This document shows positions 1 through 64,000 of a stretch of 64,000 nucleotides of DNA, one piece after another. Where the stretch lies: positions 493,220-557,219 of the forward strand of contig NW_005434665.1 of the NCBI RefSeq assembly GCF_000315625.1. Direction: 5' to 3'. The notes beneath the pieces were generated by a model, which worked only from the letters and a program-made list of their open reading frames with translations, was not told the origin of the DNA and searched no databases. How positions within the stretch are numbered: the first letter of the stretch is position 1; each line of letters begins with the position of its first letter. Source of the stretch: Guillardia theta CCMP2712. Taxonomy: Eukaryota > Protista > Cryptophyta. The position numbers and the translations under genes were made by a program.

Positions 1-132
1 CAGTCTGCAGGCAATTTTCCTCCTCCTCTCCTCCTCTCCCTCTCCTTCTCGTTTTCTTTCCCCTCTTCTTCTCCTCTCCTCCTCTCCTCCTCTCCTCCTC
101 TCCTCCTCTCCACTCCTCTCATCCTCCAACAG

Positions 133-1599
<1,467 letters not shown>

Positions 1600-1600
<1 letters not shown>

Positions 1601-4600
1601 AGAAATTTCACGTTCTCTCCCTTCCTTACTCACGGGATCGCATCCTCCTCTCCTTCTCCCTCCTCTTCTCCCTCCTCTGCTTGTCCCTCCTCCTCGCCGC
1701 CCTCGCCGCCCTCCCCCAGCACCTCCTCTGCTCCCTCCTCCGGCTCAAATATCTCCTCTTGCCCGTTTTGAGTGCTGAGAAACCTCCTGCTCGCCGTTCA
1801 CACCAGCCCCACAGCAGTTGACACGGGGAAGATGAGAAATGAGGACGAGGATGGACGAAGAAGAAGGAGCAGGAGCAGGAGCAGGAGCAGGAGGGTGGGA
1901 TCAGCAGGAGGAGGGTGGGACGAGGAGCTACCTGAAGCAGTTCTGCTGGAGCATGTGCAAGAGAGGTCGTAGGGTGGAAATGTGAGTCTTGGCCTTGGAA
2001 ATGTCTCCCTCTTCATGTAGAATCTTATCCAACTCAGTCACCTGAAAACCCTTAGTCCTCCTGCTCCCCCTGCTCCTCCTGCTCCTCCTGACTCTCCCCC
2101 TCCCTCCCCTCCCTCTTCCTCCCATCGTCCTTCTCTTACCCCTTGGACTAGCGACTCGACTGCTGACGTCTCCGGTCTCTGCTAGAAGAAGGGTGAGGAG
2201 GAGATCGCAGAGCGAAGATTTCTAGAGGGAGGGGGAGCAGAGCGACGAGAAAGGGAAAAGGAGGAGGAGGAAGCGGAGGAGGAGGAGGGGGGAGGATAAA
2301 GAGAGAGGGGGAGGACAGAACCTTGGAGATGTCGTTTGGCTCCAGGAGGTTGTTCTTCGCGTAAGGGGAGTCGAAGGCGCCAGAGGCGTTGGAGATGGAG
2401 GCCATGGCCTGCAAGAGGAGAGTCAAGGCGACAAGGGACTGAGAGGTTGGCTGATGAAGAAACGAAGATGCTGCAGACGAGGAAGGAGGTTGGACAGAGG
2501 ATGGCCTGGGGGCGGGGGAGAAAGGAGGAGAGGACAATGTGGGACCAAGATATAACACGGAAAAAAGAGGAAGGGAGAGGAACGAAACAAGCTAAACGAG
2601 AATGGGGTGGGTGGGAGTGAGGGAGACCTTTCTTATGAGATGGTTGTACAGGCGTGGAGATCCGTTCAAGAGTTTCCACATCTGGGGACCCTGGCAGATC
2701 GTGCAGATTAGACCGGTCCTGCATCCTCTCCGACGCTTACTTTGATCTCGAGCACCTCAACACATGTGATCGCATGAACATCAACCGTTCGTTGCCTCGA
2801 GACCATGAGCGCAACCTGGACAAGGAGCAAGTCACCGTCCTACTGCAATCGCTCGCTTCTTCCCTCTCCTCCCCTCCAACAACCCTTACCTCTCCGAAGA
2901 AATCTCCTGAGTTCAATCTTGCCACCTCCTTTCCACTGTTGGTCACCCTCACTGCATCAACGTCATTCACCTTCCCCTTGCCCTCCCTCCCTCCCTCCCT
3001 CCCTCCCTCCCTCCTTGTCTCGCTCTCTTCCTCCTCCTCCATTACCGGATCCGTGATCGATGAAGAAAAGCGAGTCGCCAGTGGCTCCAGCATGGACAAT
3101 AGTCTATATTCGGTCTTGTGAGCGGTAGTTGCTCATGGAACAAGAGGAGGAGGAGGAGGAGAGGCAGCTGCATTTTCACCTGGTATGGACAGAACGTGGA
3201 AGCGACAAGAAGCGCATCAAACGAGCTGATCTCAGGAGGATCTTCCATGACCTTTAGAAAGAAATGTGAGCAAGAGAAGGGAGGAAACCGACGTAGAGGA
3301 GGAGATGAGCTAAGTGAAGTGTAGAGGCTGAGGAAGAAAACGGAGGCAGGAGAAGCAGGAGAGCTAATTAGACGAGCAGGAGGATGAGCTGGTAACAACA
3401 CAGGAGGCGAAGGCTGAAGGAAGACCTTGAGGAGCTTCTCAAGAGCGTTGCGACCAGGCGTCTCCTTTCCTGTGATGTCTCCCCAGCCCGTCAAGTCGAC
3501 GTTTCCTCCTCGTTGAATGTTCTCAATCGCCTGGACAACGGTCAGGAGGGAGAGGCGAGGCGAGCTTCGAGGGGCGACAAGGTCGATGGGTGTACTCACT
3601 TGGCGTTTCAAGCTTGTGTACAGCTCGGGATAGTCCGACAGGAGCACCCACAGATCTCTTGCTGACAACTGCATCGTATCATCGTCAGCTTCCCGCATCC
3701 TCTCCTCGCCTACCCTCGTCTTTCTTCCCTTCTTCCTCTCTTCCACTGCCTCCTCCCCTTCCTCCATCCTTCTTTACCTCCAGCAGCTCAGACTTCTCCG
3801 CAGCGACAACCTGGCGATGGAAGCACAAAGGAAGGTGGGCGCAGGCAAGGGGGAGACAAGGAAGGGAGGCGTCAGTATGCGAAGGAGGGAGGAGGAAGCA
3901 ACTCGCCTCTGCTGAAGTGACTTCGGCCATCATCAGACTCACTTCTCCGAAGCAATCTCCACTACTCAGCGTCCTGACTTGCTGCCCATCCACTTGGACC
4001 TCGCAGCTCCCGTGCTCGATGAAGAAGAGCGACCGACCCGACACTCCCTGCCGGATCAGAACATCTCCCGCGTTGGCGATCACCGGCCTAACACGACCTG
4101 CCATGTCCTCTTTGCAAGCGCTCGAGCAGTGAGAAAGGATCACTCCAGCACGCTGCAGTCTCTCCACGTCGACAGAGGGCTGGCTCGGTCTGCTCTGCTC
4201 CTCTCTCATATCGTTGGTGGGGGAAGCAGGGGCAAGGTGATGTGCAAAGTCGCACTCTCCCCGCACGAAGTTGTCCCATGACATGGAGCGATGGGATCCC
4301 ACGGGCGTTGCCGTTCTGGACCGATTCAGATGGTTCACTCGGCTTCCATCCAGAACTCCGTCCGCAAAATCCGACGCCCAAGGCCCTGCGATCGGCTCCG
4401 ACGCCTCCCCAGCAATCTCTCCGAGCAGCTGAACGATCGAGTCTTGACTCGTGATCTGCGACCTGTTGGCCCGATGGGAAGTAGGAGCAGGCCACAAGGA
4501 GACGTCCATGCCCATCGATCTGGGGGCCAAGGATGGCGGTGCTGCTTGAGGCATGGAGGAAACGTTGCCCCCAGCCGAGGAATTCACACTCACATCCTCC

Positions 4601-6171
4601 GCGTTGTTATTCGCCTGCGAACTATACATCTCCTGCTTCACACTCCAGTCCGATCGCGCCATAGGGTCCACTGTCGAAGTTTGTCCGAAACCAAAGGGAC
4701 GAGATTCAGCACCATCCTTGTTTTTGACTTGAAAGTCGCCGGACACGTTGACTCCCATCAAAGGAGCGTTACCCATTCCATACCCTGAAAGTTGTTGTGG
4801 TTGCTGCTGCTGCTGTTGCAAGGGCATCTGCTGCTGCTGCAACTGCATTTGCATGGATTGCTGCTGTTGCTGCAGCATTGGTGTTGACTGCTGCAGCATT
4901 GGTGTTGATTGTTGGAGCATTGGTGTTGATTGTTGGAGCATGGACATCTGCGGTTGCATCTGCTGTTGTTGTGTGGGCATGGACATCTGTTGCTGCAACT
5001 GCGGGCCAGAGCCGAGAGGAAGGCCAGAGGGATGGTTCCAGAGCCCAGCTTCTCGCATTAACCTCGAATTGGCGATTCCTTGCATCTTCGACATCAACAG
5101 AGGGTTGTTCTGCATTATGGGCAAGATGCTCAGAGCAGGAATCAAGAACAGGTTGCAAATGGTAAAAGCAACCACGTCCGCTGTCCTAGGTTCACCCGAG
5201 AGGAGAGAAATTTCACCAAAACATTCTCCTGCTTCAAGAAAAGCAATCTGTCTGCCCCGGACAGACACAGCACATCGTCCTGAGTCGATCACGAACAATG
5301 GACCTGGCGATTGTCCGGCTGAGATTATGACCTGCCCAGCTTGTGCAGTGACTGGCTGCATCATGTTCACAATATCAGAAACAAGAGAAGCATCAAGGCC
5401 CATCAGGATTTGCAATCTTTGTGCAAGCTCCATCATTCTCTGGCCAAGCATTCCTGGCACATTGCTCACAGGCATCGACGATGACATATTGGGTTGCATT
5501 CTACGGGATGGACCGACATAAACCATCAACATTTGAACTTTGTCTCCAGATTGACCGACGATGGAAACGATGTCTACCTTGTAGCTCCTAAAGTTGTTGC
5601 CGTTCATGTCGCCCACTCGGCCGAGGCGGAGGTGCATGAAAACCTTGTCACCGTTGGGACTGGACGAACGAGAAATCCTTGAGAGAAGGTCCACCAGACT
5701 CTGGGCGTCCTGGGGATGAACGATCGATTGCACACTCATTCCAATGATAGATGCCCGGGGTGAGGAAACCATCTCGCTAAGTACAGGATTGACTCTCACG
5801 AATCTCCACTGTTTGTCCAAGACAGCGACGCCCACCATGGGACTTGAGTCCATCACCTGGGATATCAGGCTGTACTGGTGGCTCTCACCGCCCTTCCCCT
5901 TGTTCTTCAGGATGTTACCAACATGTTCAGCTGCAAGCTTGAGGCACTGATTGAGCGTGCGAGGTCCTGAAGATGACTCGGGGAGCAAGCAGTCCAACTC
6001 GTGCAGCTTGTTCTTGGTCGCCCTTCGACGGTCTCGCTCTGCTGCAAGGTGCCGCTCTACGTTGCGACGTCTCGTCTTCGTGCCCGCTCCACCAACCTGA
6101 TCTGCATTGTCTGATCCAAAGTCATCGGCGTTTCCATCGCCTTCTTTCTTCAAAACTACCTCGTTGGACAT
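1600..6171 (-). CDS. bHLH-PAS transcription factor fused to three cyclic-nucleotide-binding domains (CNBDs), multi-exon; 3' end approximate
   Basis: ATG at 6171. bHLH: RHLAAERDRRRATKNKLHELDCLLP...TLNQCLKLAAEHV. PAS: GVAVLDKQWRFVRVNPVLSEM...IIGMSVQSIVHPQD. CNBD1: AGQVIISAGQSPGPLFVIDSGRC...GECFGEISLLSGEPRTADV. Then a Gln-rich linker and CNBD2: AGDVLIRQGVSGRSLFFIEHGSC...GDCFGEVSLM. CNBD3 is assembled from small exons at ~3250-2620: TIVHAGATGDSLFFIDHGS/VRVTNSGKEVARLNSGDFFGE/VALMVSRQRTVDVHAITCVEVLEIK. Confidence 0.85.
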
Positions 6172-7149
6172 CTCACGTCACCTAACAAGAGAAGTCCGGT
6201 TGTCAAGTGAAAGAGACAGGAAGACCTGTTATGTTTCCATCCCGTGTCTGAAATAGAAGGTGAACCACAAGCACTGTTCGCAAATGGTGAGAGAATTACA
6301 AGATTTAGAAACAAGTCAGGGAAGGAGTCAATGCGAGTGAAGGGAGGAATGATGGCGTATGGTCTGAATGAGATCAAGAGATTTCATGGGTCAGAATCAG
6401 GACAGAGATGAATGCATCTCAGAAATAGTTTGATGAGTTGATACTATGAGATGAGGATGAGAATGGTGGCTCAAACATGAGATCAGGTAGGAGTGGATTT
6501 TGAGATATCAGATGCGAAAGAATTTTTGCGGCAGCGAAAGGGCTCATTGGCAGCGAAGCTTTCTTTGGGTAGACATTGTGTCCAGAAAGCTGCAGGAAAT
6601 GGCAGGGACGGAAGGAAAAGAAGAGATGAGGTGGGGGCGGGCAGGTAAGAAGCTCTAGGAACGTTCAAGATAGCCACACAGGGAGCCAGACAGTGGGTTA
6701 TGAAAAGGACGGTGGGTAGAGCAGAAGGAGCGGAAGTCATTGAACAAGGGACAGCAGTAGGAAATGGAGGGAGGGGAGAAGAGAAATGAGGAGGAAGAGG
6801 ATAGGAAGCGAGAGAGGGAGGGGACGTTAGATCGAGTTAGGCGGGGGGAGGAGAAGCATGGCGGAGGCGGGGGGAGCAAAGGAGAGGGGGGAACGGGAAT
6901 GACAGAGGGGTCCTCAAAAGGATGAGCTGCAAGTGGGATGAAAGGGTGGTCAGGGTAGAGGATTGTTCGAATGAAGTATTAGGAAAAATGAGGTAAGGTA
7001 TGATAGAGATGCAATGACCCCAGAAGATATTGAATAGCCTGTTCTAGGAGGTGGGGTGAATAGGTCTAAATTAAAGAACTTTTCCGAGTTCGCCTCAGAC
7101 TATCTCATAAGTGTATGTCAAGACAGAAAATATTTATTTAACGGAATAA

Positions 7150-8100
7150 CCTCAAGGTTGCGAGGCAGCAGCCTGATAAGCCAGCCACCATAGAGCTATC
7201 AGTGCCGCTGAGCGCGGCCCGTGTCGCCCGGGCACCGGGTCCGGAGCCTCCCGGAGTCCCCGGAGTACGGTGCGGTCCGTACGGTCCGATCGCCGGATCG
7301 GACCGTCGGTCCCGGACTCCGAGGCTCCGGGAATCTCGACCCGCCGCGGCGGCCGCGGCGCGGGGCAGTGGGTCACGGCGCCATCAGCAACGTGAACTTG
7401 AGACTGGTGACGGTTCGGAACTCAGTGCCCGCCCTCACTGATTCCGAGTTCAAGTTTTCTGATTTACTTGAACTTCACAGCGGCCCCGGTCGGGTAGTGA
7501 GCCTGGTCCCGGGTACCGTACTCACAGTCTGGGCTGACCATCCGATCGGACATGGTGAATCGGGGGTCCGAACTAAATCGGAAGCACGGCTCAGCGGCTC
7601 AGTGATCCGAGACTCTGGAGTGACGGAGTCAGCATACCGACGGTGGCAGACCGTCAGTGAATTTGAAGGTTGAGCCTCCGTCACGCGGCCACCCAGTGCG
7701 TGATGCCATTAAACTTTCAAGGCTCAAAGTTAAGTGCCATTAAGTTCGGCTGCCGGCGCCGCACGGAATTCATTAAATTCATTTAATGACAGTAGATCCC
7801 GTGGGACTGCCAGCACTGACTTCAATCCGGGCATGCAAGCTAATATCAACATCACACATTGCGGTCCCCGCGGCGATCGCCAGCCTAGGAGCGGGGGGCG
7901 GCGCCAACTCCGGCAAATCACAGTGTTGCGGGGCAGTGATCCTACCCGACAGCCGCTGGCCGGCCCGGCCCACGAGTGACTGCCTACGGTCAGCAAGCTA
8001 AGGCTCCGACTCCGAGCACCGTCGTCAGGAGCCTGAGAGGCCCAGTAGCCCGGCACCGTTCACGGTTGGGGTGCGGCGGCGGTTCGGAGCATGCGATCAG
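7150..8100. repeat. GC/CpG-rich intergenic mosaic of short palindromes
   Basis: Dense CCGTACGG, CGATCG, GCGGCCGC, CCCGGG and TCAGT/ACTGA words with no credible ORF. The same vocabulary recurs at 11460-11830, 56360-57320, 59165-60160 and 62390-62650. Confidence 0.6.
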
Positions 8101-8470
8101 TGCTGTGGTAGCCCGGGCAGCCCCCGCCACAGCGGCAGATGAAGAGGTTCAACCGGAAGTTGACCTCTGAAGGCTCCACTTTGTGACTACGCCGGGGCTC
8201 TAGGCAAGGGTTGCAGCTTGTGCAGGGTGGCAGCCTTGCACGCCGTCTTCGCCTCTTTCCTTAGCCGGTGACCTCGGCGATGAACCGTTGAACTGCCCGG
8301 GCCTTGAAATGTCAGTGAGTAGATCAACTCCCGGTGCCTTGGCGGTGGATGTTTTCCAATGGAATGCTCAAACGCAGCTGGGTCAGACTCCACCATTTGC
8401 ATTGGAGGAGCTTCAGGTCAACTGCTGGGCAACAACTGGACGACAGGCAAGGGAGTTCGAACTCGGAACT

Positions 8471-10215
8471 TCACATGGTGATACAGCCATGCTTGTCCTC
8501 CACTCCCTTCAGGCTTCCTGGCTCGAATCCTGCCAGAGACTCTCCATACTCCAGCAGAACAGGTCCGCCGCCTTCGAGCTTGCTCTGCGCTCGATTCAAC
8601 AAGGACAGGGGCAGGCTGCAAGGTTAGACAAACCTGAAGGACACAATTCTCGAGTGAGTCGCTCGGGTTCAACCTCGAGCCCGAGCCGTTGAAGAGGTTG
8701 AGCTTGACGCTCCCGGGTCTGCTGTTGTTGTTCAAGATCCTTCCCCTGAGGTCAACGGGAGTCAAGAGCTTCTCATCGTCCGAACAAGAGCAAGCAGGAC
8801 TGCACCTGTCCGACAAGACATCGATCACCTTGCCCACAGTCCATCTCGCGCTCATCACGTGAAACTCCGGGGCCCGGTTAGAAGCTTGCGGGAAGTAAAC
8901 CGAGAGGAGGAAACGCTCGTTAGCTGGGATCCCAGAGGCTCCGATAGCATCTTGATACAAAAACCATCAGCGATTGGGCAACGGTCACGTCCTACAGACC
9001 TTTCGGCTTGTTCGCATGCTTCTGATTGCGGCGGTTCGACTGCCTGGTAGGAGGCGCTGCACCGCTGGCGGCAGGAGGCGGAGCACTGAAGAGGCTGCTC
9101 ATCACCCATCAGACCCCCTACGCTCTCCCTCCTGCTGACATCCTCTACCTCGAAGCTGCCTGCGCTGTCCTTTTAGCAATGTCGTTGGCGGGAAATGCTG
9201 GCATTCTAGGTTGTGAGTGGTTGGTCCGTGCATCTCCCATGCGTGCTGCTGCTGCTGCTGCTGCTGGATTGCTCTTCCCTGCTGCTGGATTGCCTTTCCC
9301 CTGCAGCCCGAGGATTCAGAACGGACGGAGCACACGACTTAGGCAAACTTTACCTTGGCGGGGCAATCATGGTCGGTTTCAAACCGGTGCTTCAAACAGA
9401 AGGGTTGCTTGCAGAGTTTGCAGGAGACCGGGACGAACTCCTGCTCTTCATCAGCATCACGTTGAGCAGACGACTCGCACGGACCTTCTCCTTGCACCCT
9501 CTAAAACTACATGCGTTAGACTTTGGCTGCTTCGCCACGACTTTCGGACACCCGGCTCGGATGTGCTGGTCAAACAAACTTGTCAGCTCGCTCGCCGCAT
9601 TCGGATAAGCTAGAACCCTGTCAACGATGGCGTTCGGGTCCTCTCCAGGCTTGATCGTTATCGCCTACAAGTCATCAGAACGAGGGTGAACTTCGACATG
9701 ACTACCTGTTGGCATAGCGGGCACACTGGAACATATTTGTCGTTCCGTGGGGGAACAGGACAAGTGTGTGCTTCTGGTTTATGATGGTTGAGACAGAATT
9801 TCTTCTTGCAGCCATCACAGCTATCAACAGCGTGTCAGCATTAAATCCGGTCAAACCATCTGATTCAAAAGATCCTCTTATTTCTTGCTGCCGCTGATAA
9901 GTCTCAACAAACAGCAGAACCTCTATCGCTGTCATGATTCATATTCTACAAATAATCCTATCGACGTCTTCAACCTGCCGGCCGTGCAGAGATCCTCTTT
10001 CGAAAGTGCCCACAACCTCCACCGACCAACACTTCTCTCGTCCCATCCTCGTTTCATGGCTCCATCCTCCATAAAAGGAGCCCCTCAAGTCGTTCAGCTT
10101 CCAACCTCCTCTCACTGGCATGTTCTCTTCCTCTCACTTACGTGAAGGGAAGGAAGTCGTTCTTCTCCATGCAGCCTCGCGCGCTACATGCGGCACCCAG
10201 TTCAGGGAACTCCAT
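8471..10215 (-). CDS. AN1-type zinc-finger protein (ZFAND2/AIRAP-like N-terminus, ZFAND1-like ubiquitin-like domain, C-terminal CaaX)
   Basis: Spliced reading: MEFPELGAACSARGCMEKNDFLPFT/CDGCKKKFCLNHHKPEAHTC...VPVCPLCQQ/AITIKPGEDPNAIVDR/HIRAGC...CSFRGCKEK/ELVPVSCKLCKQPFCLKHRFETDHDC. Then GIPANERFLLSVYFP...WTVGKVIDVL...KLNLF...GGPVLLEY, ending KHGCITM-stop (TGA at 8471-8473). Confidence 0.85.
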
Positions 10216-10416
10216 GGTCACTACAGGACCGATTACCCCACCACCTTTTGACCACGATCACTGCCTACAGTCCACCGGATACAAACAACCCCTCCCTCAA
10301 TCACCCCTCTCTATTCCTAAGTACAGAAGTCAAAGGGTGGGGTGATCACAAGGGTGTAGTCCATAGGGGGTAGGGGGTAGGGGTTATCGGAGACTACCAA
10401 GGACTTACAAGGAGCA

Positions 10417-11442
10417 ATGCGGCAGTCGCTGGTGCTTCTCTCCATGGCCTGCAGCGCAGCTGCCTTCAGCTCCCCTGGTAGCCTCCATCCTCTGAAGCTC
10501 ACTCAGCACAGCCTTCCATCCGCATGCACTGTCGCATCCTCCCTTGGCTCTGCGAGATGCAAGCTGAGGAGAGATGCGTGCAACGGACAAGCTCGTCTCA
10601 GCATGCAAGGAGATGCGTCCTTTCAGTACACTCACCTCGAGATCAACTCTCAGCTGTGGACGTTCAAGGACCAGAAGGATGAGGTCAACATCTGCGTCGA
10701 CCCCCTCGTTGGCCAGTTGGACTTCGGCCTTCCTAGTTCCGTGTACTGTGCGAAGCAGCGAGTTCTCAAGGACCCACAGGAAACCTTGCAGAAGATCGTT
10801 GAGGCTAAGCCTCGAATCATCCTGATCACACAATCTTTGGATGATCACACGCATCCACCAACCCTGAGCGCGTTGAGGAGGATGCTGCCGATGGACTCGT
10901 ACACAATTGTTGCTCCACCGAGCGCAAAGAACAAGCTTGGCCAGATTTTCCCCGAGAGAGTGATAAGGATTCTCAGGCCAGGAGAGACGGCGAGCATCGA
11001 AGGCGTCGAGCTCGCAGCGACGTCAGGGTCTCTTGTTGGGCCTCCATGGCAGGACCCGGAGAACGGTTACATCGCAACCTGGCGTGGGTTTAGCGTCTAC
11101 TACGAGCCGCACAACGACGTGGATGTTCAACAGAAGCTACGAGGGAGGAGAGCAAACGTCGTCATCGCCCCCGTCGTCGAGCAGGCCCTTCCCCTTTTCA
11201 CCCTCGTGCATGGAGCGCAGAGGGCCATCGACCTGGCCGCGCACATGGGGGCCTCCACCCTGATCCCCCTCCGCAACGGCGACGTTGACTCCTCAGGGGT
11301 TGCGAGTGCCCTTGTGCAGGAGTCCGGATCTGTGCAGGAGGCGGTCAAGATTGCGAGAGACGTCAAGGTGATTGACAATGCTCCCGGACAGCCTGTGACC
11401 ATCGACATCGATCTCGCTGGCCGCGCAATGAACCCTGTCTAG
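10417..11442 (+). CDS. Metallo-beta-lactamase-fold protein with bipartite plastid-targeting presequence; intronless
   Basis: 341-aa ORF with YTHLEINS, ICVDP, ILITQSLDDHTH, SGSLVGPPWQDPENGY, YYEPH and VVIAPV, as in the plant/cyanobacterial MBL-fold family. The N-terminus is a signal peptide ending SAAA-F, followed by a Ser/Arg-rich transit peptide. Confidence 0.85.
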   Translation: MRQSLVLLSMACSAAAFSSPGSLHPLKLTQHSLPSACTVASSLGSARCKLRRDACNGQARLSMQGDASFQYTHLEINSQLWTFKDQKDEVNICVDPLVGQLDFGLPSSVYCAKQRVLKDPQETLQKIVEAKPRIILITQSLDDHTHPPTLSALRRMLPMDSYTIVAPPSAKNKLGQIFPERVIRILRPGETASIEGVELAATSGSLVGPPWQDPENGYIATWRGFSVYYEPHNDVDVQQKLRGRRANVVIAPVVEQALPLFTLVHGAQRAIDLAAHMGASTLIPLRNGDVDSSGVASALVQESGSVQEAVKIARDVKVIDNAPGQPVTIDIDLAGRAMNPV

Positions 11443-12434
11443 ACTTGGGTAACTCGCCTGGTCTGGCATGCCCGACGACAACCGTACCGTGACCTCACAT
11501 CCTCCGAGCAGGCCGCTGACATCCACTGATGGCCGCACTGCGCCGCACGCGGCACTTATTGAACGGGTCGGCGCCGGGCAAGTCCGCCACATTGAGTTGC
11601 CGCTCAGCGCCTCAAATGGTCAACCGGTGACTGTTTCCCTTGAAGACAGTGTGCGGCAGGCTCCGAGCCCGGCTGTTAGTGTCTGAGTTACGAGGCTTCA
11701 AATCCCCCTTTCCTCTTTTGTGTGTAAATGATTGTTTGCTTGTGTTCCTCTACCATCCGGTTGACCTCTGCTCCGAATCTACTGCGCCGCTGGCGACGTA
11801 GGCCGGGCCGCGAGTCAGGGCCAGAGATCTTGAGAAGGTTTTGAGCCTCTTGGTGAGGCAGACTAGGAACTCCCTGAGAGGGTAAGGTACCATATGTCAA
11901 TACAGGTGGGTATGATCAGGGGTGTCTTGGAGCTTCAATTTCGGACAAATACAGGGGTGGGTTCTTGATTCTTGGGGTAGGGGTACAATGATGATGGGGT
12001 GGAGATGAAGAGAGATACTTCACGTGCAGGCTGTGGGAGCATGGGGGAGCATTGGGAGGGAGCGCGAGGAGGGAGAGAGGGAAGGGGAGGGAGAGGGGGA
12101 GGAGCAGGAGGGGGAGGAGGGAGAGAGGGAACAGGACAGGAGTGAGGTGGATAGGAGAGAGAAAGTGACAGCAGGATTATGAATGGCTGCGGCAGTAAGA
12201 TTGTACAACGCCGAAGCAGAAGAGAGGTAGCTTCCCTGTCAACCCGAAAGCTTCAGACCTAGAACATTTGGGCTTAACCTTGAGATGTCAGTCATTGAGT
12301 AGAATGCAGAAGATGCTGGTGTGAACGGAATTCGTGCAATGAATGCTTCTTTTCGAGATAGCAAGAGAGTTTTTGCTTCCTAATGATCTCTTCAACTCAC
12401 TCTTCCTCTTCCAGTTGAAGGATCAGCCCCAGCA

Positions 12435-17065
<4,631 letters not shown>

Positions 17066-17449
17066 GCTGCTGGGTCATTATTCTTTCACTTGTATAGTTG
17101 GGACGAGGCTGAGGAGGACGAGTGCTGGAGCTCTGCTGGGACCTCATGGGTCGGGAAGACAAGGACCCAAGCCCAGGTGTGTACATGTGTACATGTGTAT
17201 ATCTGTTTGTGTGTATATCTGTACATGTGTACGGGTGTACGGGTGTACGGGTGTATGTTTGTACATGGATATGTGTTGATACTTGTGTCGTCCCCACAAG
17301 CCTCGTCTGTCCGCGTATGACCCGCGTGTCTGCGCGTGCGATGGCCTGTGGCAGATCCTCGTGCCGCCAACCAGCGATGCTGCGGCTCCCTGACGCTTCT
17401 TGCTCGGGACCCCAACCGCAACATCGTCAAATGAGCCGCCGACATGCCT

Positions 17450-17700
17450 GATAATGATGATGATGATGATGATGGTGGTGGTGATGATGATGGTGATGAT
17501 GATGATGATGATGATGATGGTGATGGTGGTGGTGGTGGTGGTGGTGATGGTGATGGTGATGGTGGTGGTGGTAGTGGTGGTAGTGGTGGTAGTGGTGGTG
17601 GTGGTGGTGGTGATGTCGACGACGATGATGGTGATGCCGATAGTACCGATGATGGTGAGGAGGATGAGGATGGTGAGGGGGATGGGTACTGTGATGATGA
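17450..17700. repeat. Compound (GAT)/(GGT) trinucleotide low-complexity tract, flanked by TGTAC-rich tracts
   Basis: Seen directly. Nearby are TGTACA/GTGTACGG repeats (17178-17270) and a 21-bp duplication ACAGGAGATATGCTCGAGTAC (~17883 and ~17929). Confidence 0.9.
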
Positions 17701-18258
17701 TATTTTGCATATATGCATCCGTGTATGTGACATTTGTCATCCGCAGCAACTCCAGCATAGCCCCAGCACAACATGTACATAAGATTCAGCCTCATACTCG
17801 TAAAGAAGAGTAAAGATTCAGAAAAGACAACGTCCACGTGCTCACGTAGAGAGGGTCATGGATGAGAATGGTCCTGAGAGATACAGGAGATATGCTCGAG
17901 TACTTGTATGTACAGTCCATGTACAGATACAGGAGATATGCTCGAGTACCTATATGTGCATGTACACGATGCGAGCGCGTTCACGGGTGTATGAGCATCT
18001 CCGCAAGTCTCGAGGGGCTGCACGCGATGAGGGTCTTGTATACCAACTAGTCGGATCTACTTACAGGACTCAAGGACTCTCCTCCCCCTCCCTGCTCCCC
18101 TGCTCCCCTGCTCCCCTGCTCCTCTTTCTTCCTCCTTCCCCTCTCCCTTCCTTCTGGGTTTGTTTCCTCCCCCTGCTCCGCTTCTTTTCCTCTCTCCTCC
18201 TCCTGCTCCTGCTCCTTCTGCTCCTCCTCCTCCGCTGTCTCGGATGCTGCGCGGCCCC

Positions 18259-18891
18259 TCAGACCATATCAGAACCTGGGATGCGCTGCTGTTGCTTCCT
18301 TGCCTTGTAGCGCTGCAGGAGGAGAGATATGGGCATCAGCTGGCAAAGGAGCCGAGAAACAAGATGTGGGTCACCTGGAGCTGCTGCTGGAGCTTGTCGT
18401 TCAAGACGATGAGCTGCCTCATGTACGTCTCGCCTGCGGAGAGTGAGCGGGAGCGAAGGAGACGCCTCCTCGTATCACTCTTAGCTCCGTCCTTGCGGAT
18501 CTCCTCTTGCACCCACTTCCTTGCCTGCTCGCACTCCTGCAGGGCCAGTGAGCTCGAGACCAAGGCAGAGGAGCAAGCCTTGGCGATCGCGTCGGCAGTG
18601 TCATTCAGCGAGCTGTAGGAAGACTGGTCGTCCTGAGCAAGAAGTCAAGCAAGACAAGCAGGAGCAGGAGCAAGAGCAAGAGCAGGAGGAAGAGGAGCAG
18701 CAGCAGGAGCAGGAGGAGCAGAAGGAAGAAGATGCGGGAGACCCACCAGCACAGACGACATGACGAGCAGGATCTCCGACGCTTGACCGAACGTCATCTC
18801 CTCGCGGGGAGCAGCTGGGCTTTGAGGTCAGTCGCGAGGCTGCAGAGGCTCCTTCCTCACTTATCGCGAGCTGCTGCCCGTCAGGGTACAT
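18259..18891 (-). CDS. Small helical protein or terminal exons with a GAT-domain-like sequence
   Basis: Spliced reading EILLVMSSVL/DDQ...ADAIAK...ECEQARKWVQEEI...ETYMRQLIVLNDKLQQQLQ/RYKA resembles the GAT pattern (L...C......I...E..L..LL..ND.L...L.RY). Confidence 0.5.
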
Positions 18892-18944
18892 GGCTGGGGG
18901 GTCGAGGTGACCTGCCCTAGTCGTCACTGCCACAGCAGGCGAGG

Positions 18945-21029
18945 TCAAGAGTCCCAACCCGACGATCCTCGGGCTCCTCTCGGCGGCATCAAAGCAGCTT
19001 GCGGGGGAGGAGGAGCATAGACCGGTTGCTGGGCTTGTGCTGGTGGGGAAGGAAGAGCATAGACCGGTTGCTGGGCTTGTGCTGGGGGGAGAGGAACATA
19101 CACCACTTGCTGGGCTTGTGCTGGGGGGAGAGGAATATACACCACTTGCTGGGCTTGTGCTGGGCCGCCATCGTAGGACAAGTCTGCCTGCACGCTCGGA
19201 ATAATAGCGGAGTTACGAGCAGCAGGGCTGGAGCTGGCTTGGTCGTTGGGGAGTGGAGGGTAGGAGAACGTGTCCGTCAATTTGAGCTGATTGAGAAAAC
19301 GCTTGTCTAACGCGTGTTGTTTGAACGATTGTCGCACCGGATACATGAATTCGTTCGCAAGCCTCTCCAGCCTCAGCTGCAACAAGATCGTAACGTACAG
19401 CAACATGCCGGTTATCACAAACACCAAAGCAGCCGCAGCAGAGCTGACCGGCACAGGGATCGTCCAGCTGAAGCCCAGCACCCCCTCCCTCAGCTCCGTG
19501 AAGCAGCTCCCACAGTCAACCCGGTCGCCCGGGCTCACGTCACAGCCCATGATACCGCAGGAGCTGACGTAGCCGCAGACGCTCTTGATCTTGAGACAGG
19601 TCCGTACCTCCTCCACCCTCATCGTCTGCCTCATTACCTGGGGGAACGGAACGACCTCCCCAGCACACCCTGGGCTGCTCTGCCAGAACATGCAGTCGCT
19701 GGCGAGCTCGAGGTGGACCATGTCTAGCTTCATCTCGCACTGCTGCTTGCTCGTCACGCTCTTGGCTAGGATCACCTCGGGGAAGAGGATCGGCTGGCCG
19801 GAGGTCTTGACCCCTCTAGTCTCCGAGCAGTTCACCCAAGGGCTGCTGACCCCCACGACAACATGCTGGGCCTTGAGGATCTGGTATTCGACGCCATACT
19901 TGGAGGGAAGAGGCTTGTAGATCAAGATGGAGATCTTGTCGGTCTGAGAGCAGACCATCTTGAGAAAGAATGTTGTCCAAAGAACCCACTGATACTCTGA
20001 CTGGGCTTTGCACCATCGCGTTTTTGCCATGTCTCCCTGCCCGTGACACTTAGGATACGTCAGCTGCCCGGCCAGCACGTCCATGAGCCCAAGGAAGATG
20101 AAGATGAGGAGGGCAAGCTTCTCAAACCCGCTCAAGACCGGAGCGAGGATGCAGGCGTAGATGGTGCAGAGGACGACGACGATCTCCGTCAGCCGCCTGA
20201 CCATCACCATATTCCCGTAGCGGACGTTGGCTTGCTGGATCAAGCTCACAAACAGGCCCGACATGAGAAGTGAGGCCCCGTTGATGCAGGTGACGCCGCT
20301 GCGGATGTTGACCAGAGTGTCCATGAGCATGACGACGAACTGCAACTTGACCAGAAACTCAACCAGGAGGCCGCACCGGATGTCCTTCTTGAAAATGGCG
20401 GAGACGAAGCCTGGCAGGAAAAGCTGCAGTACGGATGTGACGATCGACAGGTAGCCGAGCATGTCCAAGTCTGAATCATCTCCTTTCCGCACCTGCCACA
20501 GTATGCAGGGGGCGACGAAGACGATGGTCATCGAATACAACCACTCCAGAAAGGTCTGCCAGAGTTTGAAATGCACATAGCCTTCATTGAGCTCGATCAA
20601 GCGTCGGAACCTTCTCAAGAAGACTGAGTTCGATCCCTTGCAGCCGAGGTCTTTGTTGTACATGGTCCACTTCTCCTCAAAGACCTGCAGGTCTCCTCCG
20701 ATCTCCCGCACCACCTTTGTTTCAGTGATCGCAAGGTCAGAAGCCACCTTCTCAGCCACCTCGTTAAACTCTGGCGTGGTCAAGGCTCGAAGCTTGAGCT
20801 TCTTCTCGAACTCGTAAACTCTGTCGTCCCTGGCCATCCTGCATGTCAACATCCCATCTTTGATCTCGGCTTTGCAGCGCCGCTCGCTTGGAAGCGGACA
20901 AGCCACCACGGGATTGTCCACTGGTATCAGTCTCTCCATCTCCTGATTTAGAACGGCGAGGTCGACGTTCTCTAGGTTGTTCTTAAGATCTCTGTTGAAG
21001 ATCTGGGACTCCAGTTCTCCTTCCACCAT
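18945..21029 (-). CDS. Intronless 694-aa orphan multi-pass membrane protein with Cys-rich domain and Pro/Gln repeat tail
   Basis: Long non-repetitive ORF starting with ATG. It has about 7 hydrophobic segments, then a Cys-rich region, one further TM helix (AAALVFVITGMLLYVTILL) and four ~13-aa PAQAQQ(V/P)VY repeats. No family was recognised. Confidence 0.8.
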   Translation of the reverse strand: MVEGELESQIFNRDLKNNLENVDLAVLNQEMERLIPVDNPVVACPLPSERRCKAEIKDGMLTCRMARDDRVYEFEKKLKLRALTTPEFNEVAEKVASDLAITETKVVREIGGDLQVFEEKWTMYNKDLGCKGSNSVFLRRFRRLIELNEGYVHFKLWQTFLEWLYSMTIVFVAPCILWQVRKGDDSDLDMLGYLSIVTSVLQLFLPGFVSAIFKKDIRCGLLVEFLVKLQFVVMLMDTLVNIRSGVTCINGASLLMSGLFVSLIQQANVRYGNMVMVRRLTEIVVVLCTIYACILAPVLSGFEKLALLIFIFLGLMDVLAGQLTYPKCHGQGDMAKTRWCKAQSEYQWVLWTTFFLKMVCSQTDKISILIYKPLPSKYGVEYQILKAQHVVVGVSSPWVNCSETRGVKTSGQPILFPEVILAKSVTSKQQCEMKLDMVHLELASDCMFWQSSPGCAGEVVPFPQVMRQTMRVEEVRTCLKIKSVCGYVSSCGIMGCDVSPGDRVDCGSCFTELREGVLGFSWTIPVPVSSAAAALVFVITGMLLYVTILLQLRLERLANEFMYPVRQSFKQHALDKRFLNQLKLTDTFSYPPLPNDQASSSPAARNSAIIPSVQADLSYDGGPAQAQQVVYIPLPPAQAQQVVYVPLPPAQAQQPVYALPSPPAQAQQPVYAPPPPQAALMPPRGARGSSGWDS

Positions 21030-22729
21030 GCTGCTGTGATGTGTCAGGCTCTAGATGCTCAGGGTAAGAGTCAACTGCGAGTGAACAGCGTCAGGACTCC
21101 TCTACGACGCGTGCAAGGGCGGAAGCATCAGACGTGAAGGAGAGGACAGGAAAACGAGATGTGTGAGGGTTGGGACAGTGCGCGGTACCGGCCACGCCCT
21201 GGCCCCTCAGTGAGTACTGGCCAAAATGTGAAGAACAGGACGAAGGAGGATAGTGTGAGATCTAGGACAGGAAAGGACAGGACAGGACAGGGGTGGGAAG
21301 CAATGATGGGAGGAGCGATGAGAGGAGCGATGGGAGCAGGAGAGGAGGAGGAGGATGACGTTCACCTGCGTTCTCTTGTGCTGGGAGGACCACCAGACGC
21401 TTTTCAATTTGTCACATGCGCTGGGAAACGCTGCCCCACCCCCCCATTTCCCATCTTTCACCCCCCTTCCTCTGCCCAAGGCACTGATCCAGTCAAACTT
21501 TTATTGACTGAAAAAGCAAGGCAAACTGGAGCAAACAAACGAGGACGAGGATAAAGCCTACAAACCCGCCTCAATAAAATACTAGGAAGCTAAGGAGGCA
21601 GCGAAAGCCACTACTACTCCAACCACGGGGGCCGAGGACTTCCGGGGCACTCAGTGCTGCCTCTCAATGTACTACTGAGTTCTCCACCCCCCTCCCCCCC
21701 CTTTCCAACTCTACTACCCCCTCTCAGCCCACTGTTTACCCCATGTCGATGTACCCCCTCATATCTATTAAAACCACCCCCTTCATATCCACCCATTCGG
21801 CGATCTCATCCGAATCGAACTGTGCAAGACCACCCCCGACTATGAACCCACCCCACGACATCAGAACCCCAATTTTTCCCCTGACAATATACCCTACTCT
21901 ACCTAGGAATACACCCACCCCACCCTCTCCATCTACGACCCTTGCCCCTATCTGCTTGAAACGTTGTATTTTCACAACGTTTCACAATCAAGCCAACACG
22001 GATTTCGCAACTCCTTTATGAATTGGCTGGACCCCCACCCCCCACCCCACCCCCCGAATGACTACGCATGACCCTCGCTCCACCTGCAACTCGTCTATGC
22101 ACCCTGGCAGGGATCGGAACATTTCTGTACGACTACCGGTACTTCTTGCAATCAAAGTACCTCTACATTGACTACCCCGACCCCTTTTTGGCCCCCTTCA
22201 TTTAGAGTAAATTTCACTTAAAAGCTCACCCACCCCCTTTAATTTCTGTCTACCACCCCCCTCATACCCTCGTAGTCCTCCATGCCGCTCGGCGATGACT
22301 GTAGCATGCGTTGAGAGGACGAGGAAAGGGAGGAGGAGGCGACTGGGGGATGGGGGAGGCGACCATGGTGAAGGGTGTGACGAGCATGATAGAGAGTCAG
22401 AGACAAAGAAGACATGAGAAGGTGGTATGACGGTGAGCAAAAGAAAGCAAACCGACGAGGAGTGTGAGTCATCGCGAATGATAGACGATCACGCCAAATG
22501 ACAAAGGCCTCGAGCATTTCGCAGATGAAATGAATAAGCAGAAGAGTCTTGATATGATTGGTTCGTTGAGGATGCGATGAAGTAGATCATGTGTCATTGA
22601 AGATCCTGCTGTTCAGCAAGGTCTAGGTCAGCTTGCACGAAACGCACTTCTCTGCAACCGCGCGAAGATGAAGAGAGTGAGGAAGCAGATAGTCCTTACA
22701 TGAGATTGAAATTGAGTTCTCCGTGCTCT

Positions 22730-25295
22730 TAAAGCTGCAAATGACCTAAAGGAGCTCACCAACATGAGTGTGAGCGTCTTCAAGAAGGTTTCAATCATAG
22801 GCCACTGCGATGGTACGGAATTTGTTGTAAAGGCAAAGTGTATCGTAGACAGCAGCAGCTGCATAACATTGGCTGAGAATCAGCATCTTGGTCGATCTTG
22901 ACTTATTCGTTTCGCTCAGATGAGTACCGACAAACCCTTCCGAGAGGACGAGACGTGAGTCAGACCTATCGCCTGCTACAGCTCAAGTTGTTGGTGCTGA
23001 CGTGCGCCCAGGTACCACGTCACGTCCGAGATTTCATTCATGGGCTCTGATAGTTCACCTCGTCACTTCTCGAGGTCCTTGCTCTTTGATATCTGACTTT
23101 ATCCTACGCTGACGTTGTAGCAGGGATCAGACTCTGCAGACAGAGCCTTTCCTGACTTACTTCCCTTTCTGTAGCGATTTCGGGCCTCTGAATTTGAGGT
23201 AGTGGGAGTGTTCTGACAGTGCAGCTGCGCTGACCGTTCTCTGCTAGTTGTATCCTCCGATTCTGCTCTTCATTGTCCGAGCTCATCCGCGAAAAACATG
23301 TAAATGCAATCTTGGCTTTTTCCAGGCTCCTTACCCTCCCTCTCAGAACGTTTTGGTTCAATCGCCACCTGAAATTGAGCCCCGAACAAACACCATTTTC
23401 CTCATAGGATGCTTCCTGGTGTCTTGCCTTCCTCGCGCGCAGGTCACAGGTCTAACGTCCCATCAGATTCTAGAACGGGAAATGGACCCCAGTCAAGCCG
23501 ATCTGCCGTTCTGTCGAGCCCATCCTACTTTCTTGCGGTCTTACCCTGATGGTAGCATTTCGACGCTGCTGTGCTGCTGTGCTGACAAGCGTGCCATTAG
23601 CGTCATATCACAACGTCGGGTTTGAAATCAGCGTCTTCGACGCCTGGCGGGCAGTGGAGAAGGCGAATGTAAGTAGTCGCTGGGTCGCCCTTGCGCTGAG
23701 AGAGGTTGATGGCAGAGGGAGGGATGGCTGAAGCCCGAGGTCTTGGACTTGGAGGTCTAGCATGCCTGCTCGAGATGAGGAGCTGTGACTTGGAGGGAAC
23801 AGGAATACGACCATTACGACGACCCCAACAACGGCGACATGCAAATCATCGTGCCGAACAAGCTCCTGCTGTTCAAGGTAGCCTATGATTGGACCGGCAA
23901 GTTGGCGGCTGATGTGAAGCGCAGGGGCCTGTGGAAGACATACCTGAAGGAAGTTTGTGGGTCGACAACCACTACGTCAGAATGGTGAGGTGGTCATGGT
24001 TGCCCGAGCGAGGGGAAGGGGGAGCAGGGAGGGAGGAGCAGGGAGCAAGAAAGGGGTAGAGGGAGGAGAGGGAGGGCAGGAAGGATTATGGACCAGTAGG
24101 GATGTTGAAGTTGGATGTTGGCAGTTCCATCCGAGGTTCTACCTTGAAGTCTTCGAAGAGATCCGAGTCAAGACTGTTGTTCGTCTCAACGCTCCCAACT
24201 ACGACCCTAAATTCTTTGAGGTGCTGCTTGTGGAGGGAGGGAGGAAGGGAGAAGAGGGAGAGGAAGAGAAAGGGCTTACTGTGAGCAGGATGCCGATATG
24301 GAGCACGTGGACCTCTTCTGCGAGGACTGCTCGGTTCCTCCAACCCAAGTCATCTTCCACTTCCTCCAGCTGCTCCAGCGGGTGGATGGCATGGTAGCCG
24401 TTCACTGTGATACTGGTCTCGGCGTCGCTGCCATGCTCGTTGGTGAGAGGAGGGTCGAGGATGCGCGAGGGAGGATGACGGGGAGATGCAGCGACCTACC
24501 TCATCAGCTTCCACTCCTTCACCGCAAGGTAAGCGAGACTTCCTGCTGTAGAAGCCTCCTGCTTTATCTGCTCGTGCTTCTCTTGCTCCTGCTCCTGCTC
24601 CTGCTCCTCTTCCTCGTGCTCCTCTTTCTGCTACTTTTGCTCCTCTTGTCCCTACCTTCCCTTTCTGCCTCCTCCTGCTTCCTCTAGTTGGCCTTACAGT
24701 TTTTTGGTTGCAGGGAGGCGATTAGCTGGGTGAGGATCATGCGGCCGGGGAGCATCATCGGCATGCAGCAGCTGGTGAGGGACGGGGAGGGAGTGCGAGC
24801 GCTGAGACGAGTTGCAGTACCTGGAGGAGAAGGAGAAGGTCTGGAGAGACGCAGGGAAGAGGATGCAGACAAGGTGAGGATGGAACGACGACGAGGAGGA
24901 GGAGCTGACTTGGGCAAAGGTGTGCGCCGGACGTAACAGGGATAGCAGACTTGAGGATCAGAAAGGACGACTCATGGTGAGGAGGAGGAGGAGGATGAGG
25001 AGGAGGGAGAAGTTGCAGGGGAGTTGACAGCTGGGCAGGCGAAGGTTTGCTTTCACACAAGCAGAATTTCCTGCCCCCTCGGTAATTCTCTTCAACATTT
25101 TATTGCTTCCTCCTCTTCCTCCTCCTGATGCAAGCCAACTTTTATCATTCCCAATGACGCTGCTTATGGCCCGCTGTTGTCCTGCCAACAACCTCCTTTC
25201 GCCCTCGTTCTGCTCCTCCCTCTCTCCCCCTCACGTTCTAGCAGGTCTCCAACAACAAAGGAGGCAAGCTTGAGTCAAACTTCGATTTCGAGTAG
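22730..25295 (+). CDS. CDC14-like dual-specificity phosphatase with degenerate active site, multi-exon; ends approximate
   Basis: DFGPLNL, FEISVFDAWRAVEKA, EYDHYDDPNNGDMQIIVPNKLLLFK/GP, VKTVVRLNAPNYD, HVDLFCEDCSVP, VAVHCDTGLGVAA and AREAISWVRIMRPGSIIGMQQ all match CDC14 family motifs. Confidence 0.85.
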
Positions 25296-25511
25296 CTTCG
25301 TCCATGTCCCTCCCCCTGCTCCTCCTCTCTCCTCTCTCCTCTCCAGTCAGCTTGTCCCTATATGTAACTTGTAAATAGTCGGATAATCGCTTCTTCCGGC
25401 TCCCTCCTCCTCCCCTCTAGCTCTGCTTCTCTTCCTCGTTGGGTTTCTCATGCGGAGCCTCTTGCGGGGGTGGAGGAGCAGTGGTGGGTCGCTTCACATT
25501 TACTGCGCACG

Positions 25512-28500
25512 CTAGTCAGGCCGGCAGGGTGAGGGAGGGCTGGGGGAGGCTGGAGGTCCAGCTGAGAAGGGACAACAAGGTGCGGGAGGGTGACTAGGAG
25601 GGAAGGAGGGAGAGAAAGTAGAAAGGAACCTGAGGGAGCGGCCGGGCGGGGCGTGAAGGAGAGGAGGAAGGGTGGAGGAGGGGGGGAGGAGGAGAGAGGA
25701 GCCGAACTCACCAGGCATGATTTCTCCCTTGAGATCCGGACAGAAAGCGTCGATTACTGTCGCAGTCAGCGCCCACATGTCTTGGCCGGACGATCTGATA
25801 GGACGTGAATCAGCGACGTAGGAGAGAGCGAGGAAGGAGAAAGAGAGGAGGGAAAGAGGGAGGGAGAGTAGGGGAGAGGGAGGGAGAGGAGGGGAGAGGG
25901 AGGGGAGGAGGGGAGAGGGAGGGGAGGAGGGGAGGAGGGAGGAAGGAGGTTGCTTACTGCTGGACTTTCTGGTACTGAGGGTCCGAGTGCATGGCTTGAA
26001 GCATCTCCTTGAGTACCTGGCGGAGCATGAGGGGAAGGCAAACGAGGAGGAGACGAGCAGAACAGCACGGGAAAGGGGAGGGAGCAGGAGGAAGGAGCAG
26101 CGGCGGGTGGAGCAGGAGGGAGGGACAGACAAGAGGGGGACGGGCGGGGCAGCACCTGGACGATCTCGTTGGAGATGGGATCCCTCTTGGTCGCTCTGAT
26201 CCGAAGCTTGAAGGCCTCGATGAGGCCCAGGAGCCTCAGCCAGAGCATGTGGAGCTCGGGGAGGTGAATGATGAGATGCCTGGCAGACGCAGTGAGGGAG
26301 GAGGTGCGGAGAAGAGGAGGGAGGAGGGAGGAGGGAGGAGGGAGGAGGGAGGAGGGAGGAGGGAGGAGGGAGGAGGGAGGAGGGAAGAGGTGAGATAATA
26401 GTTGGAGCAGAGACAGGGGAGTGAAGGAAATTTGGAGAGGAGCAGGAGGCAGAGGAAACAAAGGAGGCTAAGGAGATGCTGCGAGGGAGGGAGGGAGGGA
26501 GGGAGGGAGGGAGGCAGCAGCGGTGCTTACAGATTGTTGCGGTAGGACTTGCAGAGCACGAGAAGTGTGTTGAGGCACATGATCTCGGCTTGCGTCTGCC
26601 CCGCGTTGGCGGCAGTCTTGAACTTGGAGGAGACGATAGGGAAGACGATCTAGCAAGTGATCGTAAGAGGAGAGGAGAAAGATGGTAGTGGGTGGTGAGG
26701 GCGGGGGAAGGGAAAGGAGGAGGAGGAGGAGTAGAGGGAGGGGAAGAAGGCGAGGGCCCAAACCTGATCGTAGCAGTCTCGCCATGCAGTGGCGTAGGGG
26801 ACGTAGACGTCAGCAGAGAGGAGGGCCCGCTCGAGGCTCTCGAGGGCAGGGAGGGAGAGGAGGGAGAACTTGTCGTCATGCGCTAGGCGACAGAAAGATT
26901 TGACGCAGAGCATCCAGAGGTTGCACCTGATCATGAGAGGATCAACAGAGAGGAAGCGGACGAGAAGAGATCCGGTCATGGAGACAAGACACACGTCACA
27001 CTTGCTTCACAAAGTCGCTCGCTTGGATAGGACGTCTCATCACCATCACACCAGAGGGCAGCAGACAAGAGGGCAAGGGAGGAGGCAGACAAGAGGGCAA
27101 GGGGAGCGGAGGAGGGAGGTACGCCATGTCTCACCAGCTCTGCTCGTCCTCTGGAGAGTACCCCAGCCCGAAGTTGCTGTCCGGCCCATCCTCCCATGTC
27201 TGCTCGACGCCTATCGCCACGCTCGAGCTCGTCGTCTGCTCAGCCGCCAGACTTGCGATGCTTCTCGTCGCCTCCTTCTCATGCTCTACATGACCTTGAG
27301 CACCCTCCGGTGCAGGAGCAGCAGGGGCAGCAGGAGTTTCTCCTGCTGGGGCCTGAGCCCCGCAGCTCATCTGGTGAGGGCCGAGGGGCTGGTAGGTGAG
27401 GACGACGGTCCTCTTGTCGTCACCTGCCGCTTTCCAGGTCCTGAGGCGGAGGAAGAGGCAGTACATGAGCTCCATGATGTTCATCCCCGCTGCCTGTTGC
27501 CACTTTCTCACCTCCGCGCCGGAGCAGGTCGGCTTGTTGAGGGCCAGGGCCGCGTGCTGGCGGGCGACGTTGGGGTCGAGGAGCGAGTCGATGAAGCCCA
27601 GGAGCGCTTGCTGGCAGAAGTCGAAGTTGAGGGCTGAGATGTGTTGCCTGCCCTCCTCCCGCAGAAGGAAGGACATGGACTCCAGCGCCGGGCGGCTGGC
27701 GGAGGGAGCCATGCTGGCGAACTCTTGAAGGAGGGAGAGGATGCTCCTCCAGTCCTCCCTCTGCTTGATGTTGTTCGCGTTGGCTCGGAGGAGCGTGAGG
27801 AGGCCGACGGAGATGCGGTCGGCCAGGGACTTGAGGACAGAGGCAGGGAGGGAGGGGATGCACCTGACCCCCTCCATGAGATCGGCGTTGATCGCGTCCA
27901 CGGGGGCGAGGCGGAGGCAGAGGCGGAGCTGGTTGACGACGATCCGTTCAGAGGACAGGCTCGGGTACTGGATGCTCTGCAGCAGCTGCTGGAAGTGAAC
28001 ATGGAGGGGCTGCCAGATCAGAGAAATCCGCTGCTGGTTGGCTAGCGCGGTATTGGTGAGGAGCTCGAGGAAGAGAATCGAAGTCTCTAGGGATCCGGAG
28101 GGATCGTGCGCTTCGCTGCCTCCATCCAGGCTGATGAGCCGGGAGGAGGAGACGATAAGGGCAGAGTTGAGGCTGGCGAGAGCGTCGTTGGAGAGGAACT
28201 TGGTGTTCATGAGCAGCTCCTCGAGCTTCAGGCTGGCGACCCAGGCCGTCAGCTCCTCGTAGCCGGGCATGTTGAGGCACGTCGTGAAGGTGTTCTTCTT
28301 CTGCTCTACCGCAGCTGGGCCGCTGCCCCACAGGTAGCTGAAGATGGACCGGACGCCTGCCCTGCCTCCTCCTCCCGCCTCTCGGTGGAGGAGGTTGATG
28401 GCAACATCGGTGGAGGAGAGCAGGGGGCGGCCCTGGAGGTCCACGAAGTCGTCTCGCTCGAGGAGGGAGGCAGGAAGCGCCTTGATCCTGTGCAACCTCG

Positions 28501-31291
28501 CCACGTAGTCGAGCAGCGCCCGCCATCCGTCGCGCAAGCAGTCGGCATGGCTGAAGGAGATCGTGAACATCGCCTGCGCCGCCAGCTGTACCTTGTGGTT
28601 GCGGACGAAGATCCAGTTGGCCTCCTCCTCGAGGGGCTTCAGGGCGTCGGAGGACTCTGCGAACTTGTAGAGCGACTTGATGAGGGTCGCGATGAGCTTG
28701 TTGAACTCATCGTGCAGCCCATGGGAGGAGCAGATCTTGGCGAAGTCGTGGAAGCCCTCGATCGTCTTGCGAAGCACCTTGTCGTCCTCGGTGGTCTCGA
28801 AAACAACGGAGAAGGCGGAGATGATGCGGTCCCAGGCGACGAGGAACATGTCTCGTCCATGGATCGATCCCATCGCAGGAGCAGCGACGAACGCGTTGCG
28901 ATATTTCTGCCCCATAGTGGCGAGCAAGTCGTCCCATCTCGGCTCAGCGTTCGAGTCAGCATTCACATCCGCGAGGTCCTCCGACATCTTGATCTCGCTG
29001 GTGGCAATGCTGTCGTAGATGTCAGAGAGGAAAGCGAACGGGAGGTCCTGGTTGTCGTTGATTCCCCGGTTCATCTTCACGAAGTCTTCTTTCGTCATCT
29101 TCTTCTTCACCTGGTGGTTGTGCAGGTCCGTGTTGAGCATGATGATGGCGTAGGAGAGGATGTAGGCTGTGTCAGCGTTGGCAAGGGGCCCAGGAGACTG
29201 ACTGAAGTAATGGCCTGCAAACCTCTCCACGATACGAGCGATCTTCTGTGACTCTCCGGGGAGGCGGAAGGAAGACAAGAAGCGGCGCAGGGCATCTGCA
29301 AGGGCGAGGTCGGTGAAGTCGAAGCTATACACGTAGCGCTCCAGCACGTCCAGAGCGAGCTCGTCAGGCTCTCCGAGGTAGCTTCCTATCGCCGTGCGGT
29401 CAAGGCCCGGAGTATTGAGGAGGAAGTGGCAGAGGCTTTCAGCGTCAAGGGTGTCAGGGAGGAAGCCTGTGCTTTGCAGGAACTCGAAGCTCTTCTTGGG
29501 GTTGCGATTGAACTGCTCGGCTGCCATGGCAAGGCGCTTCTTGTGCTGCTTCTGATGGCGAAGCTTCTCAGCCGTGCTGGGCACAGCGAGCTCCTGGTCG
29601 CTGCCTTCGTCAGTCTTCTCATCCTCCTCCTGCTCGTGCATGTTTCCTCCATCGCAAGCCTCGGCCAGCGACCTGACGATCGCCAAGAGGCCCTCGAGGG
29701 AGAGCTGATTCAAGGCGTTCAGCGAGCCCGAAAGGGGGAAAGTGTTCTTGGAAAGGTATTTACACATGTCTTCGAACAGGTTTGTGCACTGCACGTCGCA
29801 GTCGTAGTTGGTGTAGATGTCGACCATGAGCTGGGGCTCCTTGCAGAACTCCACCAGCGACTCGAGCGCCATCTCCCGCGTCTCGTAGGAGGAGGACTCG
29901 GCAAGGTGGATGCTGTTGAAGAACACCTCGAGCTGAACCTTCATGTGCTCCCTCACCGAGTTGAACATGTTGAACACGACGCGCAGCGTGAGCGACAAGA
30001 TCTGCAGGTTGTTGGTCCTCGAGTTTTGCAGCAAGTTCCTCGAGAGATCATGCTGGATAACTCCAACCAGGGCCGGACAGGCCGACAGTTGCCTCCCTCC
30101 CGTCTCAAGTACTACGTTCACCAGCGACAGCCCCAGCATCCTCGTCTGCTCGCTCCCCACGGGGTCTGAGCTATCTCCTGCATGCGTGAGCTGGCACAGG
30201 AACTCCAGGATCTTGAACATGCACGGCATGCCATACGGTGGCGCAACGTCAGCAGCCAGCCCCAGGCTCTCCTCATCATCGCCCAGGGACCCGTCGGCCT
30301 CCTGGTCATTAGCGGACCCATTCGCATCGTTCTCGCTTCCCAGAGAGCTTCTCAGCGGCCTTGATCCCACCACATCCTGCGACAGCTCCCCCGATGCCTG
30401 CAGCTGGCTGAACCGAGCAAACACAGTCAGCACCACCTGCATCAGCATGTGTTCCGCTGTCTTCTGCAGCAGTTCACTCAGTCGCTGCTGCTTGCCGATG
30501 TCAAAGCAGCTCTGCACCATGTCCCACACGTTCTGATCGGACAACAAGGTGCCTGCAGGACTTCTCAGACAGTCCAGCAGGACCTGCAAGATGCGGACCA
30601 GCACCACTTCGTCTCCGCTGTGGTCCGTCCGCTCGAACCGGCATCTCGTCACTATCCTGCAAATCCGACAAACGCTCTCAGCCGCCCGAGGCGACCCCTT
30701 GTGGATGAAGCCGTAGTTCAAGAACTTGCTGAGAGAGGACAGAGCTCCTCCTGTGATCGGGCCAGAAGTCTCTGCAGATTCGATAACGTCCAGGAACGGC
30801 CGTAGCCACGCCATAGTGTCCATGTCCTGCAGGTTGGTGTAGGGCCCCAGCTCCTCATGCAGAGCCTTGAGGCCTCTCACCAGCGGCGACTCAGCAGCAG
30901 CAGGCACCTCACGGTGAAAACGAGCGCCATGGTTGTAGCGCCTGTTCAGGCGCATGAGCGAAAGAACATTGTGGATTTCCCCTTTCACGATCCGAACACT
31001 GTTCTCAATGCAAGATTCCATGATGACAGTTCCGGGATATCGCCTACAGGAGCTCGCTCCATCTGTGCTAGAGGTAACTTGCTTCATTGGCGTGGTGAAG
31101 GAGTTCAGAGACTCCTCCGCCTGAGAAGGAATTCCTCCTTCCTTCCCTTTTACCCCCGCCGCCATGCCGCTGACGGTCTCTGGCCGCTCCTGACGGATCT
31201 GGTCGATGTTGCAGTCTATCCTCGATGCTTCTGTCGCAGCCTCCGAAGATTTGGGGCTGATCAGATGGTCCTCACTTGGTGTAGATTGCAT
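25512..31291 (-). CDS. GBF1: Large Sec7-domain ARF-GEF of the GBF1/GNOM family
   Basis: DCB domain (PFLDVIESAETSGPITGGALSSLSKFL, CRFERTD..DEVVL), HUS box (YTNYDCD), Sec7 with Glu finger (FRLPGESQKI, LSYAIIMLNTDLHN), HDS domains, and small 3' exons down to a stop at 25512. Confidence 0.95.
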
Positions 31292-31779
31292 GCTAGGTCC
31301 AACACTTCACGGCCAGCGCCTCCGAAACCCTACCATCCCTCCTACTCAACTCCAAACTCACGAAGTTCCTCCAACCTTTCACAGAGAACTTTATCCCAGC
31401 TTCCTCTCTCCGTCTCCTCCTATCCTCCTCTCTCTGTCTCCTCCTTTCTCACTCTTCCCTTCACCTCTCCAACATTCTCCGCCGTCACCCTACTGCCACC
31501 ATGGACAGCGCAGCGCAGTACTAACTTTCACTCAAGTCGGACCCTCACGCTCTCCCATCCAGGTTTACCAGTAACCTACCATATCTATTTACCTGAAGTT
31601 GCAATTATTTGAAGGGGTACTTACATCACCCCACCCCTGTTTGTAGAATTATAATTTTTGCCAACCTTTGTTGGCACTCGGCGGGCCAGCCCTTATAAAA
31701 AAGTTCAACCAGGCACCGCCGGGCCTTCGAGCTAAATTTTGACAGTTACAGAGAGGATCTTTGTTGTAACGGTCGGATA

Positions 31780-32331
31780 ATGCCATGCTGGCTTTGTGGT
31801 GGCTAGTGGGTGGAGGGCGAGGCGGCGGCGAAGAGGTGCAGGCATCGAGGAGAAGGTGAAGGCAGTCGGGAAGAGGTGGATCAAGTACAAGGAAGTGCCT
31901 GGTAGCTGTCAGGACTCGTCGACCCTGGTGAGGAAACTTTCTCCTGCTCGTTGTCACCTTCGTCTCCTTCCCTACACACTCTGCCGTAGCATGTGGAGCT
32001 CGCTGCTTCCCTCTTCTCTTCCTTCTGCTGTGCGTGTAAACCCCTTCATTGATTACTTTCATGTCATCTTTGGTATGCAATATCCGTTACTCTCTGGAAC
32101 CACAGCTCTGTTCATTCCCGAACTCGCTCCCGATTCTGTTTCGTGCATGTCATTGTTTCCACCACAAGCTGCAGGGCACTTACGGCACAACCAGGGCATC
32201 GCTTTCCCTTCAGACCTTCCCTGGTCAGAACAGCTGCTGATGCATTGAAGCTTCCTGCTGAAGAAATGGACAAAAGACTCCGAGTCATCGACCCAGAGGA
32301 GCGTGTTTGCTGGGACCTTCCGATGCTGTAG
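31780..32331 (+). CDS. Small multi-exon hypothetical protein
   Basis: Exon-like segments IEEKVKAVGKRWIKYKEVPG...STL and ALTAQPGHRFPFRPSLVRTAADALKLPAEEMDKRL...PML-stop are bounded by GT/AG sites. No family was recognised. Confidence 0.35.
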
Positions 32332-32385
32332 AACGTTGAAGCGTTGGTGCCTGGTCCAACCCTCTGCTAGGACCCTGTATTCCTC

Positions 32386-35300
32386 ATGCTCTTCGAGGCG
32401 CTCACCAGCCGAGCAGGAGGGAGCCGGTGGTCATCCAACCCTCGTGCTTCCTCCGAGGGCATCGGTGGAATACTCCTCCTTTCCAGTCAGCAGAGCAGCA
32501 GGAGGAGCGCCATAGGAGGAGGAGTGCTAGTCGCCTCCAAGGTGCTGCGGGCACTGGCACTTCTTGCTGCCTACCGTGCGCTGGATGGAGGGACAACCAC
32601 GATCCTCTTTGCTGTTGCCACCCTCGCCTTCGCTTCCCTGGTGCTGCTGCTGCTGCAGCGGCCATGGACGGGCAAGAAGCTCGTGGTGAAGCATGTGGTG
32701 AGTGATGATGCTTGATGCCTGCCGCTGTGGTGACCTTGTTCCTCCTTCCTCCTGCCCTCCAGGTCAAGATCGTGGTTCAAAGTACGCTACTGGCCTCCTC
32801 CTTCCTCGTGTGGACGCGTGGGCTCTTCCTGTGCGGTCCCGCGACAACAGTTATGCTGGAGTACACGGAGGTGATCCTGCTGAGGTTGGGGAGGAAACTG
32901 TCCTCTCGAGCAAGCCGAGGAAGGTCCAAGTGGTGGTCCATCGCTCGCTCCCTTGCCCTCTTCTTCGCTTCCTGCCTCGTGCTGCTGTGGGAGAGGAGGC
33001 AGAGCTACGCAGCTGACGACGACGTGCCGCTCAAGCATGCGGTGAGGGGCAACAGGACGAGCTTCATCAGTCCTCCTCATGGTTACGACAAGGAGCATCA
33101 TGGGACGAGAAGCCTCAGCTCGCATGCGAAAGAGCACAAGCGCCACAAGTTCTCTCTCTCCTCTGTCCTTGCCCACGAGCTGGAAGTCTCCGGGCTCGAC
33201 TCGACCATAAACTTCGGAGAAGAGCAAGAAAAGCCCAGCGAGCTGGAAGATGCAAGGTTGTCGGAGCCTGCCACGGAGGATGAGGACAACATCAGCATCG
33301 ATATCGACTTTGACGATGATTCGACACTCCCCTTCCAGTTCGCGGCGAGGTCACTCTCTGAGTTTGCAACGGGTATCGGCATGCACGTGCTTGCAGCGGC
33401 TCTGTCTGCTCTGAGGAAAGGGCAGCTGCACAGTGCATCGAAGGACCTCGGAGGTCCGAAGCGTCTGTTCGCACTCGCTTGTCCTCTCTCGGCCATCCTG
33501 TTGCTCCTCGTCAGCTTCTACTCGAAGTTGTTCCTCACTTTCGGCATCCGATCGCTGCAGGCTGATCAGAGCCTCTTCCTTACTGTCAGGATTCACTGGA
33601 GAGAACTTCTGCAGTTCTCTTGTATGGGCCTGCTCGTCCCCTTCTACGCAGGAAATTTTGCGGACAAGCATCTGCCTGGCAGCGACTGCGCGCGCATCGG
33701 ACTTCTGTCTTCCGTCGCCTCTTTTCTTTTCACCTGGGCAGTTCGCATGTCGCCCGTCGAGCTCTCGTCTGGGGTTGTTGCTCTCACCGTCTTGTTCCTC
33801 ATCCTCTCCATCGGCGATGACGTCGGTGACGACTCTGTTCCCCTGGGGGTCTATAGTGTCCCCGGCTTTGCTAGCAGTGGCATGGCGTGGTCAGTGATCA
33901 AAAAATACTTCCGCCATCTCTTGTCAGACCGCGCCACCAGCTTTCTTGCTGTGCTGCTGAGCCTGGAAATAATACTCCTCGTCCTTGCCCTGCTCTACGG
34001 GATAACGTCATCGGAGTACCTCGCCATCGCTCCCGCTATTTCCTTATTCTTTCGCTGTACCATCATCTCCATCGGTAATTGCCCTTGTACCAGTGTTTTT
34101 CCTCCTTCTGCACCCTCGCTATCAACTACGGGTTTTGTTCTCCCTTTCCTCTTCCCCTCTTCTCGATCCCTTGATTTCTCCTCCACTCCCGGTCCCTGGC
34201 TTCCTCCTCCTTCCGCCGCCCCTCATTCCCGCCTAACCTCTTGGCCCACAGGACTCTTCGCGTCTTTCATGTCAACCTGCCGCCCTAGCTCCGCCTACTG
34301 CTATGGTCGTCTTAGAATTTCTCTTCCCCCTGCTCTCTCTGACCATCTCGAAGGCAATGGGAGGTATGAAGTCGTCGCAGCATTTTCCAACTCCATCTTC
34401 CTCCTCATGCGGGTCAGCCTCTTCTAGGATCACACCGCTGCCTTATCTTCCTCTTACAGGGCTGCCGCCTCGCCTTCTGCTTTGTTCGTCAGATCCTCCG
34501 TCGAGCTCCTCATAGTGTCGCACTCCACCTCTCCTATGGCAGAGCGATCCCTCTGGTATTGCCCTTTTACCACCTCCCCTCCTCCCTCCTGCTCGCCTAT
34601 CCCTCCTCTCTTCACTGCTTTCCTACCTCCCTTGCCTCCCTTCCTCCCCACTTCCTCTTTTCGAAGTCCCTCACTGTCGCTCAGGTCCTCGAGCTCCTCA
34701 TCAACCTCTTTGGTGTTTTCAACCTGTACAAGCTTGTCAACGACTCGGTTAGTCCAACCTCTCTCACACCTCTACCTCCACTCCCTTCGTAGCCTTCAAC
34801 GACGTACCGTCCTCTCTCCTTCCTCCTTCCTCCTCCCTCCCAACTCCTTTTCTTCTCTTCCTCGCTTCCATGTCGCACTCCATACAACCACGTCATCATG
34901 CCTTTCTTCTTTAACCCTGTGTCTTCCTCCAAATGACAGTGGACGTTGTGCAGGACAACTTCATAAGCGCTCGAATCATAACAGGGAAGGGACCTAGAGG
35001 ACTGAGAGGAGCGCGACCGGAGGTTTCCTCCGTCCTTTTGCTCCCAGTTGCGAGTTCTGATGTGGTGTAGGATGAGGCGAAGGCAAAGAGAGCGTCGGTT
35101 TTGATGGAACTTTCATCGCAAAGCAGCACACAGGCCTCGGTGACTCGACTGTAAGTAGAGTCTGATCCCTCTAGAGTTGGAGTTGAGAGCACGAGAAGTT
35201 GAGAGGGAGTGATGGAAGCGCGAGAGAAGGGGAGTAGGGAGAGGGAAACAGAGGAGGAACAGTGGACTTGGGACTCTGAGGCCAAGGCAGTAATGGCTTG

Positions 35301-36370
35301 TAACAGTTGGATGGCTATCGCCTCTTTCTTTCGCAAGTATCTGCTCCTCTCTGACAACCCTTTCCAAAACAGCAATCTGCAGGTGCCTCCCATTGACTCC
35401 CCTCCCCGGCCATCCATACTTTCCCCTCTCGATCTCCTCGTTTTGTTTCTACTCCCCTCCCCTCGCCTTCACATGCCCTTCGAACTTTGTCCTTCATGCT
35501 AGAGAGCTGATTCATTTCCAGGCGCTCTATCTCCACGTCCTCACGGACTGTCTTGAGCATGCTGCTGCCCTTCTGTGTGTCTACTCGCCCTACAACAAGA
35601 TGAAGCTCGTCGGATGCTACCCCGTGCTCCAGCTCCTCGTCGGTACGAGCAGCAGCATCTGTTCTCCTCCTCCTCAATCACCTTGTCTCTGCTCCTCCAG
35701 GTTGCATGACGATCGTCGCTTCCGTCCACATCCTCTTGGTCACCGCCCGGATCCTCCTCCAAGTTTTCCCTCCTGAGTTTCAGTCTGCCCTCCCCTACAT
35801 CAACCGCCGGGTCCTGGGCCTCCCTAACGTCACTTCATGCAACTCGCTGCACATCTGGCGGTAAGCCCTCCCTCGTCCTCCGCCCTCAGCTTCATGCCTG
35901 TCACTCCCTCAGCCTGTCACTCCCTCCTCCGAGGATCTGAGACTCCCTGCTGGCAGACTTTCGTCCCAGGTGCTGGTGGGAAGCGTTCACGTTCTTGCCT
36001 GCCACAATCCCGATGGGGTGTGGGAAGGTGAAAGCATCGTCAGCGCGACCACTGCCATTCTCCGCGAGTACGGCATCACCTACTGCTGCGTGCAGGTGAG
36101 ACGAGGAGGCAAGGAAGGAGGCAGGGAGGAGGGGAAGGAGGAGGGGAGGACGAGGACGAGGAAGGGGACTTTGTGACGAGCTCGCTCGCAGGTTCAGAGG
36201 GATGTGATGCAATTCAGCCCTGCTCGCCCCCGAGCCGAAAGAGTCTTTGAGCAGATTGCCTCAGACGAGAGGAGGGGACTACTGGGTCTAGGGCTCTCGG
36301 AGAACGGAGGTGCTGTTGCAGGAGGCATGGAGGACAGGAGGGAGGACTCAAGCCAACCGCATCTTCAGTG
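32386..36370 (+). CDS. Long-form cation diffusion facilitator, ZnT5/MTP12/Msc2-like
   Basis: ZnT5-type N-terminal membrane region (SKVLRALALLAAY...LQRPWTGKKL, GLFLCGPATTVMLEYTE) plus CDF core (YCYG/RYEVVAAFSNSIFL, ALYLHVLTDCL, GCYPVLQLL, ILREYGITYCCVQV). Confidence 0.85.
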
Positions 36371-36429
36371 ACAGTATAGGAGGTGAGAGCGTAAGGAACA
36401 CTGTTGCTCGGATATAGCCAGCGTTAACC

Positions 36430-37035
36430 CTAGTTCTTGTTATCCTTAGAAGAAAGCTCCTCTATTCTCTTCCTCAGTCGAAGGTTCTCGGCCTCCTTCT
36501 CCTTCACCTGGAGGAGGAGCTCGTCTATGTGGCTCTGAAGCTTCTCCTCCACCTGCCTGATCTCCTCCTCGAAGTTCTCGCTGATACCCGACATGCGCTG
36601 GATGGTCCCCAAGTGTTTGGTGCAGTGATGGCGCGAGATGGCGAGGTCAAGTTTGAGTTCATTGTTGGCTGCCTTGAGGCTTTCTATCTCTTTGCTGAAC
36701 TCTTCACGCACTTTCCGCTCTGTCTGCGCAGCAATCTCTTTGTTCGCCCTCTTGACCTTGACCATCTCCTGCTCGAGCTCCATCACGCGAAGTTGCATCT
36801 GGTCCCAGCCTTCCTGTTCCCTTGCGAGCAGTGGGCCCTCCGCTGATTTCCGCCGCAATGCTCTGGACGGAGAAGACAGTGGTGAAGGAGAGGGCGATCG
36901 AGAAGGCAAAGACGATGAAGATGACGACGAGGATGGGGAGGGAGATTGAGCAGTGGCTAGCACTACCATCGCTATGACCATGAAGCATCGGACTACTCGC
37001 CGACATGAACTCACCTGATAGATGATCCCCTCCAT
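36430..37035 (-). CDS. Coiled-coil hypothetical protein
   Basis: 201-aa ORF with a Ser-rich N-terminal part and a long heptad-like Glu/Lys/Leu-rich region. A short intron after IYQ|GTGAG is likely. Confidence 0.65.
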   Translation of the reverse strand: MEGIIYQVSSCRRVVRCFMVIAMVVLATAQSPSPSSSSSSSSLPSRSPSPSPLSSPSRALRRKSAEGPLLAREQEGWDQMQLRVMELEQEMVKVKRANKEIAAQTERKVREEFSKEIESLKAANNELKLDLAISRHHCTKHLGTIQRMSGISENFEEEIRQVEEKLQSHIDELLLQVKEKEAENLRLRKRIEELSSKDNKN

Positions 37036-39473
37036 GACAACTTGTTCTTCTGTGTCTTCTCAGATGTCAGTTGCTTCTGCCCCCTCCTCTTCCTCCGCTC
37101 TCCCCCGGTCGTCGCATCATAGGGTGGCAGAGAGAACTAATCTAATCAAAACTAATCGGGTTTAGGACTTCGAAAACTAATCCAAGTCTAGAACAAACTT
37201 GACTTGCAGTGAGGGCCCGGGCTCGGCAGTCTCGGGTCCGAGGATGCCGGCCGGCCCGGACAGTCACTGAGTGCTGTGCCTGATAAGTCTTTTGAATACA
37301 TTTGAAATTTTTCATAGTATAATTTCAAGAATTACGTTCACGAAGATTGAAACGCATCGGTACTAAGATTTAACAAATACACGTACTGATTTTTAAATTT
37401 GTCATACAAATTAAAAACACCCGGCCGCCTCAGCCCCCGAAAAACACAACGGTTGATGACTCGTGAGGTCTGCAAGCATCGTTCCAGTACCCCTATTTCT
37501 GACCGGAGGGAAGGGGGTAAAGCGAAGGGCAGGAAGCAAGGTGGAAAGGTCACAACGAGTGTGTACGGTGAGCTAGAGGACACTTCGCAAGAAGGGTAGG
37601 GTAGTTTTCTGAACCTTTTAAACTGGTGGGTACTTTTATAGTTGATGCAGAGACAAAACTAGGGGTGTCAAAAAGCATCTGAATTCAGATGGTAGGGTAT
37701 CCTTGTGTGATAGTGGGTGGGGGTTATATTGATCTCCATGGATCTCGCTGAGGCCGGGTTAGAGATACGACCCCATTGAAACCTGTAACCCACCTACCCC
37801 TCCACCCAAAGTACTCTTCTCCCTTCCCGCTAAAAGATACATTGTTTAATAATGATACATGAAGATTTGAAAATATTTAAACAAAATTGAGCAATATTCT
37901 CAAATCTCAGCCATTGCCAACCCCGTGGCTGTCTTTCAAAAATGCCCCCATGTCCATCTCCTTTATGCATGCACCTCCCTAGGTCCTTTCATTCACCCAA
38001 GATTCTAGTTCCTGTACCCCCTCATCCTACTCTTTTCACCCTACCCTGAAGACCCACCCACCCACGTCATGCTGAACAAAATCACCCCACCTCCTTCAAC
38101 TCACGCTGGTGACTCTCTGCGTCCCATCCTCTCGTATGGACACAACCATAGGCCACGATCGTCTCTTTCACCCATGATCTGCAAGATAACCCCACCCATT
38201 TCCATCTTAACCCTTGAATTTAGCTTTCAAATCCCGTTCGAATGTGCTATCTTGAGTACCCCCACCTACTTTATTCACTATGCGTTTTTCGACAAGTCAA
38301 CAGTCTCCAAAAAAGATTGAACAAGTAGAGTATTAAACATAAAAGAACATTTATTTGTAAAAGTCTTATTTTTACTGTAAATTCTGTTTTAAATAACCCG
38401 GGTGCACCCCCCATCCCTCCACTACCCCTACCATCCAAGTAAGAAGTCTACCCTATCTGTGTCTTGGCAGGCTACTGTTCACCCAGACATTTCCATAATT
38501 CTTCACTAGAATAAGGGGGTATGCTCAGGACCCATTTGGAGGCCACCCCCCTTTTTCAGTTGCCGACCGTAGTACTATGAATCAGTGCGTTGTAATAATA
38601 GATATATGTTGTAAAACTATTTTCAAACCTGATCCACTACCCCCCTGGAGAGGGTATTTTCAGGTGGGTAATCTGTCCCCACATGCCGTAATATTCCCTG
38701 GTATTCTAGACCCTCGCTTCAACAAAATCCACCCCTCCTATATCATTATGGAGGGTCATATCGATTATAGTACCCCCTTTTTCATCAATAAAGTACCCGG
38801 TTTGATCACTGTAAATAGCTGATTAGTGGGGTGGGAGAATTGTTTGGGTGGGTTGTGCTACCCCACAGTACACATAACTACCCCCCCTGTAAAGAGAAGA
38901 AAGACCCCCTTCCACCCGGATCCAATGCTTCGCCCTTGTTTTCGAGACGCTCCACCAGCCGTCCTTGAAGCTTCTATGCTCTACCTTCACTCTCCTTGGC
39001 AGACGACTTGAACGACTATGTTGCTCACTTCTTTCCTCCTGTCTGTCTGCTCATTCCAGCCAGCATCATTGCTTGTGTGTTCTTGTCGCAATCTACACGC
39101 TTCCTCGTAAAACCTCCGAATCAGTGTTCATCACCTCGCACCCCCATATTGAGCCCTCAACATAGATCAAATCTCGTCCCTCTCACCATAGCAAATCGCC
39201 CTGGTTGATGTGATTGAGTATCTGGCTCCTCCTTGCTACATTTGCTTCATGTCGTGAACGCTTTTCTGGCTTGCTTTTCTTTCGTCCGATCCCTGCCTCT
39301 GAACCCGGTTATTCGTTGCTCTCCTCCCTCGTGCTTCCTATTTCTTGCCCTCGGTTACTATTCGTGTGCTCGTCAACTGTTGATCATCCCGATTTGAATT
39401 GTTTCTCCGGTTTACTTAGCTAGAGCAAAGAAAGGGGTTGGTTTCTGTGAGCCAGCAGTGTTGTTAGTTCTCA

Positions 39474-41646
39474 ATGATGATTGAAGACGCAAGATGTCAA
39501 TCGTTTCTAAATATCATTGCTCAAATACTGATTCATGGTTTCGACAGGTCAAAAGAGGATTGTGGTGGCTTACAGGGATTTGGACGGAGAAGAGCCTGTA
39601 ATGGAGAGACTGTGATCAATTCAATGGCAAGCATCGATTACATGCGATTGCAGTGCGCCAAGAGCGAAGTCAATCACTTTCCCATGGGATCGAATTTCCA
39701 AAGTTGTGCTATGCAGAGTTTTGTGCAGGATGTATGGGGTCAACAACAACACCTCAATGTAAAATCTTATGCAAGCAATAGCCCTTCCAAGACCTCAGAA
39801 GATTCCCATGATGTGGCAACAAAACGCGGCGCAGTAACTGGCCAGATGCTCAGGGAAAATTTTCATCTGCCTTTGCACACAGTCGCCAAGAAATTTGGCA
39901 TGTGCACAACTGCATTCAAGAAGCTCTGTCGAAGACTTGACATCCCTAAATGGCCTCATCGACAGGTATGGTTTCGCCATGTGTGACGAACTCAGCTAAC
40001 ATTTGTCTCAGCTCCGTGGCATAGACAAGAAGATTGCTGCATTGAAAACAGAGCTCACATACTCATCGGCGGCTGAAAAGAATCAGTACCTTGCCGGACT
40101 CTCTTCACTGGAAGTGCAGAAGGCACGATTGGCCCAAGGAGCTTTCCAGGCTGGTGGCAACGATGTTGAGAGTGATGACTCGGAATCGCCATCCCAGAAC
40201 TCAGGCATTGAGATCAACGCTACCCCACCACCTCACGACAACCGTAGGGAGGTTGAAGCTGAGAGCGGATCGGACGAGGCGTCTTCCCCCGACGACGATG
40301 ACAGAAAGAATCCTGCTGATTCTGAAGGTCTTTTCGTCGGCAACGTTCTTACTCTGAGAGAGCTACGAGAGAATTTTCACTTGCCTCTGAGAACAGTGGC
40401 AAAGAAGTTTGGCATGTGCACCACTGCGTTCAAGAAGTTATGTAGAAGGTACGCGATCGCCAAATGGCCACATCGTCAACTTCGAGGAATCGACAAGAAA
40501 ATCGCAGCACTCAAAGCAGAAATGAATTATTCGAGCATTGATAAGAGCTCTGCAAAAGTCAATCTTCAGAAGTTGGAAGAAGCAAAGGCGAAACTTGCAT
40601 TTTCATCTGGAAGAGATTGCTCGAGCAAAAGAAATGAAGGGGATCACTCGCCATCGGTAGAACCACAAGTTGCCAACTCTGCGAGTGGTAATGGAATGCA
40701 AGTATCAGCTCTGGTCCTTGATGAGAGGAAGGAGAACTTGATTGTCTCGGAGGATTCTTCGACCAAGAGAGTCGGAATTCAAAACCTTCTCTGCGACGAC
40801 GACGAGGCCGATGACGACGAAGCAGACAACACCAGCGACAATGCAAACAACAACGAAGGGAGTCCTGCGAACAGCGACAAGATTGCGCCCAATGTAGTCC
40901 TGACAGAAGACATCCTTCGGCAGCACTTCCACCTCCCATTGCAAGTAGTGGCGAAGAAGTTTGGGATGTGCACAACGGCGTTCAAGAAGCTCTGCAGAAG
41001 ATTTTCTATTGCAAAATGGCCGCACAGGCAACTTCGGGGAATTGACAAGCGTATTGCGGCATTGAAGGCAGAGCTGAACTATTGCACGCTAGACAAGGAC
41101 AGCGCCATGAGGAACCTCTCCCTGCTGGAGGAGGAGAAGGCGAGATTATCTCGAGTAGCTCTTGGGTGGCAAGCGTCTTCCGCCACCAAGTGCAAGACTG
41201 CAGCCAACGAAGCAGAAACAAACAGTGCTAGTGCGAAGGACGTGGTGAAGTGGCCGATTCTTCCTTCTCCCTCTGCCTTGGACCTGCTTGCCACAGTTGC
41301 CGGAGTTGGGAATGATTCAAAAGACAAGACTAGACACATGGAAGGAGCAGAAGTACGGGGAGGTGGCCTGGATTTCTCTGCTTCCCGTATGGACCTGAAG
41401 TCCTTCAGCCGAGGAGCAACTTTTCTGTCGACAAGCTCCTTTGAGACACCCCCTCTCCTGCCGATGTCGCCCTCCCTCTCACACGGCGACATGACGCCTC
41501 TGCTGACCCCGCAGCTTCTTGCCCTGGGATTCCAAGCTTCACATCCTCTGGCTAAGCCGTTGGCTGATCTCTCGTTCCCAGGAGCAAGGGATTCAAGCTT
41601 GCGACTTATTCCCACCTCCTTGCCCTGGTTGTCACACGGGCGATGA
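39474..41646 (+). CDS. RWP-RK transcription factor with three RWP-RK domains (intron 39966-40010; true start possibly ATG ~39625)
   Basis: Three near-identical motifs LR(E/Q)(N/H)FHLPL..VAKKFGMCTTAFKKLCRR..I.KWPHRQLRGIDK at ~39845, ~40360 and ~40915, each followed by a short coiled coil. Confidence 0.93.
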
Positions 41647-41755
41647 GGCCAACAGTCTTTTGTATTATTTCTTAAATCAAACATGCTCAACGATCTCCCT
41701 TATGTTTCTCCATCCACTGGCCCTGCTACCTCGCCGAGTCTTCTTCACTTTCCCC

Positions 41756-42557
41756 TCACGGTGGCTTGTTGCCATAGTTTCCATACCCTGGCGGCACTCC
41801 CGGAGGTCTTCCTGCCTGCGGGCTTTGTCCTGGTCCGCTCGCGGGTCCCGGGGGCAAGGGGACTACGCGCTGGCCGGGCATCATGGGAGGCTGAGACGGC
41901 TGGGAGGGAGGCATACCATACCGAGCTTGTTGCGCCATGGGCTGAAGGGGATACGAGTCAAGTGGCAAACAAGGAGAGGAGTAGAGGAAAGTCGGACAAG
42001 TGGAGAGGAGAAGTTATACAAGAGGAGAGGAGGAGAGGAGGAGGAAAGGAGAAGAGGTCCGTAGGAGGAGCTCACCGGGAAAGTCTGAGGATACTGTTGT
42101 TGAGAGTACATAGGAGGCGGAGGAGCATTCATGCTGCGATAAGCCTGTTGAAGGTAAGGAGCCTGCTGAGCAGGGTCATGAGCCTCAGCGCCGCGGACAG
42201 GACGAGATCTACCATGGCTGGTACCCGCGGCGGGTACGCCTGAGGCGGATAAGCTGCTGGGACTACACCAGGAGGCATGGGACGAGGAGGATAAGTCGCG
42301 TACTGGGGTTGATTCCCGTAGTTGTATGGGGAGCCAGGGACAGGGCCAGGTCTTCGGATCTGCATGAGGACAAGGAGGGAATAGTTGGGGGGGGCAGGAC
42401 ACGGGCAGGTGAGAAATGGGGGATGGTGAGGAGGAGGAAGAGGAGGGGGAGAAACGCAGGCTCGAGCATCAGCTCCTTGAGGATCGTACAAAGGGCTCAC
42501 CTGGTATCCTGGTTGAGCATAGTAGGGCTGGTTACTGCCCGAGTATGCTCCAGGCAC
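41756..42557 (-). CDS. Pro/Tyr/Gln/Gly-rich exons (separate small gene or C-terminus of the adjacent minus-strand gene)
   Basis: Exon-like segments MPGAYSGSNQPYYAQPGYQ, RRPGPVPGSPYNYGNQPQYATYPPRPMPPG and PPGVPPGYGNYGNKPP-stop, separated by GT-AG introns. Confidence 0.5.
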
Positions 42558-42679
42558 TGGGGAAGCAGACTGCTGTGACGGGAAGCCTGCTCCCGGTGCT
42601 CCTGCTCCCCCAAGCGGATAGTTGGGCGCGTTTGAACCGAGGACTTCCGCCTAGTGATGTCGAGGTCGTCAGTCCATGA

Positions 42680-44900
42680 AGGAGCTGAGAGGGAGGAGGA
42701 CGGGGAAGGGACGAGATACGAGGTACCTGATACTCCGTCCCGATCGCCGAGACCGCCTCAGGCTCTTCGAAGCTATCCGACAGGTACTTGGTGACGGGGT
42801 AGTACCCATCCACCTGCTTGCTCTTGAGTGCTGCAGAGGGAGGGAGGCAGAGGAAGTGCCCACATGCACATCCGGGTCGGTGTCCAAGAGGGGGGTGTAG
42901 TCTAGATCGGGGAGGTTTGCTTCCACCAGCTGATCGATGTACGAGGAGCTCTCTTCCTCCCTTCACCGTGGCAGTCAAGCGGCGGAGGATGAGGAGCGCA
43001 GTAGGCGCACCTCTGGTCCTGCTGCATTCCCTCTTCCTGGGCCTTGTCTGCTTCCCCTTCCTCCGAGCCCTGCCTTCAGCCATCATCACATCCATCTGGA
43101 CAAGGTCTGTTCAGGACCTCTTCAGATGCCTTAGAAGCCTGCTGTTGGAGCAGAATCGCACAGAAAACAAAGTTTAGAACGAGGGGCCAGAGGTCAAAAG
43201 AGCGCTTCTCACCTCTCCTTTGCTGATCTCCAAGCTTGAAGATTCTTCCTTCTGCTGCTCGGAAGCTCAGGAGAGGAAAGGAGGAGTTGCACCAGACTTA
43301 CATTGGCCTTACGACTCTGAAACAATCTCTTGGAGAATGACGTCATCTCCTGGAGAGCTTCAGGGTCTACATGCCCAAGTTTCGTTCGATTGGCGGCATC
43401 AAGGTCGATAGGACCGGCTGCATCCAGTTCCCTCCTTCGAGGTAAATTCCGCATCCTCTGACTCAACTCGTTCTCCATCTTCTCTTCCTCATTCATCTCC
43501 TCGTCGTCATCGTCGTCATCTATCTCTTCCTCCGAAGCTTGTACGTCACTAATGTTATGAAAAATGTATGTCACTAATGGTATGAAAAAATCAAATTAAA
43601 CAAGTACTCGGAGTCTTCCAAGTATTTCTCGAGATGTAGAGGGATCTGGCGTTTTCGTAAGACACGAAAGGAGGGAGGAGGGAGGAGGGAGGAGGGAGGA
43701 GGGAGGAGGGAGGAGGGAGGAGGGAGGAGGGAGGAGGGAGGAGGGAGGGATGCTGATGCGGAGAGAGGGGCACAGACGCTGGAATTGAGGGACAGGGGAG
43801 GCATCGCAAGCAGCACGGTGAGAGTTGAGACGTGAAGGGATCTGTTCAGGACCTCTCGGACGACACTATCGAAATCCGGAATCAGCTCGCTCATCGCCTG
43901 TTGGGGTTGGGGGACGAGGGGAGTCAGGTGTAGCACAAGGGGCAGCCGATGGTCACGTGCAGGATGTCGATATCCATGAGGGTGAAATTCAAGCTACGAA
44001 ACAACTGAGAGGCAAGCACGAAGCACGTCAGCAGGTCTGTCGTCCTACTTCACCCCACCTCCCCCACCGCCCCTCCTTCTCCCTCTGCCGCCTCCACCAC
44101 CACAACCACCCCCACAGAGGCTCGGGCCCCTCCATCCGTACCTTCTTCACGCTCTGCCGCCTGTACTTTGGATCCATCTCGGCCTGACAGTAGGAAAACT
44201 CAGACACTGGCAGAAAGCGCATGAGGAGAGGGGAACTTCTCCTTCCACCTTCACACTTCCTCATTCCGAAGTTCCTCCTCCTCTTACTGCCTTTTCCATT
44301 TACCTACCTCCTCCTGCTCATCTCTGCCGATCTTCCTCTTCATCTCAACCGCTCCCCCTCCTCCTCTTGACTCGTCCTCTCACCTTCTCCTCCTCCTCTG
44401 CTTCCAGTCGGAGGTACGCCCAGTCCGTGATGCTGTCGACCAGCTGGTAGGTGAAGACATCCGCGAGGAACCCCGCAAACTTGAGCGTGTACCGATCAGC
44501 ACAGCGGCATCCATAGCGGCGCAGGACTTCCTTGACGAACCTGACGGACAGGATGTTTTTGTATGGCCCCATGGAGTGAAACAAATGCATCCACTCGTCG
44601 CTCTCCCTGACGAAGCTCCGCAGCGGCTCGTCCTCCTGGGTCACTGGCACGTAGTAGGGGTTCTGCTCCCTCGTGCAGTTGGTCAGGTTGTATTGCACGT
44701 CCGACGAGTCTGCGCTGGAGGACAGCTCCATCCTCCTCTTCGCCTTCAGGCTTGTCCTCCTGAAGTAGTCTGCTGTGGTGAAGGACAAGTTTGCGTTCTC
44801 TGGGTCCTCGCTGTCGGAGAGCACAAGCCCCTGGCCCGAGATCGTGACGGTTAGCCACAACAGTGTCAACACGACCAGTCCTCGTGCAGGAGTCATCGTC
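42680..44900 (-). CDS. Multi-exon protein with a TAF10-like histone-fold segment and acidic C-terminal region; boundaries uncertain
   Basis: FHSMGPYKNILSVRFVKEVLRRYGCRCADRYTLKFAGFLADVFTYQLVDSITDWAYLR...NFTLMDIDILH resembles the TAF10 pattern (L..Y.P.IPD.V..YYL.R.G....D.R..RL..LA..KF...I...A...TLTM.DL). The similarity was judged by eye only. Confidence 0.45.
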
Positions 44901-46170
44901 TTCAACGTCTAGCAAGCTCAGGGCGAGGGAATCGCACGCGTCCCATCACTGACGTACACGGGATGCAAGAACGCGTCGAAGCAACTTGCCATCGAGAGCA
45001 GGATGCAGCTGGTGGGACAAAAGAACTCAAGGAGAGAGGGAGGGCGAGAGGCGAGAAGAGGGTGAAGAGGAGGAGGAGGCGAAGCACGCCAGCTCCCAAC
45101 GACTAGCGGAGAAAACCATCACCCGCCGCATCGCTCGATGAACCACATCCCCGCTCAGACTCCATGTCGGTGCCCCATCCCCACATCCCCGCTCATTTCG
45201 GTGACCCTACCCCCCAGGCTACCCTCGGGCTAGCCAACATTTGACTTTGAGGGTCGAATTGGTGGCCAGAGGGTCCTCTTCAGGCCAATGCCAGCTCCTC
45301 CTAGGGTGGGGTGGTATTTTGACCATTCACAGACCCCTCCTCTTTCCTCGATCCATGGACGGGTACACGGGAAAATGTACCAATTGCAGGGGTCAGGTTT
45401 CCACTGCCCCTGCCAGGCCAAGGGGGTCCGAATAGTCGGATTTTATGATTGGGGGTGGGGTCATTTGTTCAGAGGTAAGGGTGGTCATGTACCCCTACCT
45501 ACTTCATTACAGGAAAAATCAGGGATGAAAGGGAGTTGTAGGTACCTACCCCATCTCTCAGGTTCCAGTATGGTAAATGTCAACCCTCCCCACATCCCTA
45601 CCCCTCCCTAGCATCTCGTAAACTACCCACCCTCCCAAGACTTTAGCTAATAAAACCCTTTGACCGAGCGTACCACCCCTCCCTCTATTTCATTAAACCC
45701 CTGGGTCTTCTAACCCACCCCCTCAGGTTTACATTCTGAAGGTACCAATTGCTCCCATTGCCGAAACTACCCAGGCAGAGACTACCCCCACCACACATCA
45801 TGGAAGCATAACCCCATCAAATACAGATAAATAACCGGGTGTACAAAAAGAAATTTATCTACCTACCCTATTATTTAACAGCAAGATTCCGAGTAGACCC
45901 CTACCACTTTTTCGCACCCCCCATATTCCAACTTTGACTACCCACATGCACCTGATGCTCGACCCCTACATCTAACGACCCCATCACTGTATTAAGTAAA
46001 CTTCCTCCTTCCTCCCCGTCTGGCACTACCCCTACCCCTACCCCTACCCAATCAACTCCGATCACATTCCATCACTACACCCGTCGTTTGTAGGGTGTCT
46101 ACCCACCCATCCTCGATCATCTCCACCCCTACCCCCACGAATCCGATTTCCTTGGAGATCCGCCAGCGCC

Positions 46171-49100
46171 ATGGCAGATTTCAGCGCTGTCGCACTCACT
46201 CACACTCGTATGCCGACATCGCATGCACATCTGAGCGCTTATCAATCCTCCACATCCTCTGAAATGTCTCATGCTGCTGCAGTCCTGTTAGGTTTCAATA
46301 CCATGTCACCTTATGACATGGTTTTTTGAGTTGCCCTTTGGCTGACCAGTGGTGCGGGTGATGAATGTTGTTGTGGATTATGGTGTCGGGCCGCCTCTTG
46401 CTGCGTTTCATTCGAAAATTCATGTCCTGAGAGATACTTTTCTCTAGTCTTGTATGGATCGAAGGCCCTGTGAACAAGTAGCAAGAACTGAACGCAAGCG
46501 CCATTTTTACCGTGTATTGAAGCTTGTATAGCTAGTATTGCTGGGGCTCGCTCCAATCGTTTGTTTGTTGATGTATTATGCCACTCCGGACATATTCTAA
46601 CGATTCATGATGAACCGTGATGACCATCCCATTCTTGAACTCATTCTTTTTTTGAGACTCAAAGTGCAACTTCTTCGCATAGTCTGACGGTCACTTTGTT
46701 TTGCTACGCAGAGTCAGATGCTCGTATGCCAGTGAGGACATACAGCCAGCTCTCTTCTGGGGATTATACCTGGAAGTTTGTCCATGCTTAGTCCCCAGGT
46801 AGAAAGAGCAGTCGCAGATACTGAAGACATCATCCGAAGGTCAGTCCGACGGCTGGACGAGTGGGGGATGGTGAATTTCTTAGCAGGTTTGACCAGGCTA
46901 TCTTAGAGGCTGATGAGTCTTCAGAGGCATCTACAGCCATACAGACATCGTCAAGGTGATCTCACGTGCCCATGCATGTTGCTGTTGAGGTCGCCTGACC
47001 CCTTCCTGCACAGCAAGGTGTGCACCAAGAGCCCTGGTGACGTTCCTCTCGACACAGACGACCTAATCAAGAAATTTGATGCTGCCATTGCTGAGACACT
47101 TGCTGATCTAGAAACATCTTTTGATAACTCGGAGACCGCTGGAGTGGCGTCCTTGAAGAAGATCCCAGCAGCGCCTGGGGAGGAGGGTTCACTTTTTCAG
47201 CACGGGTCCAACAGTAACAACAGATCTACTCGTTCACAAGCGCAAGGCACGAACATGAATGTACCCACCTCACGCACAGCACCGGATGTAAGTGATGCTG
47301 AAATACGTAACCTGCCAGAAGCTCCGAGCGATGTAGAGATCAAAATGGCCATGTCCACTCCACCGGCCCTTGAGACAGTGGCATCGGCAGACTTGGAAGC
47401 TGCTGTTCCTACCGAAAATGCCAAAAGAAACAGCATTAACTCGCAGACCATGAAGGCCAATTCTCTGGCTTCCATGGCTCCTATACATGAAGGCGAGATA
47501 CTAGATGACAATGCTGAAGCCATGTCGCCTTTCGATACACAAAAGCTGTCAGAAATACGTACAGAATTTTCAGGTACAACTCCCTTGAAGAGGGTGGGAA
47601 CGTGGATCGAAAAGCATAGAACCGGAAAAAAAGGGAGATCGACAATGGGAAATATTGTCACGAAAGAGAGCCAGAGTTGGAATTTCGTATCTGCTCTGAC
47701 GTCTGGTATCAAGAGTACTATTCGCCGCGAAACAATGGATGGACATCAATGTGGCGATGATTTGCATCCGATCGACTTTCATGAGTGCTTCAAGAGCTCG
47801 ACGGTGACTCCCGAGAAGGGACTGTACAAATTCAAAGATTATGCGCCCAAGGTGTTTCGGAATCTGAGATACTTCTTTGGAGTGGACGATAAAGCATATC
47901 TCCAATCAATAGGGCAAGACGGATTGCATGAAATCAGTACTGCAGAGACTGGAAGCAAGAGCGGCCAAAAGTTTTTGATATCAGCCGATGGTCGCTACTT
48001 CATGAAGACCATCACAAAGAGCGAGTGCAAATTCTTCAGAAAGGTGTCGTGATGTCCCTTCTTTGCTTGGAAGAAGTGAATTTTTTCGTAACAAATTGAC
48101 AGATTTTACCTCAATACTATAATCATATGAAGGTACATCAATTTTATTACTTGATGTATCTCAACAAGTTACAATGTCTCGCAGAATAGCCGAAATACAC
48201 TTCTATGTCGTTTCTTCGGGTTGCATCGAATCAAAGTGAGACAACAAACCTTTTTCTTCTTTTTGATTTGATAGAATATGTGGTCAGCCGGGCAAATTGC
48301 ACCTACTGGTCATGTGCAATATCTTTGATACTGAACGGGTAGTACATGATCGATATGATCTCAAGGTCCTTGCTGGGTCTTTTTGGCGATCCGAGGTTTT
48401 TGATCCTCGTTTCGAACCAGGGATCAACGGTAGGTAGGCAAGTGTCAGAGGCCGAGAAGAAGAATCCCACGGTCATTCTAAAGGACTTGGACTTCATCAA
48501 AGCAAATGGTTCTCTCGAGGTGGAAGCGAGGAGATGTTCACGTCTCACCCTGTGCTTCACCAGGGAAAATTGTGGTCGGGGCGGACAGAAGGCAACAGAT
48601 GATGACTCAGGTTGGCGACAGTGGGACTCGAAGTCTCGTGACGTACATCTCCAGGTCCAGGCCGACTGCAACTTCTTGCAATCCATAGGCGTGATGGATT
48701 ACTCGCTCCTCCTCGGTGAGGCTCGTTGCTGTCTTGATGAATTCTCTGAAAGACGGCACAGGTATACATTGGCGCGAGAAGGCGGTGGACACGAAAGAGG
48801 TCTGCAGAACTCTCCTCTTTGGAAGAGCTCCTCTTTCTTTTTGCTGAGGCTTCTTGTAAGGGGGGAAGTGATCATCGAGCCTCGCCGAAGTTTAGAACGG
48901 TCTGTCGTCACAAGCAGTTTGGCCTTGTTGCTCACAATCGCACTATTCCAGACCGATCTGCTGCGTCGTACTGGCTCGCTGCTTCAGGTGAGGATGGGTT
49001 GGCGGGGGTTGCAAGAGTAATGCTGGTGCAGGTCAAGCGGGAGAAAACTCATACTTCTATATTCCAAGAGGTTTTGAGAGCTCAACTCCTCCCTTCCACT

Positions 49101-49572
49101 CATTTTAAAGTCGCTTATTGCAGGATGATGGTGGATGGTGCTCCTTTCAAACCAACAAGGATGGACCAGTGTCCGGCAACCAGGCAAAATTCCATTCCCT
49201 GCAATCCCCACTTTCATTTTCATTTCCTCAGTCACTTGATTGTAGAGCCCTTAACTTTCTCAACCTACCTCCCTCCTCCCACCTTGAGTTCTAACAACAT
49301 GTTCTCAGATCTATTTCATGGGAATTATCGACTATCTGCAGGTGAAATGCAATTGACTCAATCGCACATATGCTGATCATTGTCAAAACGCAGTATTACA
49401 ACTCCCGGAAGCGAGCAGAGACTTTCGTCAAGTCGTTTCAGTACAACTACAAAGAGATTTCAGCTGTTGGGCCACAGGTGAGGCAGCATGTGCTGCTTGA
49501 GATCAGTTAAAGATTCTCGCGCAGCTTTATGCTTCTCGATTTTGCGATTTCATTTCAAGCATTGTCGAATGA
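46171..49572 (+). CDS. PIP5K: Phosphatidylinositol-4-phosphate 5-kinase (type I-like), multi-exon; start uncertain
   Basis: FKDYAPKVFRNLR, GSKSGQKFLISADGRYFMKTI, TLLCRFFGLH, YDLK/GST, LKDLDF, MDYSLLLG, YFMGIIDYLQ/YY, activation loop KRAETFVK (Glu, the type I signature) and YASRFCDFI. Confidence 0.93.
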
Positions 49573-49908
49573 CGATGGCGGTTTGATCTCAGATCGTCGC
49601 ATTTGTACATACGCGAGCTCGGGGTTTCGCGTTGAATCCCTTCGTTTGATTTCTTAGCATGGCCAGCCCCGAGTAACTTATCACACTAAATGACGAACTT
49701 GGCATGTCCAAGCTGCGACAGGAAGAGCTAAGAGTTTATTCACGAAATTGACGTGCAGTCGACGAGATTGTTAGGCTTACAGATGGAAGGCAGCAATGAG
49801 TTGCTGCCAACCGCGAAATTAAGAGGGCGTGTGGGAATGGGGTTGAGGTTCTCTACATCATCCAGCCTTTTGATCCCCTGCTGGCAAGCTGCGGTGAACA
49901 AGAAAATC

Positions 49909-50200
49909 TCAGAAACTGGCAAGACTCAGCTTCCTACTTGCCTTCAGTTTCACATCATCACTGTCCTCTCCTGCCTTGAAGACGTTGGACTCTGGTTTCG
50001 CTCCAAGGTTCCTCCATTGAATCCTGTCTTCGGGGTGTGCCTTTTGAACAGACGCTGCTTTCCTCTTGACACGAGCAGCAGCTTTCTCCTTCTTCTGTTC
50101 CAGACCCTCTAGCCGCAAGGTGTACAACTCTCGCTCTTCCTCCTTCATCGCTTCTCTCCCTAATTCCTGCTTTCGCTCTGCCAGTGACTCTGCGCCCTTG
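49909..50200 (-). CDS. Possible exon of a small basic/coiled-coil hypothetical protein
   Basis: Open frame GAESLAERKQELGREAMKEEERELYTLRLEGLEQKKEKAAARVKRK... has protein-like composition. Upstream exons were not resolved. Confidence 0.35.
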
Positions 50201-52363
50201 TTGTGAAAGTGCGAGTATGAAGCTGCAGGAAAGGATTCAAATTGTGTGCAAATCAAGTCTTTCTCATCATTCGGTGTGGCGGAAAAGTAGTTGGGTGTAT
50301 TTCATCATTGCAGAGGTTTTGATAGCAGACCCCAAACGTGAGCGTGCTACAGAGAATGTACAACGACGCAGAACTCAAAAACAAGCGTGGAAACATAGGA
50401 GGGCGAGGGAGGCAAGGGGGGGAGGTGAGTTACGACTAAGTGGGCAGCAGAGAAAAGGGAGGAGGGGGCATGAAGCTACTCTGATGTCATAACAATGTGG
50501 GGAGTAAGGCTATAGCAACATAGAATAACTACACAGAGCTACAATGTAAAGAAGAAGAAAGACACTTGCAGGACCAACACGAACAGACATCAAGCAGGCA
50601 CAGCAAAATAAACCCCATCCTCTTGTTCACCTATTGCTAACATGATCGTCATCATCGCCATCGTCGCTGCCCCCGCTACCGCCCTTGACCCTGCCATGGT
50701 AGTATTTCCGGCTGTGTAACCGACTTCGAATGACGGTTACTTTGAATTGTTTGTGAGTATCCGTCCCAAGTATCCGCAAGTATCCGTGAAGATCCGATAG
50801 CCAACTTTACAATGACAGCCCTTGAACATGGACCCCCTAAAATGGCTGAAATCACCCCCACCTTTTTCCTGTACATAATATGACCTCGCTGGATCCGACG
50901 GATCGTCAGATGGAACGCGGGTGGGTCATTGTCGTTTGTGGAACGGGGTGGGGGTACCGCCCGTTAGCAACGGTTGAGAACTCAGTGGGGTGGTATTTAA
51001 AACTCAGAGTGATACCATTCAATTTTATCTTACTACTGAATTTTCAACTTCGGTACAACTTGTGTAGCAGAGGTGCAGGGATATGTCATAAATGAGGTAC
51101 GGATTAGGCACCAAAATTCTATATTAATCTTTAGCTTATTCAATTTAATAATAAATATAAGCTGGAGTTTATAGCAGAACTGGACAAGTATGTACCTATT
51201 TTGTAAGAAAAGACAAACATATAAAGTTGTAGGGGCAAAAGGTCCCCTAACATTCACCCCTACCCCAATCCTCCGACTGAAAACGAGATACACTTTTAAA
51301 CGTAGGGGGTGGTATAATTCTGTGGGGGAGGGGTGAAACAAAGGGGTAGGTACCAGACAGCGTGAGATGAAAATTGGAGGGTTCCAAGGTTAAAAATTAC
51401 GGAGGATGGAGGATATAAATGGAGTCATGAGTCGAAGGGGGTGGGTGGCATAGAAATAGAGGGTGGTAGTCGGGGTAGGGTTTCCTGGGAGGGTCCTTCG
51501 ATTTGAATTTCTGATTAAATATTATTTTAAGAACTGATTTTGATGTAGGTGGGGTGGGTGTGGTACCAGGGGTCCCATAGATTGGGTTAGGGGCAAGGGG
51601 TGTTGGATAGGGTAGTTAATAAAAATCGAAGGAGAAAAAGTCAAGTTATTGCGGCAAGGGAGGGGTACTGGTGCTGTGTGGGCTTTTCGTTGAAATGGGT
51701 GGGTATAATGGGGGAGGGTGACAAAAATGGAATCGAAGGGGTGCAATTCCGGTGCAAGAAGGGGGTGGTCAATGAAAGAAAGGAACAGATAGGGGTGGGG
51801 TGTGAAGTTTCTTGTTGAAGGAGGGGGGTGGGGTGCTACTTGGGACGAGCGGTTTGATAATGCAGCAGTGGCAGCGGATTGTCGACTAGGAGAGGAGAAA
51901 GGGAGATGTATCGTTGTGAGGAAGGCGAAATGTCATGTTACAACAGATCAAGATAAAAGATGAGAGATGTGAGGAAAAATATATCATGTGGCTGAGTAGG
52001 ATTTGGTTGGGGTGGGAAGTTGAAGTCGGTTGCGATTTTCCTTGACTCTGGCTTTGGAGGCGATGGTATAGTTTGAAGCTCAGAGATTAAGTATGCGTGA
52101 TAGAATTTCCACTTCAATATGATAAAATTTGCACTTCAATATTTGTCTCTGTATCTTGATCATGATGAAGGTAGAACAGTGATGGTGTGATTTGGTGTCG
52201 AGACTGAAACTTTCTACTTCCGATTGCTGTTCGTCTGAATGTTTGATTTCAGAAAATTTATTTCAAGAATTTCCAACGCAAAGCCTCTCAGATTGGCCTA
52301 CGCAAACCATTTTGTATTTGGACAGGTAGCCGCAAACAAGCTTCAAACACCATATGCGGTCAA

Positions 52364-55300
52364 TTGCCTCTACTGGTTTGTAGGTGGTTCAAAGCAGTCG
52401 TTGATTTCATATGTTACGCAGCTTGCATACTGCCTGACTTGTCAAAATTTTGCTTGGCAGTTCTTCGTGGCTATAGGTCCCCAAACCCTCGAGCTCATCC
52501 CACGTACTGGTACGTCCGGTCCTGGTTCTTGTACATGGTGGGTTCAACAAAAGTCTCGCCAACACAGGACATGGAAAATGCTCATTGCAAGTCTTACAGC
52601 AACGCGCCCAGTGACAATACAACGCAGAAGTCAACCTCAAACAAGGTTGTAACATCTAAATACACATTCTATTCTTTCTTACCACGAAACCTCTATGAGC
52701 AATTTTCGAGGTTGGCTAACGTGTACTTTTTACTGATATCTTGCTTGCAACTTTTCACATCCTTATCACCTACTAGCAAATGGTCCACAGGAGGACCTTT
52801 CATACTCATTTTAGTGCTCAACATGATTCGCGAGATTTGGGAAGACAGCAAACGTCACAAGGCAGATGAAGAAGTGAACAACCGTCTTGTTGAGGTTATC
52901 AGGGAAAACGGAAGCACAGAATCGATTCCTTGGAAATCTGTCACTCTTGGAGATATTGTATGGGTAAAATGCAATCATGAATTTCCAGCAGACGTCGTTT
53001 TGCTTTCGTCTACTGGTGATCAAGGCATGTGTTACATTGACACATGCAATCTGGATGGTGAAACAAATTTGAAGATTCGAAATTCTCTAGCGTTTACAGC
53101 AAGCCTAAATGATCCTTTGAAAATCTCACAACTGAAGGGTTACTTTGAGTATGAGGCACCGAATAATCGTCTCTACACTTTTAATGGAAGGTATGTCCGT
53201 CCTGCAGCAGAAGACGTGCCGGTAGACAACGAAAACATTTTGCTTCGTGGTGCAACTCTACGAAATACCCAGTCAATCTTTGGCCAAGTCGTTTACACAG
53301 GAGCTCAGAGCAAAATCATGATGAATTCGCAGAAGGGAAGAGTCAAGATCAGTAATATCGAACACACAGTGAATCGCCTGCTTTTGGGAATTCTGTTATT
53401 TGAATTGATTGTTGTTTCTGCCGCTACGATTGGAATGGCTTCATGGGTTTCATCAAACCGAGAAGCTTGGTATCTTCCATATGTGAAAACTCAGACAACG
53501 GCAAATAACTTTGAAGGTGATCTATTCGCGTTTCATCTTGACTTTCGTTGATTATTGCCTTCAGGTTGGATAACATTCCTCCTCCTCATGAATAATTACG
53601 TTCCCATCTCCTTGTATATCAGCATGGAGCTTGCGAAGACAGTGCAAGGCCAGCAAATGAACTGGGATATTGAGATGTACCATGAGGAGACTGACACTCC
53701 GGCACTGACACGTACGACGAATCTGAACGAGGAACTGGGACAGATACAATATATCTTTTCAGACAAAACAGGGACACTTACACAGAACGTGATGGAATTC
53801 CGAAAATGCTTCATTAACACCACTAGTTACGGATTTGGGACCACAGAAATTGGAATTGCTGCTGCTGCTCGTGGAACGAACATTCAGGTGGATCAAGATC
53901 CAACGGCTACAGAGGCAGAAAGGGACAAGGATCCGAACAAAGCTCAATTTCACAGGGATCCAAAGATAGCTTTTGACGATATCAGACTGTTACAGAGACA
54001 TCGTGAGGGAGGCAGCGAAGGTGAATTTATTAATGACTTCATGAGAGTACTCTCAGTTTGCCATACCGTTGTCCCTGAAGGCGATCTTACCGACCCCAGC
54101 AAAATTTTGTACCAGGCTGAGTCTCCAGACGAAGGTGCGCTCTCTGGTTTTGCCAAGGCTTTGGGCTGGTTCTTTTGCGGGAGGACTTCGACGCACACAA
54201 CCGTTGATGTACACGGCAAGAAAGAACAGTTCGAAATCCTGAATGTGAACAAGTTCAACAGTGCAAGGAAGCGAATGAGTGTGGTCTGCCGAACCCCTGA
54301 GGGCAAGATAATGCTTTACTGCAAAGGAGCAGATAACGTCATGCTCGAACGCATTGCGCCTAACCAATCACAACGGGCGCCCATGGAATCTGCCTTGACA
54401 CACTATGCAAATGAAGGGCTCCGTACTTTGGTGTTGGGCAAGAAGGAAATACCAGAAAGTGCTTGGGTAGAATGGAACAAAGTGCACCATGCAGCGTCGA
54501 CGGCTCTTGTGGACCGTGATGGTGCTCTGGAAAGAGCCGCTGAAGATATTGAGAAAGAAATGATCATAGTGGGAGCTACGGCGATTGAAGACAAGTTGCA
54601 AGTTGGTGTGCCAGATGCCATCGCAACACTTGCTCAAGGCGGGATAAAGATTTGGGTATTGACGGGAGACAAACAAGAGACTGCAGAAAACATTGGATTT
54701 GCTTGCAGGCTGTTGAGAGATGACATGGAAATCAACTATATCAATGGCTCGTCAGACGATGAAATCAAAAGGCAACTAGACCACATACTTCAGAGGAATG
54801 ACAGTTATGTTGGCAAAGAGACAGAGCACCTTGCATTGATCGTGGACGGGAAGTCTCTCCTTGTTCTGATGGAGGAGTCAGAGCTGAGCCAAAAATTGCT
54901 CACTGTTGCAAAAATGTGCAAAGCTGTGATTGCCTGTCGTGTCAGCCCGAATCAAAAGCGTGAGATCGTGACTTTGGTAAGGCGTGGCGTTCAACCAGAG
55001 CCGATGACCTTGTCAATTGGAGATGGTGCCAATGATGTGCCAATGATTATGGAAGCACATGTGGGTGTAGGAATAAGTGGTAACGAGGGATTGCAAGCAG
55101 TCAGATCGGCGGATTATGCCATTGCTCAATTCAGATACTTGAAACGATTGATGCTCATTCATGGAAGAAATAATTATCGTAGGGTGGCTGAGGTTGTTCT
55201 GTACTCATTCTACAAGAACATGACGCTAGTCACTTCTCTTTTTCTGTATAATATCTACAATGGTTGGTCTGGAACAGCGATCTACGCGAGTATCATTTTG

Positions 55301-56181
55301 ATTTGCTTCAATGTTGCATATACATTTCTACCTATAATCTTTTACGGGTTTCTTGAACGGGATGTCAATGATACAACTGCTCTAAAGAATCCTCAACTCT
55401 ACATCCCTGGACAGGTTTGCATTTTCCCCGTAGTTTCTTGTGTATTTGACTTGTATTACAGCGCAGGGAGGGCTTCAACGCCACTGTGATGTTAACATGG
55501 ATGCTGAACGCAATCGTGCATTGTATTTTCGTGTTCTTCCTCCCCACGGCAGCGTTTGCGGCGACCGGGATGGTGGACTTGGGTGTATACGGGACCACTG
55601 TCATGCATTCGCTTGTGATTGCTGTGAATTTCCGGCTGTTTCTCGAAGAGAATTATATTTCCTGGATCTCTCATCTTGTCATTTTTGTCAGGTCTAGTCT
55701 GTTTGAACTTCATTTTCAAGGCTAACATTGAATGTGCAGTGTTGCGCTTTTTTACTTTGTTGTTGGCGTAGCGTCGAATATGCCGTTGAGCTTAACGCTG
55801 TTTGACGTGAATCTCTTTTATGGTATCCTCTTTGTTTGGTTTGTTCGATTTGAATGTTGCCGCTAGGTGTTGGCAAAATGACATTCGAAGAAGTTTTGTT
55901 CTACATGGCCACATTGCTCACAATCGTAGTCGCGAACTCGATTGACGTTGCAAGTTTATACATTGTAATTCTTTGTCATCCTCGGTCGTTTGTTCTGACT
56001 GTTTCTTGCAGGCTAGGAACTTCTTCCCCACACCGACGCACATCATCCAGGAGCGGGAGCGAGGATACGGACGCAATTTTTACAACACGGGTGATGACTC
56101 AGGAATGGAGAACGAGGTAGATGATCGTTAGCCTCACTTGCATGGCTTAAGTCTTGCAATGTTAAGCTGACGAGAGAGTAA
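52364..56181 (+). CDS. P4-type ATPase phospholipid flippase (ATP8/DRS2/ALA family); start approximate
   Basis: NKVVTSKY..FLP.NLYEQF, NLDGETNLK, VPISLY, FSDKTGTLT (catalytic Asp), YQAESPDEGAL, FNSARKRMS, CKGAD, WVLTGDKQETA, CRVSPNQK and IGDGANDVPMI. Confidence 0.96.
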
Positions 56182-56938
56182 GTAGGAAAGGTCCGTGATC
56201 TTAGCGAATGCCGGATCTCCCAGGTAGATCATTCTTGGATGAGTCATGCGCTGCTCTTCGGGCCGGCGATGCCTTGAAGGCTCGGAGACTGCAGGATTCA
56301 GAACACACTTACTTATGCTGATAAAATGCAAATGATGTTGAATGAAGTAGATAATCAAGTGAACAAGTATCGCGGCTGCGTGTTGACACCGTGCGATGCT
56401 CCGGGCCACCCAGGCTCAGCTACCGTATCAGCCGCCGCCGCGGTACGGTAGCCTAGCGGCCCCGGCTAATACGGTACTGTAGCCGCGGCCCGCCGGGGAA
56501 CCGTGGCAGTGTCACTTCTGAAGTTCCCGTGACCGGCGCCGTCAGTGCAGCCTGGCAGTCGACTCGCCGAACGGTCACAGTGGCCCACTGACGCCGTATC
56601 ATCCGAAGCGGCGGGGGCCTCACCGTGGCACTGCCCGGTCGGCCCTCACGGTTCCGACCGGCCGCTTCAACGGCCCGGCCAAGTTTGCGGCACTTGATGC
56701 CAGTCACTGAGTGCGGCGGCCAGTCACTGAGTGCGGCGGCCCCCGGCGGCCCCGGGCCGCCGCCGCCGGCCGGGCCGCCGCGGGGCCGTACCATACTCAG
56801 TGACGGTACTAGGCTACTGAGCCGCTCGGGCCCGGGAACTTGGGCCGCCCACCGACCGTACCGTACGGTACGGACAACCCCCCCGGGGGCCGCGAGCGGA
56901 GTGACGGCAGTGAGAGTCCGCCGGGCCGGGCTCACTGA

Positions 56939-57146
56939 TTGCTAAGGTCCTCACATGTCTGGATGCTTGGGGTTCACATCCTAGCATACAGTCTATCTCT
57001 CCGAGTCATGTGCCGCTCTCCTCAATTCTGGTTTTTGTGTGCATTAAACTCGGTCTTGAGCAAAAACTGTCTTGTTACAACTAAGGTCGATGTGATATCT
57101 GCGTGACTTTGGACTAGTACAGGTCTAACAAACTTGTATTCCGTCA
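56939..57146 (+). repeat. ~205-bp dispersed repeat, copy 1
   Basis: Aligns end to end, in direct orientation, with 59781-59987 (e.g. shared GAGCAAAAACTGTCTTGTTACAACTAAGGTCGATGTGAT), with few substitutions and short indels. Confidence 0.95.
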
Positions 57147-57697
57147 CGTAGCCTATGGCATGAAAGCCTAGCAGTCACGCCGGAGTAGCAGGGCGCCGCG
57201 GCGGCCGGGACCGTCCGACCGTACTCGCCGGGTGCTCAGTGACTCAGTGAGCACGGCCCGGTCGCGCGGCGGCGGATATACTGGCCCGGCCCGGCGGATA
57301 CTTTTCCGGATGCTCACGGATACTGAGTTTGGAATGGCTGACGGGCGGCGAAGATGAGGAAGGAGAAAAGGGAAGGGGGAGAAGGGGGGAGTGAGCAAGG
57401 AGGAGGGAGACTTGCGGTAAGAAACTGAAGACGGCAGCGCCTGTGTGACTTGCGTTTGCTGTGGTGTGACAGTAGACGAGGAGATTTAGCTGGGGAGGTG
57501 GGAACAGTTGCACCGATTTGTGTAGGAAAGGCAGCCAAGAGAGGCGAGGAGGGGTGACGAGCGGCGGGAGAGGAGGAGGAAGAGGAGGAGGAGAGGAACA
57601 TCAAGGGGACGCCTTGAAGTTTGTATCGGACCAGGACTGCAGCTTGTGTGGGAACTTGAAATTGTAACAAGCAGCCAGACACGTCCTCCTCTTGAAG

Positions 57698-59162
57698 ATG
57701 GGCTCCTCTTTGAATGAGAAGAGGGCGCAGGAGGTGGTAGGAAGCATGATGAAAGAGGTCAGAGCAGAAAACTGGATACACAATCTTGGGCTGGACGAGC
57801 TCTCTGTGTTCTCGTCGTGTACGTCCAGCCAAGGACCAGACGGTGGGGTGGTGAATATGGGTCAAGGGACAATCGGCATGTCCTCTAATGGGCTGAAGCG
57901 AAAGCAAGAAGACCTCGATCCTTCACAGAGGAAGTCTCGACATGCGCAGTATCAAGTTCAGGGCAATAACCCCGACGAGATCGCGATTCAAGGCATACTC
58001 CACCTCGACGGCACAAAGCCTGACCGTGCCGCTGACCCCTCGTTGCAACATCTCCCTCAAAGCCCCGAGGCCCAGGATCAAGAGCAGGTGATGCACGAGG
58101 ATCAGGATTACTCTCAAGAGTTTCCTGCTGCGGCATCTTCGCAACTCGAGTCTCATCCTTCGCCGGGACCGAGGTCAACAGTTTCCCCGTGACTTTGTGA
58201 TGTGATGGGGTGCGCGCAGGAGAGACAAAGGATTGCGATCTTTCAGCCTCAAGGTCTGTCAGAAGGTAGAGGAGCGTGAGTTGACGACGTACAACGAGGT
58301 AAGACTCACTCCCAGCTGTTGTGCTCGGGATGATGACTGCCATTCTAGGTCGCGGACGAGCTTGTGAAAGAGTTCAAGATGGACCAGAGCATCGTCTTCG
58401 ATGAGAAGAACATAAGGAGAAGAATCTACGATGCTCTCAATGTGCTCATGGCGATGGACATCATCACTCGAGACAGGAAGAACATTCGGTAAGGAAACTC
58501 GTGCCGGTGTGTTCCCTTGGGCGTCAGCATGAACGCCCGCCAGGTGGAAAGGATTTCCAGTCACCAACGACGAGACTAGGGACAGCACCATGTCACGCAT
58601 CACAGCATTGGAAAAGTCGATAAGAAAGAAATCGAGAGAGGTAAAGAGAAGCTAGAAGCGCGAGGGCCCAAGAGTGACTCCTCCCTGCAGATCGAACAGA
58701 AAGCCTCGCATTTCATCAGCCTGAAGAACATCGTGAAGCGGAACTCCGAGCAGGGTGCGGCAGAGACGGCAGAGGCAGACAAGTGCAAGCTGCAGATCCC
58801 ATTCGTTGTCGCGCAGACAAAAGACATTCATGACGTCGAGCTTGAGATTCACACGGACAGGAAGGTTAGCAAGCCTTGTTCCACCTGCGCATTCCCTGGA
58901 TAGCCCCCGTTCTGACCTGGATCTCTTCTTCAGCGCGCCAGCCTGTACTTCTCCAACAAGTTTGAGTTACACGACGACAAGTCGATCCTGGACTTCATGG
59001 AAATGGACAAGGTCTTACTCTCCCTCAATGACTCTGTTGCCCCTCATTCTGTTCGTCCAGGTGGAGGACGAGGAGAGCTTGAGACAAGCGTTCCCAAGTT
59101 GTCCGGAGATCTCCCAATTTCTTCTTAAGAGGAGGCCCAGCATTGTTCGCAAGCCCCCGTGA
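57698..59162 (+). CDS. DP: E2F dimerization partner (DP) transcription factor, multi-exon
   Basis: [15 protein letters not shown]...TTYNE/VADELV...[22 protein letters not shown]...I/RWKG (DP winged helix with DEF box), then coiled coil and marked box (LKNIVKRN...LQIPFVV...FELHDD..IL). Confidence 0.95.
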
Positions 59163-59780
59163 TCGCGTTCCTAGAGGGTCCGACAAGTTGAGTGAGTCGG
59201 ACCTCAATGAGTGACTAGCCACTGTAGTCCCAGTACTACCGTAAGGTTCCACCGTCACGGACGTTATTTGAACGGACTCGAGGCACCGTGGTCGGCAGCA
59301 GTGCCCTCGCTGACTCGAACTTGGCCGATCGTGGACCGTACAGGCCCAACCGGCCGCCGCTTCACCGTGGCACCGTGACTCGGCAGGCCCCGGCGGCTCC
59401 GCGGCTGGCCAGTGATCGGTGATCCGATCGGATGATTCAGAGTTACGAGTCAAGCCAGTGCCAGTGACCGGGACCTGCGGGCGGGGGCCCCAGTAACAGT
59501 AAATTTGCCATTGTTGATGATTGAGTCAGTCATTCCCGGAAGCCTTTGGCGACCGTACGGCACGGTCACCGCCCCTGCCGGACCCCTTGACTCTGTGAAG
59601 CCTTTGACTCAGCCCGGCCTGTGAGGTTACCGTACGGTTGATGGAACGTATGCCAGCCGTGCCAGTCAGATAGCGCCGAGTTAACAAAAACTCTCCTGTA
59701 AACCAAGACGACTTACCGTCGGCGTTTGCGAGGCGGCCGATGTAGCGTATGGGACGAAGAGGGGGCCTTTCCTAGCCGTC

Positions 59781-59987
59781 TTGCTAAGGTCCTCTCATGT
59801 CTGGATGCTTGGGTTTCACATCATCCTAGCATACAGTCTATCTCTCATGTGCTCCTCAATTCTGGTTTTGTGTGCATTAAACTCCGAGGCTCGGTCTTGA
59901 GCAAAAACTGTCTTGTTACAACTAAGGTCGATGTGATGTCTGCGTGACTTTGGACTAGTACAAGTCTTACAAACTTGTATTCCGTCA
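59781..59987 (+). repeat. ~205-bp dispersed repeat, copy 2
   Basis: Direct repeat of 56939-57146. Confidence 0.95.
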
Positions 59988-60881
59988 ACGGTACTAGATA
60001 GTACCGTACTACGGAGGCCCGGTGATCATGCCGGCGATCGCCGCGGAGTCGGCGATGCCCGGGCGGCCGCGGCCGGGTAACCGTGAGACTCGGAGCCAGT
60101 GTCACCCCCGACTAGTCATTCGGCACCTCACAGTCACACGCCGCCCGGGCGGTTTGTAACGACTGGAGCCCTTGGGGGAAAGGAAGAGACATACCGCGAA
60201 TAGAGCTGATTCGGGGACCCCTCCATTTTCATTGTTGAGATCGAAAAAAAATACAGACACTTTTATGAATAATATCTGATTTTTTACTGGTGAATTTGAA
60301 CTAGCAATAATTCAGATTTTCTCAATTGAAATCTGTTGTATGGACGTTCGTGAGTGTTCCTAATTCCGTACCCCAGCGACCCCAACAACCAGACACGTGA
60401 CCCTGATAGATAGAAGCAAGTGCACAAAGGTCCAAGTGTGGGTAGTCAGAGGGGGAAAGGGGGTGGGGGTGGTACTCAAAAGGCATCATGGTCACCCCCA
60501 CCCACAGGCTATTTATGCTCCCCCACGAGATTGATAAGAGTACCCCTGATTTTGGACCCCTACCCTCCAATTGCCTTCAAATCTCTCTGATCACCCTACC
60601 TTTTCCCAATGTTGATTCTCTTTGTAACCGGTATGTACATATACCCTAGGTAATATCCGGATTCAAAGTACCCCAACCCCCCCATTTTTAAGTCCCCCAC
60701 CACCCACCGGATCCAAATCTGAATCCCCCCGACGGTCCTGCTAGGCCCCTCATATGCACCCCCACCCCTAAGACAGGAGGTATAAAAAGGGTGGTCACGC
60801 AGGTTCCCCTATTGGTACCCGAGCATGCACGGGCAGCGCACATGCGGCGAACATGAGGTCGCACATGTACCCTCACACGCG

Positions 60882-62174
60882 ATGGAGGAGATCAGCAGCT
60901 CAGACATGTTGATGGATGAGACTGCCGATGTTGTTCCAGATGCAGACATCTCAAGGATGATCCACGAGGTACTTATCCTTCCTGTTTGCTGTTGGTTTCT
61001 CTTGTTACATTGGCAAGTTTACTGACTGGTGTCTCAGTTGTCATCTGAGGACGAGCATGAAGTTTCAGCTGCAGCGGAGTTTCTCTTTGAACGAGCTCAC
61101 ACCTCACACATGAAATCCTTTCAAAACAAGGAGCAGATGCGCATGGAGGGAGCCATCCCTTCACTTGTCCAAGTGCTCTCCTGTCCCCTGTCGGAGGCGA
61201 GGTACAATGCCTGCAGTGCGTTGAGTGAGCTTGCCTTTCAAAACAAGAGCAACTGTCTGGCGATCTTGAACACTCCTGGTGCTCTTGAAAGTCTCACAAA
61301 TCTCATGAGCATGCGTGAGGAAGTTCATCAGGACGACGCCTGCCTGGTGATCAACAACTGCGCGGCGTTCTGCTCGGAGTTTTGCCACAGGATCTCCTTG
61401 CAGCCTGGTCTGGTGGATTGTCTCAAGAAGTTGGCCACTCATGGATGCTTCAACTCCAGGAACGTGGCTGTGGGCGCTCTCAACTGCCTTTCTCGCTGTG
61501 AGAGGGCAAGAGAAGTCCTGCTCAAGCAACGAATTGTGGAGGACGCCTTGATCCCAGTCCTGCAAGAGCAGGGGACAGGGGACAAGTTCGAGGCTCGCCT
61601 GTCTCGAGCTGCCATGGCGCTAGCCAACCTTGTTGGTGACGATCCCTCGTGCGTGCTTGGGGAGGAGCAGCATCGCCAAATCCTTGCCAACACAGTCAGG
61701 ATCCTTGGGTTCGCCTCTCAAGGCAAGAGCTGGGCAGGCATTCACTTTGCTCCCTATGGCGTGCTCTATCCCTTCAGGAAGCTCGCATCCAACCCCTCGA
61801 TCCATACCCACATTGTGGAGTGCGGTATGGTAGAATCCCTTGCCCGCTGCATCCAGGACCGTCACAAGTTCGAGGAGACAGGTTCGACCTTGGAGCTGGC
61901 GTTGAGCGTGACCAAGGGTCTGATGGAATATGCGGAGCATCACTCGCAGCTGCGGCAGGCGGGGATGATCAGGCTGATGAGGCTGATCAAGACAGACATG
62001 TGCGTGAATGATGAGTGTAAGGAGATGGCGGGTGAGATCATGGAAAAGCTGCTTGAGGGGCATCTTGCTGTCTGGATGAGCCAGCACCCGAGGCTCGGAG
62101 GTCAATCCCCCCTCCACCTCCTTGACGAATTCGTGACGGGTATCATCCTTGATCATGCTTTCGAGCACCACTAG
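60882..62174 (+). CDS. Armadillo-repeat protein (intron 60969-61038) with C-terminal M.xHPRLG..S motif
   Basis: ARM-type repeats (NKEQMRMEGAIPSLVQVL...ARYNACSALSELA; GALESLTNLM; GLVDCLKKL...AVGALNCLS). The protein ends LAVWMSQHPRLGGQSPLHLLDEFVTGIILDHAF. Confidence 0.85.
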
Positions 62175-62719
62175 GGAGCTGAGACATGTCTGATTTCTAC
62201 TCGATTTATCTGTTATTTGACTACCTTATTAAAGACTTTAACTGCACAGGCTGCGTAGAAACTCGTGGCAGCATTTCAGGCGACCGTTCAAGACTTCTTG
62301 ACACAAGGCTTTAGAGTTCTACGTGACTAGATGTCACAAAAAAAACCGTCAGTGATGGTTTCCAGGCTGAACCACTTATATCGAGTTACGATCATCGGAT
62401 GGCACTCCTGGCCCGAAAACCGTGATGACTGCCCCGGCGGCCGGGCCTCGTCGCCCGCCGCCGGCGGCCCGGGGCCCCGCCCGCGCGGCCCCCCGGCCCC
62501 CCGGCGGTTGAGTCCGATCGGGCGGCGGCCGCGTGCCGGCGGTCGGGGCCATCGGGCGGCGGCCGCGTGCCGGCGGTCGGGGCCCGGTGACCGGTCGGAG
62601 TGAGAGTCTCGGCGCCCGCCGCCGGCCGCCCGGCCGGCCGCCCGGGGTCACAATCATTTTAATACTGTTCTGAAACGGGTATGTAACTGTAATGAGAACT
62701 CAGAGGCGTGTTAACGTCA

Positions 62720-63270
62720 ATATTCGAATTCGAATTCTCGCGGGAGGTTTAGAGGTTCAAATTTACGGGTGGGCGGGAGAAATTGGGTTGAAAGCTAGTC
62801 AAAATTTGAACTTTACCAGAGGAAATTCCAAATAGAAAGCTCAAAAATTCATTGATAACACCAAAAATCCGTCTGGCATTTCAAACTCTCCCCTGGGATC
62901 CTGTGCGCACGGCGCGTGAACAGTTCTATTATTGTTTCTGAATTACCCGTCAAAATCAGGCTAAATTTTGAATTATTTCCTGGGTAGGGTATTTAAAAAA
63001 AATCAAGTTTTTCCTTTCGTTGATCGTATACCGCGCCAACGGAGCCCGCCCATTCGAAATTTCGTTTCGCGCCTGCTGCGATCCCTGCTATCCACCGCCT
63101 CCTACGCCTCCTCCTCCCCTACCTCCGAACCCCTTGCTCTCTCCTCTCTCCTCTCTCTCATTCCCCTTCCTTGACCTTCTGCTAGCCTCCCTCCTTTTGT
63201 CCCCCTGCTCCTGCTCCTGCTTCCACTTATTGGCAACCACCGCCTCCGTTTTCGAACGCGAGATTTGAAT
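62720..63270. promoter_or_regulatory. Putative cell-cycle promoter with CHR-, E2F- and MSA/MYB-like elements
   Basis: TTTGAA/TTCAAA at 62756, 62805, 62880, 62967 and 63264; TTCGAA at 62723, 62729, 63053 and 63251; E2F consensus TTTCGCGC at 63065; GGCGGGAGAAA at ~62772; AACGG at 63038. The cluster lies directly upstream of an E2F gene. Confidence 0.5.
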
Positions 63271-63537
63271 TCTTGCTTGAGGCCTTGTCCTTGCCTCCAG
63301 AGACCTGCGTGCTTTGTCACATTCTCTGTATATTTCCACTCCTCCGGAAACCCTTCCGCCTTCACTGTCATTCGGCTCTTCCCAGTTGCATGGAAAGAGC
63401 GCAACTCTAATTTTTTCGACAACCAGTCTTGATGAGCGCGTAAGTTTTCATTTCAGACCTCTGCCTTCTTGACGATGCCCTGCAGAGTTCGTTCCTTTTG
63501 TGAAGAGAAGCATTTCCCCCAGAGCAGGATTTCTTCC

Positions 63538-64000
63538 ATGGTCAAGTCAGTGAGCATGGGGTTTGTTCCTGCAAGGCGGTAAGCAGGCTAATGGTCCCTT
63601 GAATTTTGATGTGATGTGTTTGCTTTCAGAACTTCCAGACACTATCCGTTCAACAACTTCGATGAATCTTCGTCTGAACCTCTCCGTGAAAACGAGTTCA
63701 GGTGTGAATGTGTTCATGATGACTTCGCGTTTCTGAAATTTTGTGCAGCATTGCTGCCAACGATGCCTGGAAAGGGATCGCAATGCTTGCACACTGCGCG
63801 CAGACCGTAGAGAACGAATCCTTGTCGAATGCAGACGAAGACTTGAACTCGCGCAGCTTCGATGCAAACTACAGTCGCAAGGACAAGTCTCTCGGCTTAC
63901 TTTGCGACAAGTTCCTTCAGGAGTATTCTTCAGCTTCTGAGGTACAACCCATGCACTTGCCTGGTCACGCAAACTAATTGAGATGCACAGATTTGTTTGG
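63538..64000 (+). CDS. E2F-family factor, atypical E2F7/8/DEL-like; 3'-partial
   Basis: Spliced exons lead into NYSRKDKSLGLLCDKFLQEY, matching the start of the first DNA-binding domain of E2F7/8/DEL (YSRK.KSLGLLC..FL). The gene runs off the window. Confidence 0.8.

Follow-up and report, generated by a model that had tools for sequence, protein, structure and literature searches.

An ARNT-like bHLH-PAS protein with three cyclic-nucleotide-binding domains in Guillardia theta: a candidate cyclic-nucleotide-gated transcription factor

Can a eukaryotic transcription factor read a cyclic nucleotide (cNMP) directly? To our knowledge, the route from cNMPs to genes in eukaryotes is taught as indirect only, through PKA-CREB, PKG or Epac, and fusions of a cyclic-nucleotide-binding domain (CNBD) with a DNA-binding domain are treated as a prokaryotic trait. 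The question is raised by one gene in a 64,000-nucleotide stretch of the Guillardia theta CCMP2712 genome (contig NW_005434665.1, positions 493,220 to 557,219; hereafter the window), in which a first-pass annotation, made from the sequence alone, had recognized a bHLH-PAS protein with three CNBDs. From sequence comparison and structural models, we think it slightly more likely than not that the product of this nuclear gene is an ARNT-like bHLH-PAS factor that works as a dimer and is controlled directly by a cyclic nucleotide.

The gene lies on the minus strand of the window (6171..1928) and codes for 1013 aa in 12 exons, which are separated by 11 introns (Table 1). The exon map was drawn by walking P0001, a complete 1013-aa ORF from an MMETSP transcript, along the window. 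All codons match, and the translation of the gene is 100% identical to P0001. The gene is therefore genuine and expressed, its genomic exon chain being that of a complete transcript ORF, which also settles the splice chain that the annotation had left to be confirmed. Transcripts might have ended before the CNBDs, but this one has an ORF that continues through all of them to the C-terminus. Of the span originally assigned (1600-6171), the upper end stands, but the coding sequence ends at 1928, so the lower bound would need to be 3' UTR. The introns measure 50-219 nt (n=11), and the first (3811-3906), which has a GC-AG boundary, interrupts the CNBD2 cassette. The order of parts that had been read from the sequence (bHLH, single PAS, CNBD1, Gln-rich tract, CNBD2, CNBD3) is upheld by Pfam, profile searches, an AlphaFold (AF2) model and the exon map. 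P0001 has two parts more, a 77-aa motif between the Gln-rich tract and CNBD2 and a helical hairpin at the C-terminus. CNBD3, suspected from the start to be hidden in four or five small exons, begins in the last part of exon 4 and finishes early in exon 10, with its core in the small exons 5-9.

Table 1. Positions in the window of the bHLH-PAS-CNBD gene, its parts and its exons
Feature	Position	Strand	Basis
Whole CDS, 1013 aa (P0001)	1928..6171	-	exon walk, 100% identity
bHLH, aa 29-93	5893..6087	-	AF2, profile, Foldseek, Pfam below cut-off, ortholog invariance
Basic region RRRNVERHLAAERDRRR, aa 34-50, H41/E45/R49	6022-6072	-	invariant in orthologs
Single PAS, aa 97-218, HPxD motif (HPQDA)	5518..5883	-	AF2, Foldseek, PAS_4 below cut-off
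CNBD1, aa 245-375	5047..5439	-	Pfam cNMP_binding
CNBD1 phosphate-binding cassette FGEISLLSGEPRTADVVA, canonical, Glu and Arg	5167-5220	-	conserved Arg
Gln-rich low-complexity tract, aa 390-461	4789..5004	-	direct sequence reading
77-aa linker motif, aa 576-652	4216..4446	-	alignment; pLDDT ~30
CNBD2, aa 672-795, exons 1-4, cassette FGEVSLMMAEVTSAEVVA	3513..4158	-	Pfam, HMMER, exon map
CNBD3, aa 818-940, cassette FGEVALMVSRQRTVDVHA	2391..3446	-	Pfam third stretch, PDB matches, exon map
C-terminal helical hairpin, aa 964-1009, exons 11-12	1943..2178	-	AF2 pLDDT 74-85
Exon 1	6171-3907	-	P0001 exon walk
Exon 2	3810-3778	-	P0001 exon walk
Exon 3	3668-3600	-	P0001 exon walk
Exon 4	3530-3426	-	P0001 exon walk
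Exon 5	3251-3180	-	P0001 exon walk
Exon 6	3103-3046	-	P0001 exon walk
Exon 7	2951-2890	-	P0001 exon walk
Exon 8	2815-2741	-	P0001 exon walk
Exon 9	2690-2628	-	P0001 exon walk
Exon 10	2408-2322	-	P0001 exon walk
Exon 11	2178-2140	-	P0001 exon walk
Exon 12, stop included	2041-1928	-	P0001 exon walk

The whole arrangement is conserved in a paralog and in a second cryptophyte. The paralog (P0002, 969 aa), encoded in the same genome, matches P0001 in architecture and has 705 aa in one frame; its exon map is incomplete, and a 100-N gap in the genomic stretch may fall within the unmapped part. UniProt names it automatically "Cyclic nucleotide-binding domain-containing protein." Hanusia phi has an ortholog, and further fragments come from Baffinella and environmental samples. 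When 1.84 billion proteins were searched, the next-nearest relatives proved to be short bHLH-PAS proteins of the cryptophytes Proteomonas, Rhodomonas and Hemiselmis, which have no CNBDs. Two incomplete loci contribute little: that of Baffinella frigidus (L005), about one-third of which is N gaps, yielded bHLH-like pieces alone and is uninformative on architecture, and a metagenome contig (L006) ends soon after the PAS. Among ESM Atlas clusters searched by features and shape, we found PAS, PAS-CNBD-HTH and diatom HLH-PAS clusters, all scoring <0.9 and serving as leads only, and no HLH+cNMP cluster.

As for the CNBDs, all three have folds of the eukaryotic PKG/PKA-R type. Pfam cNMP_binding (PF00027) recognizes three segments of P0001 (170 bits against a cut-off of 27.5, E 8.6e-51), and PDB matches include PKG, PKA-R, HCN, Epac and CRP, with PKA-R/PKG closest in sequence (E 1e-18 to 1e-25). 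The closest solved relatives of CNBD1 are apicomplexan PKG and PKA-RI, CNBD3 matches PKG and PKA-R, and the beta-rolls modeled by AF2 for the CNBD2-CNBD3 tandem find their best fold matches in tandem CNB structures of PKG and PKA-R. The phosphate-binding cassettes, for which the accessible part of Kannan 2007 gives FGE...R[ST]A as canonical, are unequally preserved. That of CNBD1 is canonical (FGE...PRTA) in both paralogs and Hanusia, with the Arg kept in 3/3 covering sequences, and resembles the "PKG-parasites" consensus GERALLYDEPRSATIKA in the same part of that survey. In CNBD2, the phosphate-binding Arg is absent from 4/4 covering sequences, replaced by Thr in P0001 (opposite the PKG Arg in the HMMER alignment) and by Ala in the paralog. 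CNBD3 keeps Glu and Arg with Val for Ala (QRTV), the Arg being present in both Guillardia copies; an environmental homolog (P0097) has Thr at the Arg position. Judged by these residues, CNBD2 is degenerate, the CNBD1 cassette is intact and that of CNBD3 is near-intact. Since the Arg is kept in CNBD1 and CNBD3 and lost in CNBD2, at most two sites look competent, and the original description of a three-CNBD cNMP sensor, while right about three CNBD folds, was too strong. The Arg-Thr pair of CNBD1 and CNBD3 does not settle the choice between cAMP and cGMP.

These losses bear on a different reading of the protein, a bHLH-PAS factor whose CNBDs are ligand-independent or bind a ligand other than cAMP/cGMP. 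Such CNBDs would either partner the PAS within the molecule, like the CNBHD and eag PAS of KCNH, or sense a different small molecule. Nucleoside-binding trypanosome PKA-R and CooA/CprK are examples of the latter. Part of the array indeed cannot bind cNMP canonically, since CNBD2 in 4/4 sequences and CNBD3 of P0097 are without the Arg, and the fold matches include cAMP-independent PKA-R of Trypanosoma, whose CNBDs bind guanosine and inosine according to PDB titles (one of a T318R mutant). KCNH channels likewise join a PAS with a CNB-homology domain, and the accessible part of Kannan 2007 records CNB families with non-canonical cassettes and other ligands. The full canonical cassette of CNBD1 in both paralogs and Hanusia would, however, be hard to explain otherwise, which favors phosphate binding by this domain, and the Glu and Arg of CNBD3 are retained in both Guillardia paralogs. 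We consider a loss or change of ligand across all CNBDs unlikely, although it is the most serious of the alternatives.

For the N-terminal module, Pfam scores on P0001 fall below cut-off both for HLH (15.2 bits, cut-off 20.7) and for PAS_4 (21.4 bits, cut-off 23.1); on the paralog, HLH reaches 19.5 bits, and 24.3 in a six-frame genome search. The two domains were therefore separately tested by other methods, and both held. With a profile of the orthologs' N-terminal regions, the best PDB matches are ARNT/ARNT2/BMAL1, over bHLH and PAS-A (E 5e-4). The AF2 model of the module (pLDDT 82) shows a bHLH of two long helices and a loop (pLDDT ~90) and a five-stranded PAS fold. When this model was submitted to Foldseek, the top 25 matches were ARNT/BMAL1/CLOCK/HIF/AHR chains (190-207 columns, E 1e-7), and the PAS matched PAS-A/PAS-B of ARNT/HIF as well as bacterial PAS. 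ESM Atlas PAS clusters were recovered by shape with a TM of 0.51-0.57. BLASTP leads to a Hemiselmis protein (E 5e-13) that passes the Pfam cut-offs for HLH and PAS_9. An HP(D/E)D motif has been described for bHLH-PAS proteins (bioRxiv 10.1101/2023.04.23.537977). Profile and predicted fold, rather than the Pfam cut-off alone, thus place the basic region and HLH of P0001 among bHLH-PAS proteins, with a predicted PAS fold directly after the HLH. No second PAS (PAS-B) was found by Pfam scan or in the AF2 model, the sequence after aa 218 leading into CNBD1.

The basic region bears on whether this module contacts DNA. The H-x3-E-x3-R pattern noticed in the first-pass annotation corresponds to H41, E45 and R49, is invariant in both paralogs and Hanusia, and is almost unchanged in the fragments from Baffinella and from environmental samples. 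One could imagine that the protein binds no DNA and is a scaffold or effector that binds cNMP in the cytoplasm, its HLH-PAS serving for dimerization only, as might be suspected from the HLH score below the Pfam cut-off and from another ORF in the same genome (L003), HLH-PAS-like and seemingly without a basic region. We judge this improbable because orthologs and paralogs are only ~50% identical overall, yet the basic region, which has a run of Arg as well as the H, E and R that contact DNA, is invariant, and because the best sequence and fold matches of the N-terminus are DNA-bound ARNT and BMAL1 chains. Two further analyses were uninformative. The predicted complex of the two paralogs' bHLH-PAS N-termini scored 0.27 against a mark of 0.34, which is evidence neither way, and CACGTG occurs 8 times in the window (10.8 expected) with none upstream of the gene, a result that does not count against E-box binding.

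An artefact, in which a bHLH-PAS gene and a neighboring CNBD gene had been fused in a chimeric transcript or gene model, would have the unusual architecture alone in its favor. It is refuted by single-exon continuity and deserves almost no credence: exon 1 encodes 755 aa without interruption in the genome, starting with the bHLH and reaching the middle of CNBD2 (an uninterrupted ORF at 3685..6171, minus strand, holds the bHLH-like and PAS-like regions, CNBD1, the Gln-rich tract and the greater part of CNBD2), the paralog has an identical layout, and inserts are left in the Hanusia transcript where the first three introns of the Guillardia gene appear to lie.

The Gln-rich tract is a possible activation region by composition; the paralog's tract at this position is not Gln-rich. 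The 77-aa linker motif, which an alignment finds in both paralogs and an environmental homolog, is predicted to be disordered and contains the sites RSRTATP, HRSMSWD and ASPT. By alignment, the C-terminal helical hairpin is also present in the paralog.

How does P0001 compare with known systems? The animal class II proteins ARNT/ARNT2/BMAL1, its best PDB matches in sequence and structure from the basic region through the HLH to the first PAS, share its H/E/R basic residues and PAS HPxD motif. However, they have PAS-A and PAS-B where P0001 has one PAS, identity is only 16-19%, and the three CNBDs and ~800 further residues after the PAS are not known from any animal member. Algal single-PAS proteins, that is, diatom RITMO1/bHLH1a and the short cryptophyte forms, have a bHLH and one PAS as in P0001. 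Set beside it by description rather than sequence, RITMO1-type proteins have short C-terminal extensions, in contrast to ~795 aa after the PAS in P0001, and the short cryptophyte proteins have no CNBD. P0001 corrects the view that algal bHLH-PAS proteins carry short C-terminal extensions only.

Bacterial CRP/FNR proteins, including PAS-CNBD-HTH_Crp, combine a CNBD and a DNA-binding domain in one polypeptide, a logic that P0001 would share, and bacterial PAS + cNMP_binding (+ HTH_Crp_2) clusters are the nearest in the ESM Atlas by features, all <0.9 and leads only. Their winged HTH is C-terminal, whereas P0001 has an N-terminal bHLH and CNBDs of the eukaryotic type, and a Pfam scan with E up to 1 found no HTH family in it. 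The likeness is one of convergence, and P0001 is no member of CRP/FNR. The tandem CNB-A/B of PKA-R/PKG offers the closest CNBD sequences and the best folds for CNBD2-CNBD3. P0001 differs in having a ~35-residue spacer between CNBD2 and CNBD3 and a CNBD2 without Arg, and the Pfam scan found neither a protein kinase domain nor an inhibitor/pseudosubstrate segment. It is related to PKA-R/PKG through its CNBDs only and falls outside that family. KCNH (EAG/ERG) channels, which carry a PAS and a CNB-homology domain without cNMP binding in one protein, are a literature lead and a precedent for PAS-CNBD crosstalk and degenerate CNBDs; their channel domain is absent from P0001.

We found no description of a bHLH-PAS and CNBD fusion in the literature searched, in keeping with the first-pass annotation. 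The gene is not a one-off, given the 969-aa paralog. A Guillardia bHLH-PAS protein is already included in the RITMO1 phylogeny, where CNBDs go unmentioned. The idea that CNBD-DNA-binding fusions are prokaryotic agrees with the accessible part of Kannan 2007, a survey of 30 CNB families, which names DNA-binding partners for prokaryotic families only.

We therefore return to our preferred reading of P0001 as a putative cNMP-gated E-box factor, which may be the first eukaryotic transcription factor to sense cAMP/cGMP directly. Paired either with itself or with the paralog, the protein would bind E-boxes of the CACGTG type through its H/E/R basic region. Since CNBD1 sits ~25 residues after the PAS, cAMP or cGMP bound there could alter PAS/bHLH dimerization or DNA binding. 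The CNBD2-CNBD3 tandem might act as an allosteric or auto-inhibitory module, like CNB-A/B of PKA-R/PKG, and the Gln-rich tract and conserved disordered motif could recruit co-activators or undergo regulatory phosphorylation. Such a protein would be a functional eukaryotic counterpart of bacterial CRP, made from eukaryotic parts. More tentatively, and with less confidence than in direct control by a cyclic nucleotide as such, we propose from the sequences that the Guillardia paralogs are one-component receptors in which cAMP/cGMP on CNBD1 (and CNBD3) would switch an ARNT-like dimer at E-boxes, possibly a CLOCK:BMAL1-style heterodimer of the paralogs. PKA, PKG and Epac would then be bypassed on the way from the organism's numerous nucleotidyl cyclases to transcription or to diel timing.

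If true, a conserved, expressed protein combining an ARNT-like bHLH-PAS with PKG-type CNBDs would break the indirect-only rule, as the first transcription factor of a eukaryote known to be gated by a cNMP directly. It would add to algal fusions of sensors and transcription factors, such as bZIP-LOV aureochromes, and would give synthetic biology a eukaryotic transcription switch that is compact and under cNMP control, usable in optogenetics together with photoactivated cyclases. It would also be a concrete candidate for what connects gene expression or timing with the cryptophyte's greatly expanded cyclase repertoire. The class III nucleotidyl cyclase domain has at least 78 six-frame matches in the Guillardia theta genome, and cNMP signaling is thus plentiful in this organism.

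The minus strand of the window carries an 828-codon ORF (3685..6171), the first 380 residues of which matched P0001, a 1013-aa protein with a complete ORF from an MMETSP transcript, at 100% identity in a word search. With this identical database protein as reference for the spliced product, P0001 was followed codon by codon along the window, GT/GC-AG introns being permitted. This gave a chain of 12 exons with a perfect codon match, which begins with an ATG at 6171, ends with the stop codon 1928-1930 and has introns of 50-219 nt. Intron 1 (3906-3811, minus strand) is of the GC-AG type, with donor GCGAGT, and interrupts the phosphate-binding cassette of the second cyclic-nucleotide-binding domain (CNBD2). 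Since its length is a multiple of three, an ORF finder reads through it in frame. The first-pass annotation had placed a bHLH-PAS region and three CNBDs in one gene, which is borne out by the identity between the transcript ORF and the genomic exon chain. A joined gene model, as an artefact, is excluded since the fusion is continuous within a single exon.

Exons of the window gene, in window coordinates
Exon	Position	Strand	Basis
1	6171-3907	minus	P0001 codon walk
2	3810-3778	minus	P0001 codon walk
3	3668-3600	minus	P0001 codon walk
4	3530-3426	minus	P0001 codon walk
5	3251-3180	minus	P0001 codon walk
6	3103-3046	minus	P0001 codon walk
7	2951-2890	minus	P0001 codon walk
8	2815-2741	minus	P0001 codon walk
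9	2690-2628	minus	P0001 codon walk
10	2408-2322	minus	P0001 codon walk
11	2178-2140	minus	P0001 codon walk
12	2041-1928	minus	P0001 codon walk

Because HLH (15.2 bits, Pfam cut-off 20.7) and PAS_4 (21.4 bits, cut-off 23.1) are both sub-threshold in P0001, these domains were tested by other means. When a profile of three N-termini (A1) was compared with all PDB sequences, the ten best matches were all ARNT/ARNT2, followed by BMAL1 and then MITF, in a single continuous alignment that covers profile positions 37-171, basic region to PAS-A (best E 5e-4). Residues 25-232 were modelled with AlphaFold2 on a 16-sequence alignment (mean pLDDT 82); the model displays a helix-loop-helix, a connector helix and a PAS fold with five strands. 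Searched against the PDB with Foldseek, it aligns over 190-207 columns with its 25 best matches, all chains of ARNT, BMAL1, CLOCK, HIF or AHR (E 1e-7 to 4e-6), and isolated PAS domains rank next; an Atlas shape search also returned PAS sensors (TM 0.51-0.57). By BLASTP (E 5e-13), the match to a Hemiselmis tepida "BHLH domain-containing protein" from UniRef spans bHLH and PAS, and that protein clears the Pfam cut-offs (HLH 30.0 bits, PAS_9 32.1 bits). The basic region, RRRNVERHLAAERDRRR, with H41, E45 and R49, is invariant in both G. theta paralogs and Hanusia, and near-invariant in Baffinella and environmental fragments. Class B bHLH proteins that bind CACGTG, ARNT among them, have this H/E/R configuration. 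An HPxD motif, here HPQDA, is present in the PAS domain; it has been noted for bHLH-PAS proteins in a survey of PAS domains (bioRxiv 10.1101/2023.04.23.537977). Together, these findings sustain the bHLH-PAS assignment, and with it the earlier reading of an H-x3-E-x3-R basic region followed by one PAS domain. [quoted passage not shown]

Elsewhere in the genome (contig G000:C55; stretch L003, 712-1980, minus strand), an intronless 422-aa ORF is weakly similar (E 0.12) to the HLH-PAS region. It has no obvious basic region and, by analogy with Id or AhRR-type proteins, may encode an HLH-PAS partner or inhibitor.

As for the C-terminal modules, Pfam recognizes three cNMP_binding stretches in P0001 (170 bits, cut-off 27.5, E 8.6e-51) and as many in the 969-aa G. 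theta paralog P0002. In the PDB, all three CNBDs are nearest to the CNB domains of apicomplexan PKG and PKA-RI (E 1e-15 to 1e-25), CRP, HCN, Epac and MloK1 ranking lower for each; judged by sequence, these modules are of the eukaryotic type rather than CRP-like imports. A model of aa 560-1013 (mean pLDDT 60, folded parts 65-88) contains two β-rolls with their helices, and by fold it is closest to the tandem CNB-A/B structures of PKG Iβ, PKA RIα/RIIβ and Bcy1. The protein ends in a conserved helical hairpin.

The cassettes were compared by aligning the ten available CNBD copies, across which FGE is invariant. In the survey by Kannan et al. (2007), the cassette Arg is defined as the phosphate contact. 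It is kept in CNBD1 (EPRTA) in all three covering sequences, missing from CNBD2 (EVTSA) in four of four (EMATA, EVASA and EFTTA elsewhere), and, for CNBD3 (RQRTV), kept in both Guillardia paralogs (HQRTV) and missing in the environmental homolog P0097 (QGTSV). On this basis, the CNBD1 cassette looks fully competent and CNBD3 is probably competent, both as predictions, while CNBD2 reads as degenerate or re-purposed. The Thr that follows the Arg is found in cGMP-binding and cAMP-binding domains alike, and the ligand is therefore not assigned as cAMP or cGMP.

By its architecture, the protein would be a dimeric E-box-type factor, with a putatively competent CNBD1 about 25 residues past PAS and a PKA-R-like CNBD tandem at the C-terminus. 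Translated in six frames, the G. theta genome gives 78 or more matches to PF00211, the catalytic domain of class III adenylyl/guanylyl cyclases, which indicates a large cyclase repertoire and makes ligand supply plausible. Many of these matches are paired as two domains inside open frames of about 870-1350 aa. We lean slightly towards direct gating of DNA binding or activation by cyclic nucleotides. That the CNBDs are ligand-independent or bind another ligand seems unlikely, albeit with precedents in KCNH channels, which pair PAS with a CNBHD, and in the nucleoside-binding PKA-R of trypanosomes (one PDB entry is a T318R mutant). A scaffold role without DNA binding is improbable. E-boxes occur in the 64-kb window at chance level. 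Of the first-pass annotation, which proposed a candidate one-component cAMP/cGMP-sensing factor, the architecture and bHLH-PAS assignment hold; its interpretation is supported in part, and of the three CNBDs, all recognized by Pfam, CNBD2 has a degenerate cassette.

Two regions outside the domains were also compared. CNBD1 is followed by a Gln-rich tract (aa 390-461), at the corresponding place of which P0002 has a Pro/Ser/Gly-rich tract. The paralogs, whose identity is otherwise about 50%, share with an environmental fragment a conserved motif of 77 residues at aa 576-652 (window 4216-4446, minus strand). It is predicted to be disordered (pLDDT about 30) and is rich in RxxS/T and S/T-P, i.e., basophilic and proline-directed Ser/Thr sites; we read it as a putative regulatory or partner-binding linear motif.

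In the 87.1-Mb, 669-contig G. theta assembly, a second locus on contig G000:C125 encodes P0002, which UniRef assigns to this species (705 residues in a single frame, 100% identical); P0002 is therefore a paralog of the window gene in one genome. The two share 46% identity over 758 aligned exon-1 residues and 64% over the C-terminal half. The paralog (L002 1423-3537 and L007 695-4350) has the same bHLH-PAS-CNBDx3 layout; its stretch includes a 100-N assembly gap, and its exon map is incomplete for aa 706-923. Intron 1 of P0002 lies at the same codon position, but has a GT donor. P0003, from Hanusia phi, is the P0002 ortholog (80% identity), with inserts, read by eye, at positions matching window-gene introns 1-3, which suggests introns retained at conserved sites. 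This 790-aa EukProt ORF stops early past the inserts, seemingly in an intron-retaining transcript.

Against 1.84 billion representative proteins, the N-terminal profile gave only 64 matches at E<=1e-3. Those at family level are P0001, P0003 and short fragments from JGI/ENA environmental contigs, and Baffinella frigidus, one copy carrying a mistaken Asgard archaeal MAG label. The next tier consists of short bHLH-PAS proteins (277-435 aa); the three traced are from the cryptophytes Proteomonas, Rhodomonas and Hemiselmis, and in these no CNBD was found, the sequence stopping just past PAS. Word searches with the C-terminal half recovered the full-length architecture in P0001-P0003 only, and two environmental fragments, about 49% identical, covering the linker motif, CNBD2 and the start of CNBD3 in one case and CNBD2 and CNBD3 in the other. 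The fusion is thus established, at the level of sequence, in Guillardia and Hanusia and is probably present in other cryptophyte-like plankton; profile and word searches, which compare sequences rather than architectures, did not reveal it beyond those groups.

Our literature search found no paper with bHLH-PAS and a CNBD in one protein, EAG channels being the sole co-occurrence, which agrees with the earlier statement that no such architecture was known as described. The RITMO1 tree includes one G. theta bHLH-PAS, and algal members are described as having one PAS domain and a short C-terminal extension (Annunziata et al. 2019). As far as the accessible part of the Kannan et al. (2007) survey extends, HTH DNA-binding partners are given for prokaryotic CNB families only. 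The P0002 sequence is already public, auto-named "Cyclic nucleotide-binding domain-containing protein" by UniProt; the combination is not discussed in the literature searched. The window gene encodes a bHLH-PAS factor with a single PAS, to which CNBDs of the PKG type are added. It would share with CRP the logic of a CNBD and DNA binding in one protein, but is not a CRP-family member.

Several minor observations accompany these results. P0093 (cluster of P0015), a 208-aa cryptophyte-type bHLH-PAS fragment deposited under a "Promethearchaeia archaeon" MAG, is probably eukaryotic contamination of an archaeal bin. In Baffinella frigidus (MU646974.1, L005 10600-11600), several weak, overlapping matches to bHLH helix-1/loop adjoin a single strong one; N gaps take up about a third of this locus, the product annotated there has only 65 aa, and the gene model is probably truncated. 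Finally, window 1-1300 has a strongly negative GC skew (-0.5) and contains long CT-rich, microsatellite-like tracts; on each of the two strands these give rise to pseudo-ORFs of poly-Leu, poly-Pro, Ala-Pro and Arg-Ser.
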